Positions 1-64,000 of a stretch of 64,000 nt of DNA are shown here, one piece after another. Position numbers and translations under genes: made by a program. The first letter of the stretch is position 1; the number at the start of each line of letters is the position of its first letter. The stretch is from a virus (taxonomy: Duplodnaviria > Caudoviricetes), in the IMG/VR virus record IMGVR_UViG_2671180244_000004, positions 1 to 64,000 of that record; one strand, given 5' to 3'. Under the pieces are notes generated by a model. That model had not been told where the DNA came from. It searched no databases and saw only the letters and a program-made list of their open reading frames with translations.

Positions 1-141
1 GAGCTGATCGACGGTATAATCAGGAAAGCTGATATTGATTGGAAATCTGGATTGCAGCCCCGGGTTTAATGATAGAAAATGATCCATTTCCTTGGAGTAG
101 CCAGCAAGAATGAGAATGAATTCGTGCTGTTTGTCCTCCAT
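1..141 (-). pseudogene. spoVK: 3' part of host spoVK (AAA+ sporulation ATPase), split by the prophage
   Basis: Minus-strand frame reads MEDKQHEFILILAGYSKEMDHFLSLNPGLQSRFPINISFPDYTVDQL, recognisable as internal SpoVK sequence. GC is higher than in the phage DNA, and similarity stops at about 147. Confidence 0.88.
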
Positions 142-1822
142 ATGTTTGAACAAGGTTTTGGTTTTTATGTGGATTATCAGAAGTCGTTCCTCCATATGAC
201 TGACCCAGTCCTTGGAGAGAATTTTGTTTTTTTGAGGAATCGTTTTTAAGAATGATCTGCATAGTGTCATCCTCATTTAAGATGACCTTTTCAATCAACA
301 GACTAATTACTTTACGTTTATCTTTTGTTTCCATTTTACTTTCTAATAATTTGTTTATTGATTTAATATACTTCATAATTTTCCCTTTTTTATTCGTGGT
401 TTCCTTTAATGATTCAAGCGTGTTTGATAAAAGGATTAAATCTTGACGTAACTGGTCTTTTCTTTCATTAAGAGATGACGTTAGGTTATCAAACATTGAT
501 TCATCAATTTTCCCTTTTCCGAAAAGAAGCACATAGTTTGTTATCTCTTGTTCAACTTGTGAAAGGCGTTTTTCATTATCGTCAATGGAAGCTGTTATTT
601 GATCAATTTTTTGTTGAGTACCAGTTTTATTAGTAAACTCTTCGACAAAGAACTCTGGGTTTCTTAAAAGCTTTACAACCCATTTCCATAACACCTCATC
701 AACAATATCTACTCGCCAGTTTTTCCCTTCACAATTTATTATTTTCACTCCTTTAATATACGTTTTCCTTCTTTTGTTGCTACAGGAGTAATATTTATAT
801 ATGCCACTTTTTGTTTTAGATGTAATACCAGAGCCACACGAGCCACCGCAGCGTCCGCATTTAACTATATTTTTTAACAAGTAATCATTTGATTTCCTTC
901 CCGAGTTTTTTGTGTTTTTTTTCAATGCCTCAAGGATCATATTTCTTGTTTCGTGGCTCCAAATTTGAGGAATTTTAATAAGTATCCATTCTTCACGGGG
1001 TCTAGGAACTTGTTTTTTTTCTCCATTAACCTGAACAACTTTAGTCTTACCGTAGTAAAAGTCACCTGTGTAATCCAAATTGTTGAACATTCTGCTAACA
1101 GATGCTTGGTGCCACGCTTCACCTTCAGGGGCTGGAATACCTATTTTTGAAAGATGCTTCGCTATTTCGTTTGAAGACATCCCTTCGTATAAAAGCATGT
1201 CTTTCATTTGGATAAGGACTGCTTTTTCTTCTTCATTAATTTCAGGTTTGTCGGTTTCTTTGTTGAAAGTATAACCATACAACCTTTTAAATGAAGGGAA
1301 TTCGCCTTTTTTTGCTTTAGCTGTTCTTCCTCTTTTAGAGTTGGCTAAGATTTTAGCTTTATTATATTGGGCGATTGATCCTTGGATGTTATACATAAGC
1401 ATAGATTCTGGATTTGTTGGGTCTACTTCGAATTCAATAAATTCAATATCGACACCCATACTCCAAATCTTCCTAGAGACAATACCTTGCAATGTATTAT
1501 CCCTTGTTAATCTATCTGGGTGGAGTACGAATATTTTCTTTCCTAGCCCTTTTTCAAGAAGATACAGCGCATGATTCAATGCAGGTCTGTTAGGGTCATC
1601 TCCCATACCACCTGGTTCAACTAATACAATAAGTTCATTTTCTTTGTAACCAAATTTCTTAATTGCTCTGTCCTTACACATTTCAATCTGAGACCCAATG
1701 GAATAACCTTTTTCTGCTTGATCTGCAGTAGATACCCTAACGTATATAAGACCATTGATTTTCCCAATAAGGTTCATAATTTCTTCAGATGTTAGCCTTT
1801 CATCTTTTTTCAATATTAGCAT
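20..1822 (-). CDS. Large serine recombinase (phage integrase, SprA-like)
   Basis: YVRVST catalytic motif, DRLTR, recombinase domain, CGRCGG/C..C zinc ribbon, coiled coil. The C-terminus runs across att into host DNA. Confidence 0.93.
   Translation of the reverse strand: MLILKKDERLTSEEIMNLIGKINGLIYVRVSTADQAEKGYSIGSQIEMCKDRAIKKFGYKENELIVLVEPGGMGDDPNRPALNHALYLLEKGLGKKIFVLHPDRLTRDNTLQGIVSRKIWSMGVDIEFIEFEVDPTNPESMLMYNIQGSIAQYNKAKILANSKRGRTAKAKKGEFPSFKRLYGYTFNKETDKPEINEEEKAVLIQMKDMLLYEGMSSNEIAKHLSKIGIPAPEGEAWHQASVSRMFNNLDYTGDFYYGKTKVVQVNGEKKQVPRPREEWILIKIPQIWSHETRNMILEALKKNTKNSGRKSNDYLLKNIVKCGRCGGSCGSGITSKTKSGIYKYYSCSNKRRKTYIKGVKIINCEGKNWRVDIVDEVLWKWVVKLLRNPEFFVEEFTNKTGTQQKIDQITASIDDNEKRLSQVEQEITNYVLLFGKGKIDESMFDNLTSSLNERKDQLRQDLILLSNTLESLKETTNKKGKIMKYIKSINKLLESKMETKDKRKVISLLIEKVILNEDDTMQIILKNDSSKKQNSLQGLGQSYGGTTSDNPHKNQNLVQTYGGQTARIHSHSCWLLQGNGSFSIIKPGAAIQISNQYQLS
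134..150. other. att junction (prophage/host boundary), approximate
   Basis: SpoVK frame (..K-H-M-E-D) breaks at about 147-150. TCCTCCATATG at 134-144 is repeated at 188-198. Confidence 0.6.
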
Positions 1823-1852
1823 TCAATCACCTCATATCTTACTTTTATGATT

Positions 1853-1888
1853 GAGGTTGGGTGCATAATTAATAATACACCCGACCTC
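1853..1888. terminator. Hairpin between the RDF candidate and the integrase
   Basis: GAGGTTGGGTG...CACCCGACCTC inverted repeat. Confidence 0.5.
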
Positions 1889-1893
1889 TAAGA

Positions 1894-2040
1894 TCATACA
1901 AGATTATACTTGTACATAAATTTCTCGAATAAATTGAAGAATTCTTCCGATCTCTTTATTTCTTCAACAAACTCTTCAACATCGGAAGTGACTTCTGTTA
2001 CAATCTTATAACTTTCAATGCATTCCCTTCTTTTGCTCAT
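1894..2040 (-). CDS. 48-aa protein, candidate recombination directionality factor (SprB position)
   Basis: Own translation MSKRRECIESYKIVTEVTSDVEEFVEEIKRSEEFFNLFEKFMYKYNLV. ATGA overlap with the upstream gene; lies between yotM-like and the integrase. Confidence 0.55.
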   Translation of the reverse strand: MSKRRECIESYKIVTEVTSDVEEFVEEIKRSEEFFNLFEKFMYKYNLV

Positions 2041-2633
2041 GATGTGGACACCTCCATAGTTGGCTTGTCGTCAATATATGAAGGAGAAAGATTGTCCAAT
2101 AACTGATTTTTCCTAATCAGGTTATCGCACATCTTATTTATGTAATATGTATAATTAACTTTCTTCTTCATCCAACTTACCTCTGTTCCAATCTCTTCAC
2201 AGATGTTAATAGGTATGCTGGACTTGTTCACCTTGCTTATATATGTGTGTGCTAATTGCTTTTCAGCGATATTCTTATATGTAAGAAAGTCTTTAATATG
2301 TACAAAGAAAACTCTGTTTTCAGGCTCTCTAAAGTTAAACAGGAAACCAGGTAAAACTCCTTCATATTCTGCAGCTTCTTTAAGATGTTTTATTTGCTGT
2401 GACTTGATCATACTCTCTGAAAAGGATACAGACTTACTCTTTGTAGACTTTAATTCCAGTGGAAACAAATGCCCGTTAGCGAATAAAATGCAGTCGTATT
2501 TATTTTTGGATACTCCAAAGCTTTGCTTCAAGGCCATTGGATTAACATCCTTAATTCTATAGAAGAACAAGCCCTGGTCTTTTGCTGACTGTTGAATATT
2601 TGCTTCAAAAACTTTGCCTAAGTTTGTGCTCAA
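2037..2633 (-). CDS. RecU-like Holliday junction resolvase (YotM-like)
   Basis: GKVFE...YD...ELKST PD-(D/E)xK motif. Probable TTG start at 2633 after AAAGGA. Confidence 0.8.
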   Translation of the reverse strand: MSTNLGKVFEANIQQSAKDQGLFFYRIKDVNPMALKQSFGVSKNKYDCILFANGHLFPLELKSTKSKSVSFSESMIKSQQIKHLKEAAEYEGVLPGFLFNFREPENRVFFVHIKDFLTYKNIAEKQLAHTYISKVNKSSIPINICEEIGTEVSWMKKKVNYTYYINKMCDNLIRKNQLLDNLSPSYIDDKPTMEVSTS

Positions 2634-2700
2634 TGAACCAATCCTTTCTTTGTGTTTAATAGTTAAATGGGGTATTCTATGATTATCAATATCTAGGAGA

Positions 2701-2979
2701 GTGTTCCAATTGACCGAACTCATCAACCACCACAACGAGTTAACTGACTATTTAAAGTCAAAAGGATTTACAGTTAGATTTCATGTAGACATGTCAGAGA
2801 ATCATTTATTTGAAAAACATTACGTTGTTTACAATGAATCAGAAACTAAAAATGCTGAACTCGTATTCAAAGCAAACGCTAAAACTAATGAAGTTGAATA
2901 CTTTTTCGTAGATAACAATCAAAACTCAGATTTAGTTGAAGAAGTGAATGCTTTAATCAAAAACTTTAAAGCTGCTTGA
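2701..2979 (+). CDS. Hypothetical protein (opposite-strand moron)
   Basis: 92-aa ORF, AGGAG RBS, followed by a terminator. Confidence 0.7.
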   Translation: MFQLTELINHHNELTDYLKSKGFTVRFHVDMSENHLFEKHYVVYNESETKNAELVFKANAKTNEVEYFFVDNNQNSDLVEEVNALIKNFKAA

Positions 2980-2984
2980 TGATT

Positions 2985-3006
2985 ACCCTTGTCATTTGAC
3001 AGGGGT
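2985..3006. terminator. Bidirectional terminator
   Basis: ACCCTTGTCA-TT-TGACAGGGGT hairpin between convergent genes. Confidence 0.7.
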
Positions 3007-3399
3007 TTAAAATTTCAATTCGATTACTTCCCCATCGATAAGCTTCACAAACTTCTTATCAAACTTATACTCCCCTAAAACAACATTCTCTAAATCAATC
3101 AAATCTAACTTGTGCAATTCTTTGCCATCTACATTTTCAATTAGAATGAAATCACTTGAATCAAACTCTGTTTTATACCAAATGACAGTTAAATTTGTTT
3201 CGATGTTAAGTTTGTTGGTTAAATACATGTAAGCTGCTTGATCTGTGTCGTCAACTACATCTCTTATTTCTTCATCATCAATATTGTTAATTACGATCAA
3301 ATTGTTTGATTTCTCATTATAGAAGTAAGTAAAATCACCTCCTTGATTTTTTAATTGATAAGCACCTTTTAAATTATGTAAGTTAATCAAATTAAGCAT
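3007..3399 (-). CDS. Hypothetical protein
   Basis: 130-aa ORF in operon. Confidence 0.7.
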   Translation of the reverse strand: MLNLINLHNLKGAYQLKNQGGDFTYFYNEKSNNLIVINNIDDEEIRDVVDDTDQAAYMYLTNKLNIETNLTVIWYKTEFDSSDFILIENVDGKELHKLDLIDLENVVLGEYKFDKKFVKLIDGEVIELKF

Positions 3400-3577
3400 A
3401 TGTATTTACGTATCTCCCTTTTTCGTTGTTGGACAAGTCTCTTGCTTCTTGCATTAACTCTTCATTATTATTGCTGAGACTGATGCCTAGTCGATTTACT
3501 TTTAAAAAATCTTTGTTATGTATCGCTTCTTCAATTGAATCTACTTGTTTTTTCATTTTATTGTGTAATTTAATCAA
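3392..3577 (-). CDS. Hypothetical protein
   Basis: 61-aa ORF in operon. Confidence 0.6.
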   Translation of the reverse strand: MIKLHNKMKKQVDSIEEAIHNKDFLKVNRLGISLSNNNEELMQEARDLSNNEKGRYVNTYA

Positions 3578-3591
3578 ACTGTTTTCTTCTA

Positions 3592-4152
3592 TTATTTAAC
3601 TCCCCTTTCATAAGCACATTGCCTACATGCTGGCTTATAATCGTTGCCAACCTTAACTTGTTGACTTGAGTCATTTGAAACTTCAAGTGATACCCATGCA
3701 TCATCTCCACAGAAAGCACAAACTGCATGATGCTTAATAACATGATCTGCTTTGGCCATGAGATATGGTACGATTCCAAATGGCTTACCGTATCGATCCA
3801 TATCTAATCCTGCAACAAATACCTTTTTACCTTGTGCAATTAGATGTTCAATGTGGCTAATCATTTGCCCTGGGAAAAATTGAACTTCATCAATGCACAC
3901 AACATCAGCTTCATTCAACAAGTCAAAGGGTAAATCAACCTTGTATTCATTTGTTATTTGTACGTTTAATGCCTCAACCTTCTTCCCGTCATGAGTAATG
4001 ATTGAGTCATCTGAATATCTGTCATCTATGGATGGCTTCAGAAACACCACTTTCTTTCCAGCTAACATAAAACGTTTGCCGTGACGCTGCAATGCTGTTG
4101 ATTTCTCAGCGAACATACTTCCTACATCAATGGTTAAAGATCCTATTGAAAT
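3592..4152 (-). CDS. tdk: Thymidine kinase (probable ATT start)
   Basis: GSMFAEKS P-loop, IDEVQF, AGLDMD, C-terminal zinc CxxC...CxxC. The in-frame extension up to ATT at 4152 follows GGAGGTGA. Confidence 0.9.
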   Translation of the reverse strand: MSIGSLTIDVGSMFAEKSTALQRHGKRFMLAGKKVVFLKPSIDDRYSDDSIITHDGKKVEALNVQITNEYKVDLPFDLLNEADVVCIDEVQFFPGQMISHIEHLIAQGKKVFVAGLDMDRYGKPFGIVPYLMAKADHVIKHHAVCAFCGDDAWVSLEVSNDSSQQVKVGNDYKPACRQCAYERGVK

Positions 4153-4319
4153 GATTCCTCACCTCCTCCAAGAATAAGTTGTCTATATCTCTTATAGTCT
4201 TCTTCACTATTAAATGAAAATACTGGAGTCTTACCCTTTTGAAACGAAATTGTACCGCCAACTTGAGATAGATATGCTTGTTTTAATGCATCTTGTTCAA
4301 ATGGGATTCTAATAGTCAT
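4143..4319 (-). CDS. 58-aa hypothetical protein
   Basis: Own translation MTIRIPFEQDALKQ...GGGEESFQ; AAGGAG RBS. Confidence 0.65.
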   Translation of the reverse strand: MTIRIPFEQDALKQAYLSQVGGTISFQKGKTPVFSFNSEEDYKRYRQLILGGGEESFQ

Positions 4320-4333
4320 ATGTAATTTCTCCT

Positions 4334-4810
4334 TTAATTGAATTTATAGATAGTCACATCACAATCACCGAGAATGTTATCAATCATTTGTTTTACAATC
4401 TTCCAGTCACCACCTGCCAATCGGCAGCCGATCCCGTATGGTATTGCAATAGAACAACCTTTATACTTACTGTAATCCGTATTGACTACGCTATTTAAAC
4501 TTTTCAAGCAAAGTTCCATAGCATCGTAGTCTGTTTGTCTTTTATTCACTCCGTAGTTATCTTGTGCGAATAAATTTGCAATTGTTTTATTTCCACTAAC
4601 ATCTACAAACTGAGTGGCACCTAATAGCCCACTTTTGCCGCTTTTAACATTCTGATTTTCACATAACCGTTTATAATCTTTGAACACATTCGGATATTTG
4701 CTTTTGATTTGTTTGGCTAATCCTGCTCCCATGACACCCTTACAGTTCACCTGGTGACAGATGATGTTTTTTGTTGTGTCTAAGATATTGCGTTCTACTA
4801 TTCGGATCAT
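4334..4810 (-). CDS. Macro domain (ADP-ribose binding/hydrolase) protein
   Basis: ICHQVNCKGVMGAGLAKQI and IAIPYGIGCRLAGGDW motifs. Confidence 0.9.
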   Translation of the reverse strand: MIRIVERNILDTTKNIICHQVNCKGVMGAGLAKQIKSKYPNVFKDYKRLCENQNVKSGKSGLLGATQFVDVSGNKTIANLFAQDNYGVNKRQTDYDAMELCLKSLNSVVNTDYSKYKGCSIAIPYGIGCRLAGGDWKIVKQMIDNILGDCDVTIYKFN

Positions 4811-4875
4811 TCCAAACCCCCTCTCAAATTCGGTTAAAAGACCGATTTTATTTAGAAATATTTGATGTGTTCAGA

Positions 4876-5331
4876 TTACCATGCAGAATAATCTGTAATG
4901 TCTTTATCAACACCACATTCTCTACACTTTACATCTACAGCTATTCCTAAATCAGTTGCTTCGAAAAAGTGATAAATACCTGAATCACATTTCTCTCGAT
5001 GCTCTTTCTTAAATTTAATTTCTTCCTTTCTCTCCTTTTCATTTAAAATAAATACGCTGCTCACTCTTAGTCGCTCAATTTCATTTTCAAGCTCTGCGAT
5101 CTTTTCATTGGACTGATACTTTTTTAATTCAATTCTTAAGTTGTCACGTTGACGTTTGATTTTATTGATATAGGATTTAACATTATCAAACATTCGTTCT
5201 TCTTCATTTCTTTCTGCAAAAGTAATTACATCTTTAATAACTCTTTCTTGTTCAGTCAAATTTAGCGCTCCTCTGATTCCATTGAATTGATAATACTTTT
5301 TAATGTATAGAATGCTCTTAAGTGATCCCAA
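4876..5331 (-). CDS. Hypothetical protein (coiled coil, C-terminal CxxC)
   Basis: ORF; true start probably about 5260. Confidence 0.65.
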   Translation of the reverse strand: MGSLKSILYIKKYYQFNGIRGALNLTEQERVIKDVITFAERNEEERMFDNVKSYINKIKRQRDNLRIELKKYQSNEKIAELENEIERLRVSSVFILNEKERKEEIKFKKEHREKCDSGIYHFFEATDLGIAVDVKCRECGVDKDITDYSAW

Positions 5332-5474
5332 TCAGATAAGTTACCTGTGTCATTTTCTAATTCACGTTGGTAACTGTTAAGTTCATCACTCGTCATGTAA
5401 TTAAATTCATCAATTTCTGCAGCTGTAAATGCAGATAAATTCGATGTTAGTTTTTTAAAATGTTTTAAATCCAA
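5262..5474 (-). CDS. Hypothetical protein
   Basis: 70-aa ORF in operon. Confidence 0.65.
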   Translation of the reverse strand: MDLKHFKKLTSNLSAFTAAEIDEFNYMTSDELNSYQRELENDTGNLSDWDHLRAFYTLKSIINSMESEER

Positions 5475-5993
5475 TTAACTCGCTTCCTTTCCCTTTGCCA
5501 TCTCTAATTTCATTTCAAGTAATTCTCTTTCAGTGATAGATATCAAAGATTTGTTTTCCTGCTCTGTTTTCGATTCTAAATAGAATGTATCGTTGTATGT
5601 GATAAACTCAATAGCACCAGTAAGGTCGTATACAAATACTAAGAAATTTAAACTTTGCATTCTAATGGCATGTGTCAGATTATTTTCTTTAATAAATTTA
5701 TCCCATTTTTTAAAGTAGTTTGAACTTTTCTTAAACTGTTTGAAAATATGACCGTCTAATTCTTGTTCTTTTTTGATGAAATGCTTATCATCAATCTCAT
5801 CAGAATATGCTTCATTTATTAAAAGACCTCCATGAAAATCATATGCTGCTTTACTCGCTAAGTCTTCGATCCCAACTAAACTTGAAATTTCCTCGTTCCT
5901 ATCTTGCATAAATTGTCCTTTGATGAAAAATCCATATTCTAGATCTCTGTGCAAGTTAGAAGTTTTCTCCACTTTGTAATAATATTTATCCAT
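5475..5993 (-). CDS. Hypothetical protein
   Basis: 172-aa ORF. Confidence 0.75.
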   Translation of the reverse strand: MDKYYYKVEKTSNLHRDLEYGFFIKGQFMQDRNEEISSLVGIEDLASKAAYDFHGGLLINEAYSDEIDDKHFIKKEQELDGHIFKQFKKSSNYFKKWDKFIKENNLTHAIRMQSLNFLVFVYDLTGAIEFITYNDTFYLESKTEQENKSLISITERELLEMKLEMAKGKEAS

Positions 5994-6040
5994 TTTCTAT
6001 TCTCATTTATATATGTTATTTGTTATTTAAAGAGCTTTCT

Positions 6041-6799
6041 TTACCATTCTAAAGCTTCTTCATTTAGCTCAATTAGCAATCTATTTACCGTATCGTAGTC
6101 TGGTCTTTCAGGAATACGTGACACATGAACAGCATCTTTCAACTCTTGATCATAGGCCTCGATCATCTCAAGCGCTTCTTCAAAACTAAACTTTCCTGAC
6201 CTGCAATCAATAAGAAAATTTCGATTTGGTCGGAACGTACTAAAGTCCCCAGTCTTAAGAATTTCAATAGCGCTTGTAAGAAGTCTAATGCAATGCATGA
6301 AAAATTTTGTATCGTACCCATGAGCATCTACTAGGTCTTTTCTTGCTGCACCGTTTGAGTTGGTGTTTTTTAGTTTCTGCATTTGAGAATGTGCGTAACC
6401 GCCAAATTTCTTTTGAATGTTCTTAGTTAAAAACAAATGTCTGTTATCGATTAATTTTTGGCCAAGAGATGTTACTCTAAGATAATCTTGATTTCTAACA
6501 AATAGTAGCTCAATGTTATTAGACACACCTTCCATTGCATCCTTAACAAATTTGTTGATATGAATAATATTGATATCAACATCATCCTTAGTGTTTTTGA
6601 AATTCTTTCCTCCACTGTTGTTATACTCATTGAAGGATTCAAGTCCTAAGTAATACTCCTTTGGCGGGATACAGATACCTTTAAAATCTTTATCAGACTC
6701 CTCTGTATTTGTCCCATAAGCATAGCTGCCAGTTGGAGCTAAGATAATCGTTCTTTCTTCTAACCAGTTGATATTCGAATTGATTTTTAATTGACTCAT
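6041..6799 (-). CDS. Pol-beta superfamily nucleotidyltransferase (RlaP/YcgL-like)
   Basis: GSYAYGTNTEESDKD motif; YDTKFFMHCIRLL. Confidence 0.85.
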   Translation of the reverse strand: MSQLKINSNINWLEERTIILAPTGSYAYGTNTEESDKDFKGICIPPKEYYLGLESFNEYNNSGGKNFKNTKDDVDINIIHINKFVKDAMEGVSNNIELLFVRNQDYLRVTSLGQKLIDNRHLFLTKNIQKKFGGYAHSQMQKLKNTNSNGAARKDLVDAHGYDTKFFMHCIRLLTSAIEILKTGDFSTFRPNRNFLIDCRSGKFSFEEALEMIEAYDQELKDAVHVSRIPERPDYDTVNRLLIELNEEALEW

Positions 6800-6951
6800 C
6801 TGTTAATGACTCCCCACATATGGAATAGTGATAATACAAGTACAGGCAATACGATTAAGTTTGTGTAGAATACTCCTGAATAAAATCCTTTAACGTATTC
6901 TTTTGGGAGTTCTTCTTCTCTTTTAATCTTTGATTTCAAAACTTTAATCAT
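6796..6951 (-). CDS. 51-aa membrane peptide
   Basis: Own translation with a C-terminal hydrophobic segment; ATGA overlap. Confidence 0.55.
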   Translation of the reverse strand: MIKVLKSKIKREEELPKEYVKGFYSGVFYTNLIVLPVLVLSLFHMWGVINR

Positions 6952-7148
6952 TTATACTACCCCTTTCGATAAAATCAACGTTTTAATGAGTTTTTAAATT
7001 CTTCAGCGACTCTTAGAACATCTTTTGTAACATTTTCGTGGAAAATAATTTGACCGTTGCTAACTATATTCATAACCACATTTTTCGAGAATTCATCATA
7101 ACTAAATTCAACTTTGTAGCTCATATTTCAACTCCTATACTTATAAAC

Positions 7149-7167
7149 TTAGGGGCAAAAGCCCCTA
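7149..7167. terminator. Terminator-like hairpin
   Basis: TAGGGGC-AAAA-GCCCCTA. Confidence 0.6.
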
Positions 7168-7722
7168 TAGTCTTTTAAACCCTTTACTAGCAATGTCGTC
7201 TATTACCCTTTGATGATATTCTGGATCATCTTCTAGAGAGTCATAAACAATCTTAGTATTAATTGATGCAGCCCACGTGAGATCCAGTGTATCTTGATTA
7301 CTTACCAAAATGAGTTTCTTAACTTTCACACGATCAAGTAAATTAGATATAGCTTCTGTTCTTAGCTTTTCAGAGCTCATAGGTTTAAGTGGATAGACTA
7401 CTGCTGTATGAATAGGATCGCCATGCTTACCCCATGTTCTTTCTTTTAAGGTGTCTATATAAATGTTATTAAGACCTCCACGATAAGCTACACCTGTTTT
7501 AAGTTTTGCTGATGCCTTCAAAAATCTTGATGCGTTTTCTAATGTGTAGGTTCTAAAAAGAATATTCTCTCCAAATAAGTGTTCACATAGCACATTAATG
7601 ACTAGGTCTAGCTTTTGATGCATATGAGTACCTGTAACAATAGCAACCCTTTCATCAGAATTTAAGAACTCAATAATTTTCTCTTCAGCTTGTTCTCTTC
7701 CATTCATAGTATCAACCTCCAT
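7165..7722 (-). CDS. Hypothetical protein (degenerate P-loop-like fold possible)
   Basis: 185-aa ORF, VAIVTGT segment. Confidence 0.7.
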   Translation of the reverse strand: MEVDTMNGREQAEEKIIEFLNSDERVAIVTGTHMHQKLDLVINVLCEHLFGENILFRTYTLENASRFLKASAKLKTGVAYRGGLNNIYIDTLKERTWGKHGDPIHTAVVYPLKPMSSEKLRTEAISNLLDRVKVKKLILVSNQDTLDLTWAASINTKIVYDSLEDDPEYHQRVIDDIASKGFKRL

Positions 7723-7769
7723 AGTTTGCTACATAACCAGTATAGAGTTGATTGGCAATAAATTAACAG

Positions 7770-8108
7770 CTAAATGTTGTTCTGCTCAAATTTTATTCTG
7801 ACAAACTCTTCATGAAGTCTATTAAACTCTTCTTTGTTTATGTACGCTTTTGTATCACCCTTGAAATCGAATAGCTTCAAGAACTCTTTATTGAGCCTTA
7901 CAGCCTTCATGGCCATAGATGAGCTTATCCAATCAGCGTCCTCTGTCAGCTGCAACGCTTCACTTAATTCAAACAGTCGCTCCAGTGCCAAAGGATTTTG
8001 ATTAGTTTTAATATGTAGCAGGTCTCTTTTTTTCTCTAGGATGTCCGATTTTAGCTTGTATTTACTTTTCTCTAATTCATTTAGTCGTTGATACATTAGA
8101 TTCACCAA
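7770..8108 (-). CDS. Hypothetical protein (probably frameshifted from an ATG near 8200)
   Basis: An upstream 41-aa ORF with RBS overlaps it in another frame. Confidence 0.55.
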   Translation of the reverse strand: MVNLMYQRLNELEKSKYKLKSDILEKKRDLLHIKTNQNPLALERLFELSEALQLTEDADWISSSMAMKAVRLNKEFLKLFDFKGDTKAYINKEEFNRLHEEFVRIKFEQNNI

Positions 8109-8228
8109 ACAACTCTACGATCTCTTCTGCTTTCTCTACATCACTCTTATTTTGGGATAAGGTTGCTTGAATTGCTTTTTTAAGCCAAAATCTCTTGTTC
8201 ATTTAATTCAATCTCCTTTTTCGTCAAT

Positions 8229-8531
8229 TTAATAAGAATACACATCTAGACTTGCATTCCCATCGATAATGTTAATCGCCTCGTTTATATCTTCTTTATT
8301 CGCCCATCTTGGAGCTCGGCCATTTTCCAATGGTACGCCATATCCTTCAATAAACTGTGTACCATTTCTCGCCCTGAATTGAGCGATATGCTCTGCATGT
8401 TCTGTTAATGTAGTGAAGTCATAGAATGTTTCTCTGAAATTCTGCATCCATTCTTCATTTAAGAAATTTTCATCAAATTCAATAGTGTATTGATCTTGTC
8501 TTTCTACATCACATGTTCTTTTAAAAGTCAT
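8229..8531 (-). CDS. Hypothetical protein
   Basis: 100-aa ORF. Confidence 0.7.
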   Translation of the reverse strand: MTFKRTCDVERQDQYTIEFDENFLNEEWMQNFRETFYDFTTLTEHAEHIAQFRARNGTQFIEGYGVPLENGRAPRWANKEDINEAINIIDGNASLDVYSY

Positions 8532-8579
8532 TATGTATCTCTCCTTTGAATTCTCATTAAAATTCAGATTTTATGTAGT

Positions 8580-8987
8580 TTAAATTGCTTTTAAATGATT
8601 CTTCTTAGATTCAGATTTCCATTTGATCAAGTTGTTATTTGTTTTATTGATGCGTCGTTTGGCATTTTCAATTGTTTTAATTGCTTCTTTATCAACACTC
8701 AGCAAGGACTTTCCGAGCGTGTCTCTAATCATACGAAGTTTCTCGTATTCGCATTTGACCTTTCTTCTTTCAATAAGAATTGTTTGACCTCTTTTAGAGA
8801 GACTCCATCCTTCACATGCATTGAAAACAGCAACTTCTAAGTCATGATAAAACTCACTAAACTCTTTATCTGTTCTACTAACTTCTTTTCTATAAAATTC
8901 AATATCCTCATCTACTTTTTTCTTGATAGCGTTTAGTTCATTTACTTTCGATTCAATTTCTTTTATGTATTTGCTTGCTTTACACAT
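8580..8987 (-). CDS. Hypothetical coiled-coil protein
   Basis: 135-aa ORF downstream of a sigA promoter. Confidence 0.75.
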   Translation of the reverse strand: MCKASKYIKEIESKVNELNAIKKKVDEDIEFYRKEVSRTDKEFSEFYHDLEVAVFNACEGWSLSKRGQTILIERRKVKCEYEKLRMIRDTLGKSLLSVDKEAIKTIENAKRRINKTNNNLIKWKSESKKNHLKAI

Positions 8988-9038
8988 TAATTTCTCCCCC
9001 TTTAATAAAAAAAGATAAACCGATTCGGCTTACCTTTA

Positions 9039-9067
9039 ATAATATATGTTATTTGTAGTTTAGTCAA
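9039..9067 (-). promoter_or_regulatory. sigA promoter with conserved spacer element ACAAATWACATA (likely SPBRE/MrpR operator)
   Basis: TTGACT-17bp-TATTAT. Same architecture at 23946, 27472, 37702 and 63005. Confidence 0.8.
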
Positions 9068-9134
9068 TATAATTTATATGTTATTTGTTTTTTATAATGG
9101 ATTAAAAAAGGGGAACACAATTAAGCGCCCACCT

Positions 9135-9953
9135 TTACTTTGTAATACCTTCAATTATAACCTTTTTACCCTTTTTCTCAGGTGTATCCAAATTAAAATT
9201 GTTAACAGATTCATCTACACGTGTTATTAAAGTTCTTTTATTTCCTAAACTAACTCCTAGATAAGTTGTGTCAAAGATTGTTCGACTTAAAAAGGATTCA
9301 AAAAGGTTTAAACTGTATTGACCTTTAACGATTTTGGTTGTAACGCTGTATTCACCTTTTATATCATGTCTAACTATATCTGAGTTGGCTAAAGACTCAT
9401 TGTAAACTTTTCTTTTACCAGATTGAAAATCTTTGATGGCCTGGTCTCTGTTTTCACCACTTTGCATATATTCGCTTAAGTGAATATTGGTAGTCATGGT
9501 TTTTTGATTCACCGTTAACTTCATACGCTCGGTTGTTTGTCCAACCTGGTCTAGTATGATACCCAATTTGTATTTACCTACGAATTTATATCCTTCAGCT
9601 TTTTCAAATAGCTCAATTATCTCTTTATCAGAAAGCTTTATTAAATGCTCTATCCTTATATCCACTGGTTGTACAGGTCTGTAACGTGCTATTTCTCCGT
9701 CCTTTATTGCAATTATACTTTCTACCTTGCTGGATCTTCCTGGATTTCCATCTGTTATCAACCACACGCTAAATCTATTAAATGCTTCACTTATTAACAT
9801 AGTCTTGACTTTTGGTGTTTCAGTTTTTGAAGCACTTTCTTTAGAGCTTTCTTTTTCATTCCCACTTTTAGCAGCTGCACATCCACTTAACATAAATACT
9901 GCTACAATAAACATAAAAATAAAAGCCTTTTTGCTCTTAGTATTCATTTCCAT
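9135..9953 (-). CDS. Lipoprotein
   Basis: Signal peptide with LSGC lipobox. Confidence 0.8.
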   Translation of the reverse strand: MEMNTKSKKAFIFMFIVAVFMLSGCAAAKSGNEKESSKESASKTETPKVKTMLISEAFNRFSVWLITDGNPGRSSKVESIIAIKDGEIARYRPVQPVDIRIEHLIKLSDKEIIELFEKAEGYKFVGKYKLGIILDQVGQTTERMKLTVNQKTMTTNIHLSEYMQSGENRDQAIKDFQSGKRKVYNESLANSDIVRHDIKGEYSVTTKIVKGQYSLNLFESFLSRTIFDTTYLGVSLGNKRTLITRVDESVNNFNLDTPEKKGKKVIIEGITK

Positions 9954-10057
9954 TCCTCCATATAATTTAAACCTCTAAAGTGAAATGTTACCAAGAGCAT
10001 TATAGACTTTTTTACTATGTATCTCAATGTTTATTTTAAATTGGTCAACTCTTTTAA

Positions 10058-10867
10058 CTAAATAGCCACATCCCCTTTGATTAATGGATGGTGATCATAA
10101 TTAACCACTTCAAAGTCTTCTAAGGTATACTCAAAGATCGAATTAGGCCTCCGTTTAACATTAAGTTTTGGTGACTGATATGGAGATCTGGTTAATTGTT
10201 CTTCAACTTGATCTAAATGATTGTGATAAATATGAGCTACACCAATTGTATGTTTCATGATACCTGGCTTTAGATCACATTGTTGTGCAATCATGGTCAA
10301 TAGTGTTGCATATGAGGCGATGTTAACTGGCACACCTAGAAACATGTCTCCTGAACGTTGATAGTGATACATATGAAGGTAATCACCTTCTACATAGAAT
10401 TGAACAACGGTACTGTGGCAACATGGCAATGCGGTATCTTGCCATTGCATTTCTGGAGCGTTCCATCCAGTAAATAAAATACGTCTGCTAGTTGGGTTAT
10501 ATTTAATTTGTTCAATCACGTACTTAATTTGGTTAAAAATGTTCCCGCGGCCATCTTCCCATCTAGTCCATTGCTTGCCGTAGATGTTTGGCAGCTGCCC
10601 AGCTTCATTCGCCCATTCTTTCCAAAACTTGATACCATACTTCTCTTCTAACTCTTTATTGGATGTTGAGCCACTTAAAAACCATAACAACTCTCCAAAG
10701 ACACCTCTAGTAAACATCTTCTTAGTTGTAATCAACGGAAATCCTTCAGCTAAATTGAACTCCATTGTCTCTCCAAAAAGACTTCTCATACCTGTTTCCG
10801 TTCTGTCTTCAGTGTCATGACCAAATGTATAGATTTTTTGCAGTAATTTCAAATATTCTTTTTCCAA
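10058..10867 (-). CDS. thyA: Thymidylate synthase
   Basis: FPLITTKK, ALPCCH, YQRSGDMFLGVPVN, HIYHNH motifs. Confidence 0.97.
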   Translation of the reverse strand: MEKEYLKLLQKIYTFGHDTEDRTETGMRSLFGETMEFNLAEGFPLITTKKMFTRGVFGELLWFLSGSTSNKELEEKYGIKFWKEWANEAGQLPNIYGKQWTRWEDGRGNIFNQIKYVIEQIKYNPTSRRILFTGWNAPEMQWQDTALPCCHSTVVQFYVEGDYLHMYHYQRSGDMFLGVPVNIASYATLLTMIAQQCDLKPGIMKHTIGVAHIYHNHLDQVEEQLTRSPYQSPKLNVKRRPNSIFEYTLEDFEVVNYDHHPLIKGDVAI

Positions 10868-10916
10868 TATAAACCTCCATATTGTATAATTAAAGTAAAA
10901 GGGGGCGATTTTAGCA

Positions 10917-11507
10917 GTGTATGCTCAAGTCAATTTTGATAAACAATTTTATCAAAATACAATTATTAGCGATAATGTCCAAGTTCAAAGCAACCTATGG
11001 AAAAGGAACCTTCTAAGCGTAAGCACACATAAATCAAATGATATTAAGTATACTTTTCTTTTGATGAATCCTAGTGCTGCCGTATATGACAAGTCTGACA
11101 GAACGGTAAATAAAGTAATAAAAGATGCACACAATGACGGTGCTGGTATAGTTGATGTTGTAAACATCTTTCCCTTTTATGAAACAGATTCGAAAAAGCT
11201 TGGCAAAGTTATGTCTAAAATCAATGAAGCTCAACTAAATACAATTACAGAGGAAAACCTCAGAGTAATTAAAAGGTCAATCGAGTCAAGCGTGAAAAGC
11301 GGTGGTAAAGTTATTTGCGGATGGGGGAATCGTCCAACCAAATTAAATAAAAGCAACTTGCGAATATATTGTAGCAACTTAAACTCTATAATGAGTATCC
11401 TTAGCAGCTATTCAGAAAAACTGCTTTGTTATAGAACCAATATTACTGGAATGCCTTCTCATCCACTCTACAACTACAATGATTTTAGACGATACACACT
11501 CACATAA
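10917..11507 (+). CDS. DUF1643-family protein (opposite-strand moron)
   Basis: LMNPSAA...D.T, WGN and PSHPLY motifs. Confidence 0.75.
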   Translation: MYAQVNFDKQFYQNTIISDNVQVQSNLWKRNLLSVSTHKSNDIKYTFLLMNPSAAVYDKSDRTVNKVIKDAHNDGAGIVDVVNIFPFYETDSKKLGKVMSKINEAQLNTITEENLRVIKRSIESSVKSGGKVICGWGNRPTKLNKSNLRIYCSNLNSIMSILSSYSEKLLCYRTNITGMPSHPLYNYNDFRRYTLT

Positions 11508-11525
11508 GAGAGGTCTTCCTCTCTT
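11506..11525. terminator. Bidirectional terminator
   Basis: AAGAGAGG-TCTT-CCTCTCTT between convergent genes. Confidence 0.7.
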
Positions 11526-11760
11526 AGTTTATTTCTTTAAGTTTCTCAATCCTCTTACCAATATCGTCACTGCCTATTTTCTTCAACAAATCAGTAGCAC
11601 CTTTAATCCCCTCTAATGCTGCATCCCCAATAAGATCAAATTCTTGAATCATGTTATCTAATGTTTTCATTTTCATCTCAGGATCATCCATGAGTTCATA
11701 TAATTGCTTCTGTTTCTCGATTTTCGCTAATGAATTATATATCGCATCAACTTTTATCAA
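11524..11760 (-). CDS. Hypothetical protein
   Basis: 78-aa ORF. Confidence 0.65.
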   Translation of the reverse strand: MIKVDAIYNSLAKIEKQKQLYELMDDPEMKMKTLDNMIQEFDLIGDAALEGIKGATDLLKKIGSDDIGKRIEKLKEIN

Positions 11761-11959
11761 ACTCCCTCACTCTTTTCCTTAAATATTTCCTTAGACTTAA
11801 TTCTGCTGCAAAACTCATCAAAATTATTGCAGAAGGGATTGTCAAAGCATAGTGAACAACCTTTAAACAAGGTAGTAGTGCAAAAAACACTGATACTATA
11901 ATACAAACACATATTGTTCTGTTCTCTAATTTCACTAGTTCCTCTAGTTTGCTTGCCAT
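11747..11959 (-). CDS. Small 2-TM membrane protein
   Basis: Two hydrophobic segments; coupled to its neighbours. Confidence 0.6.
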   Translation of the reverse strand: MASKLEELVKLENRTICVCIIVSVFFALLPCLKVVHYALTIPSAIILMSFAAELSLRKYLRKRVREFDKS

Positions 11960-12147
11960 TAAAACTCTTCCTTTTTATATTCATTTATCACCGATTCTGC
12001 CATTCTTTTTTCGATCACACGTCTTCGCTTTTTTATATCTTTTTTAAAGTTTTTCTTACTTTGTTTTTCTCCACGTGTGGCCAGAGTCCATGTTCCTACA
12101 GCTTCCATTGATTCAATTTTTGAGATTCTATCAATCATGTATAACAT
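11959..12147 (-). CDS. Hypothetical basic protein
   Basis: 62-aa ORF. Confidence 0.6.
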   Translation of the reverse strand: MLYMIDRISKIESMEAVGTWTLATRGEKQSKKNFKKDIKKRRRVIEKRMAESVINEYKKEEF

Positions 12148-12274
12148 GTCCTTTCATTATAAAAGTCTTCTTTTATTGGAAATCCTGTTGTGCCGATGGA
12201 TATCATTACCTTTAATTTCGTTTATTTGATATAATCAAATTATTATTACTATTCATAAAAAGGCGGTAGATCAG

Positions 12275-12721
12275 ATGAAAGTTTCAAGAGTTATCACTGA
12301 GAAGAACAATATTGAAGGTACTATCTACGAAGCAGGTTTTGACGAGAAAAGCCACTTTAACTATCTCTATGAACCAGAAAAGAAAATACTTCATATATAC
12401 GATGATAGATCATACTTTAGTACCAGTGCCGTAAACTCAGTTAATGAAATTGTTGCTGAGATTGACAAAATCATCACAGGAGAGATCAAGGGATTAAACA
12501 AATTCACTCAAAATTTCATCTCTCTTTTTTCTAAGCAGGAGCCTGCAAAAATTATTATCTATACTGAAGCTGGAGACCTTGGAGTATCAGGTACAAATAA
12601 CTTCGGTGACCCGTTACTCATACAAGCCTATGACCTACAAAATAAAAATTACACAGGATACACGAAAGACGAACTTCATCCCAATTTTGCGTATATTCAT
12701 TCAGTTGTAGAACCAAACTAA
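12275..12721 (+). CDS. Hypothetical protein (opposite-strand moron)
   Basis: 148-aa ORF with upstream TGATATAAT and AGGCGG RBS. Confidence 0.75.
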   Translation: MKVSRVITEKNNIEGTIYEAGFDEKSHFNYLYEPEKKILHIYDDRSYFSTSAVNSVNEIVAEIDKIITGEIKGLNKFTQNFISLFSKQEPAKIIIYTEAGDLGVSGTNNFGDPLLIQAYDLQNKNYTGYTKDELHPNFAYIHSVVEPN

Positions 12722-12797
12722 ACAAATCACTTGGCTGTGATACCCCACAGTATAAAATCTTCAGAAATCACACCATGCATGCAGCCAAGTGTCATCC

Positions 12798-13226
12798 TTA
12801 CTTAGTACCCGTTGATCCATGTCCTCCACGATCATCATTACCTAGATGATCTACTTCAATTAATTCAACTTCAGACATTTTCTCCATGATTCTAAATTGA
12901 CAGATACGCTCACCTTTCTTAATTTCTGTGTTTCGTAGAGCATAAGCAGGGAAGAACCAGAAATCATTGTCTCCCTTGTATGATTCATCAATAACCCCCA
13001 TTGAGTTTGTTTGAATGATTCCGAAGTGTTTAAATGTGCTTGAACGTGGAACAACGTGTGCCTCATAACCTTCTGGTAGCTCCATCGCTACTCCTAATGG
13101 AATAAGTTTAAATTCTTCTTTTCCCATTACAACATCTTCTGCTGCACGAAGATCAATCCAGTCCCCCTTTTCTATTTTGCTGATTCTTGTTTGTGTCTCG
13201 TCTAGGTATTTGATTTTAATTTGCAT
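12798..13226 (-). CDS. dut: Trimeric dUTPase (YosU/YncF-like)
   Basis: [27 protein letters not shown] motifs. Confidence 0.95.
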
Positions 13227-13259
13227 TATGTAGCATTTCTCCTTAAGCATATTTGTTAT

Positions 13260-13616
13260 TTATTTTTTCTTATTTCGAGTTTTTTTAACCTTTTTCCAAT
13301 CATCCATTGTTTCCTTATACTCTTTACTGACTTTAAACTTTACATAGAGTTCATCTAATGGTGGTTGTTCTCCATTACCAAAATTATTTAAGTCAAATTT
13401 ACCTTCACTAAACGAAATTGATTTAATTTGAGTCCCATCTTTCACCCACACTAAGTATGCATTAAGCATATTCTGAGAAACTAAATAGAAAAGCCTATCA
13501 AACACTGTCCTTGCGTCTATGTTTAAGATATTCATTATCGCATCAGCATTAAACATGTTTTCTGCTAAGTGGTCTAAGTTCTCATTGATTAAATAATCGA
13601 TTCGCCATTTACTCAT
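13260..13616 (-). CDS. Hypothetical protein
   Basis: 118-aa ORF. Confidence 0.7.
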   Translation of the reverse strand: MSKWRIDYLINENLDHLAENMFNADAIMNILNIDARTVFDRLFYLVSQNMLNAYLVWVKDGTQIKSISFSEGKFDLNNFGNGEQPPLDELYVKFKVSKEYKETMDDWKKVKKTRNKKK

Positions 13617-13867
13617 TAATTATAATTAACTGCTTGGATAATCAATGTGTCGTTAAAAACTCTTGCACAGAATACTTTCAAGTCTCTTTCGGTTTCGGGT
13701 ATCTTACTTGAAAGATAATCTTTAACTGTCCCCTCAAAATACTGAATATCGAAAACACCATTTTCAATTCTGACTTTAGTGCCTATTGCAATATTACTTA
13801 GAAGATCCCTTACTCTCATATTATACGGTTTCATTTTTTCTCTCCTTCCTTTCGATAAAATTACCAT
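13616..13867 (-). CDS. Hypothetical protein
   Basis: ORF; true start probably MKPY near 13834. Confidence 0.6.
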   Translation of the reverse strand: MVILSKGRREKMKPYNMRVRDLLSNIAIGTKVRIENGVFDIQYFEGTVKDYLSSKIPETERDLKVFCARVFNDTLIIQAVNYN

Positions 13868-13915
13868 TTCATACAGATCGAATGCAGCTTTTTTGACCCC
13901 AATTAGATTCTTTTA

Positions 13916-15475
13916 TTAATTCAAATTTCCAAAGACAAAATCCTCATCTTTAAGTGATTCGACTGTTGCTTTCTTATACCCATTCCCCTTACCTGAAAAG
14001 AAGTCATGTGACTTTGTTTTTGTATCGAGTCCGTTCAATACAATCGGGTTAATGTCTTCCTCTTCAAACATTCCATCAAATCCAAGAGTGTTTAAGGCTT
14101 TATTTGCGTTATACCTAATAAATTTTTTCACATCACCAGATAGCCCTACTGAATCATAAACATCAGAAGTGTACTCAACTTCGTTTGCATATAATTCTTG
14201 TAATAAATCTGCCGCAAAATTATATAGCTCTTTTTGAGTTGCCTCATCTTGTTTGTTGTAAATTTCTTGTGCAAGCATACCGATGTATGCTCCGTGAATT
14301 GCTTCATCTCTGATAATGAGGTTAATGATTTCCCCTGAATTCATAAGTTTGCCTTGTCCATAGAAATAGAGAGGATAATAGAATCCACTATAAAATAGGA
14401 AGCTTTCTAGAAATACTGAAGCGACCATTGCTTTAAAGAGGGAAATTGGATCGTCCTTTTTAATGTTGTTATAGATATCAACAATGATACGAGCTTTCTT
14501 TTGTAGATATTTGTTATTTTTAACCCACTCAAACACTTCTCTAATTCTTTCAGTCGGAGCTAAAGTTAAGAAAATATTGGAGTATGACTTTGCATGTACT
14601 GCATTCTCCATCATACCCATGAAACTTAAAACCGCTTTTCTCTGATGGCCTTCCACATGTTCGGCAATAGAAGGCATACCTGTGTTTCCTTGTTCAGTAT
14701 CAAGTAATGTTAAACCGCCTAAAACTTTCATATATGTATCCTGTTCATTGCTACTAAGCATTCTCCAAGCTAACAAGTCTCCTTGCAATGAGATCTCCTC
14801 TGGTAGCCAGAATTGTTTAGTGTTCTGGTTGTAAAACATTTGTGTAAAATCGTCTTCGTGTTTTGACCAATCTGCAGCTGTGTAATTTGTCAATTTATCA
14901 GTTCCTTGTATCTTCACAATATCGCCTAATTTAAACTCATCAACTTTTCGTCCAATTTTACTCCACTTTAATTTTGCAGTTTGTTTTGTCTCCACTTCTT
15001 TAACGACTCTAATTTCATCTTCAGTTGCGGGGACTAGTTCATCTTCATAAAACAAAATAGCTTTTTTATCCTCTTTACTTATAAATTCACATTTAAATGG
15101 TGGGAAATCTGCCCAAGGTTCATCCTCCAAGATTTTAACGATATCTCCCTCATTAACTCTGCTGTTGGAAAAATGTCCAATAGCCTTCGCATAATCACCA
15201 ACCTTTAAGCGTTCTTGTTTCTTACGGAATACTGTACAGTCAGTGTTAGGACAACACATTTTTATTTTAAAACTGTCAAAGAAACATACCCAAGAAATAT
15301 TTTCACTGCTTTCAACTTTATAAAATCCTTTTTCGGTTTCATACCCATGCTGAATAAATATTAAATCACCTTTAACAGCACAGTCATCAACCTTCACATA
15401 CACTGTTCCTTCATACTCAACCTTATTAATTACCCCGTCTATCATATCAAGTATTTTTACGCTTTCTAATTTCAA
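13916..15475 (-). CDS. nrdF: Class Ib ribonucleotide reductase beta subunit with ~190-aa N-terminal extension
   Basis: NrdF from TNYTAADWS onward ([24 protein letters not shown]). A possible internal TTG start lies at 14893. Confidence 0.9.
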
Positions 15476-15584
15476 GCTAATAACGCCTCCTTTATATGTT
15501 ATTTTTTACAGCCTCTTACGTCCAAATGTTAAAGCCAGTAAGTGGATTCCTATATTGATTACACAAACATATGGGGTGATATAA

Positions 15585-15734
15585 ATGCAAGATTTATTAT
15601 TAAACTTAATTGAGATCATTACTGGCTTTTTAAAATTTGAAGATTTATTCAGTTGGCTACTAGAAAAACTTATTAGGATATTAATAAAGTATTTCTTCAA
15701 AAAACTAAGAAGAAGAATTAAACAACGCAACTAA
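15585..15734 (+). CDS. 49-aa amphipathic/cationic peptide antisense to the nrd operon
   Basis: Own translation MQDLLLNLIEIITGFLKFEDLFSWLLEKLIRILIKYFFKKLRRRIKQRN; GGGGTGA RBS. Confidence 0.55.
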   Translation: MQDLLLNLIEIITGFLKFEDLFSWLLEKLIRILIKYFFKKLRRRIKQRN

Positions 15735-18700
15735 GACAACTATCCTGACCCGTATCCTTAGTTCTTGCATAGTAAAGAGTCTTGATTCCTTTGTGATGTG
15801 CATATAGATCAATTATATTCAAATCTCGTGTTGTCATAGTGTCTTTGAGGAACAATGTAAACGAGATGCCTTGATCAACATGAGTTTGAATAGTTGAAAT
15901 TAAGTCAACAACCTTGAACATATCCATGTCGTATGCTTCTTTATATAAGAACCAATTGTTCGGAGACAGTCCAGGCATAGGATAATAAGTCTTACTGTTT
16001 CCGTAGGTTCTTTCCTCAATTCTTTCCATGATAGGCATTACACCTGCGGTAGATGACTGGACATATGAAATGCTTCCAGTAGGTGCTACAGCTTGTCTGT
16101 AACTATGATAAAGTCCATATTTCTGCACATCGCTTTTTAGCTGTTTCCAATCTTCAATTGAAGGAATATGCTGATCCTTAAACAGTTTGACTACCTTCTC
16201 AAGCTTCGGTGAATAATCAATGCTTAAATACTTATCAAAATAGCTTCCTGATTTGTATGTAGATCCTTCATACATGTAATATGTTTCTCCAGTCTCTTTA
16301 GCGATTTCCATTGAACGCTTAAGAGAATAAAAATTGACCATCATAAAATATGTATTAGCAAAATCAATCGCTGCTTCTGATTCATAAGGGATACCGTTTT
16401 GAGCTAGATATCCATGTAAATTCATCTGTCCCAATCCAATTGATTTCATTGTTTTATTAGCTTTATTAACTGCTGGTGCATTAACAATATTAGTCGCATC
16501 AGAAATCCTTGTAAGAGCATCTACTGCGGTTCTAACTGTCTTCTCGATTGCTTGATTATTCATCACATTCAGGATGTTCATTGAACCTAAGTTACATGAA
16601 ATATCTAGTCCAATTTCATCTTCTTGGTCGTAATCTGTGTAAGTCGATACCTCTGACGCCTGAAGGACTTCAGAACAATTTCCAGTTACAATTCCATTGA
16701 AGATTAATGAACTATAGTCTTTTTGAGTAGTATCATAAACATCTTCAATCCCGAAAAAATCAATAGAGATTACTTCTGCTGTAAAATCATGCTTAGGTTT
16801 TCGTGACTTATCAGAAAGAGTCTCAGTCAATAAATTAAACTTATAAATGTCATACTCTTTCATTTGGACAATACTCATGAATTTCTCTCTCGAAACTCTA
16901 TCTTGGATACTTAATTTATATGTAGGTTTTACATTGTAAAGCTTATGCCCTCCATTTCCGTCAGGTAAAAGCTCCTGGCTTCTCTTTAAATTAGAGTAAA
17001 TGGTTGTGTAGACACCCATATTAAGCAACAATTTTTGAATATCCTTTAAAAATTCCTCTTCAATGGAAGTTAGTTCGACAGTTAAGGCCTTTGCCTTATG
17101 ATTAGCATTAACAGTTCCATCCGTTTGATAAACTCCTGACAAATAAGAAGCTTGAGTTTCTCTGTCAGCATTAAAAATCATTTGAGGAACTCTTGTTTTA
17201 GTTTCTTTCGTCATACCGAATTTGTTTAAAATATCAAACAGTACAGTACTGCTCATATAAAGCAAATCTTGTTTTTCGGGATTAGCAGCATTGAAACTAG
17301 GAGTAAATGAAGTATTATGTTGATAAACCCCGTTGATCCTATGCTTTTTGATCACACGATGCACAGCTTCTTCAACTGATTTTTCCAATACTTTTTTATT
17401 ATCATACAGATAAATCTTAGCTGTTTTATCTGTAATTGTTCCATCTCCTGCAATAAGCCCCATCACATACGCTAGGTCTGGATCATTGATTGACCCATAT
17501 TTACCTTCTCCTGATTGAACAAGCACTTTATCACCAATGTTGATTTCGTTTAATTGAACCTTCTTAACCTCTCCATCCCTTTTAACATAAAATTTGTGCC
17601 ATTCTGTTGCTTTAATTTCATATCCTTGTTTTGTTTGTAATTTATAAACTTCAGCATCCTTTTTCGTTAATTGCATTGGAATTGCTGTTACTAAAGAAGT
17701 GCCTTTTTCTGAGAGGTTGAAATCCTTTGTTCTGTTATCAATAACTACATTCAATTCTTTCTGAGACTTGAACAACTCTTCAGCCGTTTCATAACCGTTG
17801 TCAGTGAGTAACAAAGTGTCACCAGTCACACATAAATTGGAGAACTTGACGTTTGAAATGTGATTATTAGCATGGTTCAAATTAACGTTATCCTGGAACA
17901 TAATATAGGGATAACCTGATTCATATCTAAGAATGGCCAGCTTCTCAAGAAGTTTTCGAGCGTTTCCTTTAGCTTTTCTTACATTTGGATTATTAACTAA
18001 TTCATCATACATTTCATTGATGTTCATCTCATCTAAATGTTGACCGTATTCTTTATAGACTGAGTGAGGATAGAACATATAATAATCTTTATCTTCTCTT
18101 GCAAGCTCAATGAATTTGTCAGGAACAACTACTCCAATGGATAGCGTTTTAGCTCTTACATCTTCATCTGCAGAAATTTTTTTCGTATCTAAGAAATCAT
18201 TAATATCAGGATGAAATACTGTTAAATATGTTGCTCCGCTTCCATTACGGCTTCCCATCTGATTTGCATATCTGAATGCATTATCAAGGAGCTTCATAAC
18301 TCCTACAACACCCTTTGTTACGTTCTCAATGCCTTTAATATCTTCACATTTAGCTCTGATCTTACTTAAATTAAGGGCTACGCCACCTCCTAATTTAGAG
18401 AGTTGCATTGAGATATCTACTGCTTTAGAGATGTCATTCAAGCTATCCCCAACTTCGATTAAGAAGCAGCTAACCATTTCTCCTCTTCGCTTTCGTCCAG
18501 CATTCATAAATGTTGGAGTTGCTGGCTGGTATTCTTGCTTAATCATGGATTCAACATACTTCATCGCTTTATCAGTATTTCCCTCAGCCAAAAACAAAGC
18601 AACAATTGAGATACGATCTTCGTAACGCTCAAGGATTTTAATTTTATCGTTGGTCTTTAATGCATAGTCATTGTAAAACTTAAATGCACTCATGAATGAT

Positions 18701-18981
18701 GGGAATCTAAATTTAAAACTATAAGCAAACTCGAATACCTTTTTGATATCACCGATACTATATAGGTTTAAAAATTCTTCTTCGTAATAATCATATTTAC
18801 GTAAGTAGTTTAATTTTTCTTCCAGATCATGAAAGAAGAACATATTCTGATTCACGTAATCTACGAAATAACTATGTACAGCTTCCTTGTCCTTCTCAAA
18901 TTGGAACTTTCCATTCTTCTGAATCATGATCTCGTTATTTAATTGAATCCACTTAGGAATATTGTTTGTGCTGATTGTCAA
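15718..18981 (-). CDS. nrdE: Class Ib ribonucleotide reductase alpha subunit, intein-containing
   Basis: PATPTFMNAG, SCF, SNL/CSE, APTGSISY, C-terminal CLSCVV. Confidence 0.97.
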   Translation of the reverse strand: MTISTNNIPKWIQLNNEIMIQKNGKFQFEKDKEAVHSYFVDYVNQNMFFFHDLEEKLNYLRKYDYYEEEFLNLYSIGDIKKVFEFAYSFKFRFPSFMSAFKFYNDYALKTNDKIKILERYEDRISIVALFLAEGNTDKAMKYVESMIKQEYQPATPTFMNAGRKRRGEMVSCFLIEVGDSLNDISKAVDISMQLSKLGGGVALNLSKIRAKCEDIKGIENVTKGVVGVMKLLDNAFRYANQMGSRNGSGATYLTVFHPDINDFLDTKKISADEDVRAKTLSIGVVVPDKFIELAREDKDYYMFYPHSVYKEYGQHLDEMNINEMYDELVNNPNVRKAKGNARKLLEKLAILRYESGYPYIMFQDNVNLNHANNHISNVKFSNLCVTGDTLLLTDNGYETAEELFKSQKELNVVIDNRTKDFNLSEKGTSLVTAIPMQLTKKDAEVYKLQTKQGYEIKATEWHKFYVKRDGEVKKVQLNEINIGDKVLVQSGEGKYGSINDPDLAYVMGLIAGDGTITDKTAKIYLYDNKKVLEKSVEEAVHRVIKKHRINGVYQHNTSFTPSFNAANPEKQDLLYMSSTVLFDILNKFGMTKETKTRVPQMIFNADRETQASYLSGVYQTDGTVNANHKAKALTVELTSIEEEFLKDIQKLLLNMGVYTTIYSNLKRSQELLPDGNGGHKLYNVKPTYKLSIQDRVSREKFMSIVQMKEYDIYKFNLLTETLSDKSRKPKHDFTAEVISIDFFGIEDVYDTTQKDYSSLIFNGIVTGNCSEVLQASEVSTYTDYDQEDEIGLDISCNLGSMNILNVMNNQAIEKTVRTAVDALTRISDATNIVNAPAVNKANKTMKSIGLGQMNLHGYLAQNGIPYESEAAIDFANTYFMMVNFYSLKRSMEIAKETGETYYMYEGSTYKSGSYFDKYLSIDYSPKLEKVVKLFKDQHIPSIEDWKQLKSDVQKYGLYHSYRQAVAPTGSISYVQSSTAGVMPIMERIEERTYGNSKTYYPMPGLSPNNWFLYKEAYDMDMFKVVDLISTIQTHVDQGISFTLFLKDTMTTRDLNIIDLYAHHKGIKTLYYARTKDTGQDSCLSCVV
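16678..17832 (-). mobile_element. 385-aa intein with LAGLIDADG homing endonuclease in nrdE
   Basis: Begins CVTGDT after FSNL and ends VYDTTQ...IVTGN before CSE; MGLIAGDG and LSGVYQTDG motifs. Confidence 0.93.
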
Positions 18982-19339
18982 TAAATTTAACCTCCTGTAA
19001 AAATGTAGCTAAATCAGAATCTGTGCCAGCTAATTCGAATTTGAGCAAGATTGGAACATTGTATTGGTTTGCTATCTTATCTGCAGCCAGTCCAAAATTA
19101 TTACCCCAATTCTTATTACCACTTGAACATATTCCTCTTAGCAATTCTTTGTTGTTATGTATGAATACCTGAGTCAACTTTGGCACTTCGCCAAAACCGA
19201 TTGTGTATGTAATATGTATGAATGGTTCAGTTATAATCGTATCCTCAGTGATTTTCTTTATGTTGATATACTTGTTATTTGTAATTTTATCAACGAATCG
19301 TTTAACGTTTCCAGTCAAACTGTCATAAGTGATTAGCAT
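18953..19339 (-). CDS. nrdI: Flavodoxin-like NrdI
   Basis: YDSLTGNVKRF, TYTIGFGEVP, SSGNKNWG, KFELAG. Confidence 0.95.
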   Translation of the reverse strand: MLITYDSLTGNVKRFVDKITNNKYINIKKITEDTIITEPFIHITYTIGFGEVPKLTQVFIHNNKELLRGICSSGNKNWGNNFGLAADKIANQYNVPILLKFELAGTDSDLATFLQEVKFIDNQHKQYS

Positions 19340-19695
19340 TATAAGTGATTTTTACCTGTTACAAACTTTGCTATTGTAAATTCAGATTCTGATTCTAAAT
19401 ATTCACTCTCTTTAGAAATTCCAGAATTAATCTTTGCCATTTCTTCATATCCCTTGGCCATCTCTTCATAAAAACTTGTATCTTCAAGTTTCCCAACCTC
19501 AAAGTAATGTAATAAGTGATTTTTAGGTACAAGATTTTTTTCTCCAAATTCATTAACAGATAGCACATCACCAGGTTCTACTGTGAATGAGCTACCGTCT
19601 GGATTATGAATAGTTGACGTTTCTTCAATCACTTCAAGATCTACCAGGTGTCTGCTATGCACATATGGCTTTTTTAACTTCTTTACAGCTCCCAT
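19339..19695 (-). CDS. yosL: YosL-like MazE-mimic (anti-MazF) protein
   Basis: C-terminal MAKGYEEMAKINSGISKESEYLESE resembles the Bacillus MazE C-terminus; lies upstream of nrdI as in SPbeta. Confidence 0.8.
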   Translation of the reverse strand: MGAVKKLKKPYVHSRHLVDLEVIEETSTIHNPDGSSFTVEPGDVLSVNEFGEKNLVPKNHLLHYFEVGKLEDTSFYEEMAKGYEEMAKINSGISKESEYLESESEFTIAKFVTGKNHL

Positions 19696-19734
19696 TATAT
19701 TTCCCCCAATTTTTATTTATATGAAACTGTGATT

Positions 19735-20199
19735 TTATAGTAAATCTCCATCAGTAAGCAAGACCATTTCTTCATCGCTTGTGATATCTTTTAATACCTC
19801 TTTAAGTGGAACTAAATCTTTGTCTTCTCCTGGCGCTCTTCCGTATCTCATAGCAGCATAAATCTCCCCAACTTCGGTCAATTCATTAGCTAAATCCCCT
19901 TCGTCATCAGCAGAATCCTTTGTATACAGTTCCATTGCCTTTTCTTTGGTATAAGCCTTAATTAACGCATAATAGGGGTCATTCACTTCGAAATACTTCA
20001 TATCATGCTTAGCTTTCAGTTGTTCAGTGTAATATCCCTTAATTTTGACATCATCGACACCGTTTTTAAGTAAATCTTCTTTAATAGTGTTTCCCAACTG
20101 TTCTAACGTTTCCTTGTGTACAGTTGGACTTTCCTCATTAAATCCTTCATGAGCATTGCAAGTTACTTTTATATCAAAAATTGCTGCTTTAATTTCCAT
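19735..20199 (-). CDS. Hypothetical protein
   Basis: 154-aa ORF. Confidence 0.75.
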   Translation of the reverse strand: MEIKAAIFDIKVTCNAHEGFNEESPTVHKETLEQLGNTIKEDLLKNGVDDVKIKGYYTEQLKAKHDMKYFEVNDPYYALIKAYTKEKAMELYTKDSADDEGDLANELTEVGEIYAAMRYGRAPGEDKDLVPLKEVLKDITSDEEMVLLTDGDLL

Positions 20200-20212
20200 A
20201 ATCTATTCTCCT

Positions 20213-20440
20213 CTAATCTATTTTTGTGAACCTGTCCATCTCTTTTCCATCAGCAATAACTTTTCCGAAGAACATCTCTTTAGGTCTTGCCCATAATACA
20301 GTGCCGTCTATATCATGATAAACAACAAGCTCTTCTTCTGTTTCTGTATGAACGACTTCTCCAACGAGTTTATAGGTTCCACCCTTATAATGTTTGAATT
20401 TGCACATGACATGCTCAAGTATATCCATTGAATTTTCCAC
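20213..20440 (-). CDS. DUF1653-family protein
   Basis: FKHYKGGTY...HTETEEELVVY...WARP motif. Confidence 0.85.
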   Translation of the reverse strand: MENSMDILEHVMCKFKHYKGGTYKLVGEVVHTETEEELVVYHDIDGTVLWARPKEMFFGKVIADGKEMDRFTKID

Positions 20441-20441
20441 C

Positions 20442-20633
20442 TTAGAATTCTTCTATATTTAACACAAGAGCATCTTTATATGGATCTAGTTGAATCTCGT
20501 CACTTGTATCTTCTCCACCAATCCGAAATTCAACTCGTGTATCCCCGTAAAAATCAAGTTGATCTTGTAACGCTTTAATTACATCACTTACTTTGGGTTT
20601 ACTTAGCTTTCCTTTGTATTCGTCATAGGCCAT
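20442..20633 (-). CDS. Hypothetical protein
   Basis: 63-aa ORF with GGAGG RBS. Confidence 0.7.
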   Translation of the reverse strand: MAYDEYKGKLSKPKVSDVIKALQDQLDFYGDTRVEFRIGGEDTSDEIQLDPYKDALVLNIEEF

Positions 20634-20656
20634 CTAGAATTTCCTCCTTTTTTAAT

Positions 20657-20932
20657 TTATCTCCCTACCGACCAAAGCACTACGTCAAACTCAGGTAAGT
20701 ATTTGTAATAAACAGTTTCCGGTCTAAATAATCCAGTGAGGTATAAAGTAACCTCCGTTTCAGCAGAATACTCTTTTACTAATAACTTTCTTTTCAACCC
20801 AAACCCATATCTGAATTTCAGTTTCTTAACTCTAAGGATACGTGAAGAGTCATAATTACATTGGATAAACTTAGCTGTGGGGAATCTACTCCCTATTGGG
20901 CTATTTTTAATTTCCAAGTTGGTTATCCGCAT
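20657..20932 (-). CDS. Hypothetical protein
   Basis: 91-aa ORF. Confidence 0.65.
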   Translation of the reverse strand: MRITNLEIKNSPIGSRFPTAKFIQCNYDSSRILRVKKLKFRYGFGLKRKLLVKEYSAETEVTLYLTGLFRPETVYYKYLPEFDVVLWSVGR

Positions 20933-20953
20933 TAATTTGATCCTTTCATTTGT

Positions 20954-21316
20954 TTACATCTTCTTATCAAGAATTTCTTTGATACCTTGTAAAGTTTCCT
21001 TGTACTCACTATCCAATCGACTTACATCTAGATTTGTTGAGACTCGATAGTGTCCAGAGTTGTCGTACATCGTGATGAAGACCTCTGTGTCATCATCTTT
21101 AGTACTGAAAGTGATATCGTGAAGCTCAACCTGCTCTGCATCGTTTTCATGTTTTAGTTGTTCAATATAATCAGGCTGCATCATGTTGAACAGCTCTTTA
21201 ACTGTGGTGAATTTCACTTGTTCCAATAAGCTATCTTCTTTATAATCAAATGAATGAAAATAAAGATTAAATGTTATGTAACCTTCTACTGAATTCCCAT
21301 GTTTAGTATATTCCAT
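20954..21316 (-). CDS. Hypothetical protein
   Basis: 120-aa ORF with RBS. Confidence 0.7.
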   Translation of the reverse strand: MEYTKHGNSVEGYITFNLYFHSFDYKEDSLLEQVKFTTVKELFNMMQPDYIEQLKHENDAEQVELHDITFSTKDDDTEVFITMYDNSGHYRVSTNLDVSRLDSEYKETLQGIKEILDKKM

Positions 21317-21352
21317 CCTATCCCCTCCAATTTGTTTGAAATCATCCTTTTA

Positions 21353-21670
21353 TTAAAAACTCACAAACTTTGCTTTTGGGATATATATTTGAAATTCTAA
21401 CCTTGAAATTGAATCAGCGTTTAGAGAACTTACATACTCAAGCTCTAAAGAACGGTCACCTCTACTCAAAGGAATCCTTAATAAATATTTTTGATCCTTT
21501 TGTAAAATTTGGGGATCAATAATCCCTGAAACATCTTCATTAGTTTCAATAAAAATTCTACTTCCTTCTTCAGTTAGATCGGCATCTTTGAATATAAACA
21601 CTACTGTTTCTTCATCTGGTAAATATTCATTTTCCTTTACGTAAGACAAAACAACATTTTTAAACTTCAT
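21353..21670 (-). CDS. Hypothetical protein flanked by two 18-bp palindromes
   Basis: 105-aa ORF; palindromes at 21336 and 21696. Confidence 0.7.
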   Translation of the reverse strand: MKFKNVVLSYVKENEYLPDEETVVFIFKDADLTEEGSRIFIETNEDVSGIIDPQILQKDQKYLLRIPLSRGDRSLELEYVSSLNADSISRLEFQIYIPKAKFVSF

Positions 21671-21713
21671 GTATGTAATTCCACTCCTCTTCTTTTTAAA
21701 ATAAAACTTTTAT

Positions 21714-21989
21714 TCAATTTAATTTGTTGACCAACTCAATCACCTTATCAATAACCTTCTGGCGTTCCTCATCTTCTTGAAGCTTTAGCTGAACTCCATT
21801 CAACTCCCTTGTAACTTCTCCTTCGTTATCCAGTAACTTGATGGAAACGGTTGGCTTTCTATTTAGTGTTAACTTATAAACTTTCGAGTCCCAAAATGGC
21901 TGAACACCTTTGCCTACAGCTAATCCATATGTTGCAACGTTTTCTAGTAAATCATAAGACCCTTCATACTCAATAATTAATTTCCCCAC
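21714..21989 (-). CDS. Hypothetical protein
   Basis: 91-aa ORF. Confidence 0.7.
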   Translation of the reverse strand: MGKLIIEYEGSYDLLENVATYGLAVGKGVQPFWDSKVYKLTLNRKPTVSIKLLDNEGEVTRELNGVQLKLQEDEERQKVIDKVIELVNKLN

Positions 21990-22004
21990 TTAGACACCTC
22001 TCTT

Positions 22005-22349
22005 TTAAATAAATAATGAAGCAATGTATAGCATAAGTAAGACAAAAGCTGATCTTGCTACACCTTTGCCAAAAACCTTGAAAATTGTGTCTTTCTCTTC
22101 CTTCTCAGGGTTTTTACTCCCCTTCACAAACACTACCAACAGAACACCGATTACAAATGAATGTGCCAATGAAATTACAGGGAAACTAAACCCGTATACT
22201 TTCACAAGTGGACTTAGCACAAAGTTTAAGCTGTAAAAGATTACTCCTGCATTGATTACAGCACCAGCTACTAACATTAGTGCAGATAATAAAACTGCAC
22301 CTAATCCAATAAAGAATCCATTCCAAACTTGTTTTTCTTGATTATTCAT
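22005..22349 (-). CDS. Membrane protein
   Basis: 3 hydrophobic segments. Confidence 0.75.
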   Translation of the reverse strand: MNNQEKQVWNGFFIGLGAVLLSALMLVAGAVINAGVIFYSLNFVLSPLVKVYGFSFPVISLAHSFVIGVLLVVFVKGSKNPEKEEKDTIFKVFGKGVARSAFVLLMLYIASLFI

Positions 22350-22488
22350 CCTATTCCCCTTTAAATATATGTAATTTGTAATTTATTTTGATAAAACTGT
22401 AGTTGGTAGTAGGAATCCAACCAGGTATCCAGCTATAAATGCAGCTAATGACCATTTAATTAATGTTAACCAGAATTTCTTATCAAAC

Positions 22489-22767
22489 TTACTCAACTAT
22501 TACACCTGCCTTTTTAAGCTTATCAATTATTTCTTCAAGCCCCTCTTTAACAATAGAAGACGTTTCATTTTGTATAGTCTCGTATGGGTAAGGTTGGAGA
22601 CAAAGTTCGTCTAAAACATCGATATCACCTTCTGAAGAATCTTTAAAGATTAACAGATTAAAGGTAATATTTTTACTTAACCTTTTGCAGAGATACCAAC
22701 TAACATTCGTGTGATCAGTAAACCCAAGTTCTCTCATCTTAGCTTCTTCTAAAATATTAAACTTCAT
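22489..22767 (-). CDS. Hypothetical protein
   Basis: 92-aa ORF. Confidence 0.7.
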   Translation of the reverse strand: MKFNILEEAKMRELGFTDHTNVSWYLCKRLSKNITFNLLIFKDSSEGDIDVLDELCLQPYPYETIQNETSSIVKEGLEEIIDKLKKAGVIVE

Positions 22768-22793
22768 TGATGAATCTCCATTCCACTTTAGGC

Positions 22794-22832
22794 TTATGCT
22801 CCGTGACCAAAACCATATAATTTAACTGGCAT
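22794..22832 (-). CDS. 12-aa mini-gene MPVKLYGFGHGA (arbitrium-like C-terminus)
   Basis: AAAGAGGTGA RBS, then ATG CCA GTT AAA TTA TAT GGT TTT GGT CAC GGA GCA TAA; fills the intergenic gap. Confidence 0.7.
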   Translation of the reverse strand: MPVKLYGFGHGA

Positions 22833-22860
22833 AACCATTCACCTCTTTAGAAAGCTTTAT

Positions 22861-23301
22861 TTAACTGAGTGTCTGTTTAATAAATTCAATCAATTCGTCA
22901 ACATCTTTCTCGGTTGCCTTTTCATTAATGATGAAGAAATCAGCCATAACATACTTAGAGTAATCGCCATCTCCATAATATTCATCAGCTACTGTAACTT
23001 TTAAATCAATGTTGTCGGTAATAGGGATTAAGTGATTGTCTGTTCCACTTGATAAAGGAAAATCAAGTTGATAGATATCTAAGTTCTTTTCTATGATGAA
23101 GTTGTTCACAGATTCAAGGACATCTTCTGCCTGATCTTCATTAAAGCTGCCAGTATAACCAGGCATTTGCTTTCTGAAATAATCACTTAATTGTTCATTT
23201 AGCTCGGTTCGTTTTCTTTCAACAAGATTATTCATTGAAACGAGCAAACCTTTTTCAGTAGCCTCTCTAATAAGCATCCAATCTGATTTTTTTAATTTCA
23301 T
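22861..23301 (-). CDS. Hypothetical protein
   Basis: 146-aa ORF. Confidence 0.75.
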   Translation of the reverse strand: MKLKKSDWMLIREATEKGLLVSMNNLVERKRTELNEQLSDYFRKQMPGYTGSFNEDQAEDVLESVNNFIIEKNLDIYQLDFPLSSGTDNHLIPITDNIDLKVTVADEYYGDGDYSKYVMADFFIINEKATEKDVDELIEFIKQTLS

Positions 23302-23333
23302 ACGTTACCTCCAATCTCTATAAAACTTGAATT

Positions 23334-23423
23334 TTATTTAAATACTTCTCCCAGGATAGCAAGTGCAAACATTCCAACGCTGCCAATCACACCAAACAAT
23401 TTTGATGCATCTATGTTTTTCAT
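23334..23423 (-). CDS. 29-aa hydrophobic peptide
   Basis: MKNIDASKLFGVIGSVGMFALAILGEVFK; GGAGG RBS; stop lies inside an 18-bp palindrome. Confidence 0.6.
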   Translation of the reverse strand: MKNIDASKLFGVIGSVGMFALAILGEVFK

Positions 23424-23445
23424 AGTTTGCGCCTCCATAAGTGTT

Positions 23446-23673
23446 TTAAGTTAAACCCACACGTTCTAAAAACTGTTTTCCTTTTTTAATTGCCTCAGAA
23501 CGAGTTGCGGCCTCCATTAATCCAAAAGGAGCATCAGCATCCTTTACGGTAAGTTTTTGTCCGCAGGTGGTTTCAACAGTCGTGTAGTATGCAGAATGCA
23601 AATCCTTACAACCTTCTTTCATAAAATTCATTCTCTTAGTTCCAACTTTTCCTGTAAATTTAACTTTTGACAT
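23446..23673 (-). CDS. Hypothetical protein
   Basis: 75-aa ORF. Confidence 0.65.
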   Translation of the reverse strand: MSKVKFTGKVGTKRMNFMKEGCKDLHSAYYTTVETTCGQKLTVKDADAPFGLMEAATRSEAIKKGKQFLERVGLT

Positions 23674-23693
23674 TCATCTTTCTCCCTTTTCCA

Positions 23694-23921
23694 TTAGTCT
23701 TTATAAGCCTTAATGTGATCGATCCCAAGCACTTTCAGTGTTTTCGTTACATTCATCCCCTCGCATTTCTCTCGAATTTTCTTGCTCAATTCATCAGCAC
23801 ATTTACTGCAGCAATTGAATTCAATTCTGTCTTCCATGCTTTTTGCATTTTCTTCTGTTAATCTTAAGCATAAGGGGTATTTCTCAACCCCTTCGTTGCA
23901 AATCTCGCATATGTAGTTCAT
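23694..23921 (-). CDS. Small Cys-rich (zinc-binding) protein
   Basis: CEIC...CCSKC. Confidence 0.7.
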   Translation of the reverse strand: MNYICEICNEGVEKYPLCLRLTEENAKSMEDRIEFNCCSKCADELSKKIREKCEGMNVTKTLKVLGIDHIKAYKD

Positions 23922-23945
23922 TCTTTCTCCTTAGCTGTTATACCG

Positions 23946-23974
23946 ATTATATATGTTATTTGTTGTTTTGTAAA
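23946..23974 (-). promoter_or_regulatory. sigA promoter with SPBRE-like spacer
   Basis: TTTACA-17bp(ACAAATAACATA)-TATAAT. Confidence 0.8.
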
Positions 23975-24004
23975 TCGTTTTTATGTGTTATTTTTGATTT
24001 ATTA

Positions 24005-24187
24005 TTAAAGTACACTTTTCTTTAAGTCTTCAATTAGCACCCACGATTTTACGATCTTTGACTCAATAAGTTTCCATGTTGCATCATCAATTCTGTCTGA
24101 TGTTTCTAGAGCATTATGTATGAAGTCTAAATGGCTATGAATTGTCTCAAGGTCGTCTGTTAACGCTTCTTTATCCTGTTCCCTCAG
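24005..24187 (-). CDS. 60-aa hypothetical protein with CTG start
   Basis: AGGAGG RBS then CTG AGG GAA CAG..., open for 60 codons. Confidence 0.5.
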   Translation of the reverse strand: MREQDKEALTDDLETIHSHLDFIHNALETSDRIDDATWKLIESKIVKSWVLIEDLKKSVL

Positions 24188-24379
24188 CTTTATTCCTCCT
24201 AGCTAATTTAAAGCTATATGATATGTCCAACTGTCTATAAATTTGTTATCGTATGTACGTTCTTGTATCTCACAGGTGAATCCTTTCCTGCGTCTAACAA
24301 ACACTTCTGCTTTTGCTTTGGTGATAAATTTCTTTGGAACTCTTGTCCCGTTCCATAATACTCGAAAATAATTCTCTAT

Positions 24380-24697
24380 CTACTCCACTAACCCTTCTTC
24401 TAAAGTTTTTCTTTTTTTAACTAGCTCATTAAACCATTTCTCATCCCTTGTATCTAATGCTTGATCAATGAGAGAATTTACTTCAGCTAATTGAATCTTT
24501 CCAAATTCTTTAGTTGTATATGTAAGCAATGATTCATCAAATTCCTGGGCGTACAAAAGCCCATCCACTTCAACCTTATACTTAATAACACTCAATTCTT
24601 TTCCTTTTTCAATTGAAACATGGTGAGTCGCTTTAATAACTTTACCAACAACACCTCTTGACGAAATCATAACACTTTGTCCAATTTTAAATTTCAT
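24380..24697 (-). CDS. IDEAL-domain protein
   Basis: LIDQALDTRDEKWFNEL. Confidence 0.8.
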   Translation of the reverse strand: MKFKIGQSVMISSRGVVGKVIKATHHVSIEKGKELSVIKYKVEVDGLLYAQEFDESLLTYTTKEFGKIQLAEVNSLIDQALDTRDEKWFNELVKKRKTLEEGLVE

Positions 24698-24711
24698 TCC
24701 TTTCTTCCTCT

Positions 24712-25083
24712 CTAGTGGATTAGGTTGTTTTCATTTACTATTTGCATGTTAGGATGGCCACCAAGTGTCTTAATCATTTTCTCAAGGTATTCAACCCTAC
24801 TGTTCAACTCGTAGCACTGCTGCATGTAGAATTGCTTTGATTCAGATACAAAGCCTTTTCCTTGTTTATATCCATCAGCTAAACCTGTGCCTATCACTGC
24901 AGGAATAATATCGATCAAATCGCCTTTGCTAAAATTATGTATGTATTCATCAACGGTCATATCTTTGACCAGCTTATGTAATATTTGATTCACTTCTTCA
25001 TTATGTCTAACGTAGATTGAATAATTATCTAGGTCTAAGTGCAAGACTTTTAATGAGTTTATTTGATCCAGGATGCTTTTCAT
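24712..25083 (-). CDS. Hypothetical protein
   Basis: 123-aa ORF. Confidence 0.7.
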   Translation of the reverse strand: MKSILDQINSLKVLHLDLDNYSIYVRHNEEVNQILHKLVKDMTVDEYIHNFSKGDLIDIIPAVIGTGLADGYKQGKGFVSESKQFYMQQCYELNSRVEYLEKMIKTLGGHPNMQIVNENNLIH

Positions 25084-25289
25084 CTTCCTGTACCAAGTTT
25101 TTTCATGTCTTCAATTATTAAATTCATGCCTTCTTGATATGTATCTCTCATCGAATTCATCGCTTCAATTTCTTTAGCTAAGAACTCAATGTACTTTTTC
25201 GGATCAACGTTTTTCCCTTCAGCTAGAGCTTTCCTATACTCTTCAATACTCTTCTTAAACTCAGAAATTATAAGTTCATATTTGTTCAT
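25080..25289 (-). CDS. Hypothetical protein
   Basis: 69-aa ORF. Confidence 0.65.
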   Translation of the reverse strand: MNKYELIISEFKKSIEEYRKALAEGKNVDPKKYIEFLAKEIEAMNSMRDTYQEGMNLIIEDMKKLGTGR

Positions 25290-25481
25290 ATTTCACCTTC
25301 CTTATCTGAATAAAATTGATCTTTCATCTAAAATTATTTAGCACTTTTTCAAATTCGGCTTCTGCTTCAATCATTATTAGGTATGCTTTGTTATGAATTG
25401 TTGACTCACATGCCTCACTCAATCTTTTAATAAAGTTTCCCAAAGTTTGCCCCTTTCTAATTTCTAAATAAATGAGATATT

Positions 25482-26003
25482 TTAAAGTAATTTAAATCCA
25501 ATTTCTGGCCAATTCTTAACACGGACAAATCTGTTATCATTTTCATTATGAGGAGCATCAAACACTATGCCCACACCTTCAAATGTCTCTAAATTATGTA
25601 TTCCATCATCAATCATGTAATCAGCTTTGATTATCTTTTTATTTCCACATAGAACAACATGGTCATATGAGATAAATGGAAAGTGTTCCTGCAGCCATTC
25701 TAATTTAGCTTTTAATGATTCTGGATGTGCTGTTGCAGTAGTAACAACAAACACCTCGTAGAAATCACATAAATTCTTAACAACTTTCGGACTGTCTTTC
25801 TTAACTGATAAACCTTTAAAAAAGTCATACGTTAAATGCCTAAACACATCATTGTTTGTATTCACATAATCTAGGATGTTCCAAGACTTTATGTTTTCAC
25901 ATTTTAAAGTAGGATCATCATGTTCGTTTATTGCTTTTACCCAAGCTGGTAAGAAATCTGCTAGTACATCATCCATATCAATTGCAATTACTTTTCTTTT
26001 CAT
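25482..26003 (-). CDS. yorS: 5'(3')-deoxyribonucleotidase (HAD), YorS-like
   Basis: IAIDMDDVLAD, K..WL..HFPF, IDD motifs. Confidence 0.88.
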   Translation of the reverse strand: MKRKVIAIDMDDVLADFLPAWVKAINEHDDPTLKCENIKSWNILDYVNTNNDVFRHLTYDFFKGLSVKKDSPKVVKNLCDFYEVFVVTTATAHPESLKAKLEWLQEHFPFISYDHVVLCGNKKIIKADYMIDDGIHNLETFEGVGIVFDAPHNENDNRFVRVKNWPEIGFKLL

Positions 26004-26506
26004 GAGCCTTCCTCACTGACCAAGTAGATAATGTCCTCAACAATTTCATCGCTGTCATAAATCTCTGTATCAAACGAATATGTATGTAATTTTGACTTTG
26101 GTATCACTTCATTATAGAGTTCCACAATTGGTTCAATGTCTTTCGTGTTAACCTGATCATCTCCTCTGCTAAGAATCCTTTCTTTAATTACTTCAGGTCT
26201 TGCATACAGATAGATTAACTTGGCCTTACTCAGTAATTTGTTCTCGATATTGCTTACTTGCCCATGTGTGAGCTTTGTATTACCAGGGAATTTGGTTGCA
26301 TAAACAAGGTTGGAATATATGTATCTATCAATGATCAAGTTGTCGTGTTCTGTTAGTCCCAAGCAATAATCAAATAGGCTATCTTGACTTCTTTTTGCTA
26401 ATTCAAATGATGAACCCCGTTGTACCTTGTAATCTAACTTTTTTGACAACTGCTTTGCCACTGTCGATTTGTAGCAGCAATCACATCCTTCTAAAATGAT
26501 TATCAT
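26000..26506 (-). CDS. yorR: Deoxynucleotide monophosphate kinase, YorR-like
   Basis: LEGCDCCYKST P-loop, IIDRY..SNLVY. Confidence 0.85.
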   Translation of the reverse strand: MIIILEGCDCCYKSTVAKQLSKKLDYKVQRGSSFELAKRSQDSLFDYCLGLTEHDNLIIDRYIYSNLVYATKFPGNTKLTHGQVSNIENKLLSKAKLIYLYARPEVIKERILSRGDDQVNTKDIEPIVELYNEVIPKSKLHTYSFDTEIYDSDEIVEDIIYLVSEEGS

Positions 26507-26664
26507 TTATCATCCTCCTGTTTTGTTACTTTGTGAAACCCCATAACTTCATATGAGCCGTCATTATACTGAACTTCGATTTGCGAATATCTTGCGTTAA
26601 CTGTCACTACTTTTGCAACTTCTTTATTGTGATTGACTGTAACAATGTCTTTTACCTCAAACAT
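26503..26664 (-). CDS. 53-aa SH3-like small protein
   Basis: Own translation MFEVKDIVTVNH...; ATGA overlap. Confidence 0.6.
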   Translation of the reverse strand: MFEVKDIVTVNHNKEVAKVVTVNARYSQIEVQYNDGSYEVMGFHKVTKQEDDK

Positions 26665-26668
26665 GACT

Positions 26669-26824
26669 TCACCCCCTTAATTGAGCTAATTCATCTCTGT
26701 CGTAAATCTCCACCAAGTTATATTCATCATCAGCAACTCCATATTGATTGTTCTTATGTACTTCCACTACTGTGCCTTCCCCGTATAAAGTAAGAACTCT
26801 TTGTCCTAATGTAAGCTTGCTCAA
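26669..26824 (-). CDS. 51-aa SH3-like small protein
   Basis: Own translation MSKLTLGQRVLTLYGEGTVVEV... Confidence 0.55.
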   Translation of the reverse strand: MSKLTLGQRVLTLYGEGTVVEVHKNNQYGVADDEYNLVEIYDRDELAQLRG

Positions 26825-26841
26825 TCAAGTCACTCTCTTCT

Positions 26842-27537
26842 TTATGTATTATTTTTGATTTCTTTGACAATCAATGTTTTTCTCCCAAACTCTCTAGCCT
26901 TTTGAAGATTTTCAATGAAGACATCCAATCTATTTCCTTTTATGTCTCCACCTCTATCCTGACATACTCTTAAGCCGACATTTTCTATGTATAGTTTTGT
27001 TCCAAATTCCATATATGGTGGGCAAGCAATTGTAACACCGTGCCTTGTAGTTACACCGCTTGCAGTTGTACCATATTCAGATTGTCCTGGATGCTTTCCT
27101 GTGCTTTCGTATCCATTGGTGTAAGCTGTAACAACCATTTTGCGTGTTTGACTCTTTTGTTCCACCGATTTCTTTGCTTCTTGGACATTTTTATCTCCTT
27201 TCTTCTTTTTTACCTTTTTCACTTTCTCTGGAACTGGTTCAACTTTAACCTTCAGATATTTCTTTTGTAACTTCTTAATTGTTTCTTTTTTGCTTTCTTG
27301 TTTAGGCAAGGGAGCATGAAGCTCGATATGCCTCATTGGCAAATCCTCAACCAACCTTGTCCTGCTTACCTTTTCATTCGGTCTGTCTCTAATTAAACTC
27401 ATTTCCATCTTAATAAACGAGAATGTTAGTAGCCACCCTGTTAAAATTATCAAGACCTTCGAGTTAACTTTATAATATATGTTATTTGTAGTTTTGTCTA
27501 CAAGTTTTTTGATAATTCTCATCACTCCTTTATGCAA
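26842..27537 (-). CDS. yorM: 3D-domain cell-wall protein (YorM-like)
   Basis: N-terminal TM; TAY...TASG...FGTKLYI...DRGGDIKGNRLDVF. Confidence 0.85.
   Translation of the reverse strand: MHKGVMRIIKKLVDKTTNNIYYKVNSKVLIILTGWLLTFSFIKMEMSLIRDRPNEKVSRTRLVEDLPMRHIELHAPLPKQESKKETIKKLQKKYLKVKVEPVPEKVKKVKKKKGDKNVQEAKKSVEQKSQTRKMVVTAYTNGYESTGKHPGQSEYGTTASGVTTRHGVTIACPPYMEFGTKLYIENVGLRVCQDRGGDIKGNRLDVFIENLQKAREFGRKTLIVKEIKNNT
27472..27500 (-). promoter_or_regulatory. sigA promoter with SPBRE-like spacer
   Basis: TAGACA-17bp-TATTAT. Confidence 0.7.
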
Positions 27538-29830
27538 TACATTCTACTTCTTTCTTATCTGCCCAAGTTGTATTAGTGATTTCTAGATCCACAACTACAG
27601 GTACCTGCATCCATTCTACATCTTCCATAATTCTCTTAATGTGAGGGAAAATCCATTCCTCTCCTTTATAAATTAGGAATTGTAATTCGTCATGAATATT
27701 AGCTAGTGGCAATGATTTGCAATTATTTTTTCTTAAAAATTCCCCTATCTTTATTACATATGCTTTTAACATATCAGCGCATGAACCTTGCACAAGATAG
27801 TTTCCAACCTTATATGCCTTTTCTGTATTACTCAGAAAGTAAACACGTCCATACATGTTGGTGGCATGCTTATCCTTCTGTACCTTTTTAGCAACTTGCT
27901 TTTGGTAATGAGATACCTCAGGGAATGTGTTTGACCACCCTGATACTAACGCATTTGCAATTTCCATAGAAACTTCCAGAGCTTCAGAGGCCTTGGCTGG
28001 TCCTCCGCCATAGTTCCTCATAAAATTAAACATTTTCCCTATGTATCTCCAAAACTTTTTAAATGATTTTTCATCAACTGGAGAATCTGACTTATGTATG
28101 TATTGTTTATATTTCTCTACGCACTCAAACGCTAATGCGATGAGCGTATTGTGAGATGTCTCGCTATGAACATCAGTAGGAGTCCAACTTACCCCGTCCT
28201 CTAAAAGCCATACAGAGCTACCGTCTTCTTTCTTTTCAGACCATCTTATTCTGTCCTCTTTTCTTGTAAAACTATACTCTTCGCCTGTTAAATAGTGACT
28301 GCATTTAAAAGGCATATAAGCTCTACAAAGGTTTAAATCAGGTCTTTTTAGTAGAACCGTATAGTTTGCTTGGGCTCGTAATTCAATTTGCGATAAGTCA
28401 AAGTATGCAATTTGATCATAATCCCCTCCCTCTACAATAAAAGCTCTTCTTGGGGAGAAAATTTCAAAACTTGAGGGGGCTTTACCTTCGCCATGTTCTT
28501 TTTCATATTTTTCTCCTTCTTCTGTCAGGATTCTCTCTTTAGGAAACTGCTGTGCATCGGAACCTAATCGACCAGATACGGTGTTGAATTGTCCATATTG
28601 AGTATAAAAATGCTCATCATATTGAGCTACTTCTATGATTCTAGATATATATGTAGACTGCCATTTCTCTAATCTTCTTAGCCGAGTAATTAGTTGGGAT
28701 AGCCTATCATCTTTGTGCTTTTTTAAAAACGCTTTATCTGTAGTAGGAGGTCTTTCTCCTAACTTTTTTTCAAAATAATCCTGTATAACAGATGCCTGTG
28801 AAGCTGTAAAATTTTCTCCGACGATACTCCAAAGTTCTTCGTAATGACTTTGTATCTCATCTTCGCATTTTTTGAAACATTCGTTTAAGTAAGGCATATC
28901 AACCTTCATGCCCACTCGTTCCATTCTCAGTAATTCCATAATCAACTTATTTTCGTGCTCAAGTATCGCTTTCTGTTTTCGTTTTAAAACTGTAGGATAA
29001 GTCATTTCCACTATTTCCAGAGTGTAAATTCCATCACTATGGACATATTCCATCATTATATCCCTGTCAACTTCTGAATAATTAGCAAAAGGATTTTCTT
29101 TTAACCAATTACGATATAGCTTTTCTATTTCGGCAGGAATAGTAATCCATCGCTGCTTCCTTTCGGTTGTAAATTGATCCATATCATTTCTCTTTTTTAC
29201 TTTGTATGCATCTTTAATTTTTCCAATACCCCAGCCAATGTCTTTGTAAGGCTTTAACAATTCTTTTAAAAGATTTCTTTTTTGATCATTTATTCTTCTT
29301 AATTCTTTTTTGACTTCTTTTTCAAATTCTGCTGCTCGAGGATCAATATATTTTTCGGAGACTTTCTTTAACCCCAACATATCTCCACCATCTCTAGCTG
29401 AAACAGCATCAAATGTAAGTCTGCATAATCCCATAGTGTCTGTAACATTGGCTAAATTAAATACCTCTTCTTCTTCAACTCCACCATTAATCAACATATG
29501 CAAATCATATTTCACGTTGTGCCCAACAGTCATAGTGCATTTCTTAGTCAATTGTAATACTTGATAAAGTATTTCTTTATTAGAGTTAAAGGCAAAACTT
29601 CTACCCTCTAATCCTTCTTTCCTTTTCTCCTTTGGTAGCTTGTAAGCAAATACCCACATAAAAGGCTTATCGTTGATAATATGCAAGCCTGTAGTTTCAG
29701 AATCAATCACGCATAATCTAGGTTGGTCTTCATCAAAAAGATTTTTGATTTCTTCAAAATCCTCTATCCAGTGTTTTTCATATTTTTTAGTCACTTCTGT
29801 TTCGAGTTTTGGATTTATGATCAAGAGCAT
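27530..29830 (-). CDS. Family A DNA polymerase with 3'-5' exonuclease
   Basis: DSETTGL, HNVKYD; DLSQIELR (motif A), GKMFNF..YG (B), IHDEL (C). Confidence 0.93.
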   Translation of the reverse strand: MLLIINPKLETEVTKKYEKHWIEDFEEIKNLFDEDQPRLCVIDSETTGLHIINDKPFMWVFAYKLPKEKRKEGLEGRSFAFNSNKEILYQVLQLTKKCTMTVGHNVKYDLHMLINGGVEEEEVFNLANVTDTMGLCRLTFDAVSARDGGDMLGLKKVSEKYIDPRAAEFEKEVKKELRRINDQKRNLLKELLKPYKDIGWGIGKIKDAYKVKKRNDMDQFTTERKQRWITIPAEIEKLYRNWLKENPFANYSEVDRDIMMEYVHSDGIYTLEIVEMTYPTVLKRKQKAILEHENKLIMELLRMERVGMKVDMPYLNECFKKCEDEIQSHYEELWSIVGENFTASQASVIQDYFEKKLGERPPTTDKAFLKKHKDDRLSQLITRLRRLEKWQSTYISRIIEVAQYDEHFYTQYGQFNTVSGRLGSDAQQFPKERILTEEGEKYEKEHGEGKAPSSFEIFSPRRAFIVEGGDYDQIAYFDLSQIELRAQANYTVLLKRPDLNLCRAYMPFKCSHYLTGEEYSFTRKEDRIRWSEKKEDGSSVWLLEDGVSWTPTDVHSETSHNTLIALAFECVEKYKQYIHKSDSPVDEKSFKKFWRYIGKMFNFMRNYGGGPAKASEALEVSMEIANALVSGWSNTFPEVSHYQKQVAKKVQKDKHATNMYGRVYFLSNTEKAYKVGNYLVQGSCADMLKAYVIKIGEFLRKNNCKSLPLANIHDELQFLIYKGEEWIFPHIKRIMEDVEWMQVPVVVDLEITNTTWADKKEVECIA

Positions 29831-29839
29831 TCCTCCTTT

Positions 29840-31540
29840 CTAAAAAAGAAAACTATGTACCACTTCCAAGTCAACGATTTCAATGTACGGTTTATTTTCA
29901 CTAGATAACTTGCATTTTCCTATACAGGTCAAGACATAACTTTCACTTTCATCTGTTAACTGGGGGAACTCGTTTTTATAAAATTGTTTTTTAAACTCCA
30001 CTTGATTTGATCTTATTTTCAGAGTAGTTGTTCTTTTTTTAAGTATCTCTATTTCATTTTTATTCACATGGATATCAGTGATAGCAACTAAAGGCTCTTC
30101 TAATTTGTATCCCCATAACTCTCTTTGATTGCCAATCTCTAAGATAAAATCTTCTTTGAGAAGTTTAAATGGGATTTCAAAATCGACATCAAGAACTGTC
30201 TTGTGTTCAATATCTTTTAACAAATCGTTAAGCGCCGAATTAATTTTTTTAAAACTATTCTTTTTGATACAAAATCCTGCTGCATTAGCATGTCCTTCAA
30301 CGAATTCAAATAGACCAGTCCCTACCAACAGCTCTTTAAAGTTTTTAACTTCCCCTTTATCATATCCTCTTATCGACCCTGTTAAAAACTCAGCTTTTTC
30401 TGCATCCCTAGCAAGTAAAACTGGTCGTTTAAACGTATCAGCAAGTTTATTTGCGACTAAACCTGTTAAGTTTTTTTCAAGAATACCTTCTATATATACA
30501 GAGAGTATCTTGTTTTCTAACAAATTTTCTTGGCGTATCTTTTGGACAATTTCATCAGTTGCTTTATCAACTAATCTCTTTTGTTTATTCTTTAAATTGG
30601 TTAAAATTCTTACAGTATCATCTTGAATTGAAATTGACTCTTCAACTGCAGATCCACGCTTCTTATAAAGAACCTTTTCTCTTGAACCTAGGAATGATTT
30701 GATTAACTGGTCTTTCTCTTTTTTTGAACCTACTCTAATCGCAGCATTAATAAGCGGATTAATATAGAATTGTGTATTCTGAATTGTTTTAACACCATTT
30801 GTCGAAAACTCTTGCTTTTTAAACAGCTTTTTCAAAAATGGATTTTTAATACCCTCTAACCCTTTTGATATGTAATATCTTGTTTCTAAACATCTTGAAT
30901 CTGCAGAATCAGCAATATTGCCAATCGCAACTAAGTCAAGCATCTCTTCAGCATAGTTTTTTCCGAGTTTATCATCAAGAGCTTGACACACTTTGTAAGC
31001 CATTCCAGCCCCCGTTAAAGACTTGTTTAAATAATTTGGTGAAAGCTGGTTATTAACAACAATTGCATGTGGGGACTCAACCTCACATTCATGATGATCG
31101 ATAACCAATATGTCACAACCTCTTTCTTTAAGCTCCTTATGGATTTCGTATTGATTGGAACCTGCATCTGGAATTATTACTAAATCCGTATTGTCTGGCA
31201 CTGTATCAAGAATAACTCCGTGCTCTTTCCCTTCATGCATCCTGTATGTTATTTTTGATTTTGGAAACATTTTCTTTATGTACTTCATTAAAATTACAGA
31301 AGAAGTTATCCCGTCAGTATCACTATCAATTTGGATAAAAATATCACTGCCATTTTTCAAATGATCTAATAGCAATTCAGAAGCCTTATTTATGTTACAT
31401 AATGAAGAATAAGGTTGCTCGTAGACTGCTGATGGGTTTAAAACAGAACCCATCTCAGAACTATAAATTCCCCTATTACTTAAAATAGTTTTGATGATAT
31501 CCTGCTCAAAATCATTATTTCCAATTACCTTATACTCCAA
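29840..31540 (-). CDS. yorK: RecJ-like ssDNA exonuclease (YorK)
   Basis: DSDTDG, DHH, GSIR, GHANAAG. Confidence 0.92.
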   Translation of the reverse strand: MEYKVIGNNDFEQDIIKTILSNRGIYSSEMGSVLNPSAVYEQPYSSLCNINKASELLLDHLKNGSDIFIQIDSDTDGITSSVILMKYIKKMFPKSKITYRMHEGKEHGVILDTVPDNTDLVIIPDAGSNQYEIHKELKERGCDILVIDHHECEVESPHAIVVNNQLSPNYLNKSLTGAGMAYKVCQALDDKLGKNYAEEMLDLVAIGNIADSADSRCLETRYYISKGLEGIKNPFLKKLFKKQEFSTNGVKTIQNTQFYINPLINAAIRVGSKKEKDQLIKSFLGSREKVLYKKRGSAVEESISIQDDTVRILTNLKNKQKRLVDKATDEIVQKIRQENLLENKILSVYIEGILEKNLTGLVANKLADTFKRPVLLARDAEKAEFLTGSIRGYDKGEVKNFKELLVGTGLFEFVEGHANAAGFCIKKNSFKKINSALNDLLKDIEHKTVLDVDFEIPFKLLKEDFILEIGNQRELWGYKLEEPLVAITDIHVNKNEIEILKKRTTTLKIRSNQVEFKKQFYKNEFPQLTDESESYVLTCIGKCKLSSENKPYIEIVDLEVVHSFLF

Positions 31541-31550
31541 CTCTTCACCT

Positions 31551-32609
31551 CTATGTAATCTTATATTTACTTGAGTAAAGTTTATTCCAAACTTCTTCTC
31601 CTTGATCTGTGGGGGACTCTTTGTCCTTTAGTAAACCTTCAGTATCATATGCGCCATATTTAACTCTTCCTCTAAGCTTATTCGCTTCAGCAAGTACAAA
31701 ATCTGATGGCTTATCTTTATCAAAAGCAAATACATAAGTTATATTTAAACCTAAAGCTTTCAACAGATTTATTTGGTCATCTGACAGAGAGTCTCCCTCT
31801 ACAGAAACACAGTTTTTATATCCCCACTGCGTCAAAAACATTGTCGTTTTAGCACCTTCAACAATAATCACTTCTTGTTTTTCTTTTATGTACGGCAGAG
31901 CTCGATGATAATTAAACAACTCAATTGATTTATTGCATGGAACAATATAAAGATATTTATACTTTTCTTCAATTTTTGAATCTTGTCCACAATAGCGTCC
32001 TTTAACTCCGATTAATTGACCTGCAGCATTATGTATTGGAAAGGTCACTCTTTCTGATCTAATATCCAATCCAATTTGGAAGTACTTTTGAGTACTTATA
32101 CGCAACCCACTTCTAAACCAGTCTAAATATGGCAGTATTCCATATTGGTTTTCATACGAGACTTCAATTATTTTATTCTCTATAGTATGAGGCGTTTCAC
32201 TCCTTTTGTTTTTAAGACCAGTTAACCATTTATTTAAATTTGGTCTTTGTTCTTTTAAAGTGGTTTTGTAAAACTCATCTATGTATTCTAAATATCCATA
32301 CTTTTTACATATCCAAAACTTACTTTTATTTAATGATTTTACTCTCTCTTCATCTGATTGAGCTTCAAATATTATGTATGAAATAACATCATAAATATCT
32401 CCCGTTATACCCTTAGATCTGATGTTTGCAGTTAGGGACGGGGTGTTTTTAATCTGCACACTTCTTTCATTATCACCATCTGGTAAACCGGCAACAATCA
32501 ACTTTCCCTTTTGCTCATTTTGAATGTTCCAACAACCGATATCATCTAATATTTCTTTAATTAGATTGTCATTAAAAATACGCTCTTTAATTGCCTTGAG
32601 TTCAGACAT
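31551..32609 (-). CDS. yorJ: DNA primase (TOPRIM), YorJ-like
   Basis: FPIHN..G..GR, IVEG, FDKD. Confidence 0.88.
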   Translation of the reverse strand: MSELKAIKERIFNDNLIKEILDDIGCWNIQNEQKGKLIVAGLPDGDNERSVQIKNTPSLTANIRSKGITGDIYDVISYIIFEAQSDEERVKSLNKSKFWICKKYGYLEYIDEFYKTTLKEQRPNLNKWLTGLKNKRSETPHTIENKIIEVSYENQYGILPYLDWFRSGLRISTQKYFQIGLDIRSERVTFPIHNAAGQLIGVKGRYCGQDSKIEEKYKYLYIVPCNKSIELFNYHRALPYIKEKQEVIIVEGAKTTMFLTQWGYKNCVSVEGDSLSDDQINLLKALGLNITYVFAFDKDKPSDFVLAEANKLRGRVKYGAYDTEGLLKDKESPTDQGEEVWNKLYSSKYKIT

Positions 32610-32623
32610 ATGTCATCTTCCTT

Positions 32624-34147
32624 TTAATGCGTTCCAATTCGTGGCACTTGGACTAATGCAACCTCTTTAAATGTATTTATTCCATAGCTAACTTCAAATA
32701 AAATTTGCTCTTCTTCACTACCAAAACGGTTTTTAGCAAGAAATAAAACTAAGTATGTCTTTTTAGGATCGAGATCATAGTCTTCTCTGTAGTACGTTCC
32801 TTTAAATTCATCCTTTTTGTAATTGTACGGGTGTAATATATAAGGACTGTTTTTTCCATTAGCTGTTTTAGCTCCTGGGTATTCATCGTCATAAAGCAAT
32901 CTTCCCATCATTACAACTGCTGCAACTTCATTTATCTCCATACTCTTTCCTGTTGCATCTAAATCCAAGAACCTTGATTCCTTACCTAGCTTCAGCTGTA
33001 CAGTGGCCAAGGTGCCTACATTCTGATTATCTTCTTTAATTAAATCGTGTAGTTCCTGTGCTGAGTCAGAAAACGCCTCCCATCGAGCTTTATCTTTTGA
33101 AGACCTATCTGGTTTAAAAGTATCGATTATTAATTTTTTGTACCCTTTAGGTCTGTATAATTCCACCCTACTCAAAACATCTTCTATTCTATATTTCTTT
33201 AATTCAAGTGTTTTAATTAGACCTTGACCTTTTTCAACTGCCCACGCTTTGGCTTTGTTAAGTTTGTGGAGAGTATCTTTATCAAATTTACCTTCGTACA
33301 TTTTTTCCCTATTCAAAGGCATCTTTAATACTTTGGAACAAATTGTAGCCAACAAAAGTGATCTCCATTTCTTTACGCTCTCTTCGTTAATGGCCAATAT
33401 TGCTTTTTCTTGATTTTCAAATAAAGACAGTATGAATTTTTCCATTGCTATTGAACTTTTCCCAACACCAGATGCTAATACAAGATAATATAGAGAACCG
33501 TCCTTCCATCCTTTTATTTTCCTACTAAGTCTTGGTGAATCATGTAGAGGAATTCCCATTGACTCACCTGAATCCAGGTCTTCAATGGTTTCATCTAAAT
33601 CATCAACTAAATCATGCTCGATCACCTCTCCAGCGTTAACATGTGCAAACATTTCCTTATGCTTGAATTGAATGTACATTTGTAGCTGCTTTAAATTCAT
33701 TCGAGTTAATTTAACTATTTGTTCTTCGTTTCCAATATCAATTAGACCAATGTCTTGCATATTTCTAAGCACTTCGAATTTTTGAATTTCTGATAAATGA
33801 TATTCTTCATTATGGGTATCTTTCTGACACTCATTCATTATTTCTTCTATAGTTTCAAAGGCTCCGAAATCGTTATATGCTTCAATATAACTCTTCTTGT
33901 TTTTTTCTTTTGGTCTGGAAACAACAAAAGAGTATACTGTTTTATCATCAAAGTCCCGAATACCATTATCAAACATTTGAAGACCAACTGTGTAATAAAA
34001 AAACCAAGTTTGTTCTGTGAAGCTTTTATTTGTTATTTTATGTGTTTTATACCTTTGATACAATGCAGGATTACTCCAAAGATAACCTACAAATAAAGCT
34101 TCATGTACCTGCGAAGGATCCACGAATTCCGATAAGTGTTTTCTCAT
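32624..34147 (-). CDS. yorI: DnaB-like replicative helicase, YorI-like
   Basis: ASGVGKS Walker A, IIDT, VQL, KNRFG. Confidence 0.9.
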   Translation of the reverse strand: MRKHLSEFVDPSQVHEALFVGYLWSNPALYQRYKTHKITNKSFTEQTWFFYYTVGLQMFDNGIRDFDDKTVYSFVVSRPKEKNKKSYIEAYNDFGAFETIEEIMNECQKDTHNEEYHLSEIQKFEVLRNMQDIGLIDIGNEEQIVKLTRMNLKQLQMYIQFKHKEMFAHVNAGEVIEHDLVDDLDETIEDLDSGESMGIPLHDSPRLSRKIKGWKDGSLYYLVLASGVGKSSIAMEKFILSLFENQEKAILAINEESVKKWRSLLLATICSKVLKMPLNREKMYEGKFDKDTLHKLNKAKAWAVEKGQGLIKTLELKKYRIEDVLSRVELYRPKGYKKLIIDTFKPDRSSKDKARWEAFSDSAQELHDLIKEDNQNVGTLATVQLKLGKESRFLDLDATGKSMEINEVAAVVMMGRLLYDDEYPGAKTANGKNSPYILHPYNYKKDEFKGTYYREDYDLDPKKTYLVLFLAKNRFGSEEEQILFEVSYGINTFKEVALVQVPRIGTH

Positions 34148-34156
34148 TAAACCCTC

Positions 34157-34774
34157 CTATAAAAATTCTGAGATATCCAATACATCTTTTTTGTTATTGT
34201 TGTATTTTGCCGTTTCATCCATTGAGTAGGATATCTGATCAACTAAATTATTATCAATAATCGCCTCTCTACGATTCATTACTGTTTCTTTATTTGAAGC
34301 AGCACCGATTGAATCATTAATGTTATTTATAACAATTGCGAACACATAGGAAAATTCATTCCACTTTGCAGCGAAAACCATGTTACTTAAAGTTTTGTTT
34401 ATGTAGGTTTCATTTACCTCGTATGTATATAAAATGTCTCTAAAAGGCACTCCTTCTTTATACCTTTTAATTTTTTTCTTATTAAACACCACAGTTCCGT
34501 TTCTGAGATCTTGGATTTTCTCCATCATTCGACCATCAAGAGTATCAATTCTGTGCAACTTCTTAATATATGTAAACAATTCATCTAATTCTTTTAATTC
34601 TTTTTCTTTAAATGCTTCATTGTTCTGATACTCTTCATCACATTTTAAGTGGACATATTTTCTCGCTATCTTCTCAGAACCGTTTTTATTATACTTACCC
34701 GTAGGTTTTGAATAACATTTCATTTGCATATAGTCATTTTTTAAACCACAAAATCTACATTTATAGCCTTTCAT
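34157..34774 (-). CDS. YorH-like replication protein
   Basis: CRFC..H..C zinc site; position in cluster. Confidence 0.7.
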   Translation of the reverse strand: MKGYKCRFCGLKNDYMQMKCYSKPTGKYNKNGSEKIARKYVHLKCDEEYQNNEAFKEKELKELDELFTYIKKLHRIDTLDGRMMEKIQDLRNGTVVFNKKKIKRYKEGVPFRDILYTYEVNETYINKTLSNMVFAAKWNEFSYVFAIVINNINDSIGAASNKETVMNRREAIIDNNLVDQISYSMDETAKYNNNKKDVLDISEFL

Positions 34775-34795
34775 ACAGTCACCTCTTGTACATTG

Positions 34796-34816
34796 AAGAG
34801 GGGAATATCCCCTCTT
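34796..34816. terminator. Hairpin
   Basis: AAGAGGGG-AATAT-CCCCTCTT. Confidence 0.55.
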
Positions 34817-35945
34817 AATTTAAAAATGATTTAACAATTTCAAGAGCTTTAGTCAATTCTTCAACAGTTTTGAGTTGCTTATAGTTACCTTCACCAAATG
34901 CCTCTTTAAACTTCTCTGACAACTCAAGTTTCTTGTCTCGTTCAATATCTGAAACAAGAGAATTAATTTCTTCGAGAATTTCATTAGGGTTAGGTTCATT
35001 TACTTTATCTACAAACTCTTTAGCCTTCTCTTCTCTAACTTGATCTTCTTCACTCTTGAGTTCTGTAATAGATTTAGTATTCTTTTTAAGTTGGCCTTTA
35101 ACTGCATTCTCAAAGACTTCTAAGAAGTTTTCCACACCGTAAGGGACTTTCTCAGGAAGATCTGTAAATCTCCCCCCTCCAATCCCAATATAACTGGAAG
35201 GAAGGAAGTACATATATGCTTCTGTTGAATGATGCTTAGCTGCTTGCTCTTTCCCTCCTTTATTCTTCAAATTTTCTTCGATTTCGTTTCCGTTTTTATC
35301 CATAACCGTTACTTCATTGTGCAGTGTAACAATTAAATCAGCTTGAGACTCAAAGATATCTGCCCCTGTTTTACTCATCTTTAGTTCAATAGAGTTATAT
35401 TTAAGATCATCTCTGGTTGTGGTTTCTTTTTCTTTAGTCCACGCTAACCAAATGATACCGTATCCTGCATTTTTCAATAAATCTATCTGTTTCCAAACCT
35501 CTTGCTTTAATAGCATGTAGCCATTCGTGCCTTTAATTGTCTCTGCAACTTCTTGAAGAGTTTTCATTTTCTTTCCGTACTTTTTATTTAATTCATCTAA
35601 AATATATTCTGTGGCCATGTCCATCAACCTATCAGCTGTATCAATACCGAGAACATTAGTCACCCGACCGTTTTTCGCTTCCTCAAGTAGCCCTTTCACT
35701 ACTTCGCCTTTAAAAAACCTCCAGTCATAATCATGCATCGGAATTACTGAATCTAATTCCCAGGTATTGTATCCTGGTTCAAAGGCTAATAATAGCCCTG
35801 CCTCCTTCTGCTCTGGATAAAAAGTTTCAATCAGCTCTTTCCATAATCTTGTTTTTCCTGACTTGTAACCCCCAGCAATCCCAATCATATAGGATTGCAA
35901 GTCAACTTTAGGTACAATGTTCTTAACCTTTTTTCTAAAACTCAT
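34815..35945 (-). CDS. yorG: AAA-family ATPase (YorG-like)
   Basis: GGYKSGKT, IDTAD. Confidence 0.8.
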   Translation of the reverse strand: MSFRKKVKNIVPKVDLQSYMIGIAGGYKSGKTRLWKELIETFYPEQKEAGLLLAFEPGYNTWELDSVIPMHDYDWRFFKGEVVKGLLEEAKNGRVTNVLGIDTADRLMDMATEYILDELNKKYGKKMKTLQEVAETIKGTNGYMLLKQEVWKQIDLLKNAGYGIIWLAWTKEKETTTRDDLKYNSIELKMSKTGADIFESQADLIVTLHNEVTVMDKNGNEIEENLKNKGGKEQAAKHHSTEAYMYFLPSSYIGIGGGRFTDLPEKVPYGVENFLEVFENAVKGQLKKNTKSITELKSEEDQVREEKAKEFVDKVNEPNPNEILEEINSLVSDIERDKKLELSEKFKEAFGEGNYKQLKTVEELTKALEIVKSFLN

Positions 35946-35999
35946 ATATTCAAACCTCTCTATATTTGTTATTTTTATTTTATTTAGTATGTATTTGAA

Positions 36000-37334
36000 T
36001 TAAAATGGAAGCTCATCATCCGAAACAGAAACATTAGAAAAAGGATCTTGTTGCTCAGACTCTCCTGTAATCTCTTCTTCAGTAAGCAAATTTTTTGCGT
36101 ATGTACCTGTGAAAACATTTAGAATTTCTAAACCTTTTTTTGTACCAGTCGAAACTTGTTCATAGGATTTGACTTTTTCATCAACATCAGCAAAAGGATT
36201 GTCTTCTTCCTGTTCTTCAACCTCAACAGTAGCAAATTCCGCTCTGTTATTATCGATGCCATGCACTACTAAGAAATCCAGTCTGTTTAAGTTTGCAAAG
36301 GCCTCTGCAATTGATCTTTTCCCTTCCTCTGGTTCTTTATGATATACAGTTAACTCAACATCGTACACTTGACTTCTTTCTTTACCATAGCCAAGAAATG
36401 CAGCATTAACTTTGGTGTCTTTTGATCCCTCTTCTTGATACACACTTTTAATTCCCATTTGCATCTCAAACTCATTGATTTCAATAAAATTCTCTGATTT
36501 AAAATCTCGAATATATGGAATATATTCGTATGAACCATCTTCTTTGTTGATTCTTATTGTACTTTCTACATTATTAACAACTTTGATTCTATCTGTTTCG
36601 CTTGTATTTTCATTATAAGCAACTTTAACTCTTTTACCCTCTTCCCCATTACTGAGTTTAGTAATAAAGATATTACCGCCTTCTGGCGACAACCAACCAA
36701 CATTTATTTTAACTGTCTCCTCTTTAGCTTTACCGTATCCAAGAACCCTACCCTTTTCTTCTGAATCATAAATTCTATACTCTTCACCAGAATTCACATT
36801 GTTGATTTCAACTAGTCCGTTTTTCAAAGGATAAACTTGTTTAATAATTCTCTTTACAACATTAATTGTTTCACCTTCATTATTTTCGAAGGAGCTAAAT
36901 TCATAAACTCCTCTAACATCAACCCACATGTCAGGTTTAATAAATGTAGCCAGTTCATCACATAAGTCCCAATCGGTTGAAATCACTTTATAAGATTCGT
37001 CAGGAAATTTTGTTTTGTCGAATCTGTGTTCCCATTCTAGTTTAAAAGACTTTTTATGTTTAGAACTGTAAGGATAAACAAAAGCTTGTTCCATTCCAGC
37101 AAGCTCGACCTTAAGCTCATTTCTATGGGCTGTTTCTACAATAAACTGAACTACCTTACGATCTTTGCCTGTTTTTGTTTGCGTTAATTCAGAAATCGCT
37201 GCTTCCACCCAGCTATCTGTCGCATCATCCTTTTTCATAACAGGTTTTACTTTTCCTACAAATCTGAAAAAGTTGTTAAATTCTTTTCCTTCATGATTTT
37301 TATTGATTTTAATATCGCTTTTCTTTTTTGCCAT
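36000..37334 (-). CDS. YorF-like putative ssDNA-binding protein
   Basis: OB-like repeats, acidic DDELPF C-terminus. Confidence 0.7.
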   Translation of the reverse strand: MAKKKSDIKINKNHEGKEFNNFFRFVGKVKPVMKKDDATDSWVEAAISELTQTKTGKDRKVVQFIVETAHRNELKVELAGMEQAFVYPYSSKHKKSFKLEWEHRFDKTKFPDESYKVISTDWDLCDELATFIKPDMWVDVRGVYEFSSFENNEGETINVVKRIIKQVYPLKNGLVEINNVNSGEEYRIYDSEEKGRVLGYGKAKEETVKINVGWLSPEGGNIFITKLSNGEEGKRVKVAYNENTSETDRIKVVNNVESTIRINKEDGSYEYIPYIRDFKSENFIEINEFEMQMGIKSVYQEEGSKDTKVNAAFLGYGKERSQVYDVELTVYHKEPEEGKRSIAEAFANLNRLDFLVVHGIDNNRAEFATVEVEEQEEDNPFADVDEKVKSYEQVSTGTKKGLEILNVFTGTYAKNLLTEEEITGESEQQDPFSNVSVSDDELPF

Positions 37335-37361
37335 ATGTATAATTAATCCCCTTTATATTTG

Positions 37362-37673
37362 TTATTTGTTTTTTAATTGCTTTTCAATTGCTTGAAACAC
37401 ACTGTCTTCTAAACGTTTTTCAATTCTAAGTTTATGAGGTAGATTAATAATGTCTACAATCTTCCCCAATCGAACTTTAATCATTAGATTTCCATAAAGA
37501 TAAACCCTACCTAATAATCCTTGCTTGATTATTCTTTCTGGCTCTCTTTCCTTTAAACAAATGATGTGTCGATTAAGTTTCATTTGAATTTTCTCATCCG
37601 ATAATTTGTAATTGCCTTTTACAGTATGCCTATATGTATCCACTGCTTTCTTTTTTACTTTCAATAGCTTCAT
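37362..37673 (-). CDS. Hypothetical protein (YorE position)
   Basis: First gene after the 37702 promoter. Confidence 0.7.
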   Translation of the reverse strand: MKLLKVKKKAVDTYRHTVKGNYKLSDEKIQMKLNRHIICLKEREPERIIKQGLLGRVYLYGNLMIKVRLGKIVDIINLPHKLRIEKRLEDSVFQAIEKQLKNK

Positions 37674-37701
37674 ATATTCACCTCCTCGTTACTGTAACTC
37701 T

Positions 37702-37730
37702 ATAATATATGTAATTTGTATTTTAGTCAA
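37702..37730 (-). promoter_or_regulatory. sigA promoter of the replication operon with SPBRE-like spacer
   Basis: TTGACT-17bp(ACAAATTACATA)-TATTAT. Confidence 0.82.
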
Positions 37731-37779
37731 TGACTTTTATGTATTATTTTTAAATTAAAATGACAGTTTTATCTGAAAC

Positions 37780-37806
37780 AAAAAAAGAACGGCTTTAAGC
37801 CGCTCT
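37780..37806 (-). terminator. Rho-independent terminator
   Basis: AGAGCGGCTT-AAAGCCGTTCT followed by T-run on the minus strand. Confidence 0.7.
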
Positions 37807-37813
37807 CCTCTTA

Positions 37814-38053
37814 CTAATTTTGTTTAGACGTTTTTGAAATGAGATAATTAATCAATGTTATTACCAAATAAAACAATGTTCCATAAAATACACCATTAAA
37901 CAAGCTCACACCAATAAATTTGCTTATTAACACCACATAGTATGATGCTGGTGTTCCAGGGAACACGGCCATGTTAAAAAGACAAATCATGAGTGTTAAT
38001 AAAAAGCATATTGAAAACACAACACGAAACAATTTTGATTTTAACATTGTCAT
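37814..38053 (-). CDS. Small membrane protein
   Basis: 79 aa, mostly hydrophobic. Confidence 0.7.
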   Translation of the reverse strand: MTMLKSKLFRVVFSICFLLTLMICLFNMAVFPGTPASYYVVLISKFIGVSLFNGVFYGTLFYLVITLINYLISKTSKQN

Positions 38054-38065
38054 TTTTAATTTCTC

Positions 38066-38872
38066 CTATAATCGATTTCCGTAGAATGAAACTTTCCCTT
38101 TGTTGTTGCAGTGGATTTCATTTGAAATGTGCCACTCCTCAAGTATAAGGTCAAATCCTCCAAATGAAAAGCCTGTTGTAAAGTTTCCTTGAGCATAGGC
38201 TACGGCTTTGCCATTTGTTTTCTTTGTCCCTTTTTTCCAGTTTTCAACTTTCCATGTAGAAGTTTGGCCTCTTTTATAATATGCATCTGTTTGAGTTGCT
38301 CTTGGTTCTTTACCCCCATGGACAAAATATGCAGAATTATAAACCCTAAACAATTGTAATCCGAACATATTTTTAGCTCTGTATGTCAATTCGTACTCTT
38401 TAGTAGTAGCCTTTGTAGAAACATCTCCACTGTTTGATTTTTTCTCACCTGCATAAGTAATAAAATACGTTGGTGAGTCGGTTAAAACAAGTTCGATGCC
38501 ATTACCAATTTTGTGAGCTTCAAATTGTTTAGAGCTAACATTCTCTTCTATGTACTGTCCAATGTCAAAACTGTCCCCAGATTTAATGTTAGGCAATAGA
38601 TTTCTATTTTTCTTATAGTAGCTTGCCAGAAACTCTTCTTTTATTTTATTTTCAGAATAAAATTCTTCAGCAATTTTGTTTGCTTCTTCCTCATTTTTTG
38701 GTTTAGCATTCTTTAAGTATGATAAAAACTCTTCTTGATTCTTTTTGATTTCTTTAATAGCATCCTCATACTTTGTTTCACTTGTACTTGCTGCAGCAGA
38801 AGCAGAACCACTAATCATGATTGAAAACAACATAACAAAGCTAACAATTGTAAATATAGATTTTTTTAACAA
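38066..38872 (-). CDS. Secreted protein
   Basis: Sec signal MLKKSIF...SASA. Confidence 0.8.
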   Translation of the reverse strand: MLKKSIFTIVSFVMLFSIMISGSASAAASTSETKYEDAIKEIKKNQEEFLSYLKNAKPKNEEEANKIAEEFYSENKIKEEFLASYYKKNRNLLPNIKSGDSFDIGQYIEENVSSKQFEAHKIGNGIELVLTDSPTYFITYAGEKKSNSGDVSTKATTKEYELTYRAKNMFGLQLFRVYNSAYFVHGGKEPRATQTDAYYKRGQTSTWKVENWKKGTKKTNGKAVAYAQGNFTTGFSFGGFDLILEEWHISNEIHCNNKGKVSFYGNRL

Positions 38873-38992
38873 ATAATCACTCCTTTTTTTTAATTCAATT
38901 GCAATGATAGCACTTACAATTGTTAAATCAAGGGTAAAATGGAAAAATCACAAAATCTGAGACCTTGTGACTAATCTGTTCCTTTATGTAGT

Positions 38993-39544
38993 TCATTTGC
39001 TATACAAACATGATACTTCGGCCTTTATAATGCTTGTTAAAACTTTTGTGGATTCATTAAACTTTCCTGAATTATTCCTTACTACATAGTCGTAGTGCTC
39101 CTTATTTTTCATCTCTTGGTGGTATGTACTCAATCTTTGTTCAACTGTATCTAATGTATCTCCTCTTTTAATCATTTGTTTATAAGCTTGGTCGTAAGGA
39201 GTGTACAAAAACAATGTTACACAACTAGGATACATCTTTTTAATTTGCTGCATTCCGTGGTAATCAACAATAACAAATGCATTTCCTAAACTCATTTTAT
39301 TTTCAAATTCTTCTTGGTCAATTCCATAATAATTGCCACTATATTTAACTTGTTCGATTAATTTGCTCTGTTTCTTTAAATCCTCGAATTTTTCAAGACT
39401 GATAAATTTATAGTCCACTCCATCAATTTCGCCTTTTCTTGGTTTCCTAGTAGTAAATGACACAACTTCATTATTCATGATTTGACGCATTAATGATGTC
39501 TTACCGCTTCCACTAGGGCCTGATACCACAATGAGTTTATTCAT
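38993..39544 (-). CDS. gmk: Guanylate kinase
   Basis: SGPSGSGKT, SFTTRKPRKGEIDGVDYKF, GNYYG. Confidence 0.93.
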   Translation of the reverse strand: MNKLIVVSGPSGSGKTSLMRQIMNNEVVSFTTRKPRKGEIDGVDYKFISLEKFEDLKKQSKLIEQVKYSGNYYGIDQEEFENKMSLGNAFVIVDYHGMQQIKKMYPSCVTLFLYTPYDQAYKQMIKRGDTLDTVEQRLSTYHQEMKNKEHYDYVVRNNSGKFNESTKVLTSIIKAEVSCLYSK

Positions 39545-39929
39545 TATTTGCTGTAATCTCACTCCAGTTCCACATGTCCAATGTTCTCATATCAAAACCA
39601 AACGGGTACTTCTTCATGTCAAGCCAAACTATTTCACGTACCCCTGAATTCTTATGGAGAACCCTTAATTTCTCGCCATTATAGAACCTTACAATAGCTT
39701 CATTAAATTCAATTGGTCGATCTACAACATATCCATGCTTAAAAGCTGCAATAAAGTCTTCAGGCTTCTCTTTATAGAAATTATAAATCACCTCAGCAAA
39801 CTCAGCGTTTTTGTCTTTCATTACATCAAATTGGACTAATCCCAAGTAAAGATGCTTATCTGAATATCCAAGATTTTTCTTAAAGAATTCTACTGCGTCA
39901 TGAATCTCTGGACTTAAAACAACTGTCAT
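39537..39929 (-). CDS. Hypothetical protein
   Basis: 130-aa ORF. Confidence 0.7.
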   Translation of the reverse strand: MTVVLSPEIHDAVEFFKKNLGYSDKHLYLGLVQFDVMKDKNAEFAEVIYNFYKEKPEDFIAAFKHGYVVDRPIEFNEAIVRFYNGEKLRVLHKNSGVREIVWLDMKKYPFGFDMRTLDMWNWSEITANNE

Positions 39930-40106
39930 ACAATCACCTCTATATCTTATTTTTATTTTAAAACGAATGTTTTATCGTATTTCAATGAGTATCAATTCCT
40001 TTTATTTTTTAGCCGCTTGATAAAAGTCTTGTATGGATAAATATGAAAGTTATATAGATTTATAAACCCGTATCATGCTATACTTTTGACTTCTAGGAGG
40101 GATTTT

Positions 40107-40547
40107 ATGAAAAAGAAGTTATTATTTATATTTCTTACCTTTTTATTTACTCTTGTTTCATGTTCATCTGAAAGTGTTAAAAGCGATTCTCCAGATTATA
40201 TTAAAGAATCGTTCGATTACTTTATATCAATCAAATCATTAGTTAAATCAGTAAATGACGGTGAAGAAGTTGATAAAGCAGTTAAGTCAAATTTTGAAAA
40301 GCAGTCTGAATTCAATGAGTGGATTGACACTAACTATGATCCTAATGATGAACCGAGTGAAGAAGCTGTACTTATAAGTCATTTCCATTTAATTAAGACA
40401 CTGTTAGAAAACTTAGTTATTTTTAGTGCATCAAAATCATTGGGGGTTGAGGATGTAGATATTTCATCTCCAATCAGCTCTCTTGAAAACTCCCTGTCTA
40501 ATCTGGAATCAATTTATGAAGAATATGGATATGAACCTAAAGATTGA
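40107..40547 (+). CDS. Lipoprotein (opposite-strand moron flanked by 18-bp palindromes)
   Basis: MKKKLL...LVSC lipobox, AGGAGG RBS; palindromes at 39958 and 40574. Confidence 0.8.
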   Translation: MKKKLLFIFLTFLFTLVSCSSESVKSDSPDYIKESFDYFISIKSLVKSVNDGEEVDKAVKSNFEKQSEFNEWIDTNYDPNDEPSEEAVLISHFHLIKTLLENLVIFSASKSLGVEDVDISSPISSLENSLSNLESIYEEYGYEPKD

Positions 40548-40603
40548 GAATAGCATTTAGCTATTTTTTTCTTTTAAAAGATTATTTTTAATTTTTGTAA
40601 ATA

Positions 40604-40640
40604 AATTTTTTACTGGGCTAATATTGAACTAGCCCAGTAG
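40604..40640. terminator. Terminator
   Basis: TACTGGGCTA...TAGCCCAGTA. Confidence 0.7.
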
Positions 40641-40647
40641 AAATAAA

Positions 40648-40938
40648 TCAGTCTTCCTCTAAGCCATATTCTTTAGCACCTTCTACTACCAGCTTGTAAA
40701 CAGCCATTAAATGTTCATTGATTTGTTTCTTAGTTTCTTCCCCAAATACATTAAAATCCACTTTAATTTCATTTGAAAAGTCGATTTTTTTTGATCCTAC
40801 CTGAGCAATATTTTTCTTTATTAGATCTGCTTTAAAATAACCGTCTGCCTCCTTACCAGTCAGTTCCCATGTCTCTGTGTTAACTCCTTCAATTATTCGA
40901 AAATAATAGTCCTTGATCCTTAATGTTTGTTCAGTCAT
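40648..40938 (-). CDS. SOS-regulated small protein (YorB-like position)
   Basis: MTEQTLR..., AAAGGAG RBS, LexA box upstream. Confidence 0.65.
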   Translation of the reverse strand: MTEQTLRIKDYYFRIIEGVNTETWELTGKEADGYFKADLIKKNIAQVGSKKIDFSNEIKVDFNVFGEETKKQINEHLMAVYKLVVEGAKEYGLEED

Positions 40939-40999
40939 ACTATCCTCTCCTTTTTGTAAAGTTTTGGTACTCTTACAGCATACAACATTACCCAAAACA

Positions 41000-41011
41000 G
41001 AACAAGTGTTC
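41000..41011. promoter_or_regulatory. LexA (Cheo) box
   Basis: GAACAAGTGTTC overlapping the -35 of TTGTTC-17-TATGCT (minus strand). Confidence 0.75.
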
Positions 41012-41219
41012 TTTTTTATTTTGAATAATGTGGTTTAATCATTTCAATTTCAATTCCCCCTCAATAAATTTGTTTTCTTTTTAATTTGATGTCTCTTTCC
41101 ATTCCACGATGTTCAATATTACTTAGAAGTTGTTTCAATTTCTCATTTTCGATTCTCAACATTCTGTTATCTGTTTGCAATTTGTTAATTAATGCTTCTT
41201 TATTCAACATGTATCCCTC

Positions 41220-42011
41220 CTAATAAAGTTCAGGTGAATTAAACTTAACCTCTCTATAACCCAAACCTTTTAAATGCTCTTCCCAAACTTCAAATATTTT
41301 GTCTATTTCAGGTTTTATTTCCTGCTGTTTTTCCCATGTCTCAAGATTTCTATTAATTTCTTTCTGACTAGATTTAATTCCACCTTCATGATTTTTAATT
41401 AATTGTGTAAGCATATCTATGTATTCTTTCTTTTTAAATGGATGTACCAGCAAGGTGAAACATTGAATTGCTATGTACTTAAATGGATTCTTGATGAATC
41501 GATTGTTATCTTTTAAAAGTCCAAATAAGGGACTTTTTAAAACTTCTGTGTATCGTTTAATAGAATCTTCAGACTCTCGAATTCTATCTCTAATATCTTG
41601 ATCCATTCTCTTGTAGTGCTTTTCTGAAGTCCATTCAACAGTTCGTCCGTATATTTTTGATTCCCAATTCACTCTAAGAACACTACCTTTATCGGTGATA
41701 ATTGTGAAAGGATTTAAGTTTGCTGTAGAAATTTTGACACTACATCCATCATATATGTTTCCCACATAGTCATTAAGAAGCTGTAAAACTCGCTGTCTAA
41801 TATCTATTGAAAACTTACTCTTTGCTTCCTTGTCTAAAGCATTAAATAAATTCTTTTGGTCAATGGTTAGACTTGCTAAGTATGTATTTAGGTTGCTTAA
41901 AACATTGTCTTTATCTTTGAGAATGGTTGAATATGCATTACACAAGTAATCTAGATCAGCTTGTTTATTTAATGTGGCCTGTTTTAATTCGCTTAACATT
42001 AAATTCCTCAC
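41220..42011 (-). CDS. Hypothetical protein
   Basis: 263-aa ORF. Confidence 0.75.
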   Translation of the reverse strand: MRNLMLSELKQATLNKQADLDYLCNAYSTILKDKDNVLSNLNTYLASLTIDQKNLFNALDKEAKSKFSIDIRQRVLQLLNDYVGNIYDGCSVKISTANLNPFTIITDKGSVLRVNWESKIYGRTVEWTSEKHYKRMDQDIRDRIRESEDSIKRYTEVLKSPLFGLLKDNNRFIKNPFKYIAIQCFTLLVHPFKKKEYIDMLTQLIKNHEGGIKSSQKEINRNLETWEKQQEIKPEIDKIFEVWEEHLKGLGYREVKFNSPELY

Positions 42012-42030
42012 TTTCGTTAAAAGGTTGTTT

Positions 42031-42219
42031 TTATCTAAAAATATAAATAATCAAAAGCCATATTAATATTGAAATTATGCTCACATTAATCAATGTAATC
42101 AGTATTAATTGTTGTCTTTTCCACCTTTCCATTGTATTAGATGTTGACTCAAGACTTCTCTCCAATTTCAAGAGTGATTTTTCTATCGACTTCACAATTA
42201 ATCTCCTTAATGATCTCAA
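42031..42219 (-). CDS. Small membrane protein
   Basis: C-terminal TM; stop lies in the palindrome at 42017. Confidence 0.55.
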   Translation of the reverse strand: MRSLRRLIVKSIEKSLLKLERSLESTSNTMERWKRQQLILITLINVSIISILIWLLIIYIFR

Positions 42220-42256
42220 TTGCCTTATTAAAAATAAGTAATCGTTTATTGAATGG

Positions 42257-42979
42257 CTACTTCAAATCATTTGGACTGATAACTATAGATTCTTCCCAGT
42301 TTGGAAAGTAAGTAAGGGTACTTTTTTTGATTTTTTCAGCAAAAGTATTTAAAAACACTTGAAGTTCTTCCACATGCTCCATTGTGTTTTCATATGCGTT
42401 TTCATGTAGTTCTTCTGTTGCACTTTCAATGATGGATTGAGCATCAAATGACAGAGACATTTGGTTTGTTTTAAAAAGCCTCATGTTAGGTATATTTGAT
42501 ATTTCTATATCGCCTTGCTCAATTTCGTCTTGCAAAAACTCAATGACATCATCTATACTCTCGAAAAACTGTCCGTAATTGTCTAAGTACAACATATATG
42601 TACAGTCTTCTTTTAAATGTTCTTCTACACTTGTTTTTATAGCTTTGTTCCACTTCTCCAAAGCCTTTAAATGCTGCTTCTCGCTTTGCATGTTTTTATA
42701 TCCTGTACAATCACACCAGCCTTTTCTTCCTAATAATTCATTGCAGTGTGTGCATTTATGCTGTACACCGTTATAGCAATGTGAGCAACCTGTAATAGTT
42801 TGTTTTTTATGAGGAAGCATCTCGGTATATTTATCTTTATCACTTGTCAACCCGAATGGATTATCAGAAACTTGTAATCCAGCACCTCCGCATTTAGGGC
42901 AAATTTCTTCATTTTCTCCCAAATCTTTTTTTAGTATTAAGTCAAAATTAACTTCTATATTTTCAGTACGAATACTCAT
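42257..42979 (-). CDS. Protein with DnaJ-type CxxCxGxG zinc finger
   Basis: CPKCGGAG, CSHCYNG, CTHC. Confidence 0.75.
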   Translation of the reverse strand: MSIRTENIEVNFDLILKKDLGENEEICPKCGGAGLQVSDNPFGLTSDKDKYTEMLPHKKQTITGCSHCYNGVQHKCTHCNELLGRKGWCDCTGYKNMQSEKQHLKALEKWNKAIKTSVEEHLKEDCTYMLYLDNYGQFFESIDDVIEFLQDEIEQGDIEISNIPNMRLFKTNQMSLSFDAQSIIESATEELHENAYENTMEHVEELQVFLNTFAEKIKKSTLTYFPNWEESIVISPNDLK

Positions 42980-43486
42980 TTAAATTCCTCCGTTTCTTTC
43001 GTCAATCATATTCTTGTGTCTACCACAGCTTGGCGCCATCCATACGGTCATTGCATAAGTGTGGGCTTCATTAGTGTAATGACAGTGGTTTACTGAAATG
43101 TGTTGTCTAGCTTCTTCTTCTGTGAAGAAGATTGTATCGCTATGTGTAATTCGGGCTTTTTTCTCGAGGAAGAACTTTGCTCCTTCATCTTCGTATTTCT
43201 GTATCCATTCTAAAATTTCATCGTAGTCATTATTGCATTCATCCAGTTCCTTTAATTGTTCACCACTAAATTCTCCGTCTTCTTTTGCACTTTCGATGTA
43301 ATCTTCAACAGGATAAGATTCTTCTGCATTAGGTAAGTACACAGAATATCGCTCAGCGTTTCCTTCATTTGCTTCAACCCACTTATAGTCACCTACAACC
43401 CAAAATCTTGGTGCAGCCTGACAATCAACATCCTGTGTTTTCAATTCTTGTTGCAATTCTTTTAGAAATTGAATAGCTTCTTTCAT
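42980..43486 (-). CDS. Hypothetical protein
   Basis: 168-aa ORF. Confidence 0.75.
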   Translation of the reverse strand: MKEAIQFLKELQQELKTQDVDCQAAPRFWVVGDYKWVEANEGNAERYSVYLPNAEESYPVEDYIESAKEDGEFSGEQLKELDECNNDYDEILEWIQKYEDEGAKFFLEKKARITHSDTIFFTEEEARQHISVNHCHYTNEAHTYAMTVWMAPSCGRHKNMIDERNGGI

Positions 43487-43668
43487 ACCGTTCCCTCAAG
43501 TAATTCGAAAGACACTGAGGTAACGTGTGGATCATCGTATAAAGTGGATTCTATAGCTGCTAACTCACTCTCATTTGCAACAGTTCTTACATATGAATTT
43601 TCTATTGTTTCTCCCATGTAGTTTTGTTTGTAATGAACTATAAATTTTTTCATTTCGCTTCCTCCCAT
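43483..43668 (-). CDS. Hypothetical protein
   Basis: Coupled small ORF. Confidence 0.6.
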   Translation of the reverse strand: MGGSEMKKFIVHYKQNYMGETIENSYVRTVANESELAAIESTLYDDPHVTSVSFELLEGTV

Positions 43669-44060
43669 TCTCTGAAACTATACGGATAATCAGTTTTGGA
43701 AATAAAACCGATTTCCTTTGCCTTTTGACGAATCTTTTCACAGCCTTCACGGCTATACGCCCATATTTCTTTGTAATCTCTGAGAGCGCCATATCGACCC
43801 GTGATGATAAACTCCCTCATACTGTTGACCAGCTGCCACATGTTATCGCCGTGTGAAAATCCCTCTACTCTTCGTCCTCGTTCATATGGATAAACATATT
43901 CTCCTGTATAATCGTCAATGAAGAATAGCTTGGTTTTAAATCTAAATGAGGCAACCCGATCTTTTGATTTGCAATAAAAAGTCCTTCTATCAGTACTTGC
44001 TATGAGCTTGATAAGCTCGTTAATATCATTCATTCGCTTTATTTGTTCCTTACTGGCCAT
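43650..44060 (-). CDS. Hypothetical protein
   Basis: 136-aa ORF, strong RBS. Confidence 0.75.
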   Translation of the reverse strand: MASKEQIKRMNDINELIKLIASTDRRTFYCKSKDRVASFRFKTKLFFIDDYTGEYVYPYERGRRVEGFSHGDNMWQLVNSMREFIITGRYGALRDYKEIWAYSREGCEKIRQKAKEIGFISKTDYPYSFREWEEAK

Positions 44061-44096
44061 TCATTTCCTCCTTTTAAATTGAATAAAAAATTACTT

Positions 44097-44783
44097 TTAT
44101 TGAGTTTTATTTAAAAAATCACAATAGCTTTGACACTCATCAGCAGTTTTGAAAAACGTATTATAACTATTCAATTGAACGAACTCCATCTCTAAACTAT
44201 AAATATTTTCGGCTCGAATCGAATGATCATAAGTAAAATACTCATCACGATCACTCCCGTTCATTCTGTAAAACGCATTTACATATCGATGACCGCCTGA
44301 GTTCACAAGTGAAAAAGAATAGCGTATGTATTCTTCTGGGGTATAAACTCTTTTTTCAATAGAACAAGAGCAATTTTCAAATGCTTTATTGCCAAGTGGC
44401 GTAATATATTCTATCTGTCTATTTTCATTACACTGAGAACACTTATCTTGCGCTACTTTTGATGGGTAAGCTTTGTACATAATAACTTCAGAACCATTCA
44501 TAAGTTCTGAGAGTCTTTTGTTTTTCAACTCCATTTCCATCTTGTGGCGTTCCCTGTCTAACCTTCTTGATTTCTCTTTGTATTCTTTTTCAATAGTATC
44601 TAAATTCTCTTTTACTACTTGGAGTTCTTTGTTTTCCTTCTTCAGTTGCTCCATTTCACTCAAATATTCTTGTTTTACTGATTTCAACAAACTTTCCTTA
44701 AATTCATTGATTTGTTTTTCAAACTCATTTGGCTCATTAAAAAATTCTTCCTTATAAAAATAGTCCATTTCAATCCTCCTCAA
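44097..44783 (-). CDS. Hypothetical coiled-coil/CxxC protein flanked by palindromes
   Basis: Palindromes at 44083 and 44789. Confidence 0.75.
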   Translation of the reverse strand: MRRIEMDYFYKEEFFNEPNEFEKQINEFKESLLKSVKQEYLSEMEQLKKENKELQVVKENLDTIEKEYKEKSRRLDRERHKMEMELKNKRLSELMNGSEVIMYKAYPSKVAQDKCSQCNENRQIEYITPLGNKAFENCSCSIEKRVYTPEEYIRYSFSLVNSGGHRYVNAFYRMNGSDRDEYFTYDHSIRAENIYSLEMEFVQLNSYNTFFKTADECQSYCDFLNKTQ

Positions 44784-44821
44784 TTTATATGAAATCTCTG
44801 TTTTACTCTAATTGACATATG

Positions 44822-45037
44822 TTATTTTTTAATTAATCCGCCGTTATCTTCTTCAATATGTACCATCCACTGTTCATATAGCTCATCGTACCAGGCATTG
44901 CTAACCGCAGTATAAACACCAATACCTTCTTCATGAAGCATTTTAAAGATTTGCCCACTCTTCAAATTTTCAAATGACTGTTCAATCCATGTTCCCTCAA
45001 CATACACATGCACCTGTTCAGTTCCGACTACAGACAT
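44822..45037 (-). CDS. Hypothetical protein
   Basis: 71-aa ORF. Confidence 0.65.
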   Translation of the reverse strand: MSVVGTEQVHVYVEGTWIEQSFENLKSGQIFKMLHEEGIGVYTAVSNAWYDELYEQWMVHIEEDNGGLIKK

Positions 45038-45171
45038 CGCATCACTTCCTTTTTAATTTTTCGTATTATTCACACTCACTAATGCATGTACAATCCCAGT
45101 AAGTACCACTGCCCTTTCGCTTTATATAACGCCTTCTCTTAGTTAATATGATATATGTAGGAGGTGATATT

Positions 45172-45984
45172 TTGTTCGTATCGCCAATGTTATTGCATTC
45201 GATCAAAGAACCATTCGATGACGATAGTTATATTACAGAGCTTAAATTTGATGGAATAAGACTCATTCTTTCCAAATTTAATGATCAGATAAAGCTATTC
45301 ACCCGACATAACAACGAAGTAACAAGCAAATTCCCAGAGCTCTTGGATTTAGATATCCCAAATGGTACAGTTCTCGATGGTGAAGTTATTGTAGCTGCTC
45401 CAAATGGTGCTCCTGACTTTGAGGCTATAATGGAACGTTTTATGTCCAAAAAATCAGATCATAGTATTGTTTACTGTGTCTTTGATATTATTTTTAAAGA
45501 TGGATATTCTATTGCAGTTAAACCGCTCAGTGAGCGTAAGAACCTTCTTTATTCACTTGAACTGAATCACCCTAATGTCTTTGTAATCTCAGGAATTCAA
45601 GGTAACGGTCTATCTTACTTTAACTTGATCAAAGAAAAGGACTTAGAAGGAATCGTACTTAAAAGAGCTGACTCTCCTTATGAAATAAATAAACGGTCTC
45701 ATAATTGGCTTAAAGTTATTAATTATGAATACACCGAAGTTCTCATTACGGGCTATACAAAAGAAGATATAAAATTCCTTCTTTCCTATCCAGATGGATC
45801 ACCAGCTGGATTTATGGAATTTATACCACGAGAAGAACGAAGTAGATTCCACTCTATGAAACAAGTAAAGTCTGAATCTGATGAATATGTATTTATTGAT
45901 CCTATTGTATGTAAGGTTAAGCACAGATTTAAGACTAAGCATGGCAAACTCCGCATACCTTCCTTCGATTCTTGGAGAGTATAA
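45172..45984 (+). CDS. ligB: ATP-dependent DNA ligase (YoqV/LigB)
   Basis: ELKFDGIR, LDGEV, FD, EGIVLK, WLKV. Confidence 0.93.
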   Translation: MFVSPMLLHSIKEPFDDDSYITELKFDGIRLILSKFNDQIKLFTRHNNEVTSKFPELLDLDIPNGTVLDGEVIVAAPNGAPDFEAIMERFMSKKSDHSIVYCVFDIIFKDGYSIAVKPLSERKNLLYSLELNHPNVFVISGIQGNGLSYFNLIKEKDLEGIVLKRADSPYEINKRSHNWLKVINYEYTEVLITGYTKEDIKFLLSYPDGSPAGFMEFIPREERSRFHSMKQVKSESDEYVFIDPIVCKVKHRFKTKHGKLRIPSFDSWRV

Positions 45985-46181
45985 CCTCTCCGTTACATAA
46001 CTCCTTAAAAACTATCTTTTATTTGAAATATTGCACAACTCCATAACTTTCAAAGTTAAATGGCTGTGGTGGCGGAGTTGATCCTAATAAGGCGTATGAT
46101 TTTCGTCGCATTTGTTTAAATGCCATAATTCCGATACACTCTCCTCTATTTTGTTACATTAGTTAATTTGGTTACACCAAA

Positions 46182-46940
46182 TCAATCATACTCAGTATTG
46201 GCAATCTCTAACTCCACGTTATCTTCATCAACAATCAATTTTGAACCCCGTGCATACATTTTAAACAGAATTTCTTCTAACCCACGGAATCCCCTCATGA
46301 TAGCCCGTGCATCAAATTCATTTACGTCTCTTGAATGACGTCTGTTCTCTTTGATTTGAATGTTGCTAATTTTACCCGTTTCCTTATCCACCCAAAATGT
46401 ATATTTACAATCATACTTTTCTTTGTCGTTTTCGCTATCAAGATAAATGATCTTTGATAAACTAAAAGTATCATCAATGATCATTGTCATTTCATGGTAA
46501 TCATCATATTCCAAGTCATCTGTCTCAACCTCTTTAGCCATTTCCTTTACAAGTTCAGATAGGCTGTATTCAGATTTTGCTGAATCTAATAATGAATCAA
46601 TTGTTTCGTTAATTCTCTTCACACCTTCACTTGCAATTGAATCATCCAACTTTTCTTTTACAGCTTTCATAATGAATGTATTATAAGAAGCTAAGTCTAG
46701 TTCTTTAAGATTCACTTGTAACTCCTCTTCTACTTGTTTCTTCAGGTTTTTAGAAAACTCACTCCAGTTACCAAAAAGATCTCCAACAATTGAACCAATT
46801 GTCTTAGCAATATGATTATCAACAATTTCTTGCACCTTTCCTTCTGTCTCCATCTTTGTCAAGCTCTTCATAACCATTTTATTTAAGTCCATTGCTATTC
46901 CCCTTTTCTTATATTTAAAATGTATTCTCCTTAAAATCAC
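46182..46940 (-). CDS. Hypothetical protein
   Basis: ORF; start probably MDLNK. Confidence 0.75.
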   Translation of the reverse strand: MILRRIHFKYKKRGIAMDLNKMVMKSLTKMETEGKVQEIVDNHIAKTIGSIVGDLFGNWSEFSKNLKKQVEEELQVNLKELDLASYNTFIMKAVKEKLDDSIASEGVKRINETIDSLLDSAKSEYSLSELVKEMAKEVETDDLEYDDYHEMTMIIDDTFSLSKIIYLDSENDKEKYDCKYTFWVDKETGKISNIQIKENRRHSRDVNEFDARAIMRGFRGLEEILFKMYARGSKLIVDEDNVELEIANTEYD

Positions 46941-47130
46941 GATTTCATCTAAACTGTTAAACCTGCTTGTCGATTATTCATCATGATTTTAATCAATTTG
47001 TTGTTTCTCATTTCTTCTTTCTCTTTCAGAATTGCTTCTTCATTAGCTGCCAGCTTCATTTTCAATTTAACGTTTTCTTTAATCAATTTCTTCATATTGT
47101 TCATATGTATTACCTCCCTCAAGATGTGTG

Positions 47131-47334
47131 TTATTTATATTCAAACAATGTACCTTCATCTGTCTTTGGAACTTTAGTACATTGATTTGAATTTGTTTTA
47201 TTTCTAACATAAATATATTCCTTATCCTCATCAAGAACTTCATATTCTTTATCCTTTATGAAATATAAAGTATATGGATACTCTGCAAGAGCAATGTCTT
47301 TTTTAAAAATTACCTTGTCCACTTCTTTCACCAT
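47131..47334 (-). CDS. Hypothetical SH3-like protein
   Basis: 67-aa ORF. Confidence 0.6.
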   Translation of the reverse strand: MVKEVDKVIFKKDIALAEYPYTLYFIKDKEYEVLDEDKEYIYVRNKTNSNQCTKVPKTDEGTLFEYK

Positions 47335-47486
47335 CCTTCTTATATTGTTTATAGGCTACATACGACTTCCAACTGCAGTTCTCAAATATGTTTATGTCTG
47401 CTTTATGGTGCACCTTATACCAGATAAGATTAAACTTCGCTGTTTGATATACAAAATATATGTAATTTATCATATTTTCACCTTAA

Positions 47487-47681
47487 TTACTCATCCCACT
47501 CAGAATCATCAAACGGTTCTAGATCAACCTTACTTTCCCATCCTTCAACAAAAATTGTTTCATTGTCTCTATGCTTCAATAGGAAATCCGCTAATCCTTC
47601 TGGAGTTCTAATCATTGTTTCTTCATCGATCATATCTAAAACAATCTCTCTTACCATTAAATTTGTTACAACTGTTTTCAT
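47487..47681 (-). CDS. Hypothetical protein
   Basis: 64-aa ORF with RBS. Confidence 0.65.
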   Translation of the reverse strand: MKTVVTNLMVREIVLDMIDEETMIRTPEGLADFLLKHRDNETIFVEGWESKVDLEPFDDSEWDE

Positions 47682-47872
47682 ACTTCCCCTCCCAATTCTT
47701 ATGAAATAATCCTTTTATTTTAATCAATCGCAGATACTTCAACTTCAGTAAAATCTTCAATTTCAACGTATAACTCATCGTCTTCAAAATGAACAGTCTT
47801 TACTGGTGTAACAATTTTTCCGTTTTCTATCCAAATATCTTCTCCATTCTTATTCATTGTAAAACTCACCTC

Positions 47873-48433
47873 CTAGCTAGGCGTATAGTAAATGTCTAAT
47901 TGAAAATCATATTGCGGATACAGTCTCCATATTTCATGACCTAAATATCTATTCTGAGCATAGTATAAGCAGTTTGATGTAGCGCTCTTGCTCCCATCAT
48001 AAATCGCTACAATACTCTTACTGTGATCCACCATGTACTCATTTCTTCTACTTAGCTTTGCGACTGAGTATTCTCCAATTGGAACTGTATTGTCTTTGTA
48101 ATTTTCAATTTTATCAACTTTAATTACTTCATCTGCTTTATCAAGCATCTTTCTATACCAGGCCTTTTGTTCCGCAGACCATTTCTTATCTTGATTTTCA
48201 AATGGCACCGCAACAATATTTTTTATATGAGGATACTTCTCTTTCATAATATGTACACACCAGAACGCAGCAGTATCAGCACCTAAAGCACCACCAGTGA
48301 TAAATCGTTCGCTTTCATTTTCTTCAATCAATGTTTCAATCACTTCGAGAAGCTTTTCTTTTAACTTCAACATTGTAGGGTTCTTCATGTCATATCCACC
48401 TAATTTTTGTGGACGGTGGCCTGTGAAGCACAC
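47873..48433 (-). CDS. yoqJ: SLOG/YspA (DUF1273) protein, YoqJ-like
   Basis: CFTGHRP, TGGALGAD, RNEYMVDHS. Confidence 0.85.
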   Translation of the reverse strand: MCFTGHRPQKLGGYDMKNPTMLKLKEKLLEVIETLIEENESERFITGGALGADTAAFWCVHIMKEKYPHIKNIVAVPFENQDKKWSAEQKAWYRKMLDKADEVIKVDKIENYKDNTVPIGEYSVAKLSRRNEYMVDHSKSIVAIYDGSKSATSNCLYYAQNRYLGHEIWRLYPQYDFQLDIYYTPS

Positions 48434-48580
48434 TGTTTTATGTCTTATTTTTTCACTTTCTTCATAGTTACGCCTTTCTTCTTCTCTCTTTTTCCCTATG
48501 CTGCTTTATCCACTCAGGATCAGAAAACTTTTTAAAATCAATAGCCAATTCATCAACACCTTTCAATTGGTTCTGGAATA

Positions 48581-48853
48581 TTACCTTAGCAATCTCTGCA
48601 ATGAATCAATTTCACTTTTCAAACTTTTAATTTCTGTTTCAAGCTTCTTCTTTGTTTCATGATGTTCTTCCTCTTCAAGTTCAATCAACTTCTCATAAGA
48701 ATGATACGGCTGGTTGCCAATCCAAATTGAATATTCGTCAGTTTCTGGAATGTAGTTAACTGTAAAACATTGTGGATGATAATCTACGTCTTTAAGGAAC
48801 CCAACAACATCATCCCATTTCTTCAATCGATCATACATACTCATACAAGTCAC
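48581..48853 (-). CDS. Hypothetical protein
   Basis: 90-aa ORF. Confidence 0.7.
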   Translation of the reverse strand: MTCMSMYDRLKKWDDVVGFLKDVDYHPQCFTVNYIPETDEYSIWIGNQPYHSYEKLIELEEEEHHETKKKLETEIKSLKSEIDSLQRLLR

Positions 48854-49001
48854 ACCCTTTCCCTTAAAACAGTCTTTTTATTTTAATATTGTACACGCTG
48901 CCAACGAATCATAATATTTAATCATCTTTGTATTAATTAATCTGTTGATTATGTTGCTTGGCAACGTGTAGAAGTTTCATTTTTAACAAACATTAATAGT
49001 T

Positions 49002-49592
49002 TTAGAATTTAGCATTGAGTTTTTCTATTTCTTTGTTGATGCCTTTTAAATTTTCAGTGACATCTTCTAAGGTTGCTTTATTAGTCCAAACTAATCCCCC
49101 TATATAGTTCAAATCAAAATCATAGCTCCTACTATATTGATTACCATTGATATCATAGTAACTAAAATTACATGTAAACACAGGATATCCGGAATCATCT
49201 TTAATGTCTGAAATCTCAGCTGCGATACCCTTGATCTCCTGGGTTGGGGCGAAAGTTTTTATAGTCGTATCAAAAAGACCATTTTTAATTTTGCACATAT
49301 GACTTTTGTGGAAATTGCCACTCTTCTCTTCTAAACTGGCGGTGATATTAGTCGCAACTCCATTGCCGATATTCTTCATTTTAAAATCTAATCTAGACTC
49401 ATTTAGCTCAAAATAGATTATTATTTCAGGTTCTTTCTTACTCTCATATTCTTTTTTAGCTAGTTGTGAAGCTTCTAAGCTAGCCTTTGAAGATTTTTTT
49501 GAATAAAATGCTATAAATATAGTTAATATAAACATCCCTAAATTTCCTGTGTTAGAAATGATCCAATTTAATACATCTAAGAATATGCCCAT
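49002..49592 (-). CDS. Membrane-anchored hypothetical protein (moron)
   Basis: N-terminal TM; AT-rich upstream region of its own. Confidence 0.75.
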   Translation of the reverse strand: MGIFLDVLNWIISNTGNLGMFILTIFIAFYSKKSSKASLEASQLAKKEYESKKEPEIIIYFELNESRLDFKMKNIGNGVATNITASLEEKSGNFHKSHMCKIKNGLFDTTIKTFAPTQEIKGIAAEISDIKDDSGYPVFTCNFSYYDINGNQYSRSYDFDLNYIGGLVWTNKATLEDVTENLKGINKEIEKLNAKF

Positions 49593-49753
49593 TATAAAAT
49601 CCCTTCCTTTTCATTGTTTAAGATTAAGTAGGACGTTTTGCTTTTAATTATATTATTGGTTAATTTTAATTAGACAGATTTTGGTTATGTATATTGGATA
49701 TTATACTATAGCCTTCTACTTTCTCACCATGAAATAGATTTGGATTTTTACTG

Positions 49754-49990
49754 TTAATCTAATTCCCTCATATCGTCTCTTTGTTTAATATAGCTCTTAA
49801 AACATTCCCAATCACGCTCAATTCCTTTAATATTTCCTGCAATAAAATTCTCTACTTTCTCTCCATCCACCATTTGGTTTACAGAAAGCTGATACATCAA
49901 ATCAATTTTATTGATCCTTTCCAAGAAACTCCGAGTATAATCTTTAGCTGTATTTAACCGTCCTTGACTCAATCCGTGTTTAGTCACCAT
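49754..49990 (-). CDS. Hypothetical protein
   Basis: 78-aa ORF. Confidence 0.65.
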   Translation of the reverse strand: MVTKHGLSQGRLNTAKDYTRSFLERINKIDLMYQLSVNQMVDGEKVENFIAGNIKGIERDWECFKSYIKQRDDMRELD

Positions 49991-50033
49991 TGTTAATCAA
50001 TCTCCTATCCTAATTTAGAATGAAATGCATCTT

Positions 50034-50425
50034 TTATTTAACGTTTTCGGCATATTTCTCAAAGAACTCTTCAATCGTTCTCAGGTATTTATATTTACTA
50101 GCATCCTCAGGATCCTCATATCTCTTTGTTAAGACAAGCTGCCAATTGAACTTAGTGGTGAAAATCTAGCCCATTTTTTAAAGCTAAGATGAAGTTTCAT
50201 CCACTCTCTTCCTGCTAATTCAGCAAGCTCTAAAATCATATCCTCTTTCTGATTGACATCATCTTCAAAAATTACATAGATTTCATCCATTGGCTCATGT
50301 CCAAAACAGCAGTGACGAGTTTTCAAACCCAGCTTAAAATTTAAAATGTCTATTAAGTTAATTAGTTGTTTGTCGATACGGTCGTATGGAATATTGTTTT
50401 CCAGAAACTTCTCTCTAATATTCAT
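50034..50425 (-). pseudogene. Hypothetical protein with a frameshift near 50150
   Basis: ORF ends at 50129, but another frame continues [10 protein letters not shown]...ENVK to a TAA inside the 50020 palindrome. Confidence 0.55.
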
Positions 50426-50883
50426 GGTGTCACACTCTCAAGTTCATCCATTGCTTTGTTGGCCAACTCATCTGCCTTTTCATTCCCTGCATCTCCACTA
50501 TGTCCTTTTACTTTTAAGAATGTGACTGACGCTTGATTCTTAACAAGCTCGTTTAATTCCATCCAGAGTTCCTTATTTTCAACTGGTTTCTTGTTTGATT
50601 TACGCCAATTGTTTTTAATCCAATTCTTCACCCAGCTGTTCATACCATTTACAACGTATGCAGAGTCTGCATAAACCTCAATATGTATGTTATTTGTCTT
50701 TATGTGTTTTAAAGCTTCAATTACGCCTGTAAGCTCCATCACGTTGTTTGTTGTGTTTAGCTTGCCGCCTTTCAATTCAACTTCTTTCCCTTTATATGAT
50801 AAGACTGCTCCCCAGCCTCCAACATTTGTTTCGTTTTGGTTCCCTCTACAACCGCCATCAGTGTATACAATTACTTTTTCCAT
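50422..50883 (-). CDS. rnhA: Ribonuclease HI
   Basis: [31 protein letters not shown]. Confidence 0.95.
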
Positions 50884-50896
50884 AGCTCTCTCCTCC

Positions 50897-51208
50897 TTAA
50901 TAATGTTCAACAATTACTTTCCCCTTATTTATAAAGAACTGATTACCGTTATCTAAATGAATCCAGAACGCCTTCTCTGGCTCTTCACGATAGTCATAGA
51001 TAGAATATATCTTAGCTCCCATGAAGCCCTCTACACTATCTCCAATGGAATATGAGACATCTTCATCAATAAATCTAATTGACTTAATCAATGTATCCCT
51101 ACTTTCAGCTTCGCCATTTGCAATATTAAACATCTCAGTTATCATTTCTTCAGAATGAATGTAATTTGTATTTTTAATTCGAAAAAATATTCCTTTACGA
51201 TATAGCAT
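50897..51208 (-). CDS. Hypothetical protein
   Basis: 103-aa ORF. Confidence 0.7.
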   Translation of the reverse strand: MLYRKGIFFRIKNTNYIHSEEMITEMFNIANGEAESRDTLIKSIRFIDEDVSYSIGDSVEGFMGAKIYSIYDYREEPEKAFWIHLDNGNQFFINKGKVIVEHY

Positions 51209-51529
51209 TCACCTCCTAGAGTCTAAATAAAACTTACATTTTATATTCTTTAGTTGCTGCCTCATATATGTAGAGCAATTCATATCCATACTCAATTATT
51301 GAGTGAATATCTCCAATAGCTTCAGTCTTACCTTCTTTCAAGTTTCTTTTGAAATTTGAAATGGAACTCTCAATCTTTTCTAACTTTGATTCTAATATTT
51401 CCAATCAGAACCCCTTTCTTTTTAATATATGTAATTTGTATTTTAATACTACGATAATCACCCTTTCCTTGTCAATAGATATTTGTTATTTATGTTTTAT
51501 TTACATAAAAATAAGAGCATTTTTTGCTC

Positions 51530-51727
51530 TTATGACATTTTGAAAATTGTATCATTGATTTTATCCCTCAGCTGTATCAAGTCTGAGGGATTCATTGTTA
51601 TCGCAATACTATTGTTTTTCCCTGAAAATATAAGCTCGAAGCAAAAATCCATATCCTTTAGCTTGTCTACTTGAATTTTTAGACTGATATCCTGATAGTC
51701 TTCTTTTTTAATAATGACATTTGCCAT
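51530..51727 (-). CDS. Hypothetical protein
   Basis: 65-aa ORF. Confidence 0.6.
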   Translation of the reverse strand: MANVIIKKEDYQDISLKIQVDKLKDMDFCFELIFSGKNNSIAITMNPSDLIQLRDKINDTIFKMS

Positions 51728-51801
51728 ATTTAGCTATCTTCTTTCCAATCCGAAAGCATGTTGTCTGCATTCCGTGGTGTAGGATTTATGTTATTTTAGG
51801 T

Positions 51802-52026
51802 TTAATCTACTTCTTCAACATCTTCTAATAGTGTTATATCCAGACATCCAGATTCTAATTTTATTTCTCTATCACCGATTTTCAATACTATATCAGTTGT
51901 TAATTCAAAAGGTGTAATAAACAAATCCGCTTTTTTATACGCAGCCTCAGCATTTTCAACATCTTCAATATCTAAAAATGTATCAGCGCTTATAACGAAG
52001 CAGGTTCTAAACTTAGCCATACTCAT
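51802..52026 (-). CDS. Hypothetical protein
   Basis: 74-aa ORF; first gene after the SOS-boxed promoter. Confidence 0.65.
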   Translation of the reverse strand: MSMAKFRTCFVISADTFLDIEDVENAEAAYKKADLFITPFELTTDIVLKIGDREIKLESGCLDITLLEDVEEVD

Positions 52027-52062
52027 TTCTCCCTATCTGATTAGTCTCCTGCAACATAAAAG

Positions 52063-52074
52063 GAACATGTGTTC
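52063..52074. promoter_or_regulatory. LexA (Cheo) box
   Basis: GAACATGTGTTC just downstream of a minus-strand TATAAT. Confidence 0.75.
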
Positions 52075-52206
52075 TGTTTCTTGTTTTCATTATACATCTA
52101 AGCTCTAATATTAGCTACAGTATTTTTTTCTTTTTTTATTTCACTTTGATTGGTATGATATGTAATAGAGCTTGTACATTTTAACAACAAAACTGGAGGT
52201 TGTCCG

Positions 52207-52425
52207 ATGTTAAATGTAGAGATCGGGCAATGTCATATTCCTAAGCTTCTAAAGGAAAAAAACTGGACACAGGCTGACTTGGCACGTGCCACTGGCCTGA
52301 CACCACAAAGCATCTTTCAAATAATTAATCAACCTGTAGACATCCGCATTAAAACAGCAGCGAAGATCGCTATGGCTTTAGGATGCAAGATTGACGATTT
52401 ATTTGAGTTTAGGATACGACATTGA
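52207..52425 (+). CDS. yopS: Xre-family HTH regulator (YopS-like)
   Basis: WTQADLARATGL...AAKIAMALGCKIDDLF. Confidence 0.85.
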   Translation: MLNVEIGQCHIPKLLKEKNWTQADLARATGLTPQSIFQIINQPVDIRIKTAAKIAMALGCKIDDLFEFRIRH

Positions 52426-52488
52426 TTAACTGAGACCATTGTCTCAGTACACCTCCATTATCAGCGAATTCGCTGATAAGACTATACT

Positions 52489-52517
52489 ATTATAAGCATA
52501 ACAGGTTGTATACGCAA
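52489..52517 (-). promoter_or_regulatory. sigA promoter firing antisense into yopS
   Basis: TTGCGT-17bp-TATAAT; perfect 22-bp palindrome at 52458-52479 just downstream. Confidence 0.65.
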
Positions 52518-52579
52518 TATTTTGTCTTTTTTTGTCGAATAGGGAAATTATTTAGAATTTTTCATAAAAAAGAGACAAA

Positions 52580-53569
52580 TCATAAAGATTTGCCTTCTTT
52601 TTTAAGTTCATCTGCGTAATATTTTCTTATGGTTTCCTCATTCATGAATTCTCTTCGATCTGAGATGATTTTTTGATTTAAATCAGTTGTTTGGACTTTC
52701 CTATCCTCATATATTTCATTAAGAGCTTTTCTGTCCAACTCTTCCCCTTTTAATATTAGCTTATAGCCCTCATATAGAAGGCCTGATTTAACTATACCGA
52801 TAGGTCTTAAAAATGAAAAACCAAAAATTTCTTTAAGGTTTCTAAAAGTAGAACTTACTACAGTTCTTGAAGCTTGTCCTTGCCCAATCGCATTAGTCAG
52901 TTTTGTTTTTATTACATATTCATTATCAACTAAACTTAATGATGGCTTTCTAAGCCCTGGTTTCCCATTCAATGGTCTATATTCTGTTTCAAGGTTTGCT
53001 TCAAGACAGTCTTGCAAGGTTGCTTTCTCTACTTTTATTGTTCTCTCACCATTTTTTGAATCATGTACAGTTAGCATATTATTATTATTTAACGCTTTCT
53101 CTATATCACTTCTTTTAAGACTAGTCATTTCACTTGCTTCGAAACCTAATATGCCTTCAAAAAGCAATCTAAACAACGCCCTATCTTGAGCATTAATTAA
53201 TTCTGCACACATTTTCTCTAATTCGTTTTTGGTGATAAATAGTTTTAATGATGAATCTATACACGATAATAAATCATTTGTATTTATTAATCTTGCTAAG
53301 TTATTAGAACCCTTAGTAACACCGTTTGCAATTGACCAATCTATATAGGTTATCATCGTGTATAAGAATGTTTCTAATGAAGCTAGAGAAGTTGAATACA
53401 TTGCTCTTAGTACATTTAGAATTTCTTCAGTAGTGAAATCAAATAAGTCTTTGTTTCTTATTTCCTCTTCTTTTTGAGAATGATTAAACAACAGTGAAAT
53501 TTGCTTTTGTTGACTATCACCACTTAATGTATCTAAATAACTTTTCTTAAACTGTGAGTTATACCACAA
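52580..53569 (-). CDS. yopR: Master repressor MrpR/SroF (degenerate tyrosine recombinase fold)
   Basis: KDLFDF, NAQDRALFRLLFEGI, SG motif; last gene of the sro operon. Confidence 0.85.
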   Translation of the reverse strand: MWYNSQFKKSYLDTLSGDSQQKQISLLFNHSQKEEEIRNKDLFDFTTEEILNVLRAMYSTSLASLETFLYTMITYIDWSIANGVTKGSNNLARLINTNDLLSCIDSSLKLFITKNELEKMCAELINAQDRALFRLLFEGILGFEASEMTSLKRSDIEKALNNNNMLTVHDSKNGERTIKVEKATLQDCLEANLETEYRPLNGKPGLRKPSLSLVDNEYVIKTKLTNAIGQGQASRTVVSSTFRNLKEIFGFSFLRPIGIVKSGLLYEGYKLILKGEELDRKALNEIYEDRKVQTTDLNQKIISDRREFMNEETIRKYYADELKKEGKSL

Positions 53570-53571
53570 AG

Positions 53572-54960
53572 CTAAACACCTTCTACTTCATTCAATTTGT
53601 ATTGAAAATATTTAATAACATGGTTTTTACTGTGAGTTACTTCATTCTTTTTATTCAATAGTTTGTGTTTCGCTAGTTCTGGATTATTTCTGTCGAAGTT
53701 AAATCCTTTTTTTGTGATTATTTGTTGCGTCATTTTTGCACTAATCCCAGCAGTGTACATAAAATATGCTATTTCCATCAATCCAACTAAAATGTTTTTA
53801 TTTATTACAATAGTTTTTTTGGTTTGTTCAAATTTGTCTCCTAGAAATTCTTCGTAATACAGCTCAGTTAATTCATCAAAGAATTCAACCAAAAAGACTC
53901 CAATTTTCCTTACAGCAATTTGGTCTTTCAGGAGCCCAGGAAATTTCGTAGCTTCGACTGCTTTGACCATATCATTTAAAGAGTATAAGTAATCTGATTG
54001 AGTTGCAATTACATCATGATCTAAACTTATTCTTTGTCCGATCACACTGTTATCTCTAATATGAGTAACAACTTTGTTCACAGGGTTTTCTTCATTCATT
54101 TCTTTGAGTTTGGACAGTCTTACAGGTGTCATGGTGTTATGCTGCCCAAACAGCTGTCTCGCAACTTTTTGAGTTACATTGTAAAAGTCTATTTTCATAA
54201 ATTTATCATCAAAGCTGCCAGACCTTACTGCTTTAGAAATACCAACAATTCGATGATAACCATCAATTACATCAAGCAGAGTGCCCTTCATCACTGTTAA
54301 GCTTCTTTTAATGGGATCATAATCTACCTCAATCCCTTCGGAAGACGAACCAAATCTTGCATTAAATATTAAAGTTGAGCTTATTAAGGTGCCATAGATG
54401 GTTTTTTGTGAAATATCTTCTACCGCATCATGATTAAGCTCAGGGACAGGTATTTCCCCACCTAAAAACTCAAAATTTTTAGTCTTACTAGTTCTCTGAG
54501 TTCTAGGGTTGTATTGAAGCAAATGGTTTTCATACATCTTTGCTATTTCGCTTCTTTTAAGTAAGAATGTGAAGTTGTTGTCATCTACTTTAGTAACATC
54601 CTCAAATGTTATAGGAAAATTCAGCTCACTATCATTATTCTGTGAGAAACCTTCCCACGTCGTTTCAATTTCTTGTATTATTCTTTCTGGAAAATAATTT
54701 ACTGGATTAATTTTTTCATCTTTAGTCACTTCGTATATGCCTGTAGCTAGAAGATATTTCTCTTCTTTCCGAAGCGCTTCTTGTCTCCCAAATCTAATAA
54801 TGAGATTCATTGTTTCACCAGGTGAAATGCCTTTATGAGAAAGAATACTTTGCAGTCTTTCCCTGAAATTTTTGTCATGTTTATTTTTTTGCAATAGCAT
54901 TTCTATTGTTTCGTTTAGTAAAGCGTCTTTTTCATCATCAAAAATAACTAGCTTATTCAT
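53572..54960 (-). CDS. yopQ: SroE/YopQ (DndB/ParB-like)
   Basis: YNPRTQR, VIDGYHR; operon position. Confidence 0.8.
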   Translation of the reverse strand: MNKLVIFDDEKDALLNETIEMLLQKNKHDKNFRERLQSILSHKGISPGETMNLIIRFGRQEALRKEEKYLLATGIYEVTKDEKINPVNYFPERIIQEIETTWEGFSQNNDSELNFPITFEDVTKVDDNNFTFLLKRSEIAKMYENHLLQYNPRTQRTSKTKNFEFLGGEIPVPELNHDAVEDISQKTIYGTLISSTLIFNARFGSSSEGIEVDYDPIKRSLTVMKGTLLDVIDGYHRIVGISKAVRSGSFDDKFMKIDFYNVTQKVARQLFGQHNTMTPVRLSKLKEMNEENPVNKVVTHIRDNSVIGQRISLDHDVIATQSDYLYSLNDMVKAVEATKFPGLLKDQIAVRKIGVFLVEFFDELTELYYEEFLGDKFEQTKKTIVINKNILVGLMEIAYFMYTAGISAKMTQQIITKKGFNFDRNNPELAKHKLLNKKNEVTHSKNHVIKYFQYKLNEVEGV

Positions 54961-55043
54961 ATAGCACACCTCTTCTAAAACAAAAATAACAAACATATTA
55001 TCTTAAATCAATTTATAGTCGCAAAATTAATCTAAATGTAAAC

Positions 55044-56126
55044 TTACCTCACAAATTCTAGGAACTTTTGCATAGTTCCCCTATCTGACTTACGAAAAAA
55101 ATTGACAAAATCCTCTTTTGTGGCACTTTCAATCAATGAAAAATCCAATTCTTTATCCATCAATATACCCGCAGAATTTTCAATATTGTCGTTTTTAGTT
55201 AAATATCTCAATGGAGTCTTAGGATCTTTATGATTCCCCTGAGCCATAGCAATTCGTATATCATTGCCAGACTCTTCATATGCTATATCTATCCCAACTC
55301 CCTTTAAAGAGTGAGGTTTAAGGTTTCTTGATACAGGTATTCCTAACCTACTCAGAGCTCTGTTGAACGATTCTCTATAAGATCTCGATGTCAATCCATT
55401 AAACACTAAATCATTATCCATGCTGTTTTGTTTTCTTAATTGATCCAATTCAATCAAAAAGTTCTTATGAAGGCCAGTAGAAACTACATATGAACCCTTG
55501 TTCAATGCCTCAACTTTATATAAATCACCGTCAACTAGCTTAATGTCCATCCATCTAACAGTAAGTGCATACTCAATCCTAAATGAAGTACGGATTAAAA
55601 ATTTAGTAAGAAGTTTTTTCTTTAAACCGTTTTCCCGCTCTAGCAACATATTTTCAGCAATTCTTTCAGCTTCAGTTTGAGTAGTCTTACCATAGTTATT
55701 ACTGACTTCTTTTAATTTCTTTGTTTGATCAAACTGGCTTAAATCTATATAGGAAGTATAAGCTTTAAATGACTTTAGGAATTTATACAATCCCTTAACA
55801 GAAACTAGCTTACGATTGATTGACGTGTTAGCTAAGCCTTCTTCTTTTAAATGTTTTCTGTAGTTGATCAAATCCATAGAATTTATTTCGATATCCTTTG
55901 GAGTTAAAAACTCTATTCCTACAGTCGGTTTAAAGTAATTAAAGAATTGTTTAATGTCACCATAATAATTAACTGCTGTATTAGTCTCAAACATGTGGTG
56001 TCTGCGCTGCGTTTTAGAAAAATTATTTAGATTACCAACTGAACCCTCATCATCAATCTTTTTTAGATATGTCATGACATCGTTATAAACAGTGTATTCC
56101 TTTAATGGAACTGCTTTAGTACTCAT
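55044..56126 (-). CDS. yopP: Tyrosine recombinase SroD/YopP
   Basis: SAM-like N-terminal domain; TSFR, HSLK, GNH...LRY. Confidence 0.85.
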   Translation of the reverse strand: MSTKAVPLKEYTVYNDVMTYLKKIDDEGSVGNLNNFSKTQRRHHMFETNTAVNYYGDIKQFFNYFKPTVGIEFLTPKDIEINSMDLINYRKHLKEEGLANTSINRKLVSVKGLYKFLKSFKAYTSYIDLSQFDQTKKLKEVSNNYGKTTQTEAERIAENMLLERENGLKKKLLTKFLIRTSFRIEYALTVRWMDIKLVDGDLYKVEALNKGSYVVSTGLHKNFLIELDQLRKQNSMDNDLVFNGLTSRSYRESFNRALSRLGIPVSRNLKPHSLKGVGIDIAYEESGNDIRIAMAQGNHKDPKTPLRYLTKNDNIENSAGILMDKELDFSLIESATKEDFVNFFRKSDRGTMQKFLEFVR

Positions 56127-56139
56127 CTCTTCCCCTCCT

Positions 56140-56328
56140 TCACATTAATTCTTCAATTGTTGAATTGAGAACAATCGCTATTTTTGCCATTTCGATTAGC
56201 TTAGCCTCTTCAGGATTAGCTATAATTTGTTCTAGTCTTTTCACTGAAATACCTGATTCAGCACATACACTATTTATAGTTTTGTTCGATTGATCTATAA
56301 TATTTAGTAAGTTATTAGGCACTGGCAC
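56140..56328 (-). CDS. yopO: SroC/YopO HTH protein
   Basis: Xre-like HTH; operon position. Confidence 0.75.
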   Translation of the reverse strand: MPVPNNLLNIIDQSNKTINSVCAESGISVKRLEQIIANPEEAKLIEMAKIAIVLNSTIEELM

Positions 56329-56380
56329 ATCTCCTTCGAATGCTTATGTATCTTAGATGCCCTGGCCATTGGTGGTAATT

Positions 56381-56689
56381 TTATGTAGTGATAAAGTATT
56401 CAAATTCATACTCAACAGATTTGCGAAGTTCATTTATGAATTCCATTCTCTTACGGTAGGCTGTGAGAAGATCTCCAGTGTAAGTGTTTGTCAATACGGT
56501 TTGATTAAAAGAAAACTCATCTATTTGTTTTAAATACTCAAATACAGCTTGTTTAACCTTATATAGTTCAACTGGTGAATTAATTGATAAACTTAGGCTG
56601 CGTAAATATGTAAGTTCTTCTTTTAAGCTGTTGATTATTTCGTATTGATACTCAATGTCCGCACAGCTTTTTTCTGGTGATGCAATCAC
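56381..56689 (-). CDS. yopN: SroB/YopN
   Basis: Synteny and size. Confidence 0.65.
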   Translation of the reverse strand: MIASPEKSCADIEYQYEIINSLKEELTYLRSLSLSINSPVELYKVKQAVFEYLKQIDEFSFNQTVLTNTYTGDLLTAYRKRMEFINELRKSVEYEFEYFITT

Positions 56690-56701
56690 TGGCCTTACCT
56701 C

Positions 56702-56887
56702 CTAACTATTCAATAATTTCATATATCCAGAAATCATCGATTTTCTAATTTGTTCTTTTTTGATTTCTTTATCTATGTTATTTTTGTTTTCTTGGTGATT
56801 AAACCATTCTCCCCCGAACTGATCTATCTTACGAGCATAAACAGTTTTATTAAAATTTATAACATTGTCTTTTCTAGCAGCTAACAT
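56702..56887 (-). CDS. yopM: SroA/YopM
   Basis: Synteny and size; strong RBS. Confidence 0.65.
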   Translation of the reverse strand: MLAARKDNVINFNKTVYARKIDQFGGEWFNHQENKNNIDKEIKKEQIRKSMISGYMKLLNS

Positions 56888-56929
56888 AGTTCTCCTCCTA
56901 AATTACATATTTCCGTATGTCTTATTTAT

Positions 56930-56958
56930 AGTTTAATGGATAAAAAACTATATGTAAA
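56930..56958 (-). promoter_or_regulatory. sigA promoter of the sro operon
   Basis: TTTACA-17bp-TAAACT. Confidence 0.6.
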
Positions 56959-57052
56959 GCTTTTTTCACGACAAATAGCACATTTTTATAATGTGCTCTT
57001 CGTGTTACCACTTTTCAAAAAAAAGGTTTTTGTAATACCTAGAAGAAATAAC

Positions 57053-57085
57053 AAAAAGACGTCAACTCGTTTGAGTTAAACGTCT
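57053..57085 (-). terminator. Terminator after aimP
   Basis: AGACGTTTAACTC-AAAC-GAGTTGACGTCT-TTTT. Confidence 0.8.
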
Positions 57086-57124
57086 AATTATGTAACGCAA
57101 TCCTAACATTATTAACCAATAAAA

Positions 57125-57247
57125 TCAACCTCCGTTACCAATTGCAGCTGTCTCAACTGGATGGTCTGCTTCTTGCTCATTAGCTCCCTGATGATTACCT
57201 GCGATAAAAGATAACACAATAACTAAACCAAATACGATCTTTTTCAT
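57125..57247 (-). CDS. aimP: Arbitrium pre-pro-peptide; predicted mature AIGNGG
   Basis: Own translation MKKIVFGLVIVLSFIAGNHQGANEQEADHPVETAAIGNGG; signal peptide; directly after aimR. Confidence 0.92.
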   Translation of the reverse strand: MKKIVFGLVIVLSFIAGNHQGANEQEADHPVETAAIGNGG

Positions 57248-57279
57248 TTCTTCACCCCCTTTCACCTATCGAATGTTAA

Positions 57280-58437
57280 TTAAATTGCTATTAATTCTAA
57301 AAGGTCATTGTCTAAACCTTTTTCTTTTAACTTTATAAGAGGTAAGTTTATCGAAAATTTATCACCTGTTTTCTTGAAGTGTTTAATTGAACTAAAATAA
57401 GAGTTCACATCATCATTACATAGACCTTTCAAAAAAAATAAATGCGCTTTTTCATAATCGCTAATACTTATTTTATCTAGTTGATCAATTAAAGTACTTG
57501 CTTTTTCTTTATTTCCAATGACTAAATTATGAAATATGACTTCCTGGATATCGGTAGCCTCAGTCGAATATTCATTCACAAACCTATTCTCTTTAACTCC
57601 CCAGATATTTTCAAGTGCACAAAGACTTCTTACCATCTCAGTTCTAAATGGACTATCTTCTTCGGTAAGGCTCAAACCTTTGTAATAATGTTCCTTAGCA
57701 AGTTGGTAATTTTCAAAAATATAAGAGTTCCCTAAGTGCAATTGTGCAAATATCTTGAATCTGTCCACTGTAGCTGTTTCAAAAGCTAATTTTGCATTTT
57801 CTCTAGCTTCAATTGTATTGTTTTGGCTTACATTGCTACTAGCTTTCATTATGAGGATCCTGCAAGTATAAGAATCCTTAACAAAACCTGCTGGAATCAT
57901 ATCAACATCTAGAATTCCGACAATCTCCTTCATTAATCCAAATTCACCATTTAGACACGTTGGATATAACAGCATCAAATTTCTGAATACAGTCATTTCT
58001 ATACTTTTTGTCTTAATTGAACTCAAATTGTTTTGCGCTTGGATGTAATTTATTTTATTTACTTGTAAATCTTTGTGAACATCATAAATTTCAGCCCACT
58101 CTTTACTAAGTGAGTTTCTTGAAGCCTTCATTACTTCTATTAGCATATCTCTTTCTTTGTTAATTTTATTAACATCAAGATATTCCAATCCTTGTCTTGC
58201 ACATGATTTATTTGGATCTAAGGTCATTATGTATTCTGACATGTAGAGGAGTTCTTCATTAGGGGCAATTAATCTAACCATATCAATAACACCTTGGAGA
58301 TTGTCCATTTCTTTTTCTGGCGAATTCAGAAATCTGTATAGTCCAGATCTTTGCGCATAGCCAGCCGCTTGAGCAAGCTTTAATGCCAACGCTTGATCTT
58401 CTTCACATTTGTTTTTAATAAAAGTTTTTAAATTCAT
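57280..58437 (-). CDS. aimR: Arbitrium receptor (RRNPP family, HTH + TPR)
   Basis: 385 aa; ARQGLEY, HLGNSYIF, SIKHFKKTGDKF..LP...L..G. Confidence 0.93.
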   Translation of the reverse strand: MNLKTFIKNKCEEDQALALKLAQAAGYAQRSGLYRFLNSPEKEMDNLQGVIDMVRLIAPNEELLYMSEYIMTLDPNKSCARQGLEYLDVNKINKERDMLIEVMKASRNSLSKEWAEIYDVHKDLQVNKINYIQAQNNLSSIKTKSIEMTVFRNLMLLYPTCLNGEFGLMKEIVGILDVDMIPAGFVKDSYTCRILIMKASSNVSQNNTIEARENAKLAFETATVDRFKIFAQLHLGNSYIFENYQLAKEHYYKGLSLTEEDSPFRTEMVRSLCALENIWGVKENRFVNEYSTEATDIQEVIFHNLVIGNKEKASTLIDQLDKISISDYEKAHLFFLKGLCNDDVNSYFSSIKHFKKTGDKFSINLPLIKLKEKGLDNDLLELIAI

Positions 58438-58464
58438 TTTTACCCCCCTTGCTACTCTATATAT

Positions 58465-58493
58465 AATTTACTATGAATGGAGAATTAAGTCAA
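58465..58493 (-). promoter_or_regulatory. sigA promoter of aimR
   Basis: TTGACT-17bp-TAAATT. Confidence 0.7.
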
Positions 58494-58592
58494 CACATTT
58501 TATTTGTTATTTGCATTTTAATAGATTGCTATTTACAATTTTTCCGAAAACCATGTAGTATTATATAAAAGGGTTTATAAGGAGATTATATT

Positions 58593-58760
58593 ATGATGTT
58601 AGAAGAAATTGATTTAGACAAGATTTACGACATACGAGAATACCCTGATAAAAACAGTGGTCGCTGCGACAATTGTGATACAGCGCAATTTAAATCGACT
58701 ATATCTAAAGGTGAATTTATACGCAAATGCGCCAAATGTGGGATGAAAAAGAGGGTTTAA
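58593..58760 (+). CDS. 55-aa zinc-ribbon protein divergent from aimR
   Basis: Own translation MMLEEIDLDKIYDIREYPDKNSGRCDNCDTAQFKSTISKGEFIRKCAKCGMKKRV; AAGGAG RBS. Confidence 0.75.
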   Translation: MMLEEIDLDKIYDIREYPDKNSGRCDNCDTAQFKSTISKGEFIRKCAKCGMKKRV

Positions 58761-58766
58761 CCCCTC
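58746..58766 (-). terminator. Terminator after the peptide mini-genes
   Basis: GAGGG-GTTAAA-CCCTC-TTTTT on the minus strand. Confidence 0.6.
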
Positions 58767-58775
58767 CCTCCACTC

Positions 58776-58802
58776 TTATCCTCCTGGACGAATATCAGCC
58801 AT
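58776..58802 (-). CDS. 8-aa mini-gene MADIRPGG (arbitrium-like; alternative start 58817 gives MGGELMADIRPGG)
   Basis: GGGAGGTGA RBS, ATG GCT GAT ATT CGT CCA GGA GGA TAA. Confidence 0.7.
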   Translation of the reverse strand: MADIRPGG

Positions 58803-58821
58803 AAGCTCACCTCCCATACTA

Positions 58822-58854
58822 TTAGCCTCCTACTTTAATTGCTTCAACAATCAT
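58822..58854 (-). CDS. 10-aa mini-gene MIVEAIKVGG (arbitrium-like)
   Basis: AGAAGGTGA RBS, ATG ATT GTT GAA GCA ATT AAA GTA GGA GGC TAA TAG. Confidence 0.65.
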   Translation of the reverse strand: MIVEAIKVGG

Positions 58855-59128
58855 TTTCAATCACCTTCTAAATGAAATACTTCTTTTATTTAAATTGTTT
58901 ACTCACCTCTTAAAATATGTATCTTCACCTAAAACAAGTTACATTAGTATGATTCTAATTCAAGTAGTGAATGTGACTGTTTCATAAACCACAGAAATTT
59001 TATCATCTTTGCTTAATTTCTGTTACACAATGAAACCCGTGTTGTCAAAAATTTCTCTGTATTTTAGGATTGTGGATGACATAATGTTTACAATTAAGTT
59101 CATTTGTACGCTTTTCTGCTAACGAGTT

Positions 59129-59440
59129 TTACCATTGCATTGACTCTACCGAACAAATAACATATACATGTGTAGTTGTGAATATGGAGCGTACATATTG
59201 TGCTTCACTATATTGACTTATTTCAACAAGTTCATCTAATGCATAGGGATTAAGTCGATTATATCTAATGATAGCAGTAATTTTTTCAAAGGTGTATTCA
59301 ATCGTTCTATCGTAAAAAACTTTAATTTCATTAATCATTTCATTTATTTCTTTTTCTTCATTAAAAATCTCTAGTTTTAATTCATCAGCTTCATCTGATT
59401 CATTTAATTCATTATAAATTTTCATTTTTAATTCAATCAT
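59129..59440 (-). CDS. Hypothetical protein
   Basis: 103-aa ORF. Confidence 0.65.
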   Translation of the reverse strand: MIELKMKIYNELNESDEADELKLEIFNEEKEINEMINEIKVFYDRTIEYTFEKITAIIRYNRLNPYALDELVEISQYSEAQYVRSIFTTTHVYVICSVESMQW

Positions 59441-59455
59441 TTCTCTTATCCCCTT

Positions 59456-59902
59456 TGTCCGATGCCTTATTGCACCTGCGACATTTTATATGTATGTATT
59501 AAACTAGATGCAACCTCCCCTTTGAAGGGGAACGCTCTATGCTTAATGCGGTTTAAAGTCGCCTAGACGACTTATAGACTGATAACACTAACAGGATTTT
59601 CCCAGTCACATGCTTCTGATTCATCTTCTAAGTTTTCGAAATCAACCACGCTGATTTCCCATTCGATCGTGTATTCCTCGTTCATCTTATCTACAGCATG
59701 AGCTGTGTAATGAGTTCCGTCGTTATTCACATGTGGATTTTGGGTTGTTCTGTACTCTTTCCCTTCAAATACTACGATTGTAGAGTTATTGTGGTTAAGG
59801 TCTTGGAATTTCATTTTGATTACCCCTTATGCCCGACACCTTGTTGTGCCTGCGACATTTTTTATGTAAGTGTTTAACTAGATACAAACTCCCCGTTGAA
59901 GG
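59456..59902 (-). repeat. Two 73-bp direct repeats (59456-59528, 59830-59902): promoter plus leader hairpin
   Basis: Gap-free alignment; each copy precedes a gene; compensatory stem changes. Confidence 0.85.
59572..59814 (-). CDS. Hypothetical acidic protein
   Basis: 80-aa ORF, DESEACDWENP. Confidence 0.75.
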   Translation of the reverse strand: MKFQDLNHNNSTIVVFEGKEYRTTQNPHVNNDGTHYTAHAVDKMNEEYTIEWEISVVDFENLEDESEACDWENPVSVISL

Positions 59903-59936
59903 CTACCTGCTTTCAGTTCACTTTAAAAGAATGATT

Positions 59937-60386
59937 TTATTTGATAATTTCATTGGTGTAACTAACACTATACTCATCAATGTCTGACGTTTCAATGTTA
60001 CCAGCAAAGTCTCCAAGTTCCTCATTTACTTGCTGCAGATAAACCTCGTCTTCTTGTGTTAGCATTTCTCTAGCTATATATGTATCAGTTAAAGCATGGC
60101 TGCCTATTCCATCTTTTACACTGAACAATAGACATTGTTTCAATTCAGTACCATCTTTTAATAATACATCTACCAAAACAACTCCATTAGGCTTTAATTC
60201 ATCAATTTCATTTTGCCGTATATCTATTGCCTCTTGAAGTACGCAAGAAACTGTATTGCTTTTACTAGCCCTTAATGCGAATTCAAGCTCTTTAATTTCT
60301 CTTAATTTTTCTTGGATTTCATTTATCAATTCAATCTCTCCTAAAGTCAGATTTATCAATATAAACAGCGTCTTTAATGTCGTCAT
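59937..60386 (-). CDS. Hypothetical protein
   Basis: ORF; start probably about 60330. Confidence 0.7.
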   Translation of the reverse strand: MTTLKTLFILINLTLGEIELINEIQEKLREIKELEFALRASKSNTVSCVLQEAIDIRQNEIDELKPNGVVLVDVLLKDGTELKQCLLFSVKDGIGSHALTDTYIAREMLTQEDEVYLQQVNEELGDFAGNIETSDIDEYSVSYTNEIIK

Positions 60387-60564
60387 AATGCTCTGCGTTC
60401 ATGACTTTATAAATATCAATACCAAGTTTATTTTCCAATTCACTTTTAGCATTTAGAACAATCATATTGTCCGCATTTATGCCATTTCTCATTTGGGGCA
60501 CACGTGCATCTGTTTTAATTTCCACGCCTTCTATAGTAAAAGTTACCTTAACTGTATTGTTCAT
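60331..60564 (-). CDS. Hypothetical protein
   Basis: 77-aa ORF with RBS. Confidence 0.7.
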   Translation of the reverse strand: MNNTVKVTFTIEGVEIKTDARVPQMRNGINADNMIVLNAKSELENKLGIDIYKVMNAEHYDDIKDAVYIDKSDFRRD

Positions 60565-61148
60565 AATAATCTCTCCTTGGTTTTCTTTTATTTTCCTTTA
60601 TCTATGTTTTTATTATAGCACAGCACATCCTAATCAACAACAATAATATATGTAATTTGTATTTTATTTTTTCTGGAATTCTAAAGAAAAAAGGAGCATT
60701 AGCTCATGGTTTACATTAAAAACATCATTTTATTTTGTCTGTAATCAATCATAAAGCACGTTACAGGATGCAACACGCTTTAAAAAGGTCTTTCCTTTAT
60801 GTTCTCAAGCTCAGTAATTTAATTTGTTGTTTAAGTATTCCTCTACGCTGCCACCAAAGCCTTTATACCCTTCTTCAAGTTCATCTAATATTTGCTCTTG
60901 ATCTGCCCAACCTTTAAACATAAAGTGCATGTTTGGTTTTGAAAATTCTTTTTTAATTATATCTCGCATATCTTACACCTCTTATATATGTAATTTATAA
61001 TTCATCCAGAATAAACAAATGCACAAAGCAACATTATGGCCAATACGCTAAATACTGCAATATTGATTAAATCATCTCGCCTCTTTAATAACCGCTCCTG
61101 GATTGTTTTCAACATCTTCACTCCTTATAGTATATGTTATTTATTTGT

Positions 61149-61454
61149 TTAAAACTCATGTTTTATCTTATTTTCATTCAAACGTATTATTTCTTCTGAT
61201 CCCTTTTTTTTAACTTTTATTACTCCGCCCCACATAGGTATATAAGGCATTCCATCTTCATATCGAATATTGTATCGATAATGTAATACAACACTTCCTG
61301 TTGCCAAATTCACTAATATCCACCTGCTGTCATCCCAGCTATGGTATTCGCCTTTTTCATTGTAGCTGCCTTGACTTATTTTATTTTCGACAACCATACA
61401 TTCTTGACCGTCTTTGAATACAAGAATATCTCCTTTGTTTGCGATACTAATCAT
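61149..61454 (-). CDS. Hypothetical protein
   Basis: 101-aa ORF. Confidence 0.65.
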   Translation of the reverse strand: MISIANKGDILVFKDGQECMVVENKISQGSYNEKGEYHSWDDSRWILVNLATGSVVLHYRYNIRYEDGMPYIPMWGGVIKVKKKGSEEIIRLNENKIKHEF

Positions 61455-61509
61455 CCCCCTTTATTAAAAACAATTCCATTATGTATAAAAGAAACATTTT
61501 ATTTAACTT

Positions 61510-61755
61510 TCACTTTTCAAATTCATCAAGATCGATTCCATAAATGCTTTTAATCCAATCCTTGATTGTAAAATCCCACCCCCCAAGAAAACCATTCCAC
61601 GCTAGAACATCTCTAAACACTTCTGATTTGGACATTTCTAGAATTTCTTTATCCATGGAAGCGTCTTTTTTATCTAATCCCTCTCTTTGTCTTACATACT
61701 GAATAATGCTATTTGGATACTTTTCTTCTAACAGTTTTGTGTAATCCATTATCAT
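61510..61755 (-). CDS. Hypothetical protein
   Basis: 81-aa ORF between palindromes 61485 and 61772. Confidence 0.7.
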   Translation of the reverse strand: MIMDYTKLLEEKYPNSIIQYVRQREGLDKKDASMDKEILEMSKSEVFRDVLAWNGFLGGWDFTIKDWIKSIYGIDLDEFEK

Positions 61756-61777
61756 TTTCCTCTCCTTATGTAGAAAA

Positions 61778-61984
61778 TCAACATTTTATTTCAAATACAT
61801 TTTCATCTTCCATCATTCGTTCATTTAAAAACTCTAACCCATGACTCATTATTTCTTCATCAGTTAAAGTTCTGGGGTCAATCGATGCTCCGTTTGTTTC
61901 TTTATATGTTTTTTTAAGATATTCTTTACCATACTCCAACAATGTATAGGTTCTTTCATCCACTGAATACTTTCTTTCTCTCAT
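61778..61984 (-). CDS. Hypothetical protein
   Basis: 68-aa ORF. Confidence 0.65.
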   Translation of the reverse strand: MRERKYSVDERTYTLLEYGKEYLKKTYKETNGASIDPRTLTDEEIMSHGLEFLNERMMEDENVFEIKC

Positions 61985-62037
61985 TTTTTACAACCCTTTC
62001 TGCATAAAATTAAAAGAGAGTTCTAAGCATCTCCTAT

Positions 62038-62247
62038 TTAACAGCAGTCGCAATCACTCTCTGGCTCCTCACATTCTTCGCATATTTTTTCTATATGAAA
62101 GCCCATAAAAGTGAACCAAGGATAACAATAATACACCTTTTCACAGTGACTACATTTTACGATCCCAGAGCTGTCTTTATCCATATTTTCGTTGACTTCT
62201 TTTTTGTTGCAGTATGGGCATATCTGCACTTTCTTCAAATCTTCCAT
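62038..62247 (-). CDS. Small Cys-rich zinc-finger protein
   Basis: CPYC, CSHC, CEEC. Confidence 0.7.
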   Translation of the reverse strand: MEDLKKVQICPYCNKKEVNENMDKDSSGIVKCSHCEKVYYCYPWFTFMGFHIEKICEECEEPESDCDCC

Positions 62248-62308
62248 TTCATATTTCCTCCTTATATTATGGTCTGAATAAAATTAGAAAATTAATGTTT
62301 TATCCAGA

Positions 62309-62635
62309 CTATAATGCTTGTCTTGCCAATGTAATTAATTTTTTTAAATCGTTCACCGAAATGTTCACTTCATCTTCATTGCAGTAGTCATTTAATTCTA
62401 TAGATAAATCGCTTAAACCCTTTTCACTTATATTAATAATTTTCTTCTGAGTATCCTGTATCACCAAATCTGATTCATAAAACCATACAACTTTTGAGAC
62501 CCCTTCTATCTCCACTCCGACATTGGATGTTCTATCAGAAAATTTCTTAACAATGCCATTGTTACCAGAATAGCAGTCATTTGAATTAATTAAGACTTTA
62601 TCATTTATGTTCATATCGTCATTTCCTTTCTGCAT
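62309..62635 (-). CDS. Hypothetical SH3/KOW-like protein
   Basis: ORF between palindromes 62286 and 62634. Confidence 0.65.
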   Translation of the reverse strand: MQKGNDDMNINDKVLINSNDCYSGNNGIVKKFSDRTSNVGVEIEGVSKVVWFYESDLVIQDTQKKIINISEKGLSDLSIELNDYCNEDEVNISVNDLKKLITLARQAL

Positions 62636-62693
62636 AAAATTAGAATTTTATTTAATGTGAAGTAGTCCAACCTCCAACTTCACACTAAAACAG

Positions 62694-62978
62694 TTATTCT
62701 GATGATCCGTTAAACCAGTTAAAAAATGCTTTTGCTGGAATACGGTATACCGTGCCAATCTTATGTGCTGGGAACAATCCTTTTTTTACAAGATCGTATG
62801 CTTGTCTCTTTCCAATGCCCATATAATTCTGAATATCTTTTACTTCAAGTGCTTTCTTCTCAAGAATGCCTGTCAACGAATCCTTTTCCCCCACTTCTGT
62901 TTCACCTGTTATATAATTGCCACACATTTCACATTTAATTTTCTCCATTAAGAATTCTCCTCCGTTTAAAATATTCAT
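62694..62978 (-). CDS. Excisionase-type HTH DNA-binding protein
   Basis: LEVKDIQNYMGIGKRQAYDLVKKGLFPAHKIG...RIP. Confidence 0.8.
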   Translation of the reverse strand: MNILNGGEFLMEKIKCEMCGNYITGETEVGEKDSLTGILEKKALEVKDIQNYMGIGKRQAYDLVKKGLFPAHKIGTVYRIPAKAFFNWFNGSSE

Positions 62979-63004
62979 TTTATTTCGTTCTTTTCTACAT
63001 CTTT

Positions 63005-63033
63005 ATTATATATGTTATTTGTATATTAATCAA
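63005..63033 (-). promoter_or_regulatory. sigA promoter with SPBRE-like spacer
   Basis: TTGATT-17bp(ACAAATAACATA)-TATAAT. Confidence 0.8.
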
Positions 63034-63269
63034 TACTTTTTATATGTTATTTTTAATTTATTTGAGTATTTTATTACGTCCTATGAGGGGTTTGGGGTGG
63101 TGTAGGACGAAAGGGCAATTCAACTTGTTGAAGTGACCAAAGTCAGCACCCCAAGGTCTTATTTTCAGTCTATATATTATTTATAATTTTAACTTCTTTT
63201 CTTTTACGAGAGACCCCCTAATAACCCTTGTGGCTGTTGAGTTTTTAAAATGATTTATTGCTTTTGTTT

Positions 63270-64000
63270 TCATAGGTCATTTTCTAACCACTCGATTAAT
63301 AGACGTCTCATTCTAAATGATGGGATGTAAATGTTGATTGATTTGTTATTCCTTATTGCTGATCTCCATATCCATTGAATCATCTCTGATAATGCGTAAA
63401 TGTCTTGATCTATATTTATGTTATTCTGCTTAAAGAAATCATTAATAGCTGGATTAACAAATCTGTTGATTGAATAAACTAATGATTTCTTGTGACTGTA
63501 TTCATTAGTCGCTTTAATATTACACGCTAAGAATCCTTTAGTGTATCCTTTACCGCTCAACTTCCCTTTATGAGATTTAAAGGTTGTCCATAGGTTCTCA
63601 TTTGATTTAGACTTTATGATATTTTGGTAATAGTTTAAGATGTTGTTTTTTAACCGCTTATGTAACACTGTTCTACTTTCAAACCAATTTTTAGACAATG
63701 CGTAATAGTCGTCACCTACCTTGTTCAGATCTCCTTCGTAAATCTTTATCTTATTCTTCAAAGCAGCTTTAACCTTTTGGTCTAGGGATTCATTATGTTT
63801 AATTAATTTATAATTTTTACTTTCTTTTATGACTGATAACAATTCATATTCAATACCGTGTAAGTCAAAATAATACTTTTGAATCTGAGCATTAAACAAA
63901 TATGTTAACACGTACACCTCGTTAAACTTAGCAAAGACATCGCTAGGGAATTCCCAGAACAAAACAGATTCATTGTGATAGATTAGATTATCACTTTTGG
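63270..64000 (-). CDS. 3' part of a helicase-like putative replication/origin-binding protein (truncated by the window)
   Basis: LTYLF..Q, N.KATNEY, SEMIQWIWRSAIR, YIPS.RMR. Confidence 0.6.
   Translation of the reverse strand, partial: KSDNLIYHNESVLFWEFPSDVFAKFNEVYVLTYLFNAQIQKYYFDLHGIEYELLSVIKESKNYKLIKHNESLDQKVKAALKNKIKIYEGDLNKVGDDYYALSKNWFESRTVLHKRLKNNILNYYQNIIKSKSNENLWTTFKSHKGKLSGKGYTKGFLACNIKATNEYSHKKSLVYSINRFVNPAINDFFKQNNINIDQDIYALSEMIQWIWRSAIRNNKSINIYIPSFRMRRLLIEWLENDL

Follow-up and report, generated by a model that had tools for sequence, protein, structure and literature searches.

A 12-codon mini-ORF in an SPbeta-like Bacillus provirus ends in the presumed arbitrium signal of another phage lineage

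The window analysed in this study is a stretch of 64,000 nucleotides, positions 1 to 64,000 of the IMG/VR record IMGVR_UViG_2671180244_000004, which represents an SPbeta-like provirus of 133 kb (record length 133,201 bp) from the Bacillus pumilus group. On the minus strand, in the gap between the genes of a 146-aa and a 92-aa protein, it contains a mini-ORF of 12 codons, whose last six residues, GFGHGA, match, by sequence comparison, what is presumably the mature signal of another phage lineage from this host group. We propose that the mini-ORF is a leaderless, forged copy of a rival's signal that was built on the translation start of the downstream gene, a reading that we consider evenly poised between right and wrong. 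The preliminary description of the locus had interpreted the peptide as a decoy directed at rival phages, and this interpretation as a whole is partly supported.

The mini-ORF and its surroundings

The mini-gene is real and the limits of 22794-22850 that had been given for it are right, with the Shine-Dalgarno (SD) sequence beginning 2 nt inside them. By direct reading of the minus strand, this strong SD sequence (AAAGAGGTGA, 22839..22848) is followed after 6 nt by the ORF MPVKLYGFGHGA with its TAA (22794..22832), which occurs once in the 133-kb record and consists of an ATG at 22832-22830, eleven further codons (P V K L Y G F G H G A) and the stop codon at 22796-22794. Since the product has only 12 residues, it leaves no room for a signal peptide, the absence of which had already been pointed out.

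Both neighbouring genes are located on the same strand, are unassigned in function and lack a Pfam match. The upstream gene (146 aa, 22861..23301) ends with a TAA at 22863-22861, and the downstream gene (92 aa, 22489..22767), whose product has a predicted DUF1831-like fold, starts with an ATG at 22767. The mini-ORF is separated from the latter by a spacer of 26 nt (22768..22793, minus strand) with a weaker SD sequence, GGAG, 8 nt ahead of this ATG. The start codons at 22832 and 22767 are 65 nt apart and therefore in different frames, the TAA at 22796-22794 closing the mini-ORF. A promoter-like site (TTTACA, 17 nt, TATAAT; 23946..23974, minus strand) is located upstream, as had been described; it is recognized by its match to the consensus at 11 of 12 positions and by nothing beyond that consensus. 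There is no terminator-like site from 23974-23946 to the mini-ORF, and the site could drive the operon to which the mini-ORF belongs.

The succession of a strong SD sequence, a 12-codon ORF and a weak GGAG 8 nt before the next ATG is also what one would expect of a plain upstream ORF, which brings ribosomes to the weakly initiated 92-aa gene by coupling or re-initiation over 26 nt and whose peptide sequence is irrelevant. We regard this explanation as highly improbable. We found no stable RNA structure in need of unwinding, and a structured RNA at the mini-ORF could itself be ruled out (no unusual fold, z = +0.59). Moreover, an exact match to an arbitrium signal from the same hosts would be unexpected for an upstream ORF of this kind.

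The phage's own arbitrium pair (57127..58437, minus strand) comprises an AimR of 385 aa (58437-57280; PF22871, 251 bits) and an AimP of 40 aa (57246-57127) that ends in AIGNGG. GFGHGA thus differs from the phage's own signal, and the mini-ORF is about 34.4 kb away from the phage's own AimP; in both respects the preliminary description was accurate. The AimR family is represented by a single gene in the 133-kb record, with AIGNGG as cognate signal, and a second arbitrium receptor in this phage is therefore ruled out. The mini-ORF also lacks two features of AimP genes. It is flanked by two genes of unassigned function, 34 kb from the sole aimR, rather than lying beside or overlapping an aimR, and its product of 12 residues does not contain the Sec-type signal plus pro-region (about 40-80 aa), the natural relatives being 40-49 aa long.

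GFGHGA as the presumed signal of another phage lineage

When GFGHGA was looked up among AimP peptides, it proved to be the exact C-terminal hexapeptide of natural AimPs that are encoded beside an AimR. The IMG/VR provirus L031 possesses an AimR gene (PF22871, 254 bits) directly followed by the gene of a 40-aa AimP, MKKVFALTIVAAAIFFGGVVTGTQINSASDFNTAGFGHGA, which has a stop codon directly after its terminal GFGHGA. The family of this AimP comprises 18 distinct members in two protein clusters (P0033-P0050), which are 40-49 aa long, carry a MKKVFALTIVAAAIFFGG leader and end either in GFGHGA (11 members) or in GFGRGA (7 members). By analogy with clade-2 peptides, GFGHGA is probably the mature form of those AimPs. 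The named members belong mostly to B. pumilus, B. altitudinis and Bacillus sp., with one from Priestia sp., and the relatives of the 92-aa gene are named B. safensis, B. pumilus and B. altitudinis, which is the host group of the GFGHGA-type AimPs. The listed relatives of the 92-aa gene, about 32 proteins, and the GFGHGA-type AimP members have no contig in common. A scan of IMG/VR for GFGHGA followed by a stop codon (pattern T[AG]A, taking in TAA and TGA only) matched 28 stretches, and only the one in L031 is AimP-like. The assumption that the rival would be an SPbeta-like phage is not borne out; L031 is a partial provirus of 36.8 kb (29% complete by CheckV), in which aimR-aimP adjoins a cI-like gene and an integrase.

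In the literature, we found GFGHGA only as a control, although supplementary peptide tables of arbitrium surveys may list it. It does not release SPbeta AimR from DNA and served as an 'unrelated peptide' (PMC6536502). This inactivity excludes only SPbeta itself as a target.

The codons for GFGHGA in the mini-ORF differ from those in the aimP of L031 at five of six third positions; the identity is therefore held at the level of the amino acids and does not reflect a recent copy of DNA. A recent capture of the 3' end of an aimP gene was also considered and is ruled out, since the codons and the 3' flank both differ.

It is very unlikely that GFGHGA with a stop codon directly behind it arose by chance. 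Reading the whole 133,201-bp record in six frames gives 10,426 stop-defined C-terminal hexapeptides, of which seven end in GA; that of the mini-ORF alone fits G..[RH]GA, the pattern to which it had been assigned. From the residue frequencies, GFGHGA is expected 4.4e-4 times anywhere in the six frames of this record and 2.8e-5 times directly before a stop codon. For a panel of 12 natural hexapeptides the corresponding expectations are 0.016 and 0.001, and four of them were observed, once each and all directly before a stop codon: the phage's own AIGNGG, AIKVGG, DIRPGG and GFGHGA. Furthermore, under a loose rule of our own, 35 SD-led intergenic mini-ORFs of 6-30 codons were found, and three distinct ones end in G[AG], compared to an expectation of 0.08. 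The mini-ORF had been called an independent third instance beside a pair of such ORFs at 58.8 kb. Statistically this is fair, but the mini-ORF behaves unlike this pair, whose member MADIRPGG stays a leaderless, stop-terminated mini-ORF in all three of the other large proviruses that were found by pattern scan.

Alleles of the locus and competing explanations

There are four distinct relatives in which the codons of the mini-ORF are not a separate gene (P0020, P0024, P0026 and one X5 contig). In the first three, they constitute the in-frame N-terminus of the core gene, which starts 14 residues earlier. The resulting proteins of 106 aa begin with M[PL]VKL[YF]GFGHGA; two more residues separate this stretch from the M of the 92-aa core. 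The three clusters of these proteins are 77-88% identical to the 92-aa protein of the window, and all of them keep GFGHGA. The 104-aa forms P0029 and P0031, which start with ME[YH]KL, have a different 12-residue leader without GFGHGA, and three fetched proteins start with MKK[IM]K. Distant homologues of the 92-aa protein possess N-terminal extensions of 16-24 residues, so that the longer form could be the norm of this family. Annotation pipelines call the 92-aa gene with different starts, resulting in products of 92, 104 or 106 aa.

The mini-ORF is covered by four allele contigs from three sequencing runs, two of which are fused (X9 and the major X5 contig) and two stop-bearing like the window (X1, with about 99% identity, and a low-depth X5 contig). 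The allele of the window contains a segment of 23 nt (22782..22804, minus strand) that is missing from the fused alleles; it takes in the last base of the His codon, both codons that follow (Gly and Ala), the stop codon and the greater part of the spacer, with a direct repeat of GGAG on either side. The major X5 contig, as read from 17 of its letters, corresponds to the allele of the window minus 22782-22804, its sequence resuming at 22805. It reads through GFGHG into the core and has lost the final Ala of the hexapeptide. The diverged X9 allele has 23 nt fewer within 22768-22797, and its gene product is the 106-aa protein P0020, whose contig has the same length (28,078). It keeps the SD sequence of the mini-ORF, with an 8-nt deletion just upstream; the strong SD sequence is retained in the fused alleles. 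The fused X5 allele would be most simply derived from a stop-bearing allele by a deletion between the GGAG repeats, whereas the reverse change would need an insertion that provides Ala and a stop codon exactly after GFGHG.

Between the window and the diverged alleles, the hexapeptide codons show five synonymous substitutions (Gly7 GGT>GGA, Gly9 GGT>GGG and >GGA, His10 CAC>CAT, Ala12 GCA>GCT) and no non-synonymous one, while the flanks vary in amino acids (P2L, Y6F and the variants WR/WC/RC). The probability of purely synonymous change in the hexapeptide is about 0.0012 under neutrality, and 0.024 for the hexapeptide compared to its flanks. It is true that the alleles differ mostly by indels which spare the upstream start, as a plain upstream ORF would suggest. 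However, an ORF with an irrelevant peptide does not predict synonymous-only change in six codons.

A further explanation takes the mini-ORF as a relic. SD sequence, ATG and 12 codons would be the detached 5' end of a long DUF1831-like gene, into which the 23-nt difference brought a stop codon, the internal ATG now being used, and the identity with the AimP end would be a coincidence. The fused 106-aa forms in three protein clusters and in two of the four allele contigs agree with this, as do the N-terminal extensions of the distant homologues and the length of the 12-mer, which is not a minimal design for a mimic. In addition, a start of the type M-x-V-K-L is common to the gene behind the 146-aa homologue of L003 (MDVKLL...) and to the 104-aa forms (ME[YH]KL), so that the start region predates the hexapeptide context. 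The run X15, which covers only the 146-aa gene, has a different sequence after the stop codon of this gene; sequence comparison thus points to a module boundary just after this stop codon and to boundaries on both sides of the 92-aa gene, which a relic would also accommodate. Nevertheless, the coincidence would have to place the stop codon exactly after the final residue of a natural signal, against the expectations given above. A functionless relic is also not expected to keep six residues by five synonymous changes while its flanks change, and the fused X5 allele is most simply obtained from a stop-bearing one by the GGAG-repeat deletion. Taken together, we think that a relic is rather unlikely.

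A functional role of the hexapeptide within the 106-aa protein would account for its conservation just as well. It is conceivable that the long form is the functional one and that its disordered tail bears GFGHGA as a tethered mimic or motif, for example for docking on a rival's AimR or another peptide-binding protein; the allele of the window would then be a split and possibly weakened or alternative version. The AlphaFold model of the 106-aa form gives residues 1-13 a pLDDT below 50, so that they are predicted to be disordered, as would suit a docking tail, and the best Foldseek match is 2iay (TM 0.67, E 2.7e-4). The three fetched 106-aa proteins all keep GFGHGA while neighbouring residues vary, and the strong SD sequence is kept in the fused alleles. 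A lipoprotein or secretion signal in the tail was ruled out by eye, the tail being too short and having a W before the C. On the other hand, the 104-aa forms are without the motif and one fused allele is without its final Ala. According to PMC6458997, SPbeta AimR binds both ends of its hexapeptide, the N-terminal amine and the C-terminal carboxylate. A pocket homologous to that of SPbeta AimR should therefore not accommodate a hexapeptide within a longer chain. We therefore judge a function of this type in the long form to be improbable.

With 1 kb as blastn query against 50,697 phage records, the only match was the 146-aa gene of SPbetaL1, where the next gene starts at once without a mini-ORF. 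The search of viral contigs with the 146-aa protein found one locus, L003, without the mini-ORF, and that with the 92-aa protein found none; with the alignment of the 92-aa family, three distant loci of 35-40% identity were detected. The degenerate DNA pattern of the whole peptide matched no viral contig. The pattern of its first nine residues matched no viral contig either and had one match in 185,579 species genomes, in an Elusimicrobia MAG, which we dismissed as chance, since about one match is expected by our own estimate; both patterns required P2 and Y6 and would miss L2/F6 alleles. Two matches of the relaxed pattern KL[YF]GFGHG were located inside long genes of GC-rich contigs and were judged to be chance, and one match of 12 residues in a metagenome scan was judged spurious. 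The locus is absent from SPbetaL1, from L003 and from three other large SPbeta-like proviruses; the latter, found through MADIRPGG, possess neither GFGHGA nor either of the flanking genes, and GFGHGA was also not found in the ADIRPGG-type proviruses. A hexapeptide that is swapped between related phages while RBS and stop codon are kept, which the preliminary description had considered, was not seen: the relatives are fused, have another leader or do not possess the locus.

We come back to the forged signal as the preferred reading. The mini-gene would have been built on the start of the downstream gene, with the SD sequence, the ATG and the first codons that are common to the fused alleles, and it would be evolutionarily labile, indels of 23 nt fusing it to the downstream gene or splitting it from it. 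Transcribed with the early operon, it would be translated from its strong SD sequence inside the infected or induced cell. Removal of six N-terminal residues from the 12-mer would then leave the hexamer. This could be the work of cytoplasmic peptidases, or the 12-mer could be cut by extracellular proteases once the cell has lysed, with subsequent import into neighbouring cells by Opp. The hexamer would occupy the AimR of the rival and switch off the rival's aimX, and the rival would be held in or pushed into lysogeny while the present phage grows. We infer translation, trimming, AimR binding and the effect on the rival. The trimming would be needed because SPbeta AimR binds both termini of the hexapeptide (PMC6458997).

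Several observations argue for this reading of GFGHGA and its stop codon: the existence of the natural signal, the chance figures, the single AimR of the phage, the synonymous-only change and the differing third positions. A deletion from the stop-bearing to the fused allele is simpler than the reverse insertion, MADIRPGG sets a precedent in the same genome, and exogenous AimP peptides block prophage induction (see below). Against a forgery stand the fusion of the codons in four relatives, the other leader in P0029 and P0031, the lack of swapping and the missing locus in SPbeta-like proviruses. Furthermore, the 12-mer is six residues too long, and a purpose-built mimic would be more simply M-GFGHGA. 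We know of no pathway that would precisely trim a cytoplasmic 12-mer.

Comparison with known systems

With the AimP family of L031, the mini-ORF shares the last six residues (in 11 of 18 members) and a stop codon directly behind them, i.e. a free C-terminus. It differs from this family in its length of 12 instead of 40-49 residues, in the absence of a signal peptide, an adjacent aimR and a cognate receptor, and in lacking any similarity at the DNA level.

Close parallels are located in the same genome. The mini-ORFs MIVEAIKVGG and MADIRPGG (58776-58854) also possess an SD sequence and an ATG, have at most 13 codons, lack a signal peptide and, as we verified for ADIRPGG, end in a natural foreign signal, just as the GFGHGA ORF combines SD sequence and ATG with a length not above about 13 codons and with the C-terminus that natural AimPs of another lineage in these hosts have. 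The C-terminus of MADIRPGG (58802-58776) matches natural pro-peptides ending in ADIRPGG in five IMG/VR proviruses, and in the one of these that was examined the pro-peptide ORF overlaps an AimR-family gene. However, MIVEAIKVGG and MADIRPGG sit beside aimR and copy signals of the GG-type, whereas the GFGHGA ORF is part of the early operon, 34 kb away and not immediately upstream of aimR, and copies a signal of the GA-type (clade-2-like). MADIRPGG would need only the removal of Met, while the GFGHGA ORF would need the removal of six residues. In contrast to MADIRPGG, which keeps its stop codon, the GFGHGA ORF alternates with an in-frame fusion to the next gene. It is a tentative generalization, and one that we find somewhat more doubtful than probable, that SPbeta-like phages of the B. 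pumilus group are equipped with a scattered armoury of three or more foreign arbitrium copies that have neither leader nor receptor and belong to at least two classes (GG-type AIKVGG and (A)DIRPGG beside aimR, GA-type GFGHGA in the early operon), which forge the signal of competitors to enter or stay in lysogeny. The GFGHGA copy would then seemingly have been caught while indels of 23 nt were either making it out of the 5' end of an ordinary gene or losing it into that end, which would show how forged signals originate and are turned over.

Upstream ORFs and split gene starts are known from mosaic phages, and the locus resembles them in its short ORF with a strong SD sequence before a gene with a weak one, in its indel alleles and in the module boundaries at the gene ends. 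From such leaders, however, one would not expect an exact foreign signal, nor one whose amino acids persist while its codons change synonymously. If one of the mundane explanations is right, the locus still illustrates clearly how micro-ORFs are created and destroyed by indels at the start of a gene, and it advises caution with the differing start calls of annotation pipelines.

A very short ORF that encodes the ligand of a cytoplasmic peptide-binding regulator without an export signal is reportedly also found in Streptococcus pyogenes. Do and co-workers are said to have described there, in 2017, the leaderless RRNPP-type peptide SIP, which is the cognate ligand of RopB, an adjacent receptor of the same genome, and is used unprocessed. 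In the case of the mini-ORF, the receptor would be that of a competitor, and trimming would be needed.

Arbitrium is the textbook case of communicating viruses. To our knowledge, each phage was until recently thought to heed only its own arbitrium peptide. Crosstalk between related arbitrium systems was shown only in 2026, in a study (PMC13220667, Cell 2026) in which prophage induction was blocked by exogenous AimP peptides, both cognate and in some cases non-cognate; GFGHGA is absent from its main text. A search of the literature by title or abstract found no printed account of phage-encoded leaderless copies of competitors' arbitrium peptides. The mini-ORF would resemble this crosstalk in that the AimR of one phage responds to a peptide from another, with its induction blocked as the result. 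There, however, it is the producer's own secreted AimP that acts on a related receptor, whereas the mini-ORF would provide an extra, signal-less foreign copy for which the producer has no receptor. If this is true, such extra copies of competitors' peptides would represent a deliberate forgery of signals between viruses, distinct from crosstalk or eavesdropping.

Layout of the mini-ORF locus

The mini-ORF had been described correctly, and a reading of the minus strand confirms a Shine-Dalgarno (SD) site, an ATG, 12 codons and a stop between two genes. The upstream gene, encoding a 146-aa protein, stops with TAA at 22863-22861 and is followed on its 3' side by the SD AAAGAGGTGA (22848-22839), by the ATG at 22832, six bases after this SD, and by the product MPVKLYGFGHGA with its TAA at 22796-22794. 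A 26-nt spacer with a GGAG separates this stop from the ATG (22767) of a gene for a 92-aa protein, which lies eight bases past the GGAG. Nearly all genes between approximately 13 kb and 27 kb of the window are on the minus strand. The controlled promoter proposed at 23974-23946 is a promoter-like site that fits the consensus in 11 of 12 positions, and the interval from there to the mini-ORF holds no terminator-like site. On the same strand, an intergenic, SD-led ORF of 29 codons (23334-23423), MKNIDASKLFGVIGSVGMFALAILGEVFK, is hydrophobic and could encode a small membrane peptide.

The IMG/VR provirus record (133,201 bp, the window covering its first 64 kb) is SPbeta-like; among phage records, SPbetaL1 alone resembles the mini-ORF stretch at the DNA level. 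The AimR of the phage is the sole AimR-family gene in the whole record and shares 33-40% identity with the AimR proteins of phi3T and the SPbeta group. As had been noted before, the phage's own AimP ends in AIGNGG and differs from GFGHGA.

GFGHGA as a natural arbitrium signal

A scan of IMG/VR for sequences encoding GFGHGA and then a TAA or TGA stop gave 28 stretches, 27 of them in unrelated contexts (18 on contigs with a G+C content of at least 0.50). The remaining match, in the provirus L031 (0.34 G+C, record rated 29% complete), is part of an arbitrium pair of the classical kind: the aimR member (386 aa, 254 bits on Pfam AimR) lies directly before a 40-aa ORF whose product has a Lys-Lys/hydrophobic signal sequence, and the pair adjoins a cI-like gene and an integrase. 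The proposed comparison of GFGHGA with known AimP ends thus gave a match: it is the exact C-terminus of this AimP and of 11 of the 18 distinct sequences in its family (two protein clusters); the other seven end in GFGRGA. We conclude from these sequences that GFGHGA is most probably a real arbitrium signal. The two alleles, one residue apart (L031 1771-3086; P0033-P0050), are a natural pair for studies of arbitrium specificity.

GFGRGA is one of the six major arbitrium peptide families according to PMC6458997. In PMC6536502, GFGHGA serves as an 'unrelated peptide' and leaves SPbeta AimR bound to DNA, and its spelling differs between a figure legend (GFGHGA) and the methods (GFGHA); this control appears to be a natural arbitrium signal of B. 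pumilus-group phages. The searchable literature, with the surveys' supplementary tables outside its scope, held no further mention. The L031-type AimPs carry the source names Bacillus pumilus, B. altitudinis, Bacillus sp. and one Priestia sp., and relatives of the 92-aa gene are named B. safensis, B. pumilus and B. altitudinis; therefore, the two phage types share a host group.

Based on the six-frame residue frequencies of the 133,201-bp record, the expected number of GFGHGA occurrences is 4.4e-4 overall and 2.8e-5 immediately ahead of a stop codon. For a panel of 12 natural hexapeptides the expectations are 0.016 and 0.001, respectively, and four were observed, once each and all directly before a stop (the own AIGNGG, AIKVGG, DIRPGG and GFGHGA). 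The pattern G..[RH]GA occurs in one of 10,426 stop-defined C-terminal hexapeptides. Our own loose rule picked 35 SD-led intergenic mini-ORFs, of which three distinct ones have G[AG] at the C-terminus (0.08 expected). The match is exact and statistically improbable, ends precisely at the stop and concerns a common signal of same-host phages.

Alleles in relatives and selection on the hexapeptide

Alleles were compared in contigs from four public sequencing runs and in protein clusters. Run X1 (approximately 99% identity) keeps the mini-ORF and its stop. In the metagenome X5, a low-depth contig contains the 23-nt segment without gaps, while the major contig skips 22782-22804 and resumes at 22805; these 23 nt are cleanly deleted between GGAG repeats, so that the mini-ORF ATG comes to share the frame of the 92-aa gene. 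X9 is likewise shorter by 23 nt in the interval 22768-22797, and X15 leaves the window sequence just past the 146-aa gene (22860). X1, despite its 99% identity, departs just past the stop of the 92-aa gene (22489); both gene ends mark sharp mosaic module boundaries. The locus is missing, among the phages inspected, from SPbetaL1, from three large proviruses bearing MADIRPGG and from L003, where the gene following the 146-aa homologue starts MDVKLL. An exchange of the hexapeptide at the same locus, as envisaged in the preliminary description, had no instance among the relatives compared.

The protein clusters agree with the contig alleles, with fused and other leaders among the 32 distinct family proteins listed. 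P0020 (on a contig of the same length as the X9 record), P0024 and P0026 have 106 aa and read M[PL]VKL[YF]GFGHGA, then WR, WC or RC, then the core methionine. Two 104-aa proteins carry a different leader (ME[YH]KLIRSGESS), three fetched proteins start with MKK[IM]K, and the rest were called at 92 aa, some with cores identical to longer calls, so that start choice varies between pipelines. The pairs P0006/P0029, P0007/P0031 and P0013/P0020 each share one core at 92 aa (NCBI records) versus 104/106 aa (Logan-derived calls); start-codon choice in this family is inconsistent.

The 92-aa protein matched no Pfam family. AlphaFold modelled the 106-aa form with a mean pLDDT of 71.8; the core folds as an alpha/beta domain, whose best PDB match is the DUF1831 protein 2iay (TM 0.67, E 2.7e-4), and residues 1-13 lie below pLDDT 50. 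That the long form's disordered tail is the functional unit seems rather improbable to us. Distant homologues carry 16-24 extra N-terminal residues of unrelated sequence. It is unlikely, though less so than the other alternatives, that the mini-ORF is a functionless split gene start whose match to AimP is coincidental; against this stand the chance expectations and the following codon changes.

Relative to the window allele, the diverged alleles X9 and X5 show, within the hexapeptide codons, Gly7 GGT>GGA, Gly9 GGT>GGG (X9) and GGT>GGA (X5), His10 CAC>CAT and Ala12 GCA>GCT (X9). All five of these events are synonymous, an outcome with a probability of approximately 0.0012 under neutrality, and GFGHGA is unaltered. 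Meanwhile the flanks vary (P2L, Y6F and the two residues following the hexapeptide; contrast P = 0.024), these being small numbers of hand-counted events. Five of six third positions differ from L031 aimP and the 3' flanks are unrelated, so the identity of GFGHGA is maintained at the amino-acid level. A plain coupling uORF would suit the SD and the short spacer, and we regard it as very improbable beside this conservation of residues.

A possible forged signal and known systems

One explanation is needed for the exact match at the stop, the conservation focused there and the gene-start alleles. We give about even chances to the stop-bearing allele being a leaderless forged signal, built on the translation start of the downstream gene, with the fused alleles derived. 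The latter are taken as derived because the reverse would need an insertion supplying Ala and a stop at the exact place, and the major X5 allele clearly looks like the product of a repeat-mediated deletion. The mini-ORF would be translated from its strong SD and the 12-mer trimmed at its N-terminus to the hexamer, which might then bind the AimR of a rival phage and repress its aimX. The residue preceding GFGHGA is Tyr or Phe across alleles, presumably a good site for subtilisin-type proteases. Trimming would be required because SPbeta AimR holds both free ends of the bound hexamer, as stated in PMC6458997; according to PMC13220667, exogenous AimP blocks prophage induction, also across systems. 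The weakest point of the forgery reading is the six extra N-terminal residues, which demand real processing.

A literature search found no published account of leaderless foreign arbitrium peptides. Upstream of aimR, the window itself contains two tandem leaderless mini-ORFs (MIVEAIKVGG and MADIRPGG; 58776-58854, minus strand). ADIRPGG is the C-terminus of signal-peptide pro-peptides in five IMG/VR proviruses of 56-64 kb (L042, L054, L059, L071, L073), and in L042, the one checked, the reading frames of the pro-peptide and of an AimR-family gene (64 bits) overlap. Three other large low-GC proviruses (L063, L068, L069) have a leaderless MADIRPGG mini-ORF, as the window does, and its product would presumably need removal of Met alone to give the signal. 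The GFGHGA mini-ORF is not an AimP, three of the four defining features being absent. If it works at all, it would work like the two mini-ORFs beside aimR, from which it differs in position, signal class (GA-type) and stability.

Follow-up and report, generated by a model that had tools for sequence, protein, structure and literature searches.

Two leaderless mini-genes of a temperate Bacillus phage as probable forgeries of rival arbitrium signals

Two minute open reading frames (ORFs) in a temperate, SPbeta-like Bacillus phage are probably leaderless forgeries of arbitrium signals that belong to rival phages, and would push those rivals into dormancy. Both lie in a 64,000-nt stretch of viral DNA, positions 1 to 64,000 of IMG/VR record IMGVR_UViG_2671180244_000004, hereafter the window. 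From comparison with related phages, the best explanation of these ORFs is that they are real genes, 10 and 8 codons long. Each would encode a start methionine, few or no filler residues, and then a rival phage's mature signal. Arbitrium is the standard textbook example of how viruses communicate. If our reading is true, arbitrium would gain a new tactic: private counterfeiting of a competitor's signal inside the cell, with neither an export signal nor a receptor of the forger's own.

The mini-gene block and its neighbourhood

Two tandem mini-genes and a hairpin make up a compact block on the minus strand. The sequence, the computed Shine-Dalgarno (SD) energies and the hairpin call all bear out this arrangement of two ORFs, each with a ribosome binding site (RBS), followed by a terminator, as a preliminary description of the window had read it. 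The features of the region are as follows.

57125..57265, minus strand: aimP, a 46-aa secreted-type precursor ending AIGNGG, downstream of aimR
57280..58437, minus strand: aimR, downstream of the mini-genes on the same strand
58593..58760, plus strand: 55-aa CxxC..CxxC gene, oriented convergently to the mini-genes and divergently to aimR
58746..58766, minus strand: terminator-like hairpin GAGGG-GTTAAA-CCCTC followed by TTTTT, closing the mini-gene transcript
58776..58802, minus strand: mini-gene 2, MADIRPGG and stop (ATG GCT GAT ATT CGT CCA GGA GGA TAA)
58807..58815, minus strand: RBS of mini-gene 2, GGGAGGTGA, with the ATG 4 nt downstream (computed SD:anti-SD energy -16.1 kcal/mol)
58822..58854, minus strand: mini-gene 1, MIVEAIKVGG and stop (ATG ATT GTT GAA GCA ATT AAA GTA GGA GGC TAA)
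58861..58867, minus strand: RBS of mini-gene 1, AAGGTGA, with the ATG 6 nt downstream (computed SD:anti-SD energy -11.5 kcal/mol)
58868..58896, minus strand: 5' edge of the conserved block, where homology with every relative begins

The predicted products amount to little more than a signal-sized peptide. Largely polar and 8–10 aa long, they comprise methionine, 0–4 extra residues and a signal-like hexa- or heptapeptide; neither has a signal sequence. The hairpin, read 58766..58746, is the sole such site called in 57000-59600. The mini-genes have no Rfam match. Promoter-like sites near the block are not enriched (15 versus 13.0 +/- 3.5 in shuffles), and only about 20–30 nt of conserved DNA precede the first RBS, which would place any promoter in the variable DNA upstream. 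Two further candidates were rejected: a third ORF, which would begin at the GTG at 58773 and extend across the hairpin, carries a frameshift in contigs X4 and X5 and is missing by deletion from L012 and L013, and a longer start, ATG at 58817 (MGGELMADIRPGG), is absent from X4/X5, L005, L006, L012 and L013.

A small gene on the opposite strand separates the block from aimR, whose start is 339 nt away. The mini-genes are therefore upstream of aimR, as first described, but not directly so. The intervening 55-aa gene ends within the hairpin, which contains its stop codon. It is conserved, travels with the mini-gene block and has homologues in Spbetavirus records and in IMG/VR; every one of its 17 substitutions in X4 is at a third codon position. 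Its product is hydrophilic with two CxxC pairs and has no Pfam family. As far as shown, it plays no part in the mechanism proposed here.

Codon-level conservation and chance controls

Sequence comparison supports codon-level constraint on both peptides. We aligned six sequences, the window and the relatives L004, L005, L006, L012 and L013, and found the mini-genes kept in 5/5 relatives. Frame, stop and SD-like string persist in 6/6 sequences, answering the conservation check that the preliminary description had proposed. Indels are confined to spacers, with no gap inside either ORF. Across the last five codons of both ORFs, variable sites number 0/10, 0/10 and 6/10 at codon positions 1, 2 and 3 (Fisher p=3.5e-4), a statistic resting on few events because about seven distinct, related alleles are in existence. 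The check for synonymous variation also came out in favour of coding constraint, with 6/10 third positions varying against 0/20 first and second positions. Over the whole ORFs the bias is weaker (2/16, 3/16 and 7/16).

Each mini-gene keeps its C-terminal peptide while the DNA around it drifts. Mini-gene 1 retains its start (ATG or TTG), frame and stop in 6/6 sequences; IKVGG is invariant, with the last glycine codon occurring as GGC, GGT, GGG or GGA, all four synonyms. Its L012 allele reads EIKVGG, which is also a natural signal variant. An SD-like string precedes it in 6/6, as GATGGTGA or GGAGGTGG in L012 and L013. In mini-gene 2, DIRPGG is invariant through three synonymous changes, with A2T in L012; the GGAGG core of its RBS is present in 6/6, amid a spacer with indels and substitutions. 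One stop codon has changed from TAA to TGA among the aligned mini-genes. Contigs X4 and X5 add one synonymous and one V>I change in mini-gene 1 and none in mini-gene 2, against six substitutions and an indel in the 19-nt spacer. No relative has lost the terminator stem, even where the loop has changed or indels precede it.

Homology ends upstream of the block. A different gene lies there in each relative: L004, L005, L006, L012 and L013 diverge upstream of ATAAAAGAAG..., and X1, X4 and X6 continue past 58896 into one identical other sequence. The relatives' contigs leave 58918-59500 of the window uncovered.

The pair exceeds chance expectation. Among 155 mini-ORFs in the 133-kb genome (6–15 aa, SD energy <= -8), GG ends occur at these two stop sites only. 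A wider set of 651 (6–25 aa, SD <= -6) includes 2 whose ends match a natural signal with at most one mismatch, compared with a mean of 0.02 over 50 shuffles of the catalogue. A third mini-gene of the window, ending GFGHGA, has, in the sample examined, no natural counterpart closer than one mismatch, and its region (22650-23000) has no counterpart in four genomes (G001-G004).

Other searches for the block returned little. The phage collection contained no blastn match to 58400-59200. An exact-pattern scan of IMG/VR with one stretch found no match, and a scan with another found no contigs beyond three already known. An AimP search of the protein collection recovered the window's own cluster only. 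An AimR-based scan of genome contigs returned only L003, a different element without the mini-ORFs.

Natural counterparts in rival phages

Both C-termini occur naturally in pro-peptides beside AimR-family receptors of other phages in the same host group; the preliminary description had named the lack of any natural AimP with these ends as refuting its idea. Pro-peptides next to PF22871 (AimR) receptors end in ...QTSAIKVGG in L046 and in ...VSEIKVGG in L038 and L039, making 3/30 receptor loci drawn from 49 genomes. In IMG/VR, 7/7 relatives of the IKVGG-type receptor carry a matching pro-peptide, five with AIKVGG and two with EIKVGG. For mini-gene 2, the counterpart is an unannotated pro-peptide ORF of phage vB_BauS_KLEB27-1 (OM654379.1) that overlaps the end of gp50 and ends in ...YKTADIRPGG. 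After its methionine, mini-gene 2 equals the last seven residues of this pro-peptide, and the last six residues of mini-gene 1 equal the natural signal AIKVGG. The match extends over exactly 6 or 7 residues and no further; the surrounding DNA is unrelated. The natural pro-peptides are 42–48 aa long with hydrophobic N-termini. By analogy, we assume that the C-termini AIKVGG/EIKVGG and ADIRPGG are mature signals.

The two signals appear to belong to one family of rivals. The prophage L051, which has AIKVGG, is phage DNA with polymerase, helicase and primase genes. Its polymerase and the KLEB27-1 polymerase are 96.2% identical, and the 391-aa receptor of the L051 type shares only 27% identity with the KLEB27-1 receptor, gp50. 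The sequences are best explained if KLEB27-1-like phages, of the Bacillus pumilus group, use two or more signal dialects, among them AIKVGG/EIKVGG and ADIRPGG. The receptors addressed represent an unrelated clade (19–27% identity). Rival prophages share an IMG/VR record-name prefix with two carriers (L004/L061 and L005/L063), which suggests that carrier and rival reside together. In the sole carrier with a same-prefix IKVGG-type rival, the mini-gene peptide and the natural one are a single residue apart (AIKVGG in L004, EIKVGG in L061).

Further searches gave no other natural DIRPGG pro-peptide. A DIRPGG pattern search of 91 genomes recovered the mini-genes of G025 and G026 and one out-of-frame match within a 342-aa gene, against 4 matches for the reversed pattern used as control. 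Relatives of the 365–372-aa receptors in IMG/VR and metagenomes (34 and 4 loci) include no DIRPGG ending; theirs are DVRPGM, DVRPGV and seven others. The DVRPGM pro-peptide falls into four protein clusters, all ending in DVRPGM, and relatives of the ELRPGG receptor keep the ELRPGG end in 4/4 cases. Peptides of the form x-I-[KR]-P-G-G, which the preliminary description had placed in other arbitrium clades, do exist, as ADIRPGG in KLEB27-1, with ELRPGG besides.

A like layout recurs in phi3T, where Met+INIIGG precedes Met+EVRVGG. This pair, at 89240-89293 of phi3T, lies far from aimR and is found in 19 further Spbetavirus records; eight aligned copies show three synonymous changes and one non-synonymous change. 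The nearest natural signals in our sample differ from the phi3T peptides by one residue. A search for the EVRVGG pattern found a phi3T-like prophage and one chance match, EVSVGG, and nothing else. A TGnTATAAT promoter and a hairpin can be read by eye around the phi3T pair; a simple scan called neither. The hairpin so read is 93.1% paired with covariation not above shuffles, and RNAalifold chose another structure without a compensatory pair.

Proposed action, alternatives and known systems

The forged peptides would act inside the carrier cell. Because a signal sequence is missing, the products are most likely made and retained in the cytoplasm, and their N-termini may be trimmed there. They would occupy the rival's AimR-family receptor; in arbitrium, a receptor that binds its peptide lets go of the DNA and is switched off. 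A superinfecting rival would then enter lysogeny, or a co-resident rival prophage would be held from induction. The sequences themselves show the anatomy, the conservation of codons, the exact match to natural signals and the independence from the carrier's AimR/AimP; that the peptides are translated, stay in the cytoplasm, are trimmed, bind the receptor and affect the rival is inferred. For Bacillus temperate phages more broadly, we lean slightly toward a form of signal warfare in which leaderless forged-peptide cassettes, one per rival dialect and built of 7–10-codon genes, would silence the lysis switch of unrelated competitors within the shared cell.

The strongest alternative is that the peptides are public signals, exported without a Sec signal and taken up by neighbours, so that the rival's signal is broadcast rather than kept private. 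Leaderless Rgg/ComR pheromones do leave the cell in a way independent of a Sec signal. That the peptides equal natural secreted signals suits broadcasting equally well, and one study documents broadcast manipulation by a non-cognate AimP (10.1101/2025.10.13.681967). Against this, the peptides total 8–10 residues without a hydrophobic leader, and no exporter gene was seen among the neighbouring ORFs. To our knowledge, no exported pheromone gene of 7–10 codons has been described. We regard export as unlikely.

A different outcome or target is more doubtful. The peptides could be antagonists of the rival receptor, since methionine and up to four further residues at the N-terminus could make a blocker of an agonist, and the one-residue offset of the phi3T peptides fits such a role. 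Alternatively, they could modulate the host through the Opp permease or a host RRNPP receptor. Exact hexa- or heptapeptide identity is what an agonist copy requires, however, and the evidence points to no other target.

It is highly improbable that the ORFs are leader or arrest peptides that matter only within the ribosome, pausing it at the Gly-Gly stop to control termination at the hairpin and, with it, read-through that would run antisense to the 55-aa gene and on into aimR. The C-terminus is indeed the most strongly conserved part, and in the window 9 nt separate the stop of mini-gene 2 from the stem, whereas in L012 and L013 the two are adjacent. Yet with this 9-nt indel the distance is not kept; the region folds with z = -0.96, the terminator hairpin alone standing out and no alternative structure forming; and aimR, which follows on the same strand, is preceded by a promoter-like site of its own (58493..58465). 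The phi3T pair, moreover, sits elsewhere, and exact identity to two signals of one rival family would go unexplained.

Equally remote is the idea that these are not genes at all, but a chance GGAGG cluster, an RNA element antisense to the 3' region of the 55-aa mRNA, or decayed aimP relics. Both Gly-Gly ends are spelled GGAGGnTAA, which is SD-like, the region holds five SD-like strings, and the block co-travels with the convergent gene. In L012 and L013, however, GGAGG has become GGTGG, so it is Gly-Gly that is conserved and not the SD-like string. Codon-periodic variation, a separate SD and start for each ORF, flanks unlike those of natural aimP-like genes, and a catalogue match far above shuffled controls all speak against non-genes.

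That the peptides tune the phage's own AimR is least credible of all: the preliminary description had pointed to the A-I-x-x-G-G common to AIKVGG and the window's AIGNGG, but the same peptides persist in carriers whose AimR is just 42% identical and whose own AimP ends in SASRGA (L002/L006, L004, L005, L017) or DPGRGG (L016), and so do not serve the carrier's receptor. Of that description's proposal of cytoplasmic mimics, the part concerning other phages' signals has gained ground, the peptides being conserved, leaderless and identical to natural C-termini, and own-AimR tuning has been dropped.

Forgery of rival signals, if true, would reach beyond this phage. It could help to account for the diversification of arbitrium dialects and would give prophage accessory regions a defence-like or competitive function. 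Functional bacterial and phage genes might be as short as methionine plus six residues, and annotation pipelines would be overlooking functional genes of 7–10 codons. With KLEB27-1 in culture and an analogous pair in phi3T, the claim is testable by ordinary phage genetics. We found no published account of such mini-genes; tables of PMC13220667 (S1, S2) and PMC6986904 may list the peptides.

The mini-genes resemble AimP in their ends and differ from it in nearly everything else. With the phage's own AimR-AimP system (clade 2, SPbeta/phi3T type) they share the genome region and the format of a short peptide with a G-G or G-A end, but they do not covary with the secreted-type AimP. An AimP gene lies directly downstream of its cognate aimR, whereas these lie upstream across an opposite-strand gene. 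AimP is a 40–80-aa pro-peptide with an N-terminal secretion signal, which they are not; its last 6–10 residues serve as mature signal for an AimR-family receptor, and the ends of the mini-gene peptides equal such signals, maturity being assumed by analogy. KLEB27-1-type pro-peptides (KLEB27-1, L046/L051, L055-L061) share their last 6–7 residues but are 42–48 aa long, have a hydrophobic signal and directly follow an AimR-family receptor. The mini-genes are 8–10 codons, tandem and signal-less, and no KLEB27-1-type cognate receptor was seen among the window ORFs at 55000-64000.

Manipulation of rivals through arbitrium peptides has a precedent. A secreted non-cognate AimP has been shown experimentally to manipulate rivals (Manley et al., 10.1101/2025.10.13.681967; Cell 2026, PMC13220667). 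In these cross-talk studies, one phage's peptide drives another toward lysogeny and reduces its induction; the emitter uses its own secreted AimP, and the receptor that responds is a similar one (10.1101/2025.10.13.681967, PMC13220667). The mini-genes, by contrast, would be dedicated leaderless copies for an unrelated receptor clade, unused by the carrier itself.

Other small-peptide systems differ in form. SHP/XIP pheromones are leaderless RRNPP peptides too, but hydrophobic, 17–35 aa long and encoded beside their Rgg/ComR receptor; here the peptides are 8–10 aa and polar, and the adjacent AimR has another cognate peptide. Type I toxin-antitoxin pairs set a small hydrophobic membrane toxin opposite an antisense RNA, unlike the convergent hydrophilic CxxC product. 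A further likeness is artificial: Lazazzera, Solomon and Grossman reportedly expressed a mature Phr pentapeptide inside B. subtilis (Cell, 1997) and proved its intracellular action. Like that construct, each mini-gene would supply methionine plus a mature peptide to a cytoplasmic RRNPP receptor without export. Unlike it, the mini-genes are natural and would be directed at a competitor.

Conserved mini-genes upstream of aimR

Two adjacent minus-strand mini-ORFs, each with its own ribosome-binding site and together followed by a terminator, lie in the window exactly as a preliminary description had reported them, as confirmed by the sequence and a terminator scan. ORF1 (MIVEAIKVGG) has the site AAGGTGA 6 nt ahead of its start, with a computed pairing to the 16S 3' end of -11.5 kcal/mol. 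ORF2 (MADIRPGG) has GGGAGGTGA 4 nt ahead, at -16.1 kcal/mol. The pair is upstream of aimR, as that description had it, but not directly so: an opposite-strand 55-aa ORF that it missed lies in between.

Features of the mini-gene locus (positions in the window)
58854..58822, minus: ORF1, ATG ATT GTT GAA GCA ATT AAA GTA GGA GGC TAA
58802..58776, minus: ORF2, ATG GCT GAT ATT CGT CCA GGA GGA TAA
58766..58746, minus: terminator-like hairpin and T-run, the sole terminator-like site called within 57000-59600
58593..58760, plus: 55-aa CxxC..CxxC ORF between the mini-ORFs and aimR, its end falling within the hairpin
57280..58437, minus: aimR, further down the strand of the mini-ORFs
57125..57265, minus: aimP, ending AIGNGG, further down the same strand

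The mini-genes recur in every relative found. The window is part of a 133,201-bp virus record. Its AimR shares only about 40% identity with the phage phi3T protein, and blastn of the region DNA against deposited phages gave no match. Relatives came from contigs of four sequencing runs aligned on 58000-59500, from three IMG/VR proviruses reached through the 55-aa protein (L004, L005, L006), and from two prophages among 49 genus genomes (L012 and L013, 82% and 81% DNA identity). All carry both mini-ORFs. The pair is absent beside the remoter 55-aa homologue L007 (60% aa) and beside the phi3T copy, phi3T_82.

Similarity to the window stops at 58896 in contigs X1, X4 and X6, all of which continue into one common other sequence, and the X5 alignment likewise reaches 58896. 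In L004, L005, L006, L012 and L013 it stops about ten bases closer to the first ribosome-binding site, and the gene upstream differs in each (350, 187, 209, 354 or 206 aa), with PIN_12 and Schlafen AlbA_2 domains in two of the five. The mini-gene block is therefore where conservation begins behind an accessory island that varies from phage to phage. No promoter was found within the conserved block, and promoter-like sites were not enriched. At L015 (379-400), where the mini-genes have apparently been lost, the block's first 22 bases recur between an accessory-gene remnant and IS-like ORFs.

Two neighbors deserve mention. The 55-aa gene, divergent from aimR and without a Pfam family, is real, since 17/17 of its substitutions in X4 fall at third codon positions; tblastn finds homologues in 28 Bacillus phage records and one from a Microcystis phage, 29 in all, and many of these have no annotated feature there. 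Upstream of the mini-genes, between 80-aa and 103-aa ORFs, lies a full-length Pistol ribozyme match (RF02679; 59509-59572, minus; 63.6 bits, gathering score 34.5, E 1.9e-10).

Coding constraint on the peptide ends

ORF1 and ORF2 are very probably translated genes, judging from how they vary. In an alignment of six sequences (window, L004, L005, L006, L012, L013), no gap falls inside either ORF, but the spacers do change in length: +1 and -2 in the one separating the ORFs, and 1, 4 or 9 bases missing from the ORF2 stop to the hairpin. Across the last five codons of both ORFs, third positions vary at 6/10 and first and second positions at 0/20 (Fisher p=3.5e-4). None of the six changes alters a residue, and all four Gly codons are found at the end of ORF1. 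The stop changes once, from TAA to TGA. The variation is thus synonymous-only, as the preliminary description proposed to check, in the last five codons but not elsewhere: residues change ahead of IKVGG in ORF1, one A>E among them, and at an A/T site in ORF2. ORF1 alleles are MIVEAIKVGG, MNLEAIKVGG, MIIEAIKVGG (twice), (TTG)IIGEIKVGG and (TTG)IIEAIKVGG, and ORF2 reads MADIRPGG in five sequences and MTDIRPGG in one. Over whole ORFs the codon-position bias is weaker (variable 2/16, 3/16 and 7/16 at positions 1, 2 and 3). Contigs X4 and X5 are concordant: the 19-nt spacer has an insertion and six substitutions, ORF1 differs by one synonymous change and one V>I replacement, and ORF2 is unchanged. 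Neither a start at 58817, which would lengthen ORF2, nor a GTG-initiated frame across the hairpin is conserved in relatives, and both were rejected.

Both Gly-Gly ends are spelled GGAGGnTAA and resemble a ribosome-binding site, which gave the first rival idea, that the locus is a mere cluster of Shine-Dalgarno (SD)-like strings; L012 and L013, however, have GGTGG for GGAGG in both ORFs, so what is kept is Gly-Gly and not the SD-like string.

Natural counterparts in a rival phage family

The mini-genes are independent of the phage's own signal. The preliminary description had noted an A-I-x-x-G-G likeness between ORF1 and the phage's own AIGNGG, and had offered tuning of the phage's own AimR as one role. 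The same mini-genes are kept in phages whose own signal is SASRGA (L002/L006, L004, L005, L017) or DPGRGG (L016), and the L002 AimR is only 42% identical to that of the window. Retention across three different own signals makes the likeness a coincidence of one phage, and the divergent receptors and signals likewise argue against self-tuning.

Natural AIKVGG signals exist beside another receptor. An AimR Pfam search of the 49 genus genomes gave 33 matches in 23 genomes at 30 loci, and reading the small ORF adjoining each receptor recovered known clade-2 signals (SAIRGA, GMPRGA, GFGRGA, SASRGA and others). Three 391-aa receptors are followed by signal-peptide-bearing pro-peptides ending QTSAIKVGG (L046) or VSEIKVGG (L038, L039), and IMG/VR relatives of this receptor have such pro-peptides in 7/7 cases (5 AIKVGG, 2 EIKVGG). 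The receptor scores 84.5 bits on the AimR model (cut-off 26.7), is only 19% identical to the window AimR, and neighbors phage replication genes. The natural gene and the mini-gene have only six codons in common, with three wobble differences and unrelated flanks. The L012 allele of ORF1 (A>E, EIKVGG) is a natural dialect too.

ORF2 also has a natural counterpart. Near matches to its end occur beside natural receptors (DVRPGM, DVRPGV, ELRPGG), and gp50 of phage vB_BauS_KLEB27-1 (KLEB27-1, OM654379.1) is 50% identical to the ELRPGG receptor by tblastn. Overlapping the gp50 end is a pro-peptide ORF (L144 1576-1758), unannotated in that record, that ends YKTADIRPGG: its last seven residues are ORF2 minus its Met, with two wobble differences. 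This natural end bears out the suggestion that x-I-[KR]-P-G-G peptides occur elsewhere in arbitrium. The AIKVGG prophage L051 and KLEB27-1 have DNA polymerases 96.2% identical and receptors only 27% identical. Near-identical polymerases beside dissimilar receptors with different signals mean that one rival family has at least two signal dialects. The predicted products of ORF1 and ORF2 are exact copies of this family's signals, and the tandem mini-genes, as read from their codons, copy both of its dialects.

Several side observations concern natural signals. By the same L051 and L144 comparison, arbitrium modules are swapped among KLEB27-1-like phages. Phages phi18-2 and 268TH002 likewise have pro-peptides, ending AINAIGG, that their records leave unannotated. 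A 35-41-kb prophage family (L062-L095 from IMG/VR, L029-L036) has 365-372-aa AimR-like receptors and signals of the form [DE]-[VI]-[KRI]-[VP]-G-[MAV], with nine distinct endings among 34 loci (TEIRVGM in 11).

Catalogue matches exceeded chance. Among 155 genome mini-ORFs (6-15 aa, SD energy <= -8), a GG end occurs only at this pair's two stop sites and a GA end at one other. Against 26 natural hexapeptides, ends within one mismatch were found in 2/651 strong-SD mini-ORFs (6-25 aa, SD energy <= -6) of the window genome and in 1/632, 1/572 and 1/479 of three sister proviruses; with 50 shuffled catalogues the mean counts were 0.02-0.08. A scan of this kind had been suggested in the preliminary description. 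The second match in the window, MPVKLYGFGHGA (22832..22794, minus), is one residue off natural GFGRGA. It is a strong-SD mini-gene placed between two operon genes, in a region without a counterpart in sister proviruses G001-G004.

The same scan found an analogous pair in phi3T, in the unannotated gap phi3T_132/phi3T_133.

Feature of the phi3T locus
KY030782.1 89240-89293 (L127 1741-1794), plus: tandem pair, Met+INIIGG then Met+EVRVGG

Both ORFs consist of a Met and six further residues. The first reads GTG ATT AAT ATT ATT GGA GGA TGA, and its Gly-Gly codons double as the SD for the second, which starts six bases on (ATG GAA GTT AGA...) and ends GGA GGC TGA. The region occurs in 20 Spbetavirus records, SPBc2 not among them; 9 have it unchanged, and in the other 11 identity is 85-89%. 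Variation among eight aligned records (phi3T and 7 of the 11 divergent ones) amounts to three synonymous changes and one E>G. The closest natural signals sampled, INAIGG (phi18-2, 268TH002, L037) and EVRVGM, are each one residue off. Visual inspection places an invariant TGnTATAAT upstream and a 9-bp hairpin downstream; a simple promoter/terminator scan called neither, and the hairpin's covariation was not beyond shuffles, though 93.1% of cells were paired. Through this pair the phenomenon can be approached in a model phage.

Proposed leaderless signals compared with arbitrium

Leaderless forged rival signals are the best-supported reading of the locus, and one we consider reasonably probable on the sequence evidence. 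Passages of 10.1101/2025.10.13.681967 and of PMC13220667 and its preprint describe AimP as secreted, processed and re-imported, AimR with bound peptide as ceasing to drive a lysis-promoting gene, and added or foreign peptides as raising lysogeny and lowering induction. In this reading the rival's signal would be made in the cytoplasm of the carrier cell itself, so that the receptor of a KLEB27-1-like phage would be switched off regardless of how dense the phages really are. On superinfection the rival would then lysogenise instead of killing the cell, and a rival prophage already resident would stay in place, for instance during induction of the SPbeta-like phage. Rival prophages share an IMG/VR record-name prefix with two carriers (L004 with L061, L005 with L063), a hint of co-residence; between L004 and L061 the mini-gene and rival peptides are one residue apart.

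A full-text literature search of article bodies found no description of leaderless, decoy or mimic arbitrium mini-genes, of orphan aimP, or of these peptide strings, in keeping with the preliminary description, which knew of no such system; AIKVGG or ADIRPGG may figure among natural signals in supplementary tables. In the available text of two cross-talk papers, the word "intracellular" has 0 occurrences in 10.1101/2025.10.13.681967 and one, in the introduction, in the preprint of PMC13220667. The peptides that these passages treat are secreted, whereas the mini-genes are leaderless. Their last residues are AimP-like, but AimP genes have a signal sequence and a place after their cognate receptor, and the mini-genes have neither.
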